Assembly (NCBI GenBank): GCA_046563655.1
Contig: CM102286.1
Span: forward strand, 2,480,001 to 2,544,000
DNA: 64,000 bases
Direction of reading: 5' to 3'
Source of the DNA: Yuukianura sp. NJ FZ-2021
Taxonomy: Eukaryota
Both the position numbers and the translations under genes were made by a program. The notes beneath the pieces were generated by a model. It was not told the DNA's origin, ran no database searches, and was given only the letters and a program-made list of their open reading frames with translations. Shown here piece after piece: positions 1 through 64,000 of this stretch (the stretch's first letter is position 1; every line of letters begins with the position of its first letter).

Positions 1-176
1 TTAGAATTGCCAAAGGCTGATATCAAATTTTTTTTTCTATCCTAGTCAATATTTCAAGAAATTTTTGCAAACTATTGTACTCAGGGACCTGTGACACAGG
101 TATGGGTTCGATCAAAACTAATTCCCAAACTAATTTAAGTTACTTTGTGTGTACTAAATTTTGGTTTGTGTTTTAG

Positions 177-296
177 GTGGGCCTAGTTGACTACGACGGA
201 GACTCTGATGAGGAAGAAGTTGAAAATGAAGCGGACAAAGTAGTTGGATCACCATCAGATGAAACACCAGCAGCCAAACGACCAAAACTTTCATAA
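177..296 (+). CDS. PPP4R3: Last coding exon of serine/threonine phosphatase 4 regulatory subunit 3 (SMEK/falafel); rest of gene lies upstream of the window
   Basis: Acceptor ttttag|, then VGLVDYDGDSDEEEVENEADKVVGSPSDETPAAKRPKLS*. This matches the PP4R3/SMEK C-terminus as I recall it (GLVDY + acidic run + KRPxL NLS). A long AT-rich 3'UTR follows, with AATAAA at 1141. Confidence 0.75.
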   Translation: MGLVDYDGDSDEEEVENEADKVVGSPSDETPAAKRPKLS

Positions 297-1310
297 CAAT
301 CCGTTAAGTCTAAAAAATGCTTAGATTAACCTAACATTTACTACTCATCACTTATTAGAGAAGGCAAACTTACAAGTTAGTGTTGGAATTCAAGGGAGGA
401 ACTAAAGATAAGTTAACTAAAAGTTAAATGATCTTTACTTTATTTAAAATATGGCAAATAACCTAACATAATTTTATTAGGCAAAATAACTAAATAGTTA
501 CTCCCTCTGTTTTTGGTTTGATCAAATTCTCATCCCGTTTAACTCTCCAATTTGACTTTAAACCTTATTTTATATGAGATGAATTCTTTCATTCCCTCTT
601 TGAGATTTGTCAATCAGTTTTCATTTAACTTCATTCCAAAATGTTATTAACATAATTACTATGTAAATGTGTAAATTTCAGCTCTAAGTTCTTATGTTAA
701 CTAATGAAAACTGTCATATTTTTAGAGTTACCGTAACAAAGTGTAATGGGAGGACCGTAGTTGCCTCTAAATGGACAGCATCTTGATGATATTTAAATTT
801 TAGTAACTCTCTGCCATAAATTTATGTAATGTGTATGTAAATTTGTTAAATTTAGGGTGGTAATTGAAGTTGAATTAGATTTTACTTTCTTTTTTTAAAA
901 GCAAAAACTGAACAGTAAGAGCTAATTTATTTACTCACTCACTTTTAATAAGTAGAATGGTTGTGTATGTTATGACAAATTGTGGTTGGATACGTTAGGC
1001 TACTCTGGAACAAAGTAACGTTAGGTTTCTGTTTTTGTTTATAAGTTTTAAGATAAATTGTACAAAGCGAGAGCGAGAGAGGGTTTGTGTTGTTTCGTGT
1101 GTGATCGTAATGTTTTTGCATGGTTGTAGAGGATCAATTTAATAAATTATTTATATTTAGTTGACGTCAATTATAACAATTTTGGTGGAATTTTAAATTT
1201 TAGGAGTAGGATTTTCACTAGGAGGGTTGTGGCTTTGAGGGAATGCTTTAAGGGTAATATTAGGCTAATTAGGTTAGCGTAACGTTAATAAGCGTTTAAG
1301 GTTAGGTTGA

Positions 1311-2940
1311 TCATTTTGATTGAAGTTCTTGTTTAAGACGATCAGCAAGAGCTTTTCTTGCAGCAAGCGATTTTTCCGTTGCAGTTGCTTTTGGTGTAGT
1401 CGTGAGAGCAATGGCTGCTGCTTTTGCGGATTTTGGACGTGATGCTGCAGCGTTGTCGGTCATAAGTCGAGCACGTTCCTTCTTTTTCAAGGCTACTAAC
1501 TTGTCGCGCTGATTTCGCATGTACTCCCGCCGACGCTGAATATCCTCTTCAGTAACTGGAGCTCCTGAGGCTGCTGACGCTGAATCCAAAGCGGTAACCT
1601 GGAATTACAGTTTTTGAAATGACAATTTCTAACAAAACTGTTTTCAAAGAAAGTTGTTTTTTCATACCTTAGGCTTCATGTTTCTAAATTCAAGCGGATT
1701 TTGAGTTTCATCCAAAGCCCAACGCACTGAAGCCAGAAGTTCGCGTTGCTCGGACGCCGTTTCCTTGATTTCCTCGACAGTTTTAAGATCCACGAATTCG
1801 GATTTGGTGGAAGTGGCGCTTCCAGGAACCGATCCAGGGGGCGTGGCTTCCGCTTCCACAACGGCTTCAACTAAAGCCTTCTTGCCATGACCAATAGTGA
1901 GGTTCGACAGAATCATGTTATCGAACTCACCGCTGTCAGAAGTCTGCATTTGGCTGCAAAGAGTGTGATTAGATTTTGGAAAACAGTTAGTTAAAAAAGT
2001 TAAGTAATTAATTAGAAAAATAGAATTGTTCATCTTTAGTTTTAGATGAATAGGTGCATGCTGAGAACGGGTCTGCGCAAGCGCAACCAGCTTTTGGCTG
2101 AACCCACCTCATTGACTTGTCAGTGTATCTGGCCCCACCGAGGTTTGGTGGGTTGTGCAGGGAGGAGCGTGCAGTGCCTCTTCTTCAAGGTCGAGCGCCG
2201 CTGCCTCTTCAGTGTACCTGAGCACGAGCTGCAGAAAGTCGTCGTCGGCTGGGTCGTCACCGCTGTCGGAACTGCGCAGTGCTGGTGACAGTTCACCGTA
2301 CTTGGACACGAGCAGCTCCAGCGACTGCAGTTGAAGGTCAATGTTCTTCCGGGTCATCAGACGACGAAAAGTGTCCATGTCCTCGGCAGCCGACAACTGC
2401 AGCAGAGCAGCCTAACACCAAAGTTTAAGAATTTTCAAAAAAAAAGTGTAAAATAGGTCATTAATTTCTTTTTATGGGAATTTGGAATTTTTCCATGTTT
2501 GACCTCTGCTGACCTTGGTGAGCTGCGAATCCTGTTGACCTTGGCCATTAGACGTTCTTGTTCTGCAAGCTTGTTCGACTTGTTCCGGCGTCACTTCGAG
2601 GTCTTCCATGAAGCTGCCCAACATAAAGTCAACAAGCGCTTTGTATTCTTCATGAATTTTTTTGAATTCAAGCTCTCGTTCTTCCGACAGCGTTTCGTTG
2701 TAACTTTCCGGATCAAAAACTGTTCGAAATTAGAAAACTTTACAAAATGTAAGAATTTTTTTTTTTGGATAAAGACCAATTTTGAAAAACTTTGAAAAAA
2801 TTTCACTTACCGACGGACTTTTCTTCAATGAATCCAGAAACTGGTAACTTCCAGAGCGGTCCATGCAGAAAGTTCACAAGACTTTCGAAAACCCAACTTT
2901 CATCTTCCGGTAGCGTTTCAATGTCCTTTTCACCCTCCAT
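1311..2940 (-). CDS. CFAP36: Cilia- and flagella-associated protein 36 (CCDC104/BARTL1), 5 exons: 2940-2811, 2719-2514, 2411-2218, 1953-1668, 1598-1311
   Basis: Spliced translation gives the BART-like domain (WVFESLVNFLHGPLWKLPVSGFIEEKS..IHEEYKALVDFML..AAEDMDTFRRLMTRKNIDLQLQ) and C-terminal coiled coils (RRREYMRNQRDKL; ARKALADRLKQE). All introns are GT-AG with matching phases. The exon 3 donor is the least certain. Confidence 0.88.
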
Positions 2941-3604
2941 TTCTTTATTTTTTTCGTGCAAAACAATGAAATCACAAATTGCAAACGTCAAATTTTGTGA
3001 AAAGTTTGGTTTCCTTTGTTGTTCTGAAATCAATTATCAAACTTACAGAATAATTTTTGAAATAAAAAGTGGAAATGGCAAGTCTATGTTTGTTTCGACT
3101 CGATTTCAGAAAATGATGAATCGGCTTTGTGTTTAGACTGTCTTCCGTTTGACACAAATCAAACAGAATGTCTAATGATGATGTACAAGACAGGCTAACT
3201 ATGTTATCAAAAATGAACTAATGTTAAGTTGCTTAGCGTAAATTCGAAAAATTTTCTGTTTGAAAAACTTTCTCCGCAATGAATTTTGGTTACTTGCATT
3301 GTACTCTGTCCAAGAAGCTACGAATTATGGTTGGAATTTGAAAGGTGAGCTATTACGATACCATTATTTGCCTTTTTATATAAGAAGTCTCCAGGAGCAA
3401 CAAAACTCACAACAAACTAAAGAAATCATTAGTCGTTTTACAAATCCCAGAAGAGCTTTGGATTTATGAACTTTTTATGAGATTTTAGGGACTTGCCAGT
3501 TACAAGTTGTAACTGACAGAATTGCAAATTTGACGTGATTGTCAAAAAGGAAAAAACATTTGAAAACAATTTTATGAGACTTTATGTCTATTTTTAGAAG
3601 GCGG

Positions 3605-4192
3605 TTTGGAATTTGGAATTATGTTATTTAAAAAGAGTGATTTTCCTACTAAACTTTTAACGTTTTGGAATTTGGAATTATGTTATTTAAAAAGAGTGAT
3701 TTTCCTACTAAACTTTTAACTTTTTGGAATTTGGAATTATGCTATTTAGAAAGAGTGATTTTCCTACTAAACTTTTAACTTTTTGGAATTTGGAATTATG
3801 CTATTTAGAAAGAGTGATTTTCCTACTAAACTTTTAACTTTTTGGAATTTGGAATTATGCTATTTAGAAAGAGTGATTTTCCTACTAAACTTTTAACTTT
3901 TTGGAATTTGGAATCATGTCATTTAGAAAGAGTGATTTTCCTACTAAACTTTTAACTTTTTGGAATTTGGGATTATGCTATTTAGAAAGAGTGATTTTCC
4001 TACCAAACTTTTAACGTTTTGGAATTTGGAATAATGTTATTTAAAAAGAGTGATTTTCCTACCAAACTTTTAACGTTTTGGAATTTGGAATTATGTTATT
4101 TAAAAAGAGTGATTTTCCTACTAAACTTTTAACTTTTTGGAATTTGGAATTATGTTATTTAAAAAGAGTGATTTTCCTACTAAACTTTTAAC
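3605..4192. repeat. Tandem minisatellite, 59-bp unit x ~10
   Basis: Unit TTTGGAATTTGGAATTATG(T/C)TATTTA(A/G)AAAGAGTGATTTTCCTAC(T/C)AAACTTTTAAC(G/T)T repeated head-to-tail with only a few substitutions and no spacers. Confidence 0.97.
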
Positions 4193-4253
4193 TCCTAACT
4201 AAAGAATTTTGACAAAATGGAGAACCTCCTTCATAAAAAAAAATTCATAAAAT

Positions 4254-4267
4254 TTTACCATGGTAAC
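4254..4267. promoter_or_regulatory. RFX X-box-like palindrome upstream of DNALI1
   Basis: TTTACCATGGTAAC matches the X-box palindrome GTTACCATGGTAAC at 13 of 14 positions. It lies ~180 bp upstream of the DNALI1 ATG, between two ciliary genes. Confidence 0.65.
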
Positions 4268-4446
4268 CAACGTATTGATCAAACCAAACTCAAAAAAATT
4301 GAAATTGACAAACAACACAAATATTTTGAACATTTTTTTAAGTGGAGGTGAACAAATCACGAAAAGCTCGAAACTCTGGCACTTTGCTGTCCAAGACTTT
4401 CGAAAACATTTTTGAAAACGTCGGTTTTTTGACATTTTGAGTAAAT

Positions 4447-5671
4447 ATGGAAAAAATAGGAGCAACTATAAAGTGTGAAGAAAGTTTGGAGCCAGTTGAG
4501 TTGCTCCGATACGGCTTTCCTTATGAAGTCGTCGATGATCCAAACGTCACACCCACAATCCGGGTAAAATCGGATTTCGAAAACGAAAACCCGAAAACAA
4601 ATTTTCAAGAACCTAATTTGTATTTTTGAATTTCCAGTATGACGTTCCCGGCATCAAAGTGAGTCCTGGTAAGTCACTAAAATCAAGAAAAGAAACAGGA
4701 GTTTTTCAAAATTCATTTGTAAAACTTAAAATTTTAAAAATGTAATTTTTTTTTTGTAATTTTGAAGGTTTTCCGGTAGCTCCAACTTTACCAGGCTTGA
4801 CTACTGTTAATGTTGGACCTCAAGATTCTGGATTGAGCAAGAATGAAATGAAGGAAATTTTAAATGCGATTTTGCCGCCAGTTGAATGGACAGAAACAAA
4901 TGAAGAGGAAAAAGAAACGAAATGGCGGAAAGAAGTATGTAAAATCAAAATTCTTACTTTTTTTGGAAAATTTGACAGCAAAATGTTTTTAGATCATGGA
5001 CACTCCAGGAACACGTCATGATGTCACTTCTCTTAACCAAAACTTGACAATGACACTAAAGCAACGGCAGGCACGTGACACTGGGATCTGTCCAATCCGA
5101 AGACAACTGTATTCACAAGTTTTTGGTACGAAATTTCAAATTCAGATTCCAGTAACGGCAGTTTTGTTTTCAAAATTTGTAATTCCAGATGAACTGATTC
5201 GGCAAGTAACAATTAACAACGCCGAAAGAGGTTTGCTTCTGCTGCGGGTTCGAGACGAACTGCGCATGACTCTGGCAGCTTACAAGCGTCTGTTTGAGAA
5301 CGGTTTTGCTTATGGAACACGAAAAGCCAACTTGGTAGCGGACAACTTTGAAGAGCTCCACAAGGAAGTGAATGACATTGCTGATCAGAAAGCATCACTG
5401 GAGACTCAAATGCAAGAACTTCGAATTGCAATTGATCAAGCGGAACGCAAACACTCCGAAACCCGTGAAGTCGATGAGAAGCGAGACAACGAAGAAATTA
5501 CGTTTCTCAAAAGAGCCAATCAACAACTCAAAGTATGCAAAAAAAATCACAAATTTTACTGGACAAAATATTTTTGGATCATTTTTCTAATGCATGTTCA
5601 TACTAATTTTCTTTTTGTCATTTTTTTGTCAGGCCCAGTTGGAAGGAATTCAGGGAGTCAAGAAAAGTTAA
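4447..5671 (+). CDS. DNALI1: Axonemal inner-arm dynein light intermediate chain (p28), 6 exons: 4447-4563, 4638-4668, 4768-4934, 4993-5125, 5189-5532, 5633-5671
   Basis: Diagnostic p28 motifs EILNAILPPxEW, RQARDTGICPIRRQLYSQVFDELIRQVTINNAERGLLLLRVRDELRMT and EEITFLKRANQQLKAQLEGI. GT-AG introns are phase-consistent. Confidence 0.95.
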
Positions 5672-6799
5672 ACAGCCCAATTTTAACTTTGTCTTAAAAA
5701 ACTAACACTTAAAAAAATAATTTTTAAAAAACAAATATTAAAATAAATTAAACGTTTTGAATTTTTTTTTGGTCTTTTGTGACTTTCTAAATTTGTCACG
5801 AAAATGTGAAGCGTTGTAATTATCTAAATTGCTGGCCTCGGAATCAAAAGGATCAAAAATTTTCAGAATTAGTGAGAAGACAAAAACTGGAATGTAATGC
5901 CTACATGCAAAAGCTTTGTTAGAAAAAAATAATTAACAACTCCGGAAATCCAAATGTCAACATACTTTGTAAAGCTGCACTAAATTTTTGCTGTCAATTT
6001 TCGTTTTAACCGACAGGGTATAATTTCCTTTTTTTGCCGTATTCTTTTAAACTTGTGCTTGTTTTGTTTAAATTTGCGTGAATTACATAAAAAAAATTCC
6101 CTTTTGTATTACAGATTGGTGCAATATGTGTGTATTGTTAAAACAAATTTGATTAAGGACTTTTTAAAAGCTGTTGTTATCTCATGGCAGGAAGTGAGCG
6201 TATAAAGTTACACTGAAGTTAGATTAGCATTTGGTTGTCTAAAAATAGTACGTGCATGTGAGAGGTGGGGGAAAGGGCAAAGTGAAAGTGGTTTTACACT
6301 GGATTGTGTCAGAAGAAAGTGAATCGATTTTTATACATACACCGTATTGTGTTGCAGTTTGTAGCATATTCAGCGCCTTTTTCTTAAATTTCTATCAAGA
6401 GAACTTGTACTCCTATGAAAATCTGGTGGCAGGGAAAACCTTTTTTTATCGAAAAGCCTGAGTTAATTTCCTGCTGTGAAAATATTGTTTCTAAACTTCA
6501 CAGTTCAGTGAGAAATTTTCAAAACTGAAATTAAAGAAAAGAGTTAAGAGTTGATTTGAGAACGGAACATGCTGTCAGGTCGAGTTCGGTGAAAGCTGTT
6601 TTCCCAACGCAGGACTTTCACCTTTCGTTGGACACTGTAAGATATTGTAAAGTACTTGAGTTTTTAACTACAGTAATTCAATTAGTAACTTTTATGTTAA
6701 AAGTTTAATTTTAATTTTATGTTAAAATTTTTGAAATTTTTGAATGTTTTCTTTTAGAAAGTTGAACTTTGAACTAAACTGTGAAACGAGTTGATCAAG

Positions 6800-9700
6800 A
6801 TGATTCCTCCAGTAGTCTGTGGCATGAACCATACCAAGTTGGAGGTGCGTGAGAACGACGATGAACCGGAAGTTAGCGACGTGGACGACGACGTTTTCAT
6901 ACGCGGGAGAAGTAATGGATTCAAATTGGAACTGTACGACAATGCCAAAAAACCGCTTATGGCACCGCGCAAAAAACATGTAAGTTCAACCAAACTTAAA
7001 TTTACAAAGCTCTGCAATTTGAATCTCCAAAAATGAAAAATTATTTTTTATAATTTGTAGAAGGATTTTGAGAAATTGAAAAATGGAAACCTGCATACCG
7101 AAATACGTTCGACTCCGCCTTCACTGAGAATCCTTTGCATGCCAATTTGTTACATCCTCATAGCCACATTTGCAATGCTCGGTAAAATTTTTTATTATTA
7201 AATATTATTAAAAGTATATTTCAAAATGTCATTTTTACAATTTTTTTTAGGAATCATCGCTCTAATTGCTGTTTTGTCCCACTATGTTACGGTTCCCCTG
7301 ATTTGGTTAAAGTTTTGGAGAAAGTCTGGCGGGGAAAGTGGAAGTGGGCGGAGCCAAAGTGGGATTCTACCTTGTGATACATTCAAAGTAGAAGATGTTT
7401 GGGTTCGGAAGTTTCCGAAACTTCTCACCGAATCCGCTTTTCGTCTCCTCGATGTCAATGGAGATGGAGTGGAGGACATAATTTTAGGATTTGCAACAGG
7501 TTTGGTTTTCACAGAAAAATTTGAAAAAATAGCAGAATTTTTTATTTATTTTTCTTTTTTGAATCTGTTAAGGTGCTGATGGTTACGAAGTCCCTGAAAT
7601 AGTCTGTGATATATATTTTGACGGTCGAAAACCGTGTTATGGCGGTGTTCTAGCTCTCGACGGTCGTGACGGCACTGAACTCTGGCGACATTGGACGCTG
7701 CATGAAGTGTTTGCTCTGAATTGTAATGAAGATATAACTGGAGACGGTGTTCGAGATTGTCTCTACGGAGGAAGAGCTGGCGTAATTTTGACAAAAAAGA
7801 CATTAATCAAAATTTTGAAAATTTTTCTCATGTTGTAGATGTTTGGCGCTCTGAATGGCAAAGACGGTCAACTTTTGTGGAAGTTCGGAGACTCTCCACC
7901 AAAACATCCACTGATGAACATTTACACACCTCAATATATTCGTGATGTAAACGATGATCAAATACCAGACATTTTGGCAATTCACGGTGGAGATCCACTG
8001 GCCGATCCGGGTACGTCAAATTCAAAATTGGAATTCTAAAAAAAATCTTCAAATTTTCAAATTTGATAAAAAGTTCAATTTGAAAACAGAAAAGCACGAC
8101 ATACTTTTTCTCGTGCATTTGAAACGGGTAAACTTCTTTCGAAATCGCATTTTGCGAAGATTAGCCACTTTTCCATTTCCACCAAACCGAATTAAAACTG
8201 AAAAAAAAACTGCTTTTTTGTTCATTTTTTTTAGTTCCGTACTTCTGACTGTTCTAATTTCCTTTTCAAGCTACGGAAATTCTGTCGATAAAAATTTGTA
8301 ATTTCCTGCCCCAAATCTTTCCAAATCCACTTCAATGTTTTTTTTTCTTTCCGCAGGAAGTAAGACGCGATTGGCCGGTCGGATTATAGTTTTTAGTGGA
8401 AAAGATGGCGAGATTTTGCAGTGGATGGAAACTCCGGATAAAGCCGAATCATACTACTCGCCTCAAATTTTGACAAGATCCGACGGATCGGATTTCCTTT
8501 TGTTAGGAACCGGCGGAGAAACACATCCGGGCAGTCTGTATGTCATTCCACTACACGACATTACAAATGGACACACACAAAACGTAATTTCAAAATTTCA
8601 AAAGAAAAAAATTGGACCAAATTTCTTCCTTTTTTAAAAAAGAAATCTTTGCTTTCACATTTTTATCCTCTGTGTTCAAATCCTTGTCCAAAATTTAATT
8701 TTGGGTTTCAACTAAAAAAGAAAAGTAAATTTTTTTCTTTTCTTTTTTTTAGTTTGTCCATCAGCAAATTTCGTTTGTAAAAAATTAAATTTTGGCCTCG
8801 TATTTGTAAATCAAGTTAGTACTTTCACCTCGTCCTTAATTACTCCGTTCTTACATTTTTTTTGGAAGTATTTTTTTTTAAAGTTGAAAAAGAAAAGTCG
8901 ACGTTGCTAAACGGAAATCAATCTTCCCAAGATTCTTGTTCTTTTTCAACTTTCTTTTTTTGAAAAGGAAGTTAAGAATTGATTTATTTTCAGTTTCATT
9001 CATTCTCGCCACAGTTTTCTTCTTCAAAAAAAAAGTTCAGCATTTTTTATTAACTTAGGCTCGCCTAATTTACCACGACAGTCGAAAAGGCATAATTTCA
9101 ACTCCCGTTCTTACCGACATCACCTCGGATGGAATTGAGGACATTGTCATTCCACTGTTCAATTCAACTGTGGTAGCCTTCGATGGCGTCACGTTCAAAC
9201 AGATATGGAACTACACTTTTCCATCTTCAGAAACTTACACGTAAGTCCAGGAATAATCTTATCCGCCAGCTTCTACTTTTTTTAAAAAAAACGTCTTTTT
9301 TTGAAAAAAAAAACGAGGTTTGAATAGCTCCCACCCATTTATGTCACGTCGCTTGGAAACTTTTTGAAAGTTTTTTTCGGTTTGCCTTTGATGTTGAGAA
9401 CTTTTAGATGCCTTGCCTGGTGGCTTTCAGCTTTAACATAAAATGTACTTTTTGGAAAGAAGATTTTGAAAAGTGAAGATCTATAGAGCTTTTTTTCATT
9501 GCTTTGACAAAAGTCAATATAAACTACCGAATCAATTCATAAAAAAGTTCCAAAGGTTTAAGTAAAGCTTAAAGTGAAGGGTTTGAAAAATTTGAATAGC
9601 ATTCGCATTTAGGGCCGTTTTTTTTTTTGGAATATGTCACTTTGTTAAGACCCTGAGTTATAAGATGCATTTCATGTTTCAAGACCACTTCGGGGAAAAT

Positions 9701-12700
9701 CCTACACAAATTTGAAATTTTTTCTCATTAAATATCGTTTATGCAAAATATGTACTTCACGTTAACTCATCCCCCACGCAAACATTCGAAATTAGGTACT
9801 TTCCCAGGAATTCCAAAAGTAATGAATTGTCAAGCTTTTGAACGTTGACCTTTGACATTCACTTTGTCGAAATTCTCTTAAACCAAATTACATTTTTGAG
9901 ATAAAGCTCTTGGAAGTTAGACTTGAAAGAAAAAAATCAAAATGAAAGGTAGAATTTGGAGGAAGTTTAAAAGCGAGGTTTTTTGGTTTGATTTTGGCAA
10001 GAGAAAAAAGGCGGGAAACTGCGGAAGTTTCTTTTCGAAACGGACGTTGTAACACGTAACTGAAACGGAAATTGAAGACGTTTTGACTGAAACTTAACCT
10101 CTTGGCTAAACAAGTTTATCCGAAAACATTTTTGTTTTGTTTGAACACTTCTCAATTTCCTTTGTTTCTTTCAGCACGCCAACTCCCGGATATTTCAATG
10201 AAGATAACGTTCCTGACTTCCTGGTCAAGTATCAAACTGGTCCCGGGTTCCCAATTTACTACGAAGGACAGGTTGCACAACAACAAAAAACAAACTTTTT
10301 GCGTTCAATTTTTTAGAAAACTAACAAGGGGACATTTCCAACCGGTCGTCAAGTTTTTGAATTTAAAAAATAGAATCATATTTTGTATGCCAAAAGAAAA
10401 TTTTTGCAGTAGTTCAAGATGACAACGCCAAAAAAATACCAAAACCTGGGCTCGAACCCGTAGCCTCACTCCAGAGGAATGAGTAAAAAACATTTTTATG
10501 TCCAATTCTTCAACAAAAAGCGTGTTTAGGATATCATAAAATCTGGACGTTTTCTGTTGAATAATTTGCATAAATGTTTTCTCGATTTTCTGCGTTTAGC
10601 AGAATCTTTATCGTTGGAAACCGAAACTACTGCAGAAAATTTTCTTTTGGCATACAGATTATGAATGTATTTTTTAAATTCAAAAACTTGACGACCGGTT
10701 GGAAATGTTCCCTCGTAAGATTTTCCGATTTTCAGACAACAATTTTGGACGGACGAACTGGGAAATCATTTTTGGCGATGCCGTTAAAAGAGACAATTGG
10801 GTCACAAGCTTCAACTCCTGTGATTCGCGTTCAAGGCTTCGGAAACGACATTTTTCTTTATTGGACTTCGAACTGTCTGGGAGTGAGCGACAAAAATGGT
10901 TCAGAATTTGATTTCAAAAAAGGTATGGGGAAAAAAAACATGTTCAACTTTCACTTCATTTTCAAAATACTTTTTTCAAAATTCGTTGCAAAAGTTAATT
11001 AAACTCCGTCAGTTCAAAAGGTTGCTACCAAAAACCTCAAAAGTTTATCCAACCGTAGAAACCAAAAGAACTTTTTGTGTCATAATGATCAAACTCGTGG
11101 ATGTAGCACAATTTTAACAGTTTTGCGGCATAGCCGAAGCTTAAACTACCCAAAAGTAGTTATTAAACTAGATTTTTCGAAACCCGAAAAAAATATGCAA
11201 CCTTTCACTTTCACTAAACAAGTGAAGTTTAATTCATTTTTCATTCAAATATCCCAAATCCAACAGTTTTCCCGCCCATTTTGAAAGTTTGTCGATTTGT
11301 TACAATTTTTTAAAACTTCTTAGTAACTCTCTGTAACTTCCAGGAACGAATGTCCATGAACAGAGTCGTGCCAATCTGTGTAAACTTCGGTTTGGTTCTA
11401 AACTAATTAATCAACTTCATGCCATTAACCGCGAAACTTCCTTCCCTGGTGCTCTGATCTACGACTCAGGTCAGCATAATGCTTTATTTGCTTTAGAATT
11501 TAACAAATACACAAATTAGCATTACACAAAGAGCAGAAAATTTTAAACGAGCGCGGGGCGGGAACATTTAGATGCAAAATCCGAACCGGAAATGACAAAC
11601 GACACTAACATAGTCATGGCGGTCAGAAGTTTGAGAGAGATTGATGGAAATTGAAGTACAACGACGACATTGATTCATGGTAAAATGCAAAAAAAAATGG
11701 TAGCAAAAACTAGCCTAGCGTATAAATTTTGAGGTCACGCCACAATGACCTCAAAGTTTATCGATCCTCATTTTTCAAAAAAGAAAATTTTAATGGTAAA
11801 AAGTTTTAAACTTGTGTCATTTGTGTTGTCAGTTTGCTTTTGAAAACTTCAGTTGACAAAAGAACTTTTTCTTTGAACTGTCGGGCCTCGTCGTTTCATT
11901 TTTGTTTCAAAGAGTTTCATTTTGAAAAAAGAAAACAATGATACTGATGAAATTGAGAACAAAAAGTTGAAATGTCTAATTAAAAATTTATTGAGACTAA
12001 AAAAATTCGAATTTGTACTTGCTTTAATTTCAAAGTGTTTCAAAATTTTAATTTTCATGGCTTTTGGATTTCAAATTTTGAATTTCTTTGTTGAAATTTC
12101 GTGGTGCCTTTAGCGCGAATGAGCGACATTAAGTAGGTACTGGAGTGACGATTCACTTTAAAACTTGATGGCAAAACGATATAGACGGGCGTAGGACAGA
12201 GGAGTCTCTTCTGGATTGTTCATTTTCCTAAAAGCACTGCCATAAACGTTAAAAGAAATGTCGTTTGGATGTGCTTAAGTAGTGAGAGAACGACTACTTT
12301 CGACAAAAATTGGTGTTCTGGACTGGTTATTGTTGTTCAGGTAGAAAGAAAGTGTTATGTGCAACACAGAATTGCTGTTAGACGCATTCCGTTTCGCATT
12401 ACAAATAAGTTATACTAACCTCGATCATTAGCAAATGTGGCTTTAACCTTGATAGGAACACAAGTATAGGCATTAACAAGTTACATTACAACTTGATGTG
12501 CCAGTATATTATCGAGTAGCGGAAATAGAACGTTAACTCACAGTGGTACGTTGAAGTGCAGACAGACGACGGACGGACAGACAAACCGATTGCACAAAAG
12601 AGTTTAATTACAAGATTATTATAAGAGTAGCAAAACAAAGAATGTGATCGGCTTCAGTGGTTGTGGAGCCTAGAAGGAATTGCAGACAGAAAGACAAACG

Positions 12701-15700
12701 GATTGCACAAAGGAGCTCAGGTTAGGAAGGTGGAGGCGGTAAAATAGGTATACATTTTGTATGATGGAGGCTATAGTAACGACCGCATTTAATGTTTTAT
12801 GCATCGACACTTAACTGTGTCATTTCAATTTTGCTCTTAATGGTAGTCACACAGTCTAGAATAGTGTTTTGGTCAAACAGAAGGTTGTAAATGCCAGTTC
12901 CAGCAGCTCAGAACCAATCATGGTCCGTATGACCTCTGATTGGTCCAAGGTCATATGGTCCACAACGTACAGATTTTGAATAATTAAATTTTGAACCAGC
13001 AGTTTCCCTCCGCTTTTTTTTTTTTGCTAAAATTACAAATTAAATGTTGTAAATGCAACATTTTTTGCTACACAATTAGTCCAACATCGAATTTTTTTTT
13101 TCAGACAAAAACCTAGTCACTGTAGTTAGATTATAGGTAGGCTAACACGAATTTTGTATTTAATGGAAGTCTTTCCCTTTTGAAGTTTTTATGCCTTTGT
13201 GTTTGAAAAACATTGTTGAATTCCTGTGAACAAAATTAATGAGTTCTTGAAGCACGAAGATACAATACAAATGACGTAATTATTGTTAAATTATTTTGCA
13301 AAAACAAACTCGGCAGTGCCTTTATGAGAAAATGAGACATAATTGTCCTTAATTTTTGACTAGCTTTTGCTAGTGTCAGCAGTTACATCTAAACATCTTT
13401 GTATAAATTAATTAGAAGTTTTGAGGAAATTGGACTGGGGTAGTCAACTTTTGCTAAAAAGTCTGTAATTACTAACATCCCAATTATAAGTTTGCAACAC
13501 CCCAGGAAATCATTAGGACTCATTTTGTTCTCGGTTTCAAAGTGTCACGAGTCGGCACAAACAACAGTCATCTTCTGTCCCTTAAGAACTTCAAAATTAC
13601 CTCGTCAAGATGCCAACACTTTCCAGATACAGTGGAGTCCTTAATTAAAAGAGTTACGACTTGTGCTTACGACTTGTCCTCAAAACGTCTATTCCAAGAG
13701 TTACCGTAAAATCACAACTAGACACCCCAGGGTTCCAATTTTCCCTGAATAAGTTGAGGGAATGCAAAGTTAACAGACCTGCCAAAAACATTTACTAAAA
13801 ACTAGCCAAATATTTAAATAAATACAATATTTACTAAAATATTTCCGTAAATTTTCTAATAATTTGAAACTTCCCGTCAAGTTTTCGAGGTCACAATACT
13901 TTACTATGTACTGTAACGCTTGATGCCTAATGTTTGGTAAAGAGTTGTATTTTTTTTTCAAAATATGAGTCTATCATTTTTTGAAAATTTACGGTACTCC
14001 AGAACAAAATGTAGTATTTGGCACTGGCGAAGATCCTTCCGCTCGCATTCACCCGTTGGGCTTCAATTTTAGTTTTATGCATTTTTTGAACAAAAAGAAG
14101 CGTATTTGAAAGGAAAGCCATCAACGCCACTCGAAGATTACTTCTGAGACTCCGCAGTTCTTATGTTGGGACACTTTCGCATCTTCCTTGAATTCCACTC
14201 ACAGGCTTTTGTACGAGTCAAATGAAGATGGATGAGTCAAATCAATCGACAAAACGCCTCTCAAATTGCTCTGCCGCAATTTCCGCTACCAACTGATCCG
14301 AAAAAACGAAGTGTCAATATGTGTGACTTATCCGGAGTTTCAATTTATTTTCGTCGTAAACATTTCCTTTACAGTGTTCATTTTCACTTTTCATCTTAAG
14401 CCAAGTTCTCACAAAACATTCAATTTCATTCACGCCATCATGCATTCCAGTATATCCTAAAAACTTACAAAATCCACTCACTCTTGCATTCACCTTTTCA
14501 CGCTTCAGGCAAACTTCATTCATAACAAAGGAGGTGACTTAATTATGAGGATTTTTTAAATCAGGAAAACCGGTTTTCAAAAAATAGGTGAAAGACAAAA
14601 GGGAAATGGCAAAAACAAAATTCACACGCTCAAAACTACACGCACGCATAAGAGTTTGTAACAAGAAACACGAACAGGCAAGGTTTGTGATGACGTCCAA
14701 TTGAGTGGTGACTAGATAAGACTTGTCATCTTCGCAGAGAGTACGAAAAAGTGCGGGCGGGAGGTCAGAGGGCATTGACCTTTTAGCAAAATTTGTAGAG
14801 GTCATTGACTTTTGTAGCTTTTAGTAGCCGCCTTTAGTTGGTTCTGCCCAGCCCTTGACTGGTTCTGCCCATCCTTGAGGTTCTACCCAACCCTGCTTCC
14901 AGCCGTACAGTTTGTTGTACAAAATTGGTCCAAAAATTCCGCCTGCGGCGACGCCTGTCAGGAAAGCTAAACTGGCTGGGTCAACACCACGTTTTGTTCT
15001 GGCCAATCCTTAAAAATATTTAGGATAGTTTTGAATGTTCAAAATTTTGTCATCCTCGAAATTTTCATTTCGAAAAGAAAACTGCAAAGTACCTTGCAAT
15101 TGTTCCTCTACATTTCCATAGTTGGCGTATTCCGGAGCGTAATAATAGCCTGAAATATGACAATTTTTTTTTCAAAATTAGGTAATTCAAACACAATATT
15201 ATTTTTAAAAAAAAATTCAAAAACCCGAATAGTTTGTATTTTACCTGTATCCGACAAAACGGCAGCAGACAAAGAGACTACAAGAATTGCAACTAGTGTA
15301 ATAGACTTCATTTTTACTTTGAATTTACAAGTTTATGATTTTTGAAACTTATTTTTTGAAACGACGCTTTGTGCAGCCAAAATTGAAATATGTTAAAATC
15401 GATGGATACTAAACGATTTTTATACTTTTTCTGATGCAAAATGAATCTGACCTGTTGGGGTTTCTGAACTTTTGTTATTTGCATTTCCCACTCCTAAATT
15501 CTTACTCAACACATCACAAAAATGATGTGCGTTTTCGTTTAAAGGCGTGTTTACTATCATCTACATTATAAATTATGAGTCAACTGCGTAAAATTTTTTC
15601 TTCCGGTTCTCCCACTCTTCTACACTTTTTGTTACACAATACAAAACATTGGGCAATCCCAGCATATATGCCTTCATTCGCTCCTTCATTTCCATAAAAA

Positions 15701-18700
15701 TAACCAAAAATTTATGGGTTACCCAGTTAAAAAACTTCCTTCCGGAAATTATGAAACTCTTTTTTGCTTGACTTATTAGTGACATCTTCCCTATGACCCC
15801 TCGCGTGATCTTTCACTTTCTCATCATCATTCATTTTTTTACACACACTTCACACTACACGCCTCTTGGTTAGGTTTCCGCCAAGTCACAAGTTATGTCT
15901 AAGGTCATAAGTTGTAACAAAAAACACAAAACCCACTTAAATCTACTCACGCGAGGAAGACAAAGAGCCCAAGCGACACAAACCCCACATAGTTTAGGGG
16001 TCTCAAATCCGTGAGACTTTCAGAAATTCGGATTTCGGATTTATCCGGATTTTTGGTTACCAAATCCGGACTTCTGAATCACATAGAAACCTCCACAATA
16101 AAATGATTTTGGATTTTTTAAAAGCAATTTTTTTTTGTAGAAATTCTTGTTTTTTTCTAAAAGATGAACATTTCGGTAGATCGAAGTTTAAAAAAATTTT
16201 CAGTACTGCTAATGCCATGAAGTGAAAATTAAAATTTGGTGAATGCCCTCAACTGTAAAGTAAAATTCAGAATCAGATTTTTTTTATTTTTCAAATCCGG
16301 ATGTTGGTGGATTCGGATTACACCAAATTACGAATAAATCCGGTTCAAAAATCCGGATTCACACCGCTACCATGGTTACTCTCTGCAAATCCATTTCCTG
16401 CTGCCATAGTAGTTTCCAACCCAAAATGACTTGAGATTTGGAACAATTGAGACTTGAGCGTTAGGCGGAAACTTGTGGGTGCCCTGCTGGAAGTGACAGG
16501 CGTTACAACTTTTCCAGGACAAACATTCCAGAAAGTTATCCAGAAGCTGATTTTGGAAGGACAGGAGACAGGCAGTGGTCATTTGACGGTTCGGTGACTA
16601 CAAAAGGTTATGCTCAGGCTGGTAGATGATGATGCTGCTCAGGTTAAGTAGTAAACTTCCACCATTTAGATTTAAAGGATGTCCATAACCATAAGTTAAA
16701 TCTCTAACCAAAAACTTAACCTAAATGTTAGTCTCATTCCCACTTTACTTTTCGTTTCAAATCGTCGCGTTTCTGGTTTTGGTTTGTGTGTTTTGACTTT
16801 TTTAACTGCTGGCGCGGAACTGCGGTTTTAATCGCGTGGTTTGCTGAAAAAAAAAGTGAAAAAAAAAACTGAAAATAAGTTTAGGTCAGTAAAAAAAATT
16901 TTATATAAAAAATGATATTTTTTTTGAAAGTCTGAACATTATTAATGCATCTCAGTTGGCAAACGAGTGGGCGAGTCGTGAGTTGTGGTCAACAACTAAA
17001 AAGTGTCAGACAAAGCGTCACTTTTAGTGCTACAGTTTCACTATTAACCTCTACCTAACCTTATAATAGGAACATAACTTGGTTTAATTGACATGTGAAA
17101 ACTTTTTGAAATCATTTTTCGAGATAAATTCTTTTTGGAACTTTGATTTTCGAAATTCTGTAAAGTGAAAGTGTCTTTGAGTCTGGTTGATTTGATTTTT
17201 AGGTTTTACTTTCACTTTTACTTTGAAACTCGACAACAAAAGAACTCCAATAGTAGCAGTCACATACTGCTCCATTTGGTGTAGGTTCAAGTGGGAGGAA
17301 AAGGCTCCGTTTGAACTTCAAACATTCGAAGAATCGCATTACTTTTTGCTGAATTCGCGTTTTTCACTTCCACTTCCAATTTAGTCTTCATTTAAAGTTT
17401 TTGGACCCATTTTGAGACTACTGTGAAGTTCCAAAAAAGAGTTAAACTGGGCCAACAATTTCTATCAAATTTTTACATTTATTATGTTAAGCCTAAAAGT
17501 TTTTTTTTAATTTTGAAGATTTTAAAAAAGAAGTGAACAATTTTGTTTTTTCAAATTATTGACTTTTCGGCATACGTTTTGATAAAATTTTGATTATGAA
17601 ACGTTAAGCCTTATAGTTTTTTGAGCAGATGAAAAACATGAAACTTTTTTGTTTTTGTTTTGAAAACGAATCAAAAAGAAGTTCGAAAGTTCATTTTCCA
17701 ATACGGTTGATTTCTGGTAGTTTCCTTTACACTACATTACGTTTTTAATTAAAAACTTTTTTTGAAAAACCATTTCAGAAAATGTAAACATATGGAATTT
17801 TCTCATTACTACTAATTGTCTCCCACCACTCTACTTTCTCCAATCTACTATCCTCCCTATGCCTTTCACTTTTTAGTCAACAACGTAACTGTTTGGTTAC
17901 ACATTTCGCAGTAAGTTTCATTTTCAAGCAGTTTGGTATTCCAACTTCCAACGAAAATGTAAACCTACGAATTTTGTTCCAATTCAACAATTCAAAACAA
18001 GAAACCCTAAAAATTATCTGCTCTGGTTAACATTAATTACAGTTTTTTGTTATAGATTAATTAAAATGAATTTAAATTTTTAATTAGTTGCCATTTCCAT
18101 GTTAGTCTTATGATGAATGCGTGAAATTTTTCGGTACAGTGGAAAATCGGCGACAGATTTCGCTGAATTTTAGAACTTTGTTTAACCAATGTGTTTCAAA
18201 ATTGAAATGAAATTGAAATGTTGTTGTTTTTCGGTGAAAAGCACACTTTCGTTTTCTGCATGACAAGTTCTAATTTTCTAGAGTCTGTTCAACACAAGTG
18301 AGGCTTTTTCCATTGTTTAACTTTCTGGTTGGAAAGTTTTTGTTTTCATATGTGAATTTTCCGTTTTTGTAATATTCATGGCCTCGTCGCCCCTTCAAAC
18401 AGAATCCATTGTGATTGTTTCCGCGTCCACTGAATTTGAATTGGTTTCAAAACCTTTTCAAATTAAATGCTCCCGCTTCCAAGTACGTCCTCCGGCAGGT
18501 CAAAAGCTCAAACTTCTATAGAAGCCAATTCAAATAGAGTTTCAAAGTCCAAGGCCCGTAGGCCGGGGGGACTAGAGCTCCGGCTCTATCCTACTAACAC
18601 CTTGGACGGGCGCGGGTTCGAGTCCCGGCGTCGCCAACACGAAAGTCGTTTTCCAGAAATGGTTTTTCCACTTTCCTAGCCCAGATGGGGTGTTCGGATG

Positions 18701-21700
18701 ATAGGTCAGTTTGGGGGGTTATGGGTGCGTGTGAAGAGGTCAGTAGTTGCTGTTGTGGAGGGGGGTCGTGGGCCGGTATGCGTACGATGCTGTTCCTGTC
18801 ACTTGCCTGGAGCTGTGATATGTGGTAGGGCCCTAGCCCGTTCAGCTCTAGCAGAAAGCCTTTCGTCCTTCCCTCAGAACTTCTCGCCAACTATCTGACT
18901 GTACCACCGCCCCACCTCATAGGACCTCAACCCAACCCAGAAATTCCCTACCCTTGTTGATAAAGCTAAATGCTAATGTCAATTAACTCTCCAAAAAAAA
19001 AAAATAGAGTTTCAAAATTTCAACACCTCAAAGGCTAAACAAATGTTTAGAAAGCTAGAGGATCAATGCGGAAAATTCATAGAAATAATAATGGTGTAGC
19101 AAACGATTTAATAAGCTTTTGTTCTGGAACAGAAATTTGGAAAAGGATTTTGGAAAAGTGACTTTTTTGGAGTTTGTTTTTTAAAAAAAAAAAGGAAGTT
19201 GCGAAGTGGTGAGAATTTAATTGTGACGGGATAATAACGAGCTTTGGAATTGGAAAATAAATAAGACTGGATATACCTTACGTTAAATAGGTTTAGATTA
19301 GGTTTAGCTATTACATTGCAGATGTGTGGGTTCTCAGCGTGAATTTATGTGTCGACACTTTGTGTCGGTTCTTTTCAATTCCCTTGGCGTTATTCCCCAA
19401 TCCACGTTTGTAAGCTATTCCTACGCCTTTCTGCTTTCCGCCTTTGCAGTAGTGATGATGATGAGTAATTCATGGGAAAAGTTTTTCAAAAAAAAAACTT
19501 ATTCCCTATGAATAACGTAAAACAACGTTAGAAAAGTTACAGTTTTCGAAAACACCGGAATTTAGAACTTTCGTGTCCTCAACCGATGTCACCGATAACG
19601 ATAACCTCAACTAACAAAGATTTGTGTATCTATACAAACCACTTGAGACTTTTAGCGCAACAAAAAGTTGGACAGAAAGCATGCCATTTTCAATTCAATT
19701 GTATCAACTCCAATTCTATCAACCGAATTATGACAACTGCAACTATATCAAATTCCCTTGAATCAACGGAATTATGTCGACTACAACTATGTCAACTACC
19801 ATTGCATCAACTGACGTATATCAACTACAATTGTACAACTGTGTCAACAGAAAATTGTATCAACCTGCATAAAGCTTTTTTGAACTTAAGATTGACATAA
19901 GTAGCCATTGACACAGTTGAGGGTTGAGGAATTTCCATTTGGCACACTTTCATTTGATCCAACGGCAGTTGATACAATTCGATACAATTCTAGTTGATAT
20001 AATTCACTTGATCCAATGGCAGTTGATACAGTTCAATTGACACAACTGCATGGAACCGTTGTAGTCTTTTGAAAAACGATTGACCTGAACATGTGAAGTG
20101 CTTTGCATGTAAAACTTTCGTAGCAAATTAAGCAAATTCTCGCACTTTTTTTGGCACGAAAAATGATATGATAAACAAAGTGTGCATTAATTAAAGTCAA
20201 CATTAAAATTGCACAAAGTACTAGAGATGTAATAAAGTTTACTTAAATTATGAGATGCTGTGGACCATCTTTCACTTTTGAGTGTTCAAGGAACACGGAT
20301 CTCGGCGGGAAATATTTCAAAGTTCAAAGTGAAACTCATTCGCAGTTTCTTTGTCTTGCAGCTTGTTTGTGTCACTTCGTTGAATTGATGTTCGTAGATC
20401 CTTGCTTATTAAAAGATAATAGTAGTACGTCCATTTTCATAAAGCTTTTGAATTTTGGCGCTTTTAGTTTCTATTGTTAGGTTATTGTTTCACCCACGTC
20501 AGCAGAGTGTTTAATAATATAATAGTTGAGTGTTGAAGGATAGATTCATTCCAGGAAGAATTGGATTCTGGAAGGGAAAGTATGGAATTGGTAGCAGATT
20601 TTAATCCAATTTCTGCAGGTTCAGTGTGTATACTTAAGTGAAAATGAAAGGGAGATCTGTCGTCCTTTTAGGTTTTCCTATTGATTTTTATGCCCATCTA
20701 ACCTTAGCCTGTGCTTTCTCACTTTCTCTTTCATTAGGTTTTGTTGCCTGTGGTGTTTTGGCGCGGAGCTTTTTTGAAAATGTCGCTTCAAAACAGCAGT
20801 GATCAAACAGTTTTTTATGCTCCACTCAGCACTCTGCTCCGGAATCGTTCAAAGACATTAGAGGATCAAACGCTCTCAGCTTAAAAATAAGCATCAACAG
20901 ATTTTATCAGCAGGTTTTTGAAATTTCCGCGACGCATAACGCTCGTTTGGCGCGTCATTACATAAAAAAGAGCACTAAAATTCAAAAAACTCCAGTTTCC
21001 CTTTCACTTTCACTCAACTTTTTATTCCATATTTTCATATTTCAGAATCTCGAAGGGAAATTGAATATGCGGGAGCAGTCAATACTTCCCTGGAGGGTCA
21101 AAGATACTTGGAAGATCATCCGAATCTGCGATGGAGAGATGACATCATCTCAGGAGGTGGAGCTGGAGGCGGAGTTTCAGATTCAGCCAATCAGGGACCG
21201 ATTTATGCAAAACAGTCAGATGGAATACTTCCGGATCCTGCAACGTACGACAGCCAAGTCAAATATGGGCGGCAGTATTCAGATGCCGAAGTAGTTTCAG
21301 CTAATATGCCGTACCCTTCAAGTCACTCTGTAAGAAAACATGGTGGGGTACCCTACGGTGGTCCCTTAAGGGCCCCCACTGGCCCACTTTGGCCTAACTA
21401 TGATGATCCCAACATTGGAGGAGTCCGTGGTGAGCAGGGAATAGAAGTAGATGACTTTGGAGGTGGGGGTGGGGCGGACGAAATGAGAAATGGGTGGGGC
21501 CGAGCCAAGCGTCACGTGGGGCCACACGACGGAGATGGGATTCAGCGCCTAATTTCAACCGGTAATCAACTTTGAAGCCATATCTTGTTCCCCTCAAAAT
21601 TGAAAATTGAAAGTAATGAAAGTTGATTGAAAAAACTTGAAATTGATGAAGATGGATGAAAGATGGAGAGAGTAATTTCGTCCATTTTGATTGTTTTCGT

Positions 21701-24700
21701 GTTTTCTTTTCTGAAATTGGTTTTGATTTTGACATTTTATGTGAACCTAAACAATAGGGACGCTTGCCAAGCCACTTTGGGGAGAAGATGGAATTGATTT
21801 TGTTTTTGCGACGTACTGGTTCTACCCTGCCAAAACCCAACTAATTTTACCCAAAACCAAAAAATGTATTGAAGAGAAGATGATGTTGGAAGGAAGACGT
21901 TTTGAAGAATCAAGTAAGTACTGGACACATTTTTTACAAGAAAAAAAAATTTTTTTTTTCGAAAAAGTCGAATTTGGACAAAACGCTTTGCCCAAGACCA
22001 AAGTTGGCCTACAAACCTTTGAAAAGCAAAGGAATAGAAAGAGGGCATTTGGTTCAATCCATTTACTTCCACTGGATACCTTCTGCATAAAAGTGTTTTA
22101 CGCTCCATTTACTTTACAACTTTCAAATAAACGACTGAACTCCCATTACCTTCGCAAACTTCTTCTTAAACAAAAATTCGATCAAAAACAAAACAACAAT
22201 TTTCTGATTCTAGGAAACTTTGTTTTTGAAATTGAACTAAACTTCTGCTAAAAAAGGGAACCAAATTTACTATTACTGCTTTCGCGTTCGCTTCATACTT
22301 TCACAATCGCAAAAACATAAATTTTAACTTGATTTTATGAAAATGTAAAACAGTAAAAAAAAACTTGAGTAAGAAAAATGGAAGTTTTTGGAAAAGAAGT
22401 TTTTCTTTTCTTGTGGGAATTGAAATATGGTCGTATGCAGAGTTTGTTCATCAACTATTGACATTATTATAAACTTAAACTTTTTTAAAAAAGAAAAAAC
22501 ATCACAAAGTTTTTTGAAAAATGGCAGATGCCAGATAAAAAAAATTGTTTTTGTTTTATGATTTGAGTTTCGAATTGCACAGTTTGGAAGAGTTTTCCGC
22601 CATTTGAGACTCGTATGCAGCTTTTCATAAATTTTTAGAAACAAGATAGCAACTTAAAAAAAATAACACGTGATTTATAAAATTGTGTTTTTCAAAAACT
22701 GTTGTTTGAATGAAATATTATTTGGCACTGTCTTGTAAAAAAAAATACTTTTAAAGGATTTTTTTTTGAATCACAAATAAAACATATTTGGAAAACGTCA
22801 CAATTCTTGAACATTTTTTTTTGTAAAAATTGAGAGGTCGTGATTCTTTTTCTGAGAAAAAACTCAAAATTTATGCTCAAATTTTTGGTAAGATTTTTTA
22901 TGACCTTTATTTTCTTTTAAAACTTTTATGTTTTTTAAACCGGGCTGTTAGTATTCCGCCTTGGTGTGTGGCATTTAAACTTTGCGCCAAAAAAGTGATG
23001 AGCGAACCGGCGGGAGTAACTATGTCGTAAAACAATATTGCGCAATTTTTCTTTTCGTATTCAAACGCCCAACTGTGAAAACTGAACTTTTCTTTCCTTT
23101 TTTCCTTCCTGGAAATAAACGGCTGGAGCCGTTTCTTTAATTTTAGGAATTTTTAAAACTTTCTTAACCAAATTTTGAATTTTCCAAAAGAAAAAAAAAT
23201 TCCGTTTTCATGGAAAGTTTAAGTGAAAATCTGATTTTGGAAAACACGAGAATCCTTTTATCTTTGTTAAAATAATAAACATAAGCGCCCCTGGAACTTT
23301 TTCATTTAACGCAAAATGTTTCTGTCTCCGTTTGTTCATTTCACCCACTCCGCATTTCTTTTCCTAAAACTTTTTCATAAGTTTTTCCAAAAAAAAAGCT
23401 GAAATAAAAACCGAAATTTTGCTGACCCATTCTTGGATACTTCTTTTGTCGGTCCTCATTACGCTAAAGAAAGAAGAAAATGAAGCTGTGAGGCAGAATT
23501 TTTGTCGTTTCCTCATTTTTTTTTCTGTCCCGGTTTTCTGTAATTTCTTTCTTAACTTGTTCTCAGTTTCATTTATTTGAGTGTCTCTAGTTTTCAATGA
23601 AACGAAAACAATAGAATATCAAGAATTGAATTTTGTAAGAATCCTGAAATTGAACTGCCAAAACTTGGGCGAGATTGCATAAGACGTTTCTGTTTTCATT
23701 TTTTCTCAAAACTAGTGTTAATGTTATCAGATCCTAACTAGAAGTCTCAGAAGCAAACCAATTTCAGATTTCAGAAACAGATTATTTTTTTTACATACAA
23801 TTTGGACTACATTTTTCCGTTTTTCAAAAAAAATATTAAATGAATGAACCGAAAATTGAACTTCACTTGCCCAAAACAGTATATTTCTCCGCAATAATTT
23901 GGCCCGATAAGAAAATAGGAACAGAAAATTATGGTGGTAAAATTTTCTCTTTTTGGTTTTCCACAAAAATTTATTTCAGCTTATAAATTTCAAAAGTAAG
24001 TTTCAAAATTCCTTCCAAATTTGATACTTCGGTAGTTGTTACCTAGAGTTATTGCATAACTCCCGTGCCTATGAACACTTCAAAACTGAACAAAGAAGAA
24101 TTTTGAACAGATTTTCATTTTAGTAAACAGCCATAGATGATTATCCAACGACTGGAATTTGATATTTTTCAAAAAAGTCAATTTATGGCTTGGTATCCTT
24201 AACCTTAGGGTCAGACTATCAGCTAAGGTTAAGTTTTGGGTTTCCTAAACCTTTTTAACCATTGAAACTGGTTGCTCAAAGTAGTTTTATTGTCTAGTCA
24301 AGATGAAAGCATAAAGTGAAAGCACTATTTGCTTTCATCGCTCCAAGCAACCACCGCCACCGCCAAAAAGTGTCTCAGTCCTTACAGTTATTTCTTTGAA
24401 GCTTTCGCTTTAGAAATGGTTGTGGTGGCTCGAATTCCAAGATTACTTTTCCTGGATCTGAATTAATTTCCTCCAGTTTCTCATTCCGGAGGGAGTAACT
24501 ACGATGGTTACTATGGTAACCACTGAAATTGGAACATCTTCTGCTGGGTGATGGTGAGACGACAGTAGACGGAGTAAAGTAGCTGGAAGACAGTCTAGTC
24601 ATTCCTATTACAACGGAATCCGTTTACATTAAAATTCATTAGATCTCTGACACTTTCTACTTTCTGTGTCACTTCATTTAATAAAGTAAGTGGAGCTGGG

Positions 24701-27133
24701 AGGAACTTAAACTTAGGAATCAAACTATAACGTTCTACAGCAGCAACCATGGAAGCAGCATTTCCATCTCACAAAACTTAAAACCAATCAAAGAAAGAAA
24801 AAAGTACATAAAGTTCTTCAACTTTCGAAATCAAATTTTTGAAATCCTCCCACGTCTCTTTCATTCAAAGAAAATTTTCATACGAAGCAAAAAGCTTATT
24901 TCCAAAAAGAAATATTTAGTTCAGGATTCGTACTCTTGACTTTCTCTAGTGTCATCATCATCTTCACTTTTTTTGAAGAGCTCTCTAGAAACTTTTTTTT
25001 TTGAATTTTCGAAGAACATTTTCAAAAAACGTAAGATTGAACCAAATGGAGAAAAGTTCATAAAAATTTGGTATTCTTTGTACTTTGAGCTCATAAGCCC
25101 ATTTGAGAGTCCCTGAACTCTCATCTTCATCTTCAAAATGGAGTTAACTAATGTAATCCAAACATTATTTTACAGTAAGGTCCGGAAGTGGGAGCCATTC
25201 ATGTCAAACCACTTACAAATAAAGCCACTTTACTCTAGAACTCAAGAGCAGAAAAAGCAGAGGTCAGGCCTTCTTGACTTTCAAAATGGCAGGAAATAGT
25301 CACTTTCAAAAATGGGAAATTGAGAAAAATTTCTACTTTGTTTTTGAAAAATTTATGTTATGAACTTTTGAAATCTGAGAACATAATGATTATGATACTA
25401 CTGTTGAAACATAGTTTTTTTTTTATGTTTTGAAGAACTAGGAAAATTGTTGTTTTATGTAACCTAACACGATAAAATGAGCAACCTCATTGAGTTCCTT
25501 CACGTACTTGGGAGAAGGAATTGCGATGTGCATGATAATGAGGAAAGTCATTTGACGACTATTTCAGAAGTAAACACTCAGGATTTCCAAGAATTTTGCA
25601 GAGATTTTGGAAATTTTTTAGAAATTGAGAACTTGAATAGGAATATGAAGATTTAAGCGAAGCGGGAATTATGTAGAGCCGCGCTGTTTTAAAAGACGTT
25701 TTAAAAAGATAAGAAATGACGAACATTCTTTTCCCAAGTGTCATCTTTTTACCTTGACTTACTTGATCTCTGATCAACCATTTACGTAACCTAGCATATT
25801 TTGTACATAACTCTGTGCAATGTTGAAATAATACGATACACAAAAGTTCTACCGCCAGGGTTCCACAAAAGCCAGGTACCGATTCATCCGGTACCGTTTT
25901 TTCGGGTATTTCAAAGGTATGTGCTACTTTTCGGTACCAGCACTCCAGCAGCTCACGCCGACAGACGAGTCGTAGCTATACAATATCTTGCCTTATTTTG
26001 TGGTTGATACGTATGTAGGGCGGTATTGGCTCCCGGTACCGTTAGGTATTGAGAGTGGGTACCGCGGTATAATAAACATCACTTGTAGAAAAACTGCCAC
26101 CAACATTTCAGAATACAAGTATAAATTGGTTACACTGCGGCTAACAAGCGTATAGCAAGTCTACAACAAAATGTCGAAACCACTCACCGCTTGCACACGT
26201 TTCCCATAAGCCACAATTTGAATTCCAAGAAGCGGGAAACTCTCGCTCAGGAATTCTTACCCAAAGTAGCCTTCCATAACTTTTATTCCTACTTCATATT
26301 CCTTCATCCTTCACTTTTATAGTTCCAGGAAGGAAGTAATCCACCAATCCAACAAAACCTAACAGAAGATACACATGCAGCCTTTCCCCGCACTCATTCT
26401 TATGAAATTCTGTCAAGCAAAACGACAAAAAGAAAGTGTAGGGATTACATTTTTCCAACTTTTCCGCCTGTCTATTGTCTCCGAAGCATTTTTTCTTAGT
26501 ACCTTCTATCTTTCCTTTCTTATTTTTCTTGACCTTTGACCTTCACACGTCTTTTTCACACTCTCAGACGGAAATTGAAAGCCATTATAAACGAATGCCG
26601 CTCTTTGTAAATAGAATACCGCATTTCCTCGCATATAACTACGTACAACATGGTTATCTGTTTAATTAAACCCAAACTGTTTGTATCAACAGAATACCGT
26701 ATTTCCTCGCACATACTGCCCACACGAAATATCTACAATCGAAGAAAGAAAAGTTTTCTCATATTTTTGAAAGTTGTGAACATTTTTTTAAACAAAACCT
26801 GAACATGTATTTTCAGGTGACTTCTTTGGAATGGATCACGATCAGTACGAAGACACAATGACCAAGGAATGCTTGGCTGCGCAGGAGGGTACTGAAAATG
26901 GTAAATACGGCGCAGGCGTTTACGAGTCCCAGAGTACCTACGATCCATTCAACCTCCACATGGGACAAATGACAGTGTACCGATTGCATATTTCCTGCTC
27001 ATGCGCACAGGATCCTGTGCCAGGAAATACCGGGCGTTGTGGCCGGATTCTACCGATGGATGAGCAACCCTGGACAGGCTACATGGGCTCTAGAGCAGAT
27101 TCCCATTTCGCGGGAGTTCCAAAAAGTAAATAA
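6800..27133 (+). CDS. FAM234-family type II membrane protein with FG-GAP-like beta-propeller repeats; 13 coding exons: 6800-6979, 7061-7181, 7251-7499, 7573-7781, 7839-8010, 8357-8583, 9059-9240, 10175-10271, 10736-10922, 11344-11469, 21046-21561, 21758-21913, 26817-27133
   Basis: Acidic N-terminus (SDVDDDVFIR), one TM segment, and repeated Ca-binding-type motifs (LDVNGDGVEDIILG, DITGDGVRDCL, DVNDDQIPDIL, DITSDGIEDIV, YFNEDNVPDFLV). C-terminus ends QPWTGYMGSRADSHF. All 12 introns are GT-AG and phase-compatible, including a 9.6-kb and a 4.9-kb intron. Confidence 0.85.
10322..10718. mobile_element. MITE with ~95-bp terminal inverted repeats, Tc1/mariner-like end
   Basis: 10322-10414 (..CAAGGGGACATTTCCAACCGGTCGTCAAGTTTTTGAATTTAAAAAA..TGCAGTAGTT) is the reverse complement, with a few mismatches, of 10625-10718. 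The right end reads TA|CGAGGG on the minus strand. The element fills most of FAM234 intron 8. Confidence 0.85.
14821..15311 (-). CDS. Small secreted propeptide (103 aa), 3 exons 15311-15245, 15149-15093, 15008-14821, nested antisense in FAM234 intron 10
   Basis: Spliced ORF MKSITLVAILVVSLSAAVLSDTGYYYAPEYANYGNVEEQLQGLARTKR-GVDPASLAFLTGVAAGGIFGPILYNKLYGWKQGWVEPQGWAEPVKGWAEPTKGGY*. It has a signal peptide, furin site RTKR and two phase-1 GT-AG introns. TATAAAA lies on - at 15417-15424. Confidence 0.85.
16025..16370. mobile_element. Degenerate non-autonomous DNA element with (AT)CCGGAT/TTCGGAT subterminal repeats
   Basis: Clusters of ATCCGGA/TTCGGAT at 16025-16070 and 16294-16360, ending in ..GGATTCACACCGCTA. 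No TSD found. Confidence 0.45.
18547..19001 (+). mobile_element. tRNA-derived SINE with poly(A) tail and 15-bp TSD
   Basis: GC-rich island with a tRNA-like head: A-box-like GTAGGCCGGGGGG and T-arm/B-box GGGTTCGAGTCCC at 18614-18626. It ends in an A-run and is flanked by the direct repeat AAATAGAGTTTCAAA (18532-18546 and 19002-19016). Confidence 0.9.
19680..20056. repeat. Foldback-like element built from ~10-bp TATCAAC/GTTGATA subrepeats
   Basis: The left half is rich in (G/A)TCAAC(T) and the right half in AGTTGA(T/C)A, i.e. imperfect inverted symmetry around ~19890. Confidence 0.6.
25830..26082. mobile_element. Decayed MITE-like element with GGTACC(G) subrepeats
   Basis: At least five GGTACC copies plus several GGTATT in 250 bp. 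The right end ..AAACATCACT resembles an AGTGATG-type terminus; the left end was not identified. Confidence 0.45.
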
Positions 27134-30100
27134 GGAAGCACCCGCAACCTACTTCTACCATGAGGAATCTAGAACTGCATTATTGGTTTCTGTTTCGGAT
27201 GTAGAAGTTGAAGTACTTGTGGCAGTGATGGCAGGAATACATGAATCAAAAATTCGTGGTAAGACGTAGGACAGAAATCGTTGAAAAAAAGGATTTTCTT
27301 TTTTTCTAAAAATTGAGTCTGGGAATCTTGATTTTTTTTCAAAACGTAAAGTAATGTCTCCGAAATGTTTCCTGAATAAACTGAAATAGCTTAGAAATGG
27401 GATCAGTAGCAGTTGCAGTCAATAGAATCCGGAATATGTAGACAACACATCTACTTGTCTCTTGGGAATGTTGGAAATTTCACTTCCGCTTACTCCGAAA
27501 TGCGCAAATCATGTAATCTCTCGCTGATTTCGTCTTTTCTTTAAGAAAAAATACACTTCATTTTGAAAGATACAGAAAAAAAAATACAAAGAAAAACTCT
27601 TCCTACTGATATTTTTTTCAACACACCTAACTCAAGTTTTGTACACCAATGTAATGCTTTCAACTTTCAAGTTTTAGTTCTACAACAAGTTGAAAAGTTT
27701 GTAGATTTGAAGAATTTTTGATTCTGATAGAATTCTGTGTTGTGTGTTTGCTTAAACTTTGGAGGGTATAAAACTAAGGTTCTGATGAAAGACTAAAAAA
27801 AACAAAATTAAAAAAAAACTATCAAAAATTGAAACTTGGGTGTTAAATTTTTAGACTAGTTTGAATTTATTTACTGTAGAAAATGTTTACTATAAATTTT
27901 TTTACTAAAGTTATTTTTCGGATTCCACACATGTGTATACACTTCCATTTTCTTATTTCTCGCACTGCCGACGCTTTTGTGTAACAATTGAATTGGTTTT
28001 ATCCACGTGACCTGCATTTTTATTTCAAAATTTTTCCGTTTTAAAAAAGAAAAATTGTTTTCAATAGGTTTCCTTTCAGTAATACAGAAGCCTTCACTTC
28101 TATTGAAAAAAAGTTAAACTAGTAATGTGTTTGCAAGTGTTTGCAATTGAATGTAAATAGAAATTAAAAAGTAGATTAGCTTAAGTTTACCTTAGTTTAA
28201 AAAATACGTAAAAATAAAATACGTCTTCACAAATATACGCAGCTACAAATATAATATCAACAACAATATAGTATATACACAGAAATGAAATTTTTTTTGG
28301 AAGTCTTAAGAAAAATAGAAATACGTAAGAGATTGGAATGGAGAAAGAATTGATTGAATAAAAATGTGGAGTGTTACGTTTTACTTCTTTTGGAAATGAT
28401 CAAAAAATTCTTGTTTTGACAGAAAATAAGGTCGGTCGGTACCATTGTAAATTGAATTTTTTTTACTTTTCGTTGCGTGACTAAAATTTGACGTCTACCA
28501 GAACGAAAACTAACAAATTGATGTTATCCATAACTTGAACGTAATCCGATTACGTTAGCCAAAAATACGTTCTCAGTAGTTACCATATGTTTGTTGCCTA
28601 ACCTAGCAATAATTTGATACATTTGTGTATAAAATTTTGGTCAGACTAACTTGATTTAGTCGGCTCAAGCGGACTATTTTTTGTAAAAACACTAGTATTA
28701 GACATCCATTTTTCTTCAGACCTTGACTACTTGACAACGCTGTACTTTTTAAGTCACCTTGTTCAATTTCTTCATGTTCCACAAAACTTTCGCAAAAGGT
28801 TTGCGCAATTTGTTGGTGTCATTTTGACAGATTGGGTAGTTAGCACTTGGGAAGAAAGTTTGGAAAGCTTGTGCCTAACCAACAACTTTTCTCTTGCTGC
28901 AACCTGACTTACCGATAACAGCGTCTTATTACGACATTAACTTAACTTCACAAGGGAATGTCCAAGTTTACCTAAAAGTTACAGAACATTGCGTGACTTT
29001 CTTCACTTTCCATTACTAACAATAAATCTCATGCCATAACAATAAGTTTCAACATTGCTTGCAGCAGAATTGACTAATCCTAATGATGGAATTCATCCAA
29101 AACAGTACAAAAGAAATAGAAAAAATGTAATACGTTTGGAGCACTCTCGTTTCATTTTAATCAGATTTCCTACAGTAACTTTTCGAATTTCATTTATTCT
29201 TCATTACATTTTGAAAATAAAAAAAATCGCGTTGAAAATTTTACAATCCCACGCAACTTAAATCCGAAGTCCTAATTTGTTCCAATGGTTACAAACATGT
29301 TAGTGCAAAGTTTACAAAAGTCGCGGATTAAGTTTGTCGTTAAAAAGAAGTTCAAATTTTCACAAATTTTTTTTTCAAAATAATTTTCTGCTGACTTTGA
29401 ATTTCTTTTTATCTCCATCTAACTTGTGGTTCCGTCGTCGATTTTTTTGAAATTTTGAAGAAAGTCAATTTTTCCAGAAGTCTGAATATAATCTTAAAGT
29501 GAAAGCCGTTGAACTTGGTTTATTTTGAACTTGGTAAAGTAAAGGCCACGGTTTTCTCTTTGAGTTTTCCTCCAGATTTGAATTTTTCACTTTTCCTTCC
29601 GCCATTTCTCTTTTAAGAAGCCAGAAGGACGGAAAAGTCGGGTCCTTAAAAGAGAAAGTTTGAACAAAAACATGAAATAGAAGAAAAGTTTGCTTTGATC
29701 CCGTAAACTTCTGAGGGAAAATAATGAGGTGGTTCCTGTATGATTAACATGGAAATAAGGAACAAGAGCGGATCTTCTGGAGTTATCTTAACCCCCACTT
29801 TCTCCTTGAGTTAAGCTATCATCTTCATACACTCTTCTTCAGTCTTCACTTAAAAAAAACTAGGAGGCAAAACTCAAACGAGCAAAGTACTAACAGCATA
29901 CGATGTAAACTTACCTTTTGCTTCAATTCAAAAAATTTTAACTTCCAAACAACAATTTTCACTTCATTATCTTCCGATCTTTTCATAATTAAAATCTCAC
30001 TATACGAAAACCTCCGCTTTTTACTTTGATTTTGCGGTTCCGTTTTTCTGAAAAAAAAAACGCCACCACTAAAACAAAAATTTACAAAAAAAACAAGTGA

Positions 30101-33100
30101 ATTTTGTAAAATATGGCAAAATTTCATTGTTAAAATTGCTTCAGTAGTTTCAGAATTGCTTGAACTGTTAAAGATGAGTTGCACAAGGTTTAGGCATGTC
30201 GCCATATCAGATAACCCTTGGGGAAGAAAGGAGAAATGTTAGGTTAAGATAAGGTTATGTTGAGATTAGGTTTTGGTTAGGCTAGGCTTTGAATTACAAC
30301 ATTACTTACTCTTACCATAGTGAAAATACTGAACTTTTTATATTGCGTCGCGACATTCGAACTGTTAGGAAATAGTTTCAAAAGAGGTATACATTTTTCT
30401 CATAACGAGATACATATCAGGACGATAAAGAGCCGCCGAACTACATTTTTCTTGTCAATAGTTACTTTCTCCAAAATGACACCATTGCAAACTTTTGTCG
30501 ACGCGTGCAAGATAAAAGTTCATTTCGAAATTTTTTTTTGAAAAGAAACTTACGAATAGAACTCTTTACAATTCTGCTTGTACGCGTGTAGTCTAAGTAC
30601 TGGCATATTATTAACTTTCGTTGTAAAAATCCTCGTCTGTTGAAAGGAAAAGAAAAACTTTCTCCTTTTACTACTGCCTGATTTCATTGCTCACCTGATG
30701 CCTTTTCGATGCTATACAATGGAAGTACAGTATGGCCCAAAAGATTTTGAACATTTCCAAGAAATAGTTTACTAAATCTCAGTATGCTTTCTCTTTTTAG
30801 AACTGATCATTTTGACTCATCCTGTCCAAACATGAATGATAGGGCGGGAAAAGCAGGGAAAGTTTAATTTCCCCAGGGATTTCGAACTCTACTCCCCCGT
30901 CTTAAACTGTAAAACTTAATTAGGAGAATACATTAATCCAAAAGGAGAGATTTCCAAAATTATCACATCAAACTTTCACCAACAAAGTTTATAATCTACT
31001 CCTCTTCTTCCTCCACAGCATCAAATTCTCCGTTACTCAGTTCAGTCTCTCAAAAAAAGATTCATTTCCTGCCTTAACTAAATTTGACACGTCTGGATTC
31101 GGAATTTAAAAATTTCTCTCTTTTTCAAAAAAATTTGTGTTCTGTTTTTAATGACTTGAACAATTGCGGGGAGAGGGTAGTACTTAAAAAGAAAAAGTTG
31201 AGCTGAACATAAAATATTTGGAGTTTTTAGTACTCTTTGGAGAGAAATTTCATGGCCAAATGAAGTAAGAGTTATGAGAGGGAATAATATAAATCAAGCC
31301 CCAATTTGTAGAATTACGGTAACGTCCACAAGGGATGTCGTAAAATATGATTCTTACAAAAAAAATTTGTGGAAGTTCTGGATAAGAAGTGCTGGAAGCC
31401 GGTTGTATTTTAAGTCCAAAACGTGATTCTGGACGAAAGTGAAAGTTTTAGACAATTTTTCTTAGCTGGAGAAAGTTACGGCTAATATAAAATTCCCTGT
31501 CAATTTTTTTTATATAAGAGTTCACCCTCTGCCCAAGTGAACCTAAAAAACTATTTATTAACTTGGGCACTTCCAAAAAAATGACATGACACATTCTCCT
31601 TGTGGCACAAAGAAAATGGAAAAAAGTAACTACGTTCCTTTCCTGAAATTTGATGAAGTTTCGAAAGAATACGTGATTTGAAAAACTTGAGCCAAAATAA
31701 AGCTGGCAAAATTTTTACCACATTTGACACAATATCATTTTTCATTTTTTTTAATTTCAATCACAAAATCACATATCTTACCACATCAGTGCCAATGGTA
31801 TAGTAATTAGTTTAGTTAAACAATTTATTTAATTTTACACTATTTTTCAATAACTAGTACATTTTTTTCAAGTTCGCAGTTTCGGATTTTTTTTTCAATC
31901 TCATTGCAGCTGTATTTCACTAAATGTTAAGTTTAAGTTTAACCAACCTAAGGCTTAACAGTTACCTAAGTTAATTTTAAAGTTAGCACCTTGTGTTTTA
32001 ATGGTTGTTTTCGATGGCGACCATCAGTTAACTAACTTGCAATTAGCTTTACTGTTTAACTTAATTAACATTAAATAGATACTAATCGTAAGTAAGTACA
32101 GCAATATAGTGGGCTATTATCTGGTGTTAACTATTTTTGGCATTTTTTCTTAAACGAAATTGCTTTAGGAATCATTATGGAAATAGAATGGATTCTGAAG
32201 GGCTCAATTTTCAGTTTCCACTTTTTTCCCATGACGTTCCAAAAAAATTTTTCACTGCCAAATCTAACCAATTTTCAACAAAAATCTGTAAGGGCGTAGT
32301 AAGTAATTTTTAATTAACTTTTTTTTTACTTAAAAAGTAATCTCAAGTTACAAATTACTCCAACTTTTACTGAAAATTACTCCAAAAATTTTCTTGGCAA
32401 CATTTTACCTTGTCGCCAGCTCTCCTTTTCTTCAAGATTTATGATTCGGAAAACTGGAAAAAATATAGCAGTTCTTAATTCTTTCGTTAACTTTCAGCAG
32501 TTCCAGTTCCAGTTCCAGCATTTTTTGAATTTCATAAAATTATGATTAACCAAGCGGAAAGTAAAGGACGATTTCCCTCGCAGTGACTTGGCTAGTACAA
32601 TGTGCTTTTAGTCTGCAAAAGTTTTAGTCCCTAAACTATGGATTTTGGAGTTTCATTTGGGAGATGATCTGGCTGGAGGACAGAATGCTCAGATTATTTG
32701 TCCAGAACAAGAGGACTTGTGTGCCAAAAGATTTATTCTCCACAAGACAAAATATATTTCCACATGAATTAATTCTATTTCAATTGGAACAACTCTAGCT
32801 TTGGCACAGAGAATGACTACTGGCAATTCACTTCACTTTCAAATCAAATGGAAATTGAACCAACTTTCACTCCAATGGACTCCGAGCAGTCGACTGAGAA
32901 AACAATGAAGTCCTTTTCAAAATATAAATTTCAATTTCGAGTTTGCCTATTTATACTTTAAAAAACACACTGCGCGATAATGTTTTATGTAGTATGCGCA
33001 AATATAGTCTACTTTCAGTTTTCTACTGCGTAGATAAACAATTTTCATACCATAATTTTAAATTGACTAAACCGGCTAATTTTAAATACAGTTTTGCTAC

Positions 33101-35417
33101 TAACACTGACGAATTATATTAACTTTGTAGAAAAACTTACAATCTCTGGCGTCACTTTTTAGATTTTTTTTTGCCGTGTTTTAATAATTTTTATAAAAGT
33201 TTATTCTTTTTTTGGTATTAGAAAAGCTACGGATTAAGCAATACAAAAGTAAAACAACTGTTAAAAAATTTTGAGTTTTTAAAGGTTTTTGGAAAAACGG
33301 ATTTTGGATTTAAGTTTTAGAATTTTGAAGAAATCCAGTAGCATTTCAGCCTGCCATGTGACACAGATAATGAAGCTCCGAAACACGTTTGCAAATAAAG
33401 TGAAAGTATTACCACGAAAATGGAATTACTTTTTGGAAAAATTCACTTCCGTGGAGGAACTGCGTTGTTTCTAGTAAATTATTCTAATTAAAATCCAAGG
33501 GAATGCGGATCTAAAGGGACGAAGAGCGTTCGCTGCCACTCCAGAAAGAAAATGGAAATTTCGAAATTCGCGCTTTGTCTTGATAAATGGTGTTTAAAGA
33601 TTCATTGGGCGCTTGGAATAGGCAAGAGTCATAACTCAGACTTAAGAATTTTGCAATCTCCGACATTCCTTCATGAATTTGTTCCGCTTCATTCTTCCTT
33701 TTCTAACTAACATTTTTAAGTTTAACTAAAACGTTAACGTGTAAGCTTATAATTTTGATCTACAAAAATACAAAATTTAAATTTTTAAAATCTGACGGGA
33801 ATCAATTTTGGCTCTTTTATGAAACCTCACCAATATTCTGCAATCTTTAACTAACTAGACTAAAAATTTACTCATACTTGTCCTTGCATTTTAAATTTCT
33901 TTTTGAACAAAAGTCAATATTTTGAATCTTATTTTTGAAGTGACCTGCGTGTTGTGAAGAATTCAAAATGTTTTGTTCATCTAAGTAGCATCTGAGCCTT
34001 GATTAAAAATTAGAACGTTTAGTAATCTCCCTTTGAATTTTTTACAGTTTAATTTCAAAATCTAAACACGGCTTGGTGTAAAATGCAAAACACTACCAAC
34101 GCATGGAAGGAAAAATTTAAAACTACAAAGCGAGGTGTAATTTGACTTAATGGAAGACAGATATGTTCAAAAACAGCAGCGTCGCAGTTTCTGCCTCTCT
34201 CGACAAAATTGCTTACTTCGTATACTTTTTTTTTAAATTTGAAGCCTTTGCCTGCTCTCGTTACGGTGTAAAAGGAAAGTTAATTTTTAATCCAAAAGTC
34301 TCCTGGAAGGGGAATCATCACCCACAGGCGGCACACGAAACAAAAGACTTTCTCCAGAGTGTGTTTAGATTGTAGAAAGTGCTTTTTAGCAGATGGGCTA
34401 AACCTAACGTAACTTAAAACCTACTTTTAACGAAAGTCACCGTACAACCTAACGTACAAAACGTACTTTATGGCCCATTGCATTATAAACACTCACATTC
34501 ATCTCGATTTTACAGTGGAAGTCCTAAGAACCTACACGCTGAAAGTAGTTTCTGTTCAAATATGACCCGAGCGACGCTGCTTCTGCGAAAAAAAATTTTA
34601 GCCTAACCCAATCTAATGTTTCCCGAGACGTTTCAACCTGACTGAGAAGCTTCTCTAAAGTTTGGTTAGTAAGGTTATTTTTTAAATGAAAGACTTACAA
34701 CTCAAAAAAAGAAGTTTGTAAAGTTTAGAATGAAGTGGAACGTGTTCTAAAACCACAAACGTCCCTGAACAATTCATGTCCCAACTTTTAAGTGCTAATT
34801 AAATTCAGAGGGAAAATTTAAAATAAGTTTCTGCCCTGCTGAATCCAAATTTGGTTCAATTTGAATGTACCTTGGAGGCCATTTTCTGTGTCACATAAAA
34901 AAAGCTTCACCCAAAAAGTTTTTCCAAAGACAATTTCCGTTTCCTCTACAAACCATTTTCAAAAGAAGAAAGCTAAAGAAAAAGCTGGAAAAAAATATTT
35001 TTAAAATGCAAATTGAATTACATGATGCACTTTTTTCAAAACCGGCAAAAAGTAAACCAACTTGATTTTTTTTGAAAAGAAACCTTTGCCATGTTTTTAA
35101 AACGCATTTTGTCAAAGAAAGAAAACGTCATTAATTTTGGAAATTGTGTTTACCCGTTTTTTTTTCTTTCCAGAGGTTGGTTGGCAAACTTTTTTGAAAT
35201 TTTTGATGACTTAGCAGGGACACTTTAATAAAAAAAAAAGTTTTGCAATGGAGAGCTTCATCTTGAGAATAGAAAACTGAACAAATCCAATTACCGTGCT
35301 ATTTTTCTTATAATGCTATTCTGTTCAAAACTTTCCCGCGAAAAGTTTTTCGAAAATTTCTTTGTCCCGAAACTTTTTCAAAAAAATGTCGCCAGACTAG
35401 TTTTTTTGAGAATTAGG

Positions 35418-35729
35418 TTATATACATGACTCTAGTAATTGGGTAGGGCTTAGAGTCGACTCTGTAAGTAAAACTGTTGTTGTTGTCGTCGGTATTGTGT
35501 GAACTATCGGTTGATGTTGAACTTGGACCGATTTGGTGGTAGTGGGCGTGGCTAAGTCCGGTACGGCTTGTTGCAGTATCACAGCCGTTTCGCGGTGACT
35601 AGTGCTGATTTCACGCAAGAAGATCAGTCCCGGTTCGGGGTCAGTGTCAAGGTCACGAGTGATTTCGGCTTCAGTGGCTCCTTGGACACAGGTCGGTTCA
35701 GGTACACGTGACTTTGGAGACAGTTCTGA
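35418..35729 (-). other. Candidate stop-codon readthrough extension of SPR (103 codons + TAA)
   Basis: The frame stays open after the TGA: SELSPKSRVPEPTCVQGATEAEITRDLDTDPEPGLIFLREISTSHRETAVILQQ...LLESCI*. Coding-like GC content collapses right after the second stop. Confidence 0.6.
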
Positions 35730-36914
35730 TCAAAGGACAGTTTCATTAGTAGCAAGCGTCCTTGGGCCATTGACGAGCGAGTACCGGTTTGAACCGTCCC
35801 GCCGACTCGCACTGCCTTTGACAAACATATCTTTAAAAGTTTCACGAAACTGGCGCGACATTCCACAATAAATGGCAAAGTTTATAGGATAAGTGAGGAT
35901 AATAATGAAATTTGAAAATAGGATGAACACATTGGCAAACTTGTAGTCTAGAAATTCCGTCACGGTAGAACTAATGATGTGCAGTACCGTGACAATGGCC
36001 AGAGGAATTTCAACAATTAAAAACACCGACACTACAACAATTAGCATCATTGTTGTGCAATTGGAGTCCCGCATTTTCTTGCATTCGTTTGACTTTTTGT
36101 TGTCTTTAAACAGTAAGTCCCGTTTGCGTTGAGCTTCCCGTAGAGCCCGGAATAGTAACAAGTTGAGGCCAATGAGGGCGCCACACGGGACCGTATGAAC
36201 AAACAACACACGAAACCAGTAGTAAATGTTAAAGTAAACGTCGGGTGTTAGAATATGTTCCACCCAATATGCAAGTTCCGATTTACAAACAACGTAGTGT
36301 TGACTTTCCCAAAAGATGTTACAGGGAACATAAACTCTGTCGAAGAAGCGGGTGGACTGATGGAGTGCTGCAGAGACGAAGATCCAGAAGATTCCTTTGA
36401 GTACCCGCGGCATTGTGCACCAAGTTCTGGCTACTGGGGCATGACAGACATAGATGTAGCGCTGGACGGCAAGGGCCAAAGTAAGCCAAATCGATGCCGT
36501 ATGGAACAAATTTGGAATGACTTCGTTCATCATGTTCCAAGCATAGCAGGCTGACAGGGGATAAAACGGTTTGACATGATTTCCAAAAGTGTACATGTAG
36601 AAGTGCCATGGAGCTGAGAAGAGGACTGTAAACATGTCAGCCAAGGCCATGGCCAGAAGGACGGAGTTGGTGGGAGTGCGCATGTGCCGTTTGGACAAAA
36701 CGATGACCACAAGAGTGTTGGCTACTAAAGTGATGACGCAGAGGAAGGGCATGATGTAACCGTAGAGTGGAACGGCATATTCAATAGGAAATTCGGTTGA
36801 AATGTTGAGGAATCGCATTTGATAGGCTGTTCCGTTTTCGTCAATGTGAGTACAATTGTCCCAGTCGTTGTCCCCAAACGGGACGAAAAGATCGTGGCCA
36901 TCCTCCATGTCCAT
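35730..36914 (-). CDS. SPR: Sex peptide receptor / myoinhibitory peptide (allatostatin-B) receptor, class A GPCR, single coding exon
   Basis: Seven TM segments with SPR-typical strings PLYGYIMPFL, ANTLVVIVLSKRHMRTPTN, FHTASIWLTLALAVQRYIYVCH, RDSNCTT, YPINFAIYCGMSRQFRETFK, and C-terminus RYSLVNGPRT..NETVL. First ATG is at 36914 with an in-frame stop upstream; a splice acceptor lies at ~36948. Confidence 0.96.
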   Translation of the reverse strand: MDMEDGHDLFVPFGDNDWDNCTHIDENGTAYQMRFLNISTEFPIEYAVPLYGYIMPFLCVITLVANTLVVIVLSKRHMRTPTNSVLLAMALADMFTVLFSAPWHFYMYTFGNHVKPFYPLSACYAWNMMNEVIPNLFHTASIWLTLALAVQRYIYVCHAPVARTWCTMPRVLKGIFWIFVSAALHQSTRFFDRVYVPCNIFWESQHYVVCKSELAYWVEHILTPDVYFNIYYWFRVLFVHTVPCGALIGLNLLLFRALREAQRKRDLLFKDNKKSNECKKMRDSNCTTMMLIVVVSVFLIVEIPLAIVTVLHIISSTVTEFLDYKFANVFILFSNFIIILTYPINFAIYCGMSRQFRETFKDMFVKGSASRRDGSNRYSLVNGPRTLATNETVL

Positions 36915-37442
36915 TTTGAAGTCCAATTACTGGATGGCTGTGCTAATCTATTCGAAAAATTCAAAAATTTGGAATCAGAAAATTAGTAACAATTTTTTCT
37001 TGAATTTCGAAGGTTGATGTGACATTCACCGCTGAATTTCAAAACTTAATTAAAAAAAACATCGTGACTAGAATTTTGAGAGCAAAATTAGCACCGCCAA
37101 TTTCAAAAATAGTACAAGCAAAGGCATCATTTTCAAAACCGTTTTGACGAAGTTTTAAAAACAGCAGCTTATGAATTTAAAAACGTAATACTTAATTCCC
37201 GCATTTCCGCGTACCCACATTCCTCTAATGTCGAAGTGGCAGATAAAAATCTTCCCTCTGTTTCTGGTTTTCACTTTTAGCAATTTCACTTTCATCTTTT
37301 TTTAATGTAGTTCATTTAAAGTGTCGCGTTTTGGTTTGTTTGTAGCAGTTTGGCTAGTTAGGGTAGTATTGTGCTATGTTTTCGTTTGTTGGGTTGGTTA
37401 GGGTTTTGTTATGTCTTTGAATAGATGCTGGAACAGGACAAC

Positions 37443-37450
37443 TTTTTATA
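37443..37450 (-). promoter_or_regulatory. Possible TATA box of a proximal SPR promoter
   Basis: TATAAAAA on - about 530 bp upstream of the SPR ATG, followed by an A/C-rich UTR-like stretch. Not otherwise supported. Confidence 0.3.
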
Positions 37451-37687
37451 CTGGAGAGTGACAATCTCGAGGGCGGAAGATTTGTCACTCGTCTAATTGC
37501 TAGATTTTGTCTAAAGCCTTACGCTCCTAGATTTTCTTTCGCAAAATCTACCCCATGGGATTCCATTTTTCTTTTCATAGCAAAACGAAATAGGAGCAGA
37601 AGGAAGTCGTAAGAAGAGGAATGAAGGTTTGGTTAAAACGCGTTGCCGTTTTGTTTAGAACAAGACTCCACAGAGGCTTATTTGAAC

Positions 37688-38196
37688 CAGTGTTGGCGAC
37701 ACCCCGCCTCACTGGAGACGGGGATGGGGATTATTGGGGTTTTCCTAGCCCTCGGTGGTGGGGATTGTAGGGGATTTTTTTTAATTAGATCTTTCAGTTT
37801 TTTTAGTGTTATAATAAAACACTGTGTATAAATCAAGCAATGGAAATCTAAAATTGCGGTGGTGACTAATTTCATGTTGTATTCATATTATTTTTATATT
37901 TAATATACTTTTTATATGTATAATAATTATTATAATATATATTATTTATACAAGATAATATACGACATTCAACACCGAACTAACTTCAAAAAGTTTAGTA
38001 ACGATGGATAACAACAAAACACTAAACAAGATGGAATGTGGGTGGAGCTACACTGAAGAAGAGGAGCGACACTGGGTTTGCACAGACACTGCACATGCGC
38101 TTTAAGAAGGTCGTCAGAGCCATAAAGTCCCCGGGGATTTGGGGAAAACCCCAATCCCCAAGGAATCGGCAAATCCCCGGGTAAACGCCAACACTG
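37688..38196. mobile_element. hAT-superfamily MITE (509 bp)
   Basis: Perfect 11-bp TIR CAGTGTTGGCG...CGCCAACACTG and perfect 8-bp TSD ATTTGAAC (37680-37687 and 38197-38204). GGGGAT/ATCCCC subterminal repeats flank an AT-rich core. Confidence 0.93.
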
Positions 38197-41100
38197 ATTT
38201 GAACAGACCCGGTTGTCCAAAACATCAAAAACTGCCAAGTGAAACAAAGTCTTCTTCTCTTCTTTCTTGTTTTTAAAGAAATCTGAAGTTTCTTTCTACT
38301 TTTCTTTTCTACTTTTTTTTAACTAGGATTTTTTCTCTTCCCTGTTTTTAACTTTCACTCAATCAAAAAAAAGTTTGTGTCTACGCCAATTGAATTAAAA
38401 AATTCAAAGCCCCGCAAACTTTTTACTTTTTTTTGCTCCAAATTCAAAGGCTTTGTCAAGCACATCCTTGTTCTTCTTTTACCTCTTCAGAAAAAAAAGT
38501 TTTTAGAAAAAAAAGCATTTTTTACGTTACAGTTTCAAAATGACAAGAATGACGCGCACGTGTTTCAATTACAGAAACTTTTACCAGAAAAACTAAAATT
38601 TTTCTCACTCAAATTCAATTTCAGTTTTTTTTTTAAATTTTTTTTTTAAAAACCAAAATTTAGGCCACCTAAGTTATACACGTGCTATACAAAGCCAACT
38701 TAGCAACCTTAGCTTGAAACAAGAAAGCAAACGTAACTTTCTTAACTCAAGCATAGTCGAAATTCTTGTTTAAAAAAACGAATTTTAAAAACTTTCTATT
38801 TCGAAACCACTGGTTTTGTTTACGTCAATCGATTGCGTGGGGAGGCAAAATTTTGTTTCAATTTTTTAAAAATAAAACACAATTAAAAAAAAATGATATT
38901 TTTATATACAGAAACACAAGAGTTTCAAATTAACTCCATGCTGCGGTTGTCACGCAGCAGGATATTCAATTTCCGAAAAAAAAGTGACAGGTGACAGTTA
39001 CATTGACATTTAAAAAAAAAGTTCTTTTTCTGAAACCTGTTTGCAGTTTTGAAAGAAAAGAATTGGTTAATAATAGTTATGCACAGACGGGTTCATAAAA
39101 TGTTAAACTTAATTTAAGCCCTGCTGGTTTTGACAGACGGATTTCGTTTAGAGCTTTGCCCGTTTCACAAATGGGGGAAAATGAGACAACAGAACGGTAG
39201 GCAGACAGGCTTAAATTTCCATCACAGCAGGAATTTTGAAAATGTTTCAAATTCCCTCGCAATGTTGTACACGCTTTTCTAAGTAACGTGTCTCCAACAG
39301 GCTTTTAAGGTTCCCTTTCTCCCTTTGTTATTCAATTACTGTCACACACGAACCCGTTCGAACTCACTCGCCCAGTTCAAGGTTCGTTTCAAATGAAAAG
39401 ACTTACTGAAAATGTCAAAATATCCAACAGGACAGGAGCGGCGACAAATTTCTGAAAGTGGGTTGGTTCGTTCCGATTCCAAAAGTTCTGGAACTTGTCG
39501 CTCGAAGTAACCGACACGCGGGCTAATTCGATACGAAAATTAATTGGCGTTGGAGGTTGGGCGTTAACAATTTCCAAAAGTTCAAATTACGTGGCAGCAA
39601 AAGTTGGTACTACAAGTTTTCCTTGCTAAAACTTTTGTAATTTGTCAAGAATTGTTCTTTTGTCTTATTCCTTTCCAACAATGTTTGTCATCAAGGTTGT
39701 TTTAGCCAATGGGAATTTTCCGTTTTTCGAAACTTTGCGTGTTAAACAGTTTGCTTCTCAAATTTGTTTACTTTCACAGATTCGCACTTTCACTTTCACT
39801 TGCTTTGAAATTTTGGCACTTCCTAGAGGCGTTTGTAATTTAAGTCGAGGTGGAAGTTTCAACAGCAGTCAATCATTTTACCACAAACAAACAACTTTTC
39901 AGCGGCAGAATTCAAATCAGAGAGAAAATCAAAGTTACGATTTCAGGAAATTTGAAAATTTGGAGAAATTCGTAACTCTTTCTCAAGAGTTGCAATAACT
40001 TAATGTCAAATTTTGTCTAAAATTGCACAGTTTTGGTTAAGGTAATTTTGGTAACTGTGCAAATCACTCAAAGTCCTGGACGAGGTCAAATGTCATGAAT
40101 TTCAGCAAGGTCAAATAGCGTTTAGACACGACACGGTTTAAAAGTTCGCGGTTACTTTAAATTATTGTTCTGCCACTGAAATGGGTCGCTTGGTTCAGAA
40201 TAATTTCTTCTTGAACTAAAACTCTCGACGACGACGCAAAATTTTGGAGTGAAAGCAAAAACCAAAATGCACTTAAAGCTGTTGCTTTCTTCTTGGAAAA
40301 TGCAGAGCACGTCTAGAAAATCTTCAAAATCCGAGAAATCTTTTGATGAAATCTTGGAAATGAGAGGAAACCTTTTGAACTGAAATTCTGTTTTTGTTCA
40401 CAATGTTTGAAATTCTTGGTAAAATTAGTATGTCTGTTGAATTAGGTCGTAGAGCAGGTGGTAGAGTGGGAGATTTAAATAGGGCAATGTTCAGAAAGTA
40501 GCAGAAGCTCATCCATCTTTCCTAAAAGAGTACAAAAGAAGGCGATAATGTCATAAATGGGAAAGTTCAGCAGAAAATGAGCCTTGCTTTTATCTTTACA
40601 ACTATCAGTGGCAAAAAGAGAGCATAGGCGGGCATCAGCATCAACATGGACGCATCACACGAGTGATCTTTTACTAATGGATAAATTAAAATCCAGAGAG
40701 CTAGGGGTTTGCACGAGGGCGGAACATGGCAGGAGAAAGTAAAGGTGAAAGTGTGCTGACAAAAGCTTGTCTTTTCTGCTGTGTTTAGTGGAAAGTGGAG
40801 GAAAAGAGGAAGGTTGAGGAAACAAAGCAGTGTAGTACTTTGTGTAGGGTTTTGATGAAATTCTTTAAGAAAAGAACACTAGACTATAGCACTGAGAGTA
40901 AGAAAGTAAAAGCAAAGGACAGCTTAATTGAACTTGAGCGTCAGGATCTAATGAAATCCTACAAAAATAGGGATCTTCAGGGTTAGATTTCATCCAATTA
41001 AATGGATTTAATAGAATCGAGAAGAGGGATGATCTTTGATAGAGAAACGGGAAAAAAAACTTTCCAGTAAAAGAAAGTAGTTAAAAAAATCGGTGTCTAA

Positions 41101-44100
41101 ACAAACGTAAAATAGAAAAGAAAAGAATCAAGGAGAAAAAATCCAAACTAACGAAAAGAAAGAAAAAAAGTAGAAAACACACACAAAAGTTGGTGTGTAA
41201 AAGAAGCCGAAAAAAGGACTCCGTAATGCTAATTGTGAATCTTGACTTTCAAAATTGAAAAAAAATGATGAATGCAAAAATATAGTTAGAAATTTCTAAA
41301 ACTTTAAGAAGGAAACCAAAAACAACACGACGGAAAAAATCAAAACACTACGCAGAAGCTTTCTTTCTTGGAATTCTGTTCAAAATTCAACAAAAAACTC
41401 CTTTTTTGCTAATCGTGTTTACATTGAAATTTACGCAACCTTGCCGTTACAAAAAAGTAAACATTTTGTCGTCCATTACTTTTTACTTTATCTAAATGCT
41501 GTGAGAAAGATGCGTTATTTGCACATGTGACGACAGGATGAAGCACTCCGTCCAGATCCAAAGCATCTATATATTTTTTAGAAAACTTTTTTTTGAAATC
41601 GACAGAATTCTCAGAAAAACTTTTCGGATGTATTTATTTTCATTTTGAAAAGCTTCTCTCTAGCTTTCTATGGCCTACACCAGATCTGTCCCTATGACTT
41701 CTAAACTTTCAGAATTTTCTAACTACTGACAGTAGTACTGTGACTTTCCTAAATAATACTGCTGACAATGACCGTGTGGATTTGAGTTTATTGCAACTTC
41801 CGGAGACAGGGCGTTCAAAAGTAGTTTAGTTCTGTGAAGAAGTTGGAGGAAATTGGACATGCTGAGTCATAAAATGTTCTAGAGTCTATAAAACAGCTAC
41901 ATCCAAATCTTAAAACGTTTAGAATCCTACTCTGACAAACTGCACATCCACCATTTCGTTTTAAAAGGCGCCTAAAGCCATATCATTTGGTGAGAAAATT
42001 CAAACTGCGGTTCTTCCACCTCCAAAACTTTCTCTCATAAAGCGGATTTCTGGAGTGTAAATTATTTAGTATACACAACCTATTTTATTATAGTTTGTAT
42101 GGAGCATCCTATGAGACTCAAAGTCACAGGTTTTTGAACAAGTCCGCGACCCTCATGTACGGAATGGTCCGCACGACCTTGGTTATGGACCGAACCGAGC
42201 TTATTGTTCCGGGGATTGAACGTGCATTTAAACGCATTTTTTTGAAAATTTCAAAAACCGGCGAGTGAATCTTAAAAACGCCGTGAAAAACACATAAGGG
42301 TACGGAAAAATCCGAGCAAGAGACAAATGTCATAGCATGAAAACAGAAACGTTGAAGTTCTTCTTTCAACAGACGAGTAATTTATGGTAGTTTTTTGAAT
42401 GTGTGAGTCAGTGTTCTGAAAATTCATTTGACAGGTCGACCATGTTTTAGAAAAATGAACAGTTTAAGGTTCTGGTAAATTGGACACATGACAAGAATGT
42501 TTTAGAAAATGCGTACAATATGACTTCAAATTAAAAATCAATGAGACATTTCAACTCATCGATTTATTGACTACTCCACTAATTCAAATTCATAACTTAC
42601 GAGTGTAATCATTTCCAAAAAAAAAGCTTTTAAAACTACCGCTTAATTTTTCAAACTCAAAATACACAAAACTGGTCGCCGAAACCCGCGTTGCCTACAT
42701 TCAATTAAACTTTTAAACTAGTTACATTTCACCCTGCATCAAATTTTCCCAGAAAACAAATGTATGGTAATTTTTTTTTATTGTAATGAAAAACTTGAGC
42801 TTTTACCATTTCTGAACAAGGCCAAAGGTCATAAGGTCACAAAAATGAATGAAACAAAGTATAATGTTACTTCGGTGTAATATGAGATTAAATTAGTGTT
42901 TGTATAAGCCTGTGAGATGTTCTGATAAATAAAAATGCGACGACAACATCAAATCATCTTCCATTAACTAAATTAATGCTACCTGCTTGCCTTTTTTTTT
43001 AAAAAAAGCATGTGTAGGAGAAAGGCTAATCCACAACGGTGTTTCAACGAAATTGGGCGGAAATTGTAAGGGACAAAGTAGTCAAATAATTGTTTATAGG
43101 TTAAAATTTTTGAAAACATGCAGAATTCAGTGGCTGCGATTTCATGAAATGTGTTTTTTGTTCACGCAATGGCATATTTAGGACAATTTTTAGATTGTTC
43201 AAAATTTTTAAATAGTATTCAGAGGCGAAATTCAAATGATAATGCAAGCTCACGGAAAAAAAAATTCACCAAAAAATAAAATCTTTTTTTCTTACCGACC
43301 AAAATTTAGGCGGATCCTATTGTGAACAAAATTGAAAACGCGATGATTTTGCTTTACAACTTCCTTGTTTTTTTTAAATATTAGAATGCGATGGCACAAA
43401 TTCTAAAATTGACAAAAGCAGACTGTTTTTGGTTTTCAAAAATTGTCGTTTTTTATAATTTTGAAATTGGAGAGCTTAGGTTTTTAGAAAAGCTTGACGA
43501 CAGTTGCCTAAGAAGAGACTGTTCGCGTAATGTTGGTTGTTGTGTGGTGAAATAGGAGTCAACTTTCCCTTTTCTCCCGGGGTCACACAGAAGCATGCAG
43601 GCGCTGTTTTGTGCACAGGCGTACAAAATCCTTCAAAAACTTCTCTGCTTCAATTCACACTGGAAAGTCTGGTTCTTCTAAGAAAGATTTATGAAACCAA
43701 AAATAATTGAGTCACTTTATATTTTCCTTTTTTCGAAAAAAAAAATGTCGTCCTCCCTGGACCAAATTCAACGAGAACGGATTTTAACCTTAGACTTCCA
43801 CATGTTACTCAAAGATGAAAAAGTAGAGAGAGAAAAATCATTACGGCCACGGACCATTAATTCCAGCAGCAGTAGGAAGTAGAAAAAACAGGAAGAAAAA
43901 TCCATGTAACTTTGTGAAAGCAATCACTTAATAGTCATTTGTCAAAATAAATACCCAATGTCTCCCTCAACAATTTCTCATTCTGTTATTTTTATGCCTT
44001 CCTGTTATAAATTTCTGAATTTTTACATTTTCAAAAAATTAGTTCAACCCAGTTTAGTTCAACAACTACTTCATCAAAAAAGCAAAAAACTTAAACAATT

Positions 44101-44145
44101 CTTTAGAAAACAGAAAAAAATGATCAAAAAATAGTCTCACGTGGC

Positions 44146-44155
44146 TATATAAAAA
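44146..44155 (+). promoter_or_regulatory. TATA box upstream of the DUF3472 gene
   Basis: CTATATAAAAAGG about 280 bp upstream of the ATG at 44434. Confidence 0.5.
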
Positions 44156-44433
44156 GGAGTTAAAAATGACCTGAACTTCAAGCATTCTAAAAATCTTTTT
44201 CTCTTGCGGCCTTTACATTTTCCAGAATTATTAACAAACTTACTTGTCCCAGATTTAGTGGTGAATTTACTTGTTCCACATTTCACAAAATGACATAAGA
44301 ATCAGAATTGAAAAAAATGGGTTAAGGAGATCCAAAAATTATACACCGGAATTTTAGAATTAACTTTCAGTCAAATTCAAAAATTCTCCTGATTCCATTT
44401 TTGATTGTAAAAAATTCTGTTGTCAGAAATAAA

Positions 44434-45855
44434 ATGCTGGATTTGGCCAACAGTGTTTGGGTTTTTGCTGTTGGTCTAAATTTGATTTTTGGCGGAATGG
44501 TGAGTTAGAAAATACAAATAAAATAGTTTTCCTCCTTGTCAAATTTTTTGGCCAATCCTGTGAATACAAGTTCGTCATTATTGAAGATTTGCAATGCTGC
44601 TGACCGTGAAGGAACTGAAATTCCGCTTGGCGGTAATGGTTTCATTACGCGGAGGGGCGGCGAAGATACTGATACTTTCATAGATGAAAACGGACTTATA
44701 AGGTGGTCAGAGATGGAAACCATAGTCAGCGTCTATTTCAAATTTGCAACTCCCCAAGTATTTCAAGTGGCCCTTAAGGTCAAACCCTATGAACTAAGTA
44801 AGATACAAGTGACCATAGGGGCCAAACAAGTTTATACAACAATCAAGGGCAGTAAACCGTACACCAAATCTGTCGGGACTTTTGTTGTTCCCAAAGGTTA
44901 TGTCAAGGTAGACCTTCAAGGGATTTCCAAAACTGGCTACTACTACGCAGACGTAGAAGCCTTGGTCCTCTACAACGTCACTGGCAAAATATTTTACATA
45001 AAGGACAAATCGGATTTTGAATTTGGCAGACGTGGACCCAGCGTCCATATGAACTACAGACCAAAAACGACGAAACCCATTGAATATTTTTACAATGAGG
45101 TTTTTGTACCCAAAGATCAAGATATTTACGGTTGTTACTTCATGGTGGCAGGATTCTCTGATGGCTACTTTGGATTCCAGCGTACAGAACCAGATTACAA
45201 GAGAATACTGTTCTCCATTTGGTCAGATGCTGCAACCGATGACCCCTCCAAGGTCAAAGAAGAAAATCGCGTCAGACTTTTAAAAAAAGGACCAAACGTT
45301 CAACTTGAAGATTTTGGAAGTGAGGGATCTGGAAGAAAAACTAGTTTGAAATATGACTGGAAAACGGAAACGAAATATGAATTTTTGGTTTTTGGCGCTC
45401 CATCGCCAGATGGAATGGGAACAAACTATACTGGGTGGTTCAAGGCTAAGAGAGATACGAAGTGGCATCTCATTGCGAGTTTCATGAAACCAAAAATATC
45501 TCATAATTTGGAAGATATTTACTCTTTTTCTGAAAATTTCATTCCAGAACAGGGTTACATTCCGAGAAAAGTTCAATTTGGGAATCAATGGGTGAGAACA
45601 TCGGATGGCAACTGGCATGAAGTGACCAAGGCACTGTTTACGGGCGATGCAACGCCAAAGAATGGCCGAGAAGATTATGCTGGTGGAATGACCTCGGATT
45701 CTAGAATGTTTTTCCTTATGAATATTGGATTTTTCAATGAGAAAGTTGACACTGACCAAGAATTCACAAGGCTAAAGGGACATAAACGACCAAAGGTCAC
45801 CATATCTGAGTTGCCCAAATTTTCCCAAAATTTTACCAGTTTTAGAAATTCTTAG
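44434..45855 (+). CDS. Secreted DUF5077 + DUF3472 domain protein of bacterial (Bacteroidetes-like) type; exons 44434-44499 and 44587-45855
   Basis: Exon 1 is MLDLANSVWVFAVGLNLIFGGM|gtgagt, followed by an 87-nt phase-0 intron and one long exon. That exon carries motifs I recall from the bacterial family: PLGGNGF, GYVKVDLQG, FGRRGPSVH, EYFYNEV, YFMVAGFSDGYFGFQ, RILFSIWS, FGSEGSG, WHLIASF, YSFSENF, FGNQW, FTGDAT, DYAGG. Confidence 0.85.
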
Positions 45856-48677
45856 AACTGTCTTAATTTTACAGAAACTTAGGAATTGGATTTGTCAGAT
45901 TTTGTTTTTCTCTTTGAAATACAGTTCTAATGACGAAATATTGCAAAAAATTATGGAATTTCAAAAGTTGTATTCAAAGTTCTTTTTGAATTTTGAAACC
46001 AAAAAAAAAAGAAGAAGAGCAGCTAGCTGATATGACAAAGGAGTGTCTGGATTTGAGGTTTCACGTGAAATAGTGAAAGTAAGACAGAGAATTTCGTAAA
46101 GTGCGAAGGTGGATGGTACCAGAAAAAATTTTTTGTTCTTTTTTTGCGGAAGTGGAACTGATGTCGACCTCAATGTGGTTTCGAGATTCATACGAGGGTA
46201 GAACATTTGAAAAAATATTGGCGCGGAAATTCAACATCTCGAATTTGACCATTCCCGTTTCAGAAAAATACGGAGATTGAGTTTCGTTCTATTTCCGGCT
46301 TGCAGTACTGCATCGTTAAGGTTTCCAGCAAAAATAACAAGAAAAAAGTGTTGAAAACTTTTTCCTTGAGCATCTTAATTTCCATCCAAGGAAATGGCCT
46401 TCCTTCCGCTTCCTGCTTTTCGAATCCCTGCAAGCGTTTTGTGGAAACTACGTCTAAAGTGACACGTTTCTAACCAGCCACGACTAGAAACTCTTCTCTT
46501 GCTTCTAGTTTTGGTTCTAATACCTTGAAATAGCCCTAGAATTCACGTTAAGCCGAAGGCCCAATAGACAAAAAGTGTCGAGGCGTGTCTAATTGCAGCT
46601 TCTGGTCAAGACGTGTGATTTAACTCCACTGAGAGATTGAAATGGAGAACCAGGCTACCGAAGATGCAGTAGAAAAGAGCCGGAAGCGCTTCAAGAGGTA
46701 GGTTTTCGAGTTTTGCAGGAAAAAAAAGTTGCAATTCAATATTTTTTCTTCGTAAATCATAAAGAAGAAGTTTTTCTTGTGAGCTGGATACTGCTGTTGA
46801 CTTCCGTTGCTGGCTGTGTTTCATGACTCGACCGACCGTTAGTGAATTTGTTGCCAAAGACAAACATAGCGTGAAACGATGAAACTGACAAAGTACAATG
46901 CCGGTTTGGTCTTCCTTGCAGACAATTTCAAAATACAAAAAAGATATGTTCAATTTTAACATACAAAAAAGCTGTGTTCGACTTTAACATTGTAAGAAAG
47001 ATATGTTCAAATGTACAAAAGTGGAAAAGTGCCAATTCCTGCGTCATAAACTTTTATAATCCTAAAAAAAATCAACCAAACAAAATTTCTTTTTGAAGCA
47101 AATTTTGTTTTTAGAGAAGCTGCAATATGTTTTACTCTTTGCTTTGTGTAAAACCAGAAATAAAAAAATGAATTGTATTCATAAAATATGTCGAAAATAA
47201 AAATACTCAGTGCATCAGCGTATATATGCGCATGAGCATACATGTGCATCCGAACGGTACATCCGAATACACTTAAACGTTCAAAAAATTTACATAAAAA
47301 GAGAAAGTGAAAAATGTTTATGTAATATCACATGGATTTTATTTTCTGTACGTTCAATCACCTCTTCTCTGATTGTTTTCAAATTTTCCCTCGAATTTTC
47401 AAATTGTTGTTGTTAGAAAGCTTCCTGACGGAAACTGAATTTTTCTGGAATTGTAGGTTGTGCATGTATTTGAATTCCAAGAACATGTTATGCTATGAAC
47501 ATGTCGAGGCAATAAAATCTGCATTTTTTAAAATACACTGACTTGAAAAAAATGGTTTTTGCAGTGTAGCGTCTCAGATTTAGTTTTCACTACTGTAGTA
47601 AGTAACGTTTTGCTGAAACAGTGAAGCTCTGTTGAAGGAATTCCTAAAATCCAGACTGCAACGGCAAAGTCACGTTACTTCAAAGCGTTTTGAAGGAAAA
47701 GAGTTGAATACCATGACCTTTGACCTTTCCCAAAAATTTTACATTTTCTACTCCACTAATGCCCAAGATCACATCAACTCGAGAGTTCAATGCCTTTCAC
47801 TTTCATTCATTTCAATGTCAGACGAAAGTTGCTTCCTTTGCCTTTTGCGACACAAAGTACTGCACTTTAAAAAATTCCCGCCAAAAAAGCCGTGTTTTGA
47901 AGTTTGAAAACATGGAAGCTAGGTACATCCTTGACATAGAACAGTCACTACGTAATTGGAATCCAACAGTCAACATATTAGTTGTCAACAAACGCTGTAC
48001 GATGCTCAAAGCGACATGAAAAAAGACATCTTCTGAAATTTCCTTTTTCTCTTTTTCAAAAAAGTCAAAAGTGAAATAAAATGTAAAGCACAGATAACAG
48101 AACTACTTTGTTATGTACGTATTTACCTGTTGAAGAAAAGAATTCTTCTGTTCTGGAGAAAGTCAGGAGCTGGAGGGAATACACATTTTTATACAAGCGA
48201 ATCTTTTTGTCTGTTTTATATAAAAAATGTCGTTGAAAAGAGACATTTTGTGCAGGAAAAGTTCATATTTACATTCCATTTTACACTGCTTTCTCCATTA
48301 TTCACGACCCAGAGTTGTATCGTGTCTAAAAGGCCCATTTTGTAGTGAGTTGTAAGTGTGTCTTTTACTATCTTTTCTATGAAATTTACAATGCACCTTA
48401 ACGTTTCTCTTTGAAATCTTTAAAAACAACCGCGCTTTTCACTTTCAAATGGAAAATCAATCTAGCGGGGAAAAGCGAAATGGCTTCTACTAAGGCTTCA
48501 GTACTTTGTTTTTTATTCAACAACGATGATAAGATGTTCTTTTTCAGAAACCTAAATTTTTAAAATGAACTGAACACAAAATCAATCATATCAATGAGGT
48601 ACATAAAACAAACTTTGCCGTTAATGCGCAGGTATTAAAAAACAGGTTTAAAATAGAAACTCTTAAAAATATTTTTA

Positions 48678-49876
48678 TTCAATTCAATTCAATTCAATTC
48701 AATTTATTTGATATTGGCCTTTTGCCCTATCAAATTACAATCCTGCAGCTCGTTTAAGTTAAATAATAAGTAAGATAATCAGTAAAATACGTAATAATAA
48801 GAAAGGAGCTTAGCGTAGTGAAACATGTCAAATAGTCACAAAGCATGAAAGTGGAATTATAATGATAATGAGTCAAATTTGAATGAAAATTGTGGTAGGG
48901 TTTTATCTACGGGTAATTGAGGTGTCCCAGGGATCCTGGTTCCTTTGTCTTCCCGGTTTATCGCTCCAGGGTTGGCTCGAACATTGACAGAACTGTGTGG
49001 TTCATATTTTGAAGGTTTTTGACAAAGTTGATCTCGGTGGCGTGTGCATTGGCCCAGCTAATCGGACATTGGTACAGCGGGATGTGCAATTGGTTTCTGT
49101 GTGTAGTAGTCTGAGGGCAGGTCCATAGAGCATGGTAGTATGATAGTTGGTCCCCACAGAAACTGCAGAACTTTTCCTTGAACTGGCCGAGATCGAGCCA
49201 TTTTCGGTTGTGGTAAATCTGGTTCATGTTCAGTCGGATCTGCATAACTGTTCTGGTCAGGTAGGCTGGGAACCGTTTGGATAATAATTCCTTCGCCGGG
49301 AATTCATCCGCAATGGTTGAGTAGTGAGGAATGGAACTGGACTGCGATGCACTTCTTTTATCTGTTTCGCGGTAGAAATTCGCAAGGTTCTTAAGTATTG
49401 TTTTGGTTTTTGCTCTGATGTCATTTAAGTTTCCATCGTCGTAGGAGCCCTCTTCCCCAATTTGAGCAAGGGCAGCTCTAAGCTGTAGACACCAACTGTA
49501 TTTTTGGTCAGGATGGAGAAGCGAGACTTTCCTTAGTTGTAAATATGCGTTTTTTGTGAGGTCAGAGCAAGATTTGGAGTAGAATTTTGTGAACAAGTGC
49601 CAGGCTCTTTTGACTATTTCGAATTCTAAAGGAAGAGATTCGGTTTCCAGCCGTATGAAGTATCTAGGAGTAGTGAACGGTAAGTGGAAGACTCGTTTGT
49701 AGTAGCTTTGTTGGACCGTTTCTACGGTATTAGAGTGGAGCAGACCCCAGGTTTCACAGTTGTATAAGGATGTTGATGAAACAAGTGAGTATAGTAGCCT
49801 CTTAACCGTCCATAGGTCAATGTAAGCAGATTTCTTAAGTAAGCTAAAAACTGCTCCTTGTGCTGAAATTCCTTTC
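48678..49876 (-). mobile_element. 5'-truncated non-LTR retrotransposon (LINE): ORF2 C-terminus, 3'UTR, (ATTGA)n tail, 13-bp TSD
   Basis: Uninterrupted ORF to stop at 48958 with post-RT motifs LYNCETWG, PRYFIRLET, QIRL and a CCHC finger (CSFCG..HALWTCP). The tail is AATAAA(TTGAA)n at 48678-48708. AAAAATATTTTTA is duplicated at 48665-48677 and 49877-49889. Clade not firmly assigned. Confidence 0.92.
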
Positions 49877-52800
49877 AAAAATATTTTTAAAAAATCGGTT
49901 TTCGACAAACAAAATTGCTCAGTGGAAAAACAAAACAAAAAATTTCAAGTAGCAAATTTGAGATCTGAAGGTTTTTGTCAATGCTTTTACCAAATAGTTC
50001 TCTAAAATTGTCGTTTTTTAGTATTGGTTTAGTGCATTTAAAGCACTTTAGTGCAAAAGGCTCTCGTTTGGTAGTTTTTTATACCTACAGTTTTAATTTT
50101 TGAATGTTTTTGAATATGAAAGTAAAGTGGGCACCGGATGTTTTAAATGACTTTCTTATTGTCCAATTTGGAACGAACACAGAATATTAATTACAGCAAT
50201 TAAGAAAACAAATCTGAGCACGAGTTTTTGAGTAAAAATAGGAAATACCAAGTGCAAAGTACGTTTGAAATAATGAGTAAAAAGTATTCTGGAACACGAA
50301 AAGAACAATGCAAATATTTTTCAATGTTTATTTATTTTCGAAAATTAGTTTGTAGAATGTGGAAATTAAACTCAAATTCAAAATAACTTTTAATTGATCG
50401 TTGACATCAATTTTTGACTTTATGACTCCCACTTTTACTTAAAAATAAGGTGACTCAATGCTAAAGGCTGTTGAACGGCCTTGACCTTTTACATTATCAA
50501 AATTAATTTTCGCATGTTTTTGTTGTTGCACCTTTCATGCTTTTCTCCTTGTAGAAACTGTTACAGTATGCAAGTGCTAGTATTGTTTTAGGTGAGGAAA
50601 ATTCTTGTAACTTTCTCCAACAGCATTTTGGTGAAAGCGTGGGCAAGAACAAGTACAGATATCAAATTAAAAAGTGTCGAAAACAAACCCCTGAATGGAA
50701 GCCGTTGAGTGGAGAAGTTGTGGAACGGTGAAGTAACAGACGAAGTGAAAAGTTGAATAAATTATCATGGAGTTTTAACTGAATGTTTTTACCCTTGAAA
50801 TTCAAAATTTGTTAACTGAGCCTAATTTTATAATTTTTGTTTGTGGATTTTCGCCTTACTTGTATCCTATTTCGACTTACCTGCTTCTTATTTATTGTTT
50901 TCGACAAAATGTTCCACAACACTAACCTGCCTGACGTTGACGTGTTTTGCTTATTGTTTTTCCATCTTCTGCGTAGCAATGCGCAGAATTTAGGCTCGAG
51001 TGAGAGCGTGAAATTGCCAGGTTCAGCGTAGTAAAAGCGCCAGTGGAAAGTGACTTTGAATTGAATTACAAAAGTGTCACCTTGATGGGTGGAGTAATTT
51101 CTAATTAATTTCCCTAGTGAAGGGAAGTTCAGAGAGGCACAGGAGGCGTCTGGTCCTAATTAAGCAGATGGAACTTAATTACACTCTGCACAGGGGAGCT
51201 GTATAAGGACAGCAGTGGTGCAATTCGGACTTGTTAGGCTAAAACCTTACGGTTAGGCTAAAAACCTAAAGCTTAGGTTGTGGAAATGAAAGTACGGAAA
51301 ACCACATATCCGTCCTTCACTCAATCCTAACTGGCTACTTCTGTTACAAAATTTAACCTAAATTTCTAAAGCTTCTAATGTTTTTAGACAAAATTTTCCA
51401 TTTTCCAATTAAAACTAGAGGCGTTGGAATGTAAGCGTTGGAAAGTAAGCAAAATTAATCTCATTTCAAAATATTTGTTTGATCTTTCCCTCAGACTCTA
51501 ATTGATCTTTGCCACTTAAATCCAACGCAGAAGGAATATAGAATTAGACCTATCGATTCCTAAAGTTCACCTTATCCTGTTTCAGCTGAAGTTTAGCCTT
51601 ACAATGTTAGGTTTACGTTAGGTTTGTTAGGTTGGAGTACGAAATGTTGGTGGTGGTGACACTTGGGCTGGAAGGGATTTCGGATTTAGGAGAGCGATGA
51701 TTGTGAGGGTTAGAAAATCTTGGAGCTTCCAGGAAATGAAGTGCCAATTTGTTCCAAAAATCTAGTCGCTGCGTCTCCAATGCAAGACAAGACCAGTTTA
51801 CTGAGAGAAAATTGAAAGTTCAAATTTTACCGCCAGAATTCTTGCCCGTGTTTGCAAAAAACGGGAGAAACACCGAGGAATGAAAGACTCGAACGGGAAC
51901 GGTATACTTTCGTTTTGGAATTTTGGAATTTTGGAATTTTTCGACACATAAGTAGATTTTTTTGCGATTTTTAGCAAAACAGGGCTTTCACCTTCAAAAA
52001 ATTTATAACATCATGATTTCTACGCGAACAATTTTAAATTTGACGCCAATTTCTTTTTTCTTTTTTTTTTTTCCACATTTTTACAAAATTCCGACCCAGT
52101 TCTCGCCAAATCACAAAATTGTTGACAGCATTTTTTGATTTGTGAAATGGGCGAACCGCGAACATGAGGCAATCTTCAAAGTCTCCCGAGTCTTGTTTAA
52201 AGACAAAAACGGTTTTCAGTTGCCGAAAGCGAGAAGCGCGCGAAAATTTGAAAATGTAGCAGATTTTGATTTCTGTTGCTGATTCAACGTCCTCAGCGTG
52301 TTGTTGATCCTGATTGAGAACTCCGGAGACATCATATTTCAGCTTCAGAGATTCCGTGTTTGTGAGGCCGTGAAAAGACACACTGGATTTGATTTTTCAG
52401 TTCACGTCCGATCACTTCCTTTAGTCGTCTTACTTCCCACGGCTTCCCTCCATCTTCAAAATCAAAATCGCTCAACCAAAACTCCAGCCAAATGTGTCCC
52501 AAGTCGTGCTCGACACCGCCTCCAATGCTGCAGAATTCAAATGCTGGCGGTCGTTTGGGACTTCATCCCTGGAAAAGTAACTTTCAAGTGCGAAATAGAT
52601 GAACAATTTGTCCAAAAAAAAGCGGCTTCAGCAGAATGCTATTTTAGTAGTTTTTGGATTGAAACTTTACAAGAGAAAATTGAAGTGGAGAAAGAGAATT
52701 GAATTTTGAGAGAGAAAGTTTGGTGCAAGATGGAAAACGTGTGAATAAGATAGCTACGGAAAAGACTAGAAAAGATTAGAGTCATTTCGAAAGACTTAAA

Positions 52801-55800
52801 TTTTGAAATTGCCTCCAAGGCGTTTTCAAAAGTTGTGCTGTTTTGACTTTGATGTTCCAATTCAAGGCAATCATATTTGAAAACTTCATATATTATAGTC
52901 TTAGTCCCAAAGTTGAAACATTATGGGCTCAGTCCCATACAGTTTACTATTGTTATTCGAAAATGTCTAAAAGCGCAAACATCATTTCCTCACCCTAGAG
53001 CTTAACAAAATTAGATTTTCAATTTGAATTACACGCGCATATTTTGTTTTCACTTCAAATATTCTCTCCAGGAGAAACTCAAAATTTAAATCGAAAATGA
53101 ACAATTTATCTTCGTTCCCGCCGTATCCTCAATATTTACTTTTATTTATTTTAAGGCGTCAAACACATAAAAAGAGATTGTGACTCTGTGTCCTTCTCTG
53201 CGAGTGAACCAAACCTCCATAACACTACCATTTTCGGATTTCTTTTATTTCAAACACGGTGCTACACTGTGAAATGTAATGGAAAGAAAAAGTTCTGTCT
53301 TTTAAACTAGACCCAAAATTTTTTTCATCCGGATTTTTTTTTCAAATTTTTCGATAAATGTTGTTTCTGTCCTTTTCACCTTTTTACGTATATTTTAAGC
53401 CTTATCCAATCGTTTCCTGCAAAGAAAATGTTTTTTTTAACATAATTTGAAATTGTCTTTTGTCCAAAATTCGAAAGCCAACCGTGAAAACGCTGCCGAA
53501 AGGCAACGGATTGGCTAGTTCATTATAAATAAAATTAAATCGTGATATGCATGTCTTGTTAGTAGTCTAACATAGCTTTCATAGTTATAAAAATACAATA
53601 AGTTTTTTATAGTGTTGAATAAATTTATGAATTAAATAAGGGTAGCCATTAGTGACTCATTTGGAAACTGATGGCGATCAGCTTTGCTTTACATAAATCA
53701 GGAGTTTTAGCAAACGTTTTTTTAGTTTTAAGGATTTTTTCAAAGTTTTTGCTAAATCCTGCCTAATCCTGGACAAAATTGGAATTTGTATATACAAAAT
53801 AGAAAATTGGTGGCTAGTGTGGATGTAATCGAATTGCTAACAAAGCCCTTGACGACGATGACACTAATTTTGGCAAATGCTGGCAACTCCCAATCTAATC
53901 TGTCTTAGTGGCCACTTTAACCAGACGTTGTTTTCCAACTTCGACGGATTAGAGCTGAAGTGGGTTCGGAATTTTCCAAAATGCTTTCTCTTTCCCGCTC
54001 CTGTTCAAAAACATAAGTTGTACAATACACATTTTCCAAATTAAAAGTATCCTTGATGGTTTCAGTTTCTATTTGGATGTGATCCAGTTTGAAAAAGCAG
54101 GAAATTGTTGCCCTTAGAATGTCAGCGGTTGAATTTGAAATTACTTTGGAGAAAAGCTGTACTAGGGCCAAGGGCTTCTAAGAAAGTTAGGTTATGTACT
54201 TGACGATTACTACACTGTAACGTGTACAATGAACGTAACCTAACGTAATATCATTTTGAGAGAAGAAATTGGATCCCATTCGAGTATGTACAAGGGCACA
54301 ACGACTTCATTAACGTAATGGGAATTGGTTGTATATCTTCATCGCCCTCCTAAAACCAAAACACGAAGGAAATAGGATTCCCGCCAGAAAAAAAAACATG
54401 AGCCAAGCACTTCCAAAAATGAAATCAAGCAAAATCCCTTTAGCTACAAAAAATTTGATACATTTTTTCAAAAAAGAACACACAACAAAGACCAATTTTG
54501 TGCTCAAATTACATCATTATCCAAATTTTGATTTTTTCAGCACCAAAGTTTCAAAATATCACCACTTTTTGACGTAATTTTTATTCATAAAAACGGTAGT
54601 ATAAAAACGATTTAAGTAGGTAACATTGATGTGCAAAAATAAAAAATTTCTAAACATTTGGGATTTTAAAGTTTTCCAAAGCTACAGCTTAGACCAACCG
54701 TAAAATTTAAAAATTCCAAAAATCCTGCATACATTTCAAACTTTTTTGCTCAAATCTTTTCAAAATGAAATCCGCTTTCTTCGGAGCTTTCGTCCTTAAG
54801 ACAAAGTTTTCCTTTCTCCGTTATTCTCAAAACTCCGTTATGCTTTTCCTAAGATTTTGATTCAGTTTTGTGCAAACAATTGTGATTGAATTTGGGTCCT
54901 CCCGCCTTAAAAACTCCTTCTTTCAGTTCCATGAATAATGGCAAAAGTTTTGCATTTCAAAGGGATTTTGCTTTAACCTCAACCAAATTTCCATACGTAT
55001 TACTTTCTCATATGAACAGCTCAAGAAGTTCCTTTTACGGTTTGTTGACTTTTAATTAATCGTTCGTCTTGTTCCGCCCATCTCTGTTATTTCAACCACC
55101 GACGTTTGCTCAAAACTCGATTACTTCTTAAGATATTTTCAACAAGTGGCCAATATTGGAATCAAGTGAAAACGTTGTGCCAAATGACAAAATGAAAGGC
55201 AGAATCTAACCTGACCAAAGACTTACTGTAGTGTAAATGGAAATGAAGATATTCAAAGGAGAGGAATAATTGTAGCAGAAAAGACACGAGATTATAAGTT
55301 TGCTTTGCCTTTAGTGTGGTTTAGCAGTGGTAAATTATGGCTTTTGTCTATGGAGAAAGTCGGCCTCAAAAACCACAAAAGCCCACCATCATCTTTCTCT
55401 AAAATGGCTACGAACGCAACGTCTTTTGGTCTTTTTGTGGAGAAGATCATCTTAATCTTATAAAGAGAATTTTCAAACTTTCACTCAACTGGTTTTAATA
55501 AGACATTCAGAGTCTTTTAGATAGTAACAAAGCAGAAGTGAATAGAAGAGTAACTGAAATTATCAAAAGCAGTAAACAAAAAACTAGATGGAGCACTATA
55601 AAATTCAAATTTGCTGCTTTGAATTTGGTTTTAGTTTTATGATCTATTTGTTTAGAATTCGTTTTGCACAAATTTAAATTTACCAAAATGAAAGCATTTT
55701 CATTTTGTAATTCAACTTAAAATCTGCCACAAAGAAATGAAGATAATTTAAAGAGAAAGTTTGGAAAATTTTTGTTCCCTTTTTTAAAATTAACGTTTTT

Positions 55801-57840
55801 CGCAGAAACGGCTAAAATGGATCACGTTTTTGCAAATTTTGAATTTTTTTTTGAAAAGTTATTTTAAAATGGATTTCGGAAAAACTTCAGAAATATGTTT
55901 GAACAAGGACACTGGAACTTATCCAGACAGGAACACCGTTTTTGAAAAGTACGACTTTATGCAGGGGGAAAGTGTATAAAGTGAGGGAAATTTTGAAAGT
56001 TCCCAAGGCGGGAGGGGAGGATTAGAACTTTTTTTTTAAAAAAAAGTTTGTTCGGTCAAATGGAGAGAATTTAATTTAGTTGAGACTTTCTCCCTGGAGC
56101 TTTTGAGACGCAAATCCAGTTGTGCAACTAACCTTTTGTTCTACTCACCTAGCATGACCTCCAAGTTCCTTTAAAATGGAAACCTCTTTTTAAAAATATG
56201 ACGTTGTGCGTTATGCAATCTTCAAAACGAACAACGGAGACGTGCAAAAACTATAATAAATACAAAAACTTGAAAACAATTTTCAAAAGTTGGTTAAAAA
56301 GTTAAAATCCAAAAACTCTTTTGCATCATTTCCAACACGGATTTTAAGAAATTAAAAGATTTTTGAAAAAGTTTTTGATACTAAATCCGGCCCAGAAAAT
56401 TTGAATTTCTCAAAAGCTTATTCTAATTTTTTTTGTAGATCTAAAAATTTTTGAAATTTGAAAAATTGCTTTACATAACCCGACAGATAACTTGTAAAAC
56501 AAAACTGATTTGATTTGAGCAATCTCTTGAGAAATCCTTCTGCTTTTGAATAAGAAAAATTGCAATTTGTGTAACGTAGGTAAGAAGTATCAATTTCGAT
56601 GGTCGTTAAAAATTTGTATTCTTGTTTGAGCTCTCGACGCAGACGTGTCTTTGGGCTCCTCATTTATTCACAGTTTTGGAGTCAAAAGAGAAAGTTTCGA
56701 ACATAAAAGTTTTGACAGTTTGCTGGAAACTTTTTAAAAAAGGAAAAGAAGGGAGCCAAAGCCTCCCTTGCCTTTCAAGTTTTCCTGAAATTTAGAAAAA
56801 AAACCTCTTTGCTTTCAAAAGAAAGTTTTCATATTTGCATAGGAACTCGTCCGCTAAAGTGGTCTTTAATAAGAGATCACTTTGACCTGGAAGGTCAATC
56901 CATTTTTCCTTGAGAAAGTAACTGAGGTAAGATCAGCCTAACCTAAGATCACTCCAGAGCAACGTGCCTTCCAGCATCTTCTTTTCACACTTCCCAGGAG
57001 ACTTCAAAAAACTTCAAGTCGAGACTGCAACTTTATGATGCCAGGGCAGTCATGCACGGTCACTCGTGTACCTATCATGTATGATTGATTTACAGTTCAT
57101 GCAATCTAGCCCAAGGTTGTTTAAATCGAAATTTTGTTTGTTTTTTCTTAACAGGTTATACCATAACTTATTTTTTTCAAATTTCCAAATTTTTGGACCA
57201 CACATCTGACGCAGCTCCGTGGCTTTAGCAATTTGAAATCAAGAGTATGACTCAGCAAAATGAAAATTAAAAAAAAATTAAAAAGGTATTCGGGAAAACA
57301 AACAAAATTGGTCTTAAAGTTGTTTTCTCGTGATTTAAAAAAAATCGGAGTTATTGCATAACCTGTTAACAAATTTGTATACATGGGCGCTAAAGTAACC
57401 TTGATCTAGCCTAAATATTGGAATTTATTAATTAATTTTCCAAAAAACTGTTGTGAAAGGGTACACATTTTATGAATGTAGTCTGTACATAAGTTTCCGT
57501 CCACAAGTCTCCGGTTATGGAAACATGACAGCTTGACTGGAAGGAAAGTGATCCTGATTCGCTTCAGTGGAGATGGCCATGTACGGAGTCCTTTGAGAAT
57601 CGAGACGACGCTTCTCACTTTCACTGCTTTCACCAAAATGACCAAATCAACCAACTGGAAAAAGTTTGACCCTTGACCTCTACACGTTCATTCTATCAAA
57701 AAAAAATCAGTGCCCAAGTGTGAAAAAGAATTTCAAATAGACTTTTTCCACTGCCTGACTTAAGATTTTCTAAATAAAGAAACATCAAATTTTTAGCTCC
57801 GTTTTTAGTTGTGTTCTTTGTTGAATTTGAAGTTTATGCA

Positions 57841-58194
57841 TCAAGTTTGCAAATAATTGTTTTGAAAACGTCGCAACTTTTCTACGTCTTGTGCTAACTG
57901 ATGTCCTTCAATATTCTGGTTTATTTTTTGTAACAGTGGCTTTTTGACAGCTTTATCTTTGTCATTAGCATCCACGGTTTGGTGGAAAAATGAGTCACTG
58001 TAATTTCTTGGAATTTTTTGCATCTAAGGCTTTTACATTTCATGTTCGCGATTGCACTTAACTTATCAAATGAACTTTCTGCGAATTTTGTCGAAAATAT
58101 TTTTTTTAATATTAAGTACAATTAGTGCTAAGTTAAAGCCTGCTCGTCTCATTTCATATGGACTTGTGATCGTGTCATCCTTGACGTCAATCAT
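57841..58194 (-). CDS. Possible small two-exon gene (58194-58120, 58023-57841; 85 aa), unknown product
   Basis: ATG..LALI|gtactt, 96-nt intron, ttag|MQKIPRNY..LQT* joins in phase 0 to give a hydrophilic protein-like sequence. No recognisable motif. Confidence 0.22.
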
Positions 58195-59196
58195 ACTCAA
58201 TTAATCTTCATGGTCCCATTAAAACACTACCTTCAAATGCACAATTTTACTATTAAATTTTTCAGTGTAAATGTGAAATTTATATGTACAGAAGAAACAA
58301 TACTCTGTCCAAACTATTCTAAAAGTTTAAACAAAACTGGCTTTTAAAATGATAACATATTTTAACGTCTACTTCGTTGTATTATAGCAAAAATATTAGT
58401 TTTAGATTAGACATTTTAAACACACGCTTTAACGTTTCATGTTTAGGTCAATAGGGCAATCACTCGCATGACGCAAATGTTAGACTCGGAAAAACGTAAA
58501 CGTATCGGTTTTATTTTGCGTTTTTGCAAATTTTTGTTTCATCTTTTGTATAAACGTCAATACGAAAGTAGTGAATTCCTGACGCGTCATAAACAGTAAG
58601 GGAAGAACGTTGCATATATGTTTCTCATATTTAAAAGTTTGATTGATGGACCTATTTTGCACACTGATTCCTGGATTCTAGAAGACGTTTGAACGGCGCC
58701 AAGAGCTGACCTTTCCACTGTACGAGAGGTCAAAGGTTAACGTAGGTTATCACCTTCCAGCATCCCCCTAAGTGTCAACATGTTTTCTCTGTACACAGGG
58801 AAGCTTTTTACACCAAGATTTCTTGAGTCCGTACATTATCTTCACGGTAAAAGTGTCATAACACAAACTTTTTCTACGTCACAAATCTAAGCCTACGTAC
58901 AACCTAACTTTGAAATTATAGAATTTAAGTTCTAATTTAAAATAAGAGGGAAGAGACGCTGTTGGAGATAAGGACGCTTCAAGATCATCTCTGCCCTCCA
59001 TCCCTCCTGGACCAACCTAAAAATTAAACTTTGCATTTCAGTCCAAAGACAGTGGAATCTTTTATCAACATCAGTTACATTCGTGACTTGGCTTTTGCTA
59101 AATGTTAGTTGCACAATTGAACTTGTAGTTATCCCGGAATAGTCGTTGGATAGCAACAGAAATTTGCTAAAGTTTGAAATTTTTGAAAAAGGAACA

Positions 59197-62100
59197 ATGA
59201 AATCGTGTATCTTAACTTTTGTGGTGCTAAGCGCATGCGCCGTGTTGGTTCCAATTTTAGTTGATGCTTGTACTGAACTTGAGTTTGAGTGTAACAATGG
59301 GCAGTGTATTCGCAACTCGTTCATGTGTGATCAAGAACAGTAAGACAAAAAATTCAAAATTTTGAAACATTGGTTTTTAAATTTTATTTTGAGTTTTAAA
59401 TAATAATTGCATAATGTACGCTTTAATTACTTCAAGCGACTGTGAGGATGGCTCAGACGAACTTGACTGTGGAGGTAACGCGAATTGAAACTTTTTTTTA
59501 AATATTTCAATTCATAGTTTCAAAAATTGAAGAGTTTTTTGCTATTTTTGTTTGCAGATACCTCCTGTACGGATGATCTTTTTAGATGTGGATCAGGAAG
59601 ATGTATACCTAAGGCATTTCACTGTGATGAAGGTGAAACAACGAACTTGAAAAACGTTCTTCTTTTTTCAAAAATTTACAGAAAACATAAAATGAAAAAA
59701 AAAATTTTTTTGAAGTTCGCGTTTAAAAAAATTGTTTTAAACAGAACCTGATTGCGATGATAACACAGACGAGGTCAATTGTACATATAGTCGTCCGTTG
59801 CTAAGAAACATAACGACGGTGCGTCCAGCAAAACCGCTTTATGGTACTTTTTCGCAAATTTAATATCAAATACCAAATTTTTTACATACAAATTTTGCAA
59901 AATTTTATTTTACGTCATTTTATTTGTACGCTTTTCAGGAAGGTGTGAAGACTGGCAATTTCAATGTACAAGTGGCTCTTGCATTCGGTATAATTCAAAA
60001 TTGATACGAAAATTTTGTTAACAAAATTTGTAACTCTCATGTCTAATGTTTGTTTTCAATTTAGCGGGACATATCAGTGTGACGATGACAGGTCCGAATT
60101 TTGCCTAACTTTCAAAATTTCAGAATTTGTTCCAAAAATTTTTTTGTACTTTAACAGAGATTGTACCGATGGTTCAGATGAAGTTGGATGTGAACCTTGC
60201 GTTTCAACAGCAAAACTGGAAGTAGGAAAACCGCCTTTTTGTAAAGTAAGGTTTTACCAAGGCTCTTCCCGAATTCGTAACGAAACTAACTGTATCACGG
60301 AAGATACTTTCTTGATCAAACCGGGACGTCTCACTCCACGTAAAATTTTAAGCTCCAATTTAACATTCAGATGAATAATTTAGAAAAGTTAAAATTTTAA
60401 AACATTTGTATTTTCTTTTTTTAAACGAAAAGATGATAGAAGGAGCTTTACGGAACTGAGGGTGAACTATGTAAGAATGAATTGCGAGTCATACCATCCG
60501 GTGAACTTTGAATTTGATGGAGTTGGAGTAAGCCATTTTTGAAAAAAAAAATGTAAACTTTGAGGTTTATTTTTTAAACACGACGCTTTTGACCTCCGGT
60601 GTTTTGCTTTTTGCAGTATATAGATCAAATTCGAGTCCACAGGTCGCAGAAAACGTTGACAGACATTAATAGCACAGTTGTACACAGCACGGATGTGACA
60701 ACAGTTGTAACGCCGCAGGCTACGGGACATTACATTTTTACCGAATTCCAACCAAACGAGTCAGAACCAGCAAAGTCAACGACCTTGTTCTTCTACTTTG
60801 AAAGTAGAGTTAAAAAGATATAATTTCAATTTCCAATTTCAATTTCAAGTTTCAAACAAAATACAAATTTCACAGGAAATTTTTAGCTACCGATTTTTTT
60901 TAATTTTCAGAGGAGCGGAAACCCTTTTTGATTGGCGCCGAACGAATTCAAAAAGCGAAGCGTATTCCGGGAGAAAGTCCAATCCTATTGCCCTGTGTTG
61001 CAGCAAAACTCAACGTTACAGTCCACTTGTTCCAGGAAATTAATGTAAGTTACTCAATTCTAACACGGTCAAAATTTATGTTAAATTTGTATATACAATA
61101 CATTTAGAAATGTAACTTTGAGCAACGTAACATTTTTCATAATAACGTTTGCAGGGAACCTGGAGCGCCGTGGAAAGTTCCAAGTACACGTATGACAGTC
61201 AGAGAGGATTCAAAATGACCGCTTCTGATGTAGTCGCTGGAAAGTACAAGTGCACAACCGATTCAAGCCTGACCTCTGACCTTGACTCAGTAACTGTCGT
61301 AGTTGAAGAGAAAGTGGTAAATCCCCCTACAACTCCCGCCCAACCAAATTTGAAAATTGTGATTGGACGAGGACTTACCGCCACTTGCCACTCTATTGGG
61401 CCACTAAACGGCTCCAAGCTGGAGTTTACCAATGTTTATGCTGAAAATCCTTTGGATGCAAAGATTTTGACGGACTGTGTACTAAAGGTAGGGTGAACAG
61501 AAATTAACATACAACAAACGTCTAATGTTAGCCTACCTTAAGTAAACCTTTTGTATAGGGTGCACATACTTGCGGCTCCTACGGAATTGTGCGGAACCAT
61601 TACCCAATAATGGATGACATCAAATGTCGGCATTACGGGCAAAAGACGATGTGTAAACATTTATCAGAAATTTACTCACAAGGTGTCCTCATTTGCCAAT
61701 CAGAAACTGAACAAGTGACACAGCAGTACTTTACAGGCCTGGATGATGTCATCTGTAAGCAAACTTGTTGCTAAGTTAGCAATATCCGTGATCATAAAGT
61801 GTTAATAGCAAAACGTTTATGACAAATTTACTAAACAATTTCTGAATTGTCAGACACTGACTGGCGTATGGCTCCAAAATCATCGCTGATCCGAATTGAG
61901 ACTTTGACTAACGTAACAACTGGAATTTCTGGAAACAGTATGTCAGCCAAATGCGTTGGAATTAGTATGGTATTTGGTCGAAACGCCATTACATTTGAAA
62001 GTCGCTCAAATGGAACCGATGTGGTGACGAAACATAGCAATGGCGGATACCACACTTGGTCGTACACGTTACGTGAAAATATGACGCAATTCTTATGTTC

Positions 62101-63809
62101 CGACAATATTTGGCAAACTAACGACCGAGTCTGGAGTGACCCTATCAACATCACCGTCACTCCACGAAGTAAGAATAAAAGTAGAATTTCGTACCTATAT
62201 GATCAGCAAATTTTGTATAAGAGTAACTTTAATATTAATTTTCCACTAACATTTATTCGTAATTTAGTTATAGTTTGTGGTATTCTGGAACTGAAGTGCG
62301 CCAGTGGACAATGCGTGAGGTATCAAAAACTTCCTAAGTACATTCAAATTGCAACAAACTCTTCTTAAAAACTATAACATCTATGATATTTTTTGTATAT
62401 AGATCCAGTTACAGATGTGACGGCGACCGGTAAGCCAATCCCACTTAACATTTACCACATTTATCTGAGTTAAAACATTAACTTTTCCATTGGCTTTTTT
62501 CTTTAAAAATAATTTGTGTTGTTCGTACTTACAGTGACTGTTTAGATGGTACTGACGAGCTCAATTGTCCAAGCACGACTACGACTACAGCTGCACCTGA
62601 AACTACCGTTTCCTGTACATACCTTCAATTTACTTGTCACAGACATCGCTATGTCAACGAGTCTAGCGAAGCTTGTATCCCAGGTACGTATATTGAATCA
62701 TTCCTTTACTACGTAATTAGCTGAAGAGGAATGAGGAATAACTTTACCATAATCTAGGTACATTTACCACAGTTTTTTTCACTCATTTTTTTTTAATTTC
62801 AGTGGCGTATCGATGCGACGGAGACAAGTAAGTTGACCAAACACAAAATAACAACAAAATTTCCGAAGTTTGTCATAACTTTAGTGTACTATTTAAAAAA
62901 TTGCTGACTTTAATCATTGTAATTGTTTCAGAGATTGCGCAGATGGCGAAGATGAAGAGAATTGCCCATCAACAACCACAACCACTACTACAGAAGTTCC
63001 CATTGGTAGCTACAAATTTACAAAAGGCGCCAAATTCCAATACATTAATCGACTTAACCATGTGTAGTATAACATTTCAACTGTTTAGGTTGTGGACCAA
63101 GCATGTTCGAGTGCAACAATGGCGACTGTATCAGGTAAGGTAGCTTTTACCGACATAGTAACTTGGAACATGTTCTTTACTGACGTATGTGGCATGGGTA
63201 TATTAGAATACACTTTTTGGTATACATTGTGGGGGTATATTATGGTAATATTTTAGTATACATTATGTATTAGTATAAATGTATAATATTTGGATATATT
63301 TTAGGGCCTCATACAAATGTGACTTGATGAAAGACTGTAAAGACGGTTCGGATGAACACCCAATACAAGACTGTGGAAACATGACAACTGCTGCCCCACC
63401 GGCTCCACGAACTTTACCACCAGTACCGGAACCCGTTCCAGAACCGGTTCCAGAAAACAAGACCGATTCTTGGTTTAACTTTGACTCTAAATTTACGGCT
63501 GAACCTGAACCAGAATCGTCTTCAGCTGGAGCTACAGCTGGTATTATCATTGGAGGTAATTTCAAAAATTCAACTTCTACCACAATCATCGTAAGTTAAA
63601 AGTCACAGTCTCGATAGTGCAGCTTACAATTAAAGTTTTATTGTTTTGCAGTAATACTGGTCATTGCACTCATCTGTCTGGCAGGATATGTTGTGTATAC
63701 TCGATATTACCCGCACGTCACACTTCCGCGGAGAGGCGTGGCAACTACTGCTTCGAATATCAAGTATACGAATCCGACATGTGACCAGGAAGAAGTTCTT
63801 ATAGGTTAA
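59197..63809 (+). CDS. Type I membrane protein: signal peptide, 3 LDLa, Ig-like region (PVR/VEGFR-like), 3 LDLa with Thr-rich linkers, Pro-rich stalk, TM, short tail; ~21 exons
   Basis: Approximate exons: 59197-59339, 59437-59474, 59558-59632, 59745-59843, 59939-59987, 60065-60091, 60158-60339, 60433-60527, 60617-60802, 60911-61044, 61155-61487, 61559-61754, 61854-62168, 62274-62319, 62403-62429, 62535-62683, 62803-62827, 62932-63005, 63089-63134, 63305-63555, 63652-63809. Six C-x5-6-C-x4-11-C..CD..DCxDxxDE repeats, TM AGIIIGVILVIALICLAGYVVY, tail ending YTNPTCDQEEVLIG*. The 3' end could instead splice beyond the window. Confidence 0.85.
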
Positions 63810-64000
63810 CTAAAATCGAAAATGTCGGGGAGAAAAACGGCGGGAATTTAAGAAAATAAAATTATCCATTAATCGATTACTCACGCAGCAGAAAAAAATC
63901 CAATTAAATTCCATTTATTTTTTTGTTGGCGGTTTCAAATGCTAACAAATATCGGCAAAGTTTAACGTTGCCAAACTTCTGCCTGCAACTTGGCTGGGAC

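Follow-up and report, generated by a model that had tools for sequence, protein, structure and literature searches.

A putative readthrough extension beyond the UGA stop codon of an arthropod sex peptide/myoinhibitory peptide receptor gene

The sex peptide/myoinhibitory peptide (MIP) receptor governs post-mating behavior, sleep and feeding circuits in insects, and its NETVL C-terminus is among its most conserved features. In the receptor gene of Yuukianura sp. NJ FZ-2021, the NETVL codons are followed by a TGA stop and then by a long run of sense codons in the same frame, raising the question of whether the protein always ends at this stop or whether some ribosomes continue beyond it. The window analyzed here is a stretch of 64,000 nucleotides (GenBank assembly GCA_046563655.1, contig CM102286.1, positions 2,480,001 to 2,544,000), and all coordinates refer to it. 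We consider it reasonably likely that the UGA is sometimes read through, giving a second, longer receptor isoform from one exon, and it is the finding that two related species also carry an open tail that makes readthrough probable.

The receptor gene and the frame beyond its stop

Judged from its domains and homologues, the gene is an arthropod sex peptide/MIP receptor, a class A GPCR. The Pfam domains 7TM_GPCR_Srw (E 9.7e-24) and 7tm_1 (E 3.7e-17) were found in the protein, and its identity to the top 14 protein matches, many of them named sex peptide receptor, was 59–87%; Folsomia candida and Orchesella supplied the nearest proteins with a name. The features expected of a family member, namely a 7TM rhodopsin-type domain, similarity to named orthologues and the NETVL end, are all present, and a single-gene tree placed the receptor with springtails (Collembola). 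The minus-strand open frame runs from 36926 to 35733, with a Met at 36914 and the tail ...TLATNETVL. Among the 120 homologues listed, 92 end in NETVL, 7 in NETIL and 4 in NETVI. The features of the gene and of the region beyond its stop are as follows.

36914..35733, minus strand: sex peptide/MIP receptor coding sequence, single exon, 394 aa, ending in NETVL (from Pfam domains and homologue identity)
35732..35730, minus strand: first stop, TGA, the proposed readthrough site, followed by TCA (UGA-U context; TGA-TCA is the same in relatives L001 and L002)
35729..35421, minus strand: in-frame extension of 103 codons, Ser/Thr/Pro-rich and containing no ATG (from the open frame, and from protein similarity to L001 in the receptor frame only)
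35420..35418, minus strand: second stop, TAA, where GC content falls (in L001 the homologous codon is likewise TAA)
35224..35229, minus strand: ATTAAA, roughly 190 nt downstream of the TAA; no polyadenylation-type hexamer occurs between the first stop and this one (motif match only)

A preliminary description of this locus had reported the conserved receptor end, the TGA with a U after it, the 103 sense codons up to the TAA at 35418, a coding-like GC content giving way to AT-rich sequence, and a composition rich in Ser, Thr, Pro and Glu, and each of these points is confirmed by the sequence. GC content rises from 0.41 over the final 400 nt of the coding sequence to 0.495 in the extension and drops to 0.31 in the 400 nt beyond it, the fall coinciding with the TAA. 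GC at third positions is 0.42 in the extension compared to 0.53 in the coding sequence, a difference that speaks against readthrough. Ser, Thr and Pro together make up 0.37 of the extension residues, and Asp and Glu 0.13. Neither AATAAA nor ATTAAA occurs inside the window extension; there is one AATAAA inside the extension of L001 and two inside that of L002, so that early polyadenylation is possible in these relatives, a further point against readthrough.

Two runs of 20,000 mononucleotide shuffles of the window extension left the frame open in 213 and 257 cases, and the analytic probability of its being open by chance was 0.013. The other five frames over the same stretch contain 4–8 stops. 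By itself, the openness of the window frame is unusual and not decisive; it becomes decisive because the relatives are open too.

Selection on the extension in related species

Among the best 80 of the 207 relatives found in a metagenome scan, the only members of the springtail-like clade that reach the 3' end of the gene are L001 and L002, and the comparison therefore covers three species. Both relatives are intronless and carry NETVL-TGA-TCA, followed in L001 (86% identical receptor) by 99 open codons and in L002 (72% identical) by 182. Controls from another lineage (L009–L011, 67–68% identical) end instead in TAA, followed by only 3 codons. That the orthologous region be open in close relatives had been set beforehand as a condition for the readthrough reading, and neither L001 nor L002 shows an in-frame stop or a net frameshift there. 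The first stop is retained as TGA at the same place in all three species, and TGA-TCA is invariant even though the third positions of the preceding codons vary.

A contrary explanation is that the extension is untranslated, that GC-rich 3' UTRs happened to yield three open frames, and that the conserved blocks are RNA or regulatory elements. Chance openness is only moderately improbable for single frames, at about 0.013 in the window and about 0.04 in L001 (795 of 20,000 shuffles), and L001 is nearly open in a second frame as well, with 1 stop; across the three extensions, the other five frames contain 1–16 stops. The L002 frame, however, stayed open in only 1 of 20,000 shuffles. Moreover, synonymous sites in the receptor coding sequence are saturated (pS 0.85 between window and L001, 0.84 between window and L002), so that under neutrality the three open frames would be close to independent. 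The same saturation means that dN/dS is not estimable.

The comparison of window and L001 bears most directly on this explanation. Their extensions have in common an initial SE, three conserved blocks and the stop codon at which both end.

35616..35642, minus strand: block DPEPGLIFL, extension codons 30–38, residues identical in L001
35577..35591, minus strand: block ETAVI, extension codons 47–51, residues identical in L001
35421..35447, minus strand: new C-terminus PTQLLESCI, extension codons 95–103, identical in L001

In the receptor frame, the local BLOSUM62 score between the two extensions was 97, compared to 33.7±6.0 for shuffled sequences, none of which reached 97 in 2000 trials; the remaining eight frame pairs scored only 21–51. 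The same codon is used at only 12 of the 34 identical residues, and of the 22 nucleotide differences at these residues, 21 are at the third position and 1 is at position 1, a pattern that a conserved RNA element would not give. Within DPEPGLIFL, 7 of 9 codons differ, all synonymously, as do 4 of 5 in ETAVI. Past the first stop, the DNA of window and L001 matches significantly only at PTQLLESCI plus TAA (32 nt, E 3.7e-7), where the 4 mismatches all fall at third codon positions, and no significant match was found between the 3' flanks (E 0.34 or worse). The ESCI end proposed in the preliminary description thus lies within a terminus of nine residues that is identical, together with its TAA, in L001. 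These results show protein-level selection on the extension between window and L001. The L002 extension is not recognizably homologous (shuffles matched its score in 332 of 2000 trials against the window and 878 of 2000 against L001), and the support that L002 lends is that of frame openness alone. An open region under protein-coding selection, as expected of a readthrough gene, is present in this sense.

Variation within the species was consistent with a real stop and with a less constrained extension. A contig of run X2 covering 35402–35939 showed 7 differences from the window, none of them at the stop, and a contig of run X4, which carries a different organism label (35696–35852), showed none at all; because the TGA is unchanged in both, it is not an assembly error. 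The polymorphisms listed are part of the total, since the 3 kb compared contain another 77 substitutions and 9 indels. Among those listed, the receptor coding sequence has 14 synonymous third-position changes and no nonsynonymous ones, compared to 4 synonymous and 5 conservative nonsynonymous changes in the extension, so that constraint on the extension is weaker than on the receptor. This proportion of 5 in 9 could be taken in favor of an untranslated extension. The polymorphism inside DPEPGLIFL, at 35637, is synonymous (CCC>CCG). No indels occur among the variants listed between 35402 and 36953, an absence that is only suggestive given the 9 further indels in the 3 kb. Taking the codon patterns, the shared terminal block and the near-independent openings together with these points, and with a stop context that is not the classic leaky one, we regard an untranslated extension as very unlikely.

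Searches for further homologues were negative. Neither residues 385–502 of the read-through product nor the L002 extension had any match among predicted proteins. An exhaustive HMMER search returned two matches to the 103 residues, in proteins of 3017 and 2663 aa, which were taken as low-complexity (one with 15 stretches). A scan of genome contigs for further relatives gave a single irrelevant bacterial match, and a degenerate NETVL-TGA-TCA pattern had 14 matches in viral contigs, none of which encodes a receptor tail.

Routes past the stop codon

Selection on the protein in this frame does not reveal how the stop is passed, and the UGA could be bypassed at the RNA level, either by splicing that joins a donor site in the tail of the receptor to an acceptor site within the extension, or by A-to-I editing of UGA to UGG. 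The first 29–32 codons past the stop are poorly conserved between window and L001 apart from the SE, so that in a spliced form they might belong to an intron. However, we found no in-frame pair of GT (donor at least 7/9) and YAG at least 40 nt apart across the stop in the window, L001 or L002, and the frame is open from the first codon past an invariant TGA-TCA in all three. A tiny GT...AG of 13 nt across the stop (GTCCTTTGATCAG) was rejected, being much shorter than any plausible intron and not in frame. Editing, for its part, requires a duplex around the stop, and the region folds like shuffled sequence and has no shared pairing. Splicing and editing, taken jointly, are unlikely on this evidence.

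Two further possibilities are that the UGA encodes selenocysteine, or that the extension belongs to the terminal exon of another transcript or to a separately initiated downstream frame. UGA is the selenocysteine codon and is conserved in all three species, but a search admitting E values of up to 10 gave no SECIS-family match in the window from 33800 to 36000, which takes in 1.6 kb beyond the extension, or anywhere in L001 and L002, and selenocysteine decoding was rejected for want of this element. The conserved blocks begin about 30 codons past the stop, as a separate frame or exon might lead one to expect; against this, neither the window nor the L001 extension contains an ATG, and in all three species the extension keeps the receptor's frame and runs on directly from it with no further stop. 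These possibilities, taken together, are hardly credible.

Translational readthrough is the route that we infer. At +4, directly after the stop, all three species have U and not the C typical of leaky stops, and the bases following UGA are UCAG in window and L001, and UCAU in L002. C at +4 is reported as enriched in readthrough genes (PMC5100048, PMC13278127), and A at +5 has been reported for them (PMC13278127); the window has C at +5 in place of this A, and both departures speak against readthrough. The preliminary description had also pointed to a possible stem shortly after the stop, and a corresponding inverted repeat does exist.

35648..35716, minus strand: inverted repeat with arms 35704–35716 and 35648–35660 (from a repeat search; no support as a signal)

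The arms of this repeat are 13 nt long, 85% complementary and 43 nt apart, with the repeat starting 13 nt downstream of the stop. Folding of the 146-nt region that surrounds and follows the stop is no more stable than that of shuffled sequences (z 0.06 in the window, 1.70 in L001 and −0.21 in L002), and the repeat has no counterpart in L001, while that of L002 is unrelated. The repeat therefore stands as a sequence feature, and its role as a readthrough signal was rejected for lack of both fold stability and conservation. A minority of the known readthrough genes have an RNA structure immediately downstream of the stop that stimulates readthrough; none was found here.

With readthrough as the route, most ribosomes would terminate at the UGA after the ancient NETVL C-terminus, and a minority would decode it by a near-cognate tRNA, with Trp, Cys or Arg as the expected residue, and continue through 103 codons until the UAA at 35418. 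The result would be a second receptor isoform in which the free ETVL end is buried, and which gains a Ser/Thr/Pro-rich tail, probably disordered to judge from its composition, carrying the short conserved motifs DPEPGLIFL and ETAVI and the new conserved end LLESCI. Class I PDZ ligands follow the pattern S/T-x-hydrophobic, and both the ETVL end and the LLESCI (or ESCI) end fit it. The exchange may affect scaffolding, trafficking and desensitization of the receptor. The candidate status proposed in the preliminary description, with two receptor isoforms, is supported by the open frames and by the protein conservation in L001.

It is conceivable that UGA-UCA readthrough is an old, springtail-wide switch that replaces the ETVL docking end, kept from chelicerates to flies, with another (LLESCI in the window lineage and a different one in that of L002), although we find this doubtful. 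Equally doubtful is its corollary, that a single intronless gene gives rise to two receptors that differ in scaffolding or trafficking. As C at +4 and a structure are both missing, such a switch would imply an undescribed stimulator, whether a signal in the sequence itself or a factor acting in trans.

Known readthrough genes and significance

The gene is probably a case of pancrustacean programmed readthrough, a kind already known. Abundant readthrough has been described in insects and in a crustacean (PMC5100048), and the listed signatures of the programmed kind in insects include a UGA stop, raised GC and an extension of disorder type (PMC13278127). The window gene resembles the Drosophila and Anopheles readthrough genes (Jungreis et al.; PMC5100048, PMC13278127) in its pancrustacean setting and conserved UGA first stop, in a coding signature that extends from the first to the next in-frame stop, in raised GC and a fast-evolving, disorder-type extension, and in its neuronal or cell-surface receptor class. 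It differs in having U rather than C at +4, no conserved structure, and a host that is probably a collembolan, outside the insects proper. Moreover, the dipteran cases were established by PhyloCSF on genome alignments, ribosome profiling and reporters, whereas ours is a comparison of three species.

A second parallel is provided by OPRL1 and OPRK1, opioid-family receptors of mammals, for which Loughran et al. (2014, PMC4132726) describe UGA-CUAG-dependent readthrough, with reporters and immunoblots. Like the window gene, these are class A neuropeptide GPCRs with a UGA stop and a C-terminal extension that was spotted by conservation past the stop. The window gene lacks UGA-CUAG, its extension is unrelated to theirs, and it is known here from sequence alone. 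Readthrough extensions have also been likened to alternative exons and characterized as disordered modules rich in motifs (Pancsa et al. 2016, PMC4999894). The window extension is similar in being Ser/Thr/Pro-rich, in having short conserved stretches amid otherwise divergent sequence, and in its conservation at a low taxonomic level, the motifs occurring in window and L001 and not in L002. Compared to those modules, disorder and motif function are here putative, and ETVL and ESCI are read as PDZ ligands from the class I pattern. Our literature searches found no report joining the sex peptide receptor with readthrough, none on GPCR readthrough extensions in Drosophila, and nothing relevant on a PDZ role of the receptor tail or on readthrough with PDZ-binding extensions; for readthrough in Collembola, an unrelated mitogenome match was the only result. 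The receptor's gene name and its CG and FBgn numbers did not appear in one supplementary archive of PMC5100048.

An isoform of this kind would be overlooked in springtail genome annotation. If the reading is correct, comparative evidence for programmed readthrough would reach an early-branching hexapod lineage, and the UGA-U context, free of structure, would provide a useful case for examining drivers of readthrough other than UGA-C. For the receptor itself, a conserved readthrough isoform would mask NETVL and present another conserved end, so that an intronless gene would yield two signaling variants.

The receptor gene and its first stop codon

A 398-codon stop-to-stop frame on the minus strand (36926..35733) contains a complete sex peptide/myoinhibitory peptide receptor (SPR), spanning the Met at 36914 to the C-terminal ...GPRTLATNETVL. 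Pfam recognized 7TM_GPCR_Srw (E 9.7e-24) and 7tm_1 (E 3.7e-17), and the closest database proteins are those that their sources name sex peptide receptor. The protein search returned 547 proteins at E ≤ 0.001, and fourteen retrieved homologues were 54–87% identical to the window receptor. Among the 120 listed, the C-terminus was NETVL in 92, NETIL in 7 and NETVI in 4, which places the first stop at the ancestral C-terminus. The preliminary description had reported that NETVL-TGA is followed by 103 in-frame codons and a TAA at 35418, and this arrangement was confirmed, coordinates included:

35732..35730, minus strand: first stop, TGA, directly after the receptor end
35729..35421, minus strand: extension, 103 sense codons in the receptor frame
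35420..35418, minus strand: second stop, TAA, ending the extension

The TGA does not stem from an assembly error: across 35402-35939 a contig from DNA sequencing run X2 had 7 differences from the window, none of them at the TGA, and one from run X4 had none across 35696-35852.

In a maximum-likelihood tree built by a quick search from 46 SPR proteins, the window receptor grouped with that of the metagenome relative L001 and with homologue P0002 (SH-aLRT 100). This trio is nested in a nine-row clade (SH-aLRT 96) that also holds L002, a second metagenome relative, as well as P0004, P0005 and P0039; Folsomia candida and Orchesella, both springtails, are the only members of the clade that carry a name. 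On the basis of this single-gene tree, we take the window SPR to belong with the springtails (Collembola).

Several homologous gene models were unusual. That of Ixodes persulcatus (P0003, 664 aa) resembles a tandem fusion of two SPR copies, and the last ~60 residues of the Oedothorax model (P0024) are repeated; each appears to be a gene-model artefact or a tandem duplicate. The Drosophila gunungcola model (P0121, 488 aa) has Tyr plus 53 residues beyond NETVL, as would be expected if a sense codon took the place of the stop. An error of annotation or assembly may account for this tail, or the tail may hint at an open region past the SPR stop in some Drosophila species too. Three other open frames were found in the window:

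44527-45855, plus strand: 442 codons, Pfam DUF5077 (E 6e-28) and DUF3472 (E 3.3e-87)
4993-5697, plus strand: axonemal dynein light chain domain, PF10211 (E 9.8e-51)
48958-49944, minus strand: 328 codons, no Pfam match at E ≤ 0.01

DUF5077 and DUF3472 are mainly bacterial domains, and their uninterrupted frame in an arthropod window may reflect horizontal gene transfer. The dynein frame probably represents exons of a neighbouring gene.

Open frames in relatives and selection on the extension

Metagenome contigs were scanned for relatives, and 80 of the 207 found were retained; two of these, L001 (86% identity, CDS 768-1925) and L002 (72% identity, CDS 3001-4143), have a close-relative 3' end. 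Both share the NETVL-TGA-TCA end. The check for stops or frameshifts in relatives that the preliminary description had proposed found the receptor frame open in both, for 99 codons to a TAA in L001 and for 182 codons to a TGA in L002. Three control loci from a more distant lineage (L009-L011, 67-68% identity) end in NETVL-TAA, with the next in-frame stop 3 codons on. The SPR coding sequence lacks introns in the window (36914-35733), L001 and L002. In several of the remaining metagenome relatives the match covers residues 19-152 or 152-394 only, as if an intron lay at residue 152.

Shuffles of the window extension stayed open in 213 and 257 of 20000 cases in two sets, compared with 795/20000 for L001 and 1/20000 for L002. 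The receptor CDS is saturated at synonymous sites (pS 0.85 for window-L001, 0.84 for window-L002), and neutral sequence would therefore be expected to lose both similarity and frame between species, making the three open frames approximately independent events under a non-coding model. Their joint chance, as the product of three chance values, is roughly 1e-8. The five other frames of the window extension region contain 4-8 stops each. The extension is richer in GC (0.495) than the closing 400 nt of the CDS (0.41) or the 400 nt past the TAA (0.31), and Ser, Thr and Pro make up 0.37 of its residues.

When the window and L001 extensions are aligned, 34 of the 95 aligned residues are identical (codon gaps of 3, 1, 5 and 3); shared elements are the SE that follows the stop, DPEPGLIFL, ETAVI and a terminal PTQLLESCI followed by TAA. 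Read in the receptor frame, the two gave a local BLOSUM62 score of 97, against 21-51 for the eight other frame pairs; shuffling the L001 residues gave 33.7 ± 6.0, and 97 was reached in 0/2000 shuffles. Codons are identical at 12 of the 34 shared residues (147/336 for the CDS), and of the 22 nucleotide differences there, 21 fall at third positions, one at a first and none at a second. A frame-blind DNA comparison of 900 nt past the stop gave one significant match (E 3.7e-7), a 32-nt stretch that closes the extension and takes in the TAA, in which all four mismatches are third-position; past the TAA nothing significant was found (E 0.34 or worse). Conservation of these blocks as an RNA or DNA element does not fit the frame-specific score, the third-position differences, or the location of the sole significant DNA match at the extension end. 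The pattern instead fits selection on the amino-acid sequence in the receptor frame, to the same stop. The L002 extension had no recognisable similarity to that of the window or L001 (score reached by 332/2000 and 878/2000 shuffles), and its lineage lends support only through its 182-codon openness. The extension was absent from predicted proteins of the large collections searched. Taken together, we consider that it is very probably translated in the receptor frame.

Contigs of four DNA runs were compared over 34400-37400; counts are partial, because 77 substitutions and 9 indels lie beyond those displayed. All 14 displayed CDS substitutions are synonymous and third-position. Of the nine displayed substitutions in the extension, four are synonymous and five are nonsynonymous exchanges of a conservative kind (T>S, V>I, E>D, T>I, S>T); the single one within DPEPGLIFL is synonymous. 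Displayed indels lie at 34965-34989, 35351, 35380, 35401 and from 36954 onward, with none within 35402-36953. These data show that constraint on the extension is much weaker than on the receptor core. In the X1 and X2 contigs, 35169..35318 (148 nt) is replaced by 403 other letters, and 34891-35387 is also matched by several short segments from other long contigs, which suggests a repeat or insertion polymorphism in the AT-rich flank past the extension.

Proposed passage of the stop codon

Separate initiation is unlikely, because the extension lacks ATG in the window and L001. No SECIS-family element was detected in L001, L002 or window 33800-36000 with an E threshold of 10. Alternative splicing or A-to-I editing of the UGA may bypass the stop; in all three species reading stays open from the first post-stop codon onward, and no stop-spanning in-frame GT...YAG of ≥40 nt with a donor matching ≥7/9 consensus positions was found in the window, L001 or L002. 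As these checks of initiation, SECIS and splicing gave nothing, translational readthrough is the simplest route and probably the one used: a near-cognate tRNA would decode UGA, and the ribosome would continue into the extension. Readthrough was the core proposal of the preliminary description, and it is supported by the open frames in relatives and by protein-level selection between window and L001.

The stem proposed there as a signal is not supported: the inverted repeat after the TGA exists in the window, but it lacks a counterpart in L001 (0 pairs) and L002 (an unrelated pair), and a 146-nt segment that spans the stop and extends beyond it folded no better than shuffles (z-scores 0.06 in the window, 1.70 in L001, -0.21 in L002). 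TGA-TCA is invariant in all three species, while third positions of the upstream Val and Leu codons vary, which suggests that the stop context itself may be constrained, although three sequences give little power. The +4 base is U, unlike the classic readthrough site. Insect readthrough genes are enriched for C at +4 according to PMC5100048 and PMC13278127, the latter a 2026 preprint that also gives A at +5 as enriched.

A putative long isoform and known readthrough

The class I PDZ-ligand pattern is S/T-x-hydrophobic at a free C-terminus, and both the normal end (T-V-L of NETVL) and the new end (S-C-I) fit it; the L002 extension ends differently (...KEEYF). Readthrough would bury the NETVL-end motif, expose the S-C-I end, and add a Ser/Thr/Pro-rich tail carrying two more conserved short motifs. 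Our literature search found no reported PDZ role for the SPR tail.

The SPR extension matches the picture of Drosophila readthrough extensions given by Pancsa et al. (PMC4999894), as disordered, motif-rich and conserved at low taxonomic levels only. According to PMC5100048, programmed readthrough is abundant among insects and in the single crustacean examined; 353 readthrough stop codons were identified in Anopheles gambiae, and totals are estimated at no fewer than 600 in A. gambiae and 900 in D. melanogaster. Mammalian GPCR readthrough is described for OPRL1 and OPRK1, in the context UGA-CUAG (PMC4132726). Literature searches did not find sex peptide receptor and readthrough together, GPCR readthrough extensions in Drosophila, or stop codon readthrough in Collembola (the sole match was unrelated). 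Drosophila SPR presumably corresponds to the gene numbers CG16752 and FBgn0029768. These, 'SPR' and 'sex peptide' are absent from the searchable supplement file, one of two, of PMC5100048. As judged by sequence comparison, the SPR extension is a well-supported candidate for readthrough; both the gene and the lineage are new, and the stop context is atypical.
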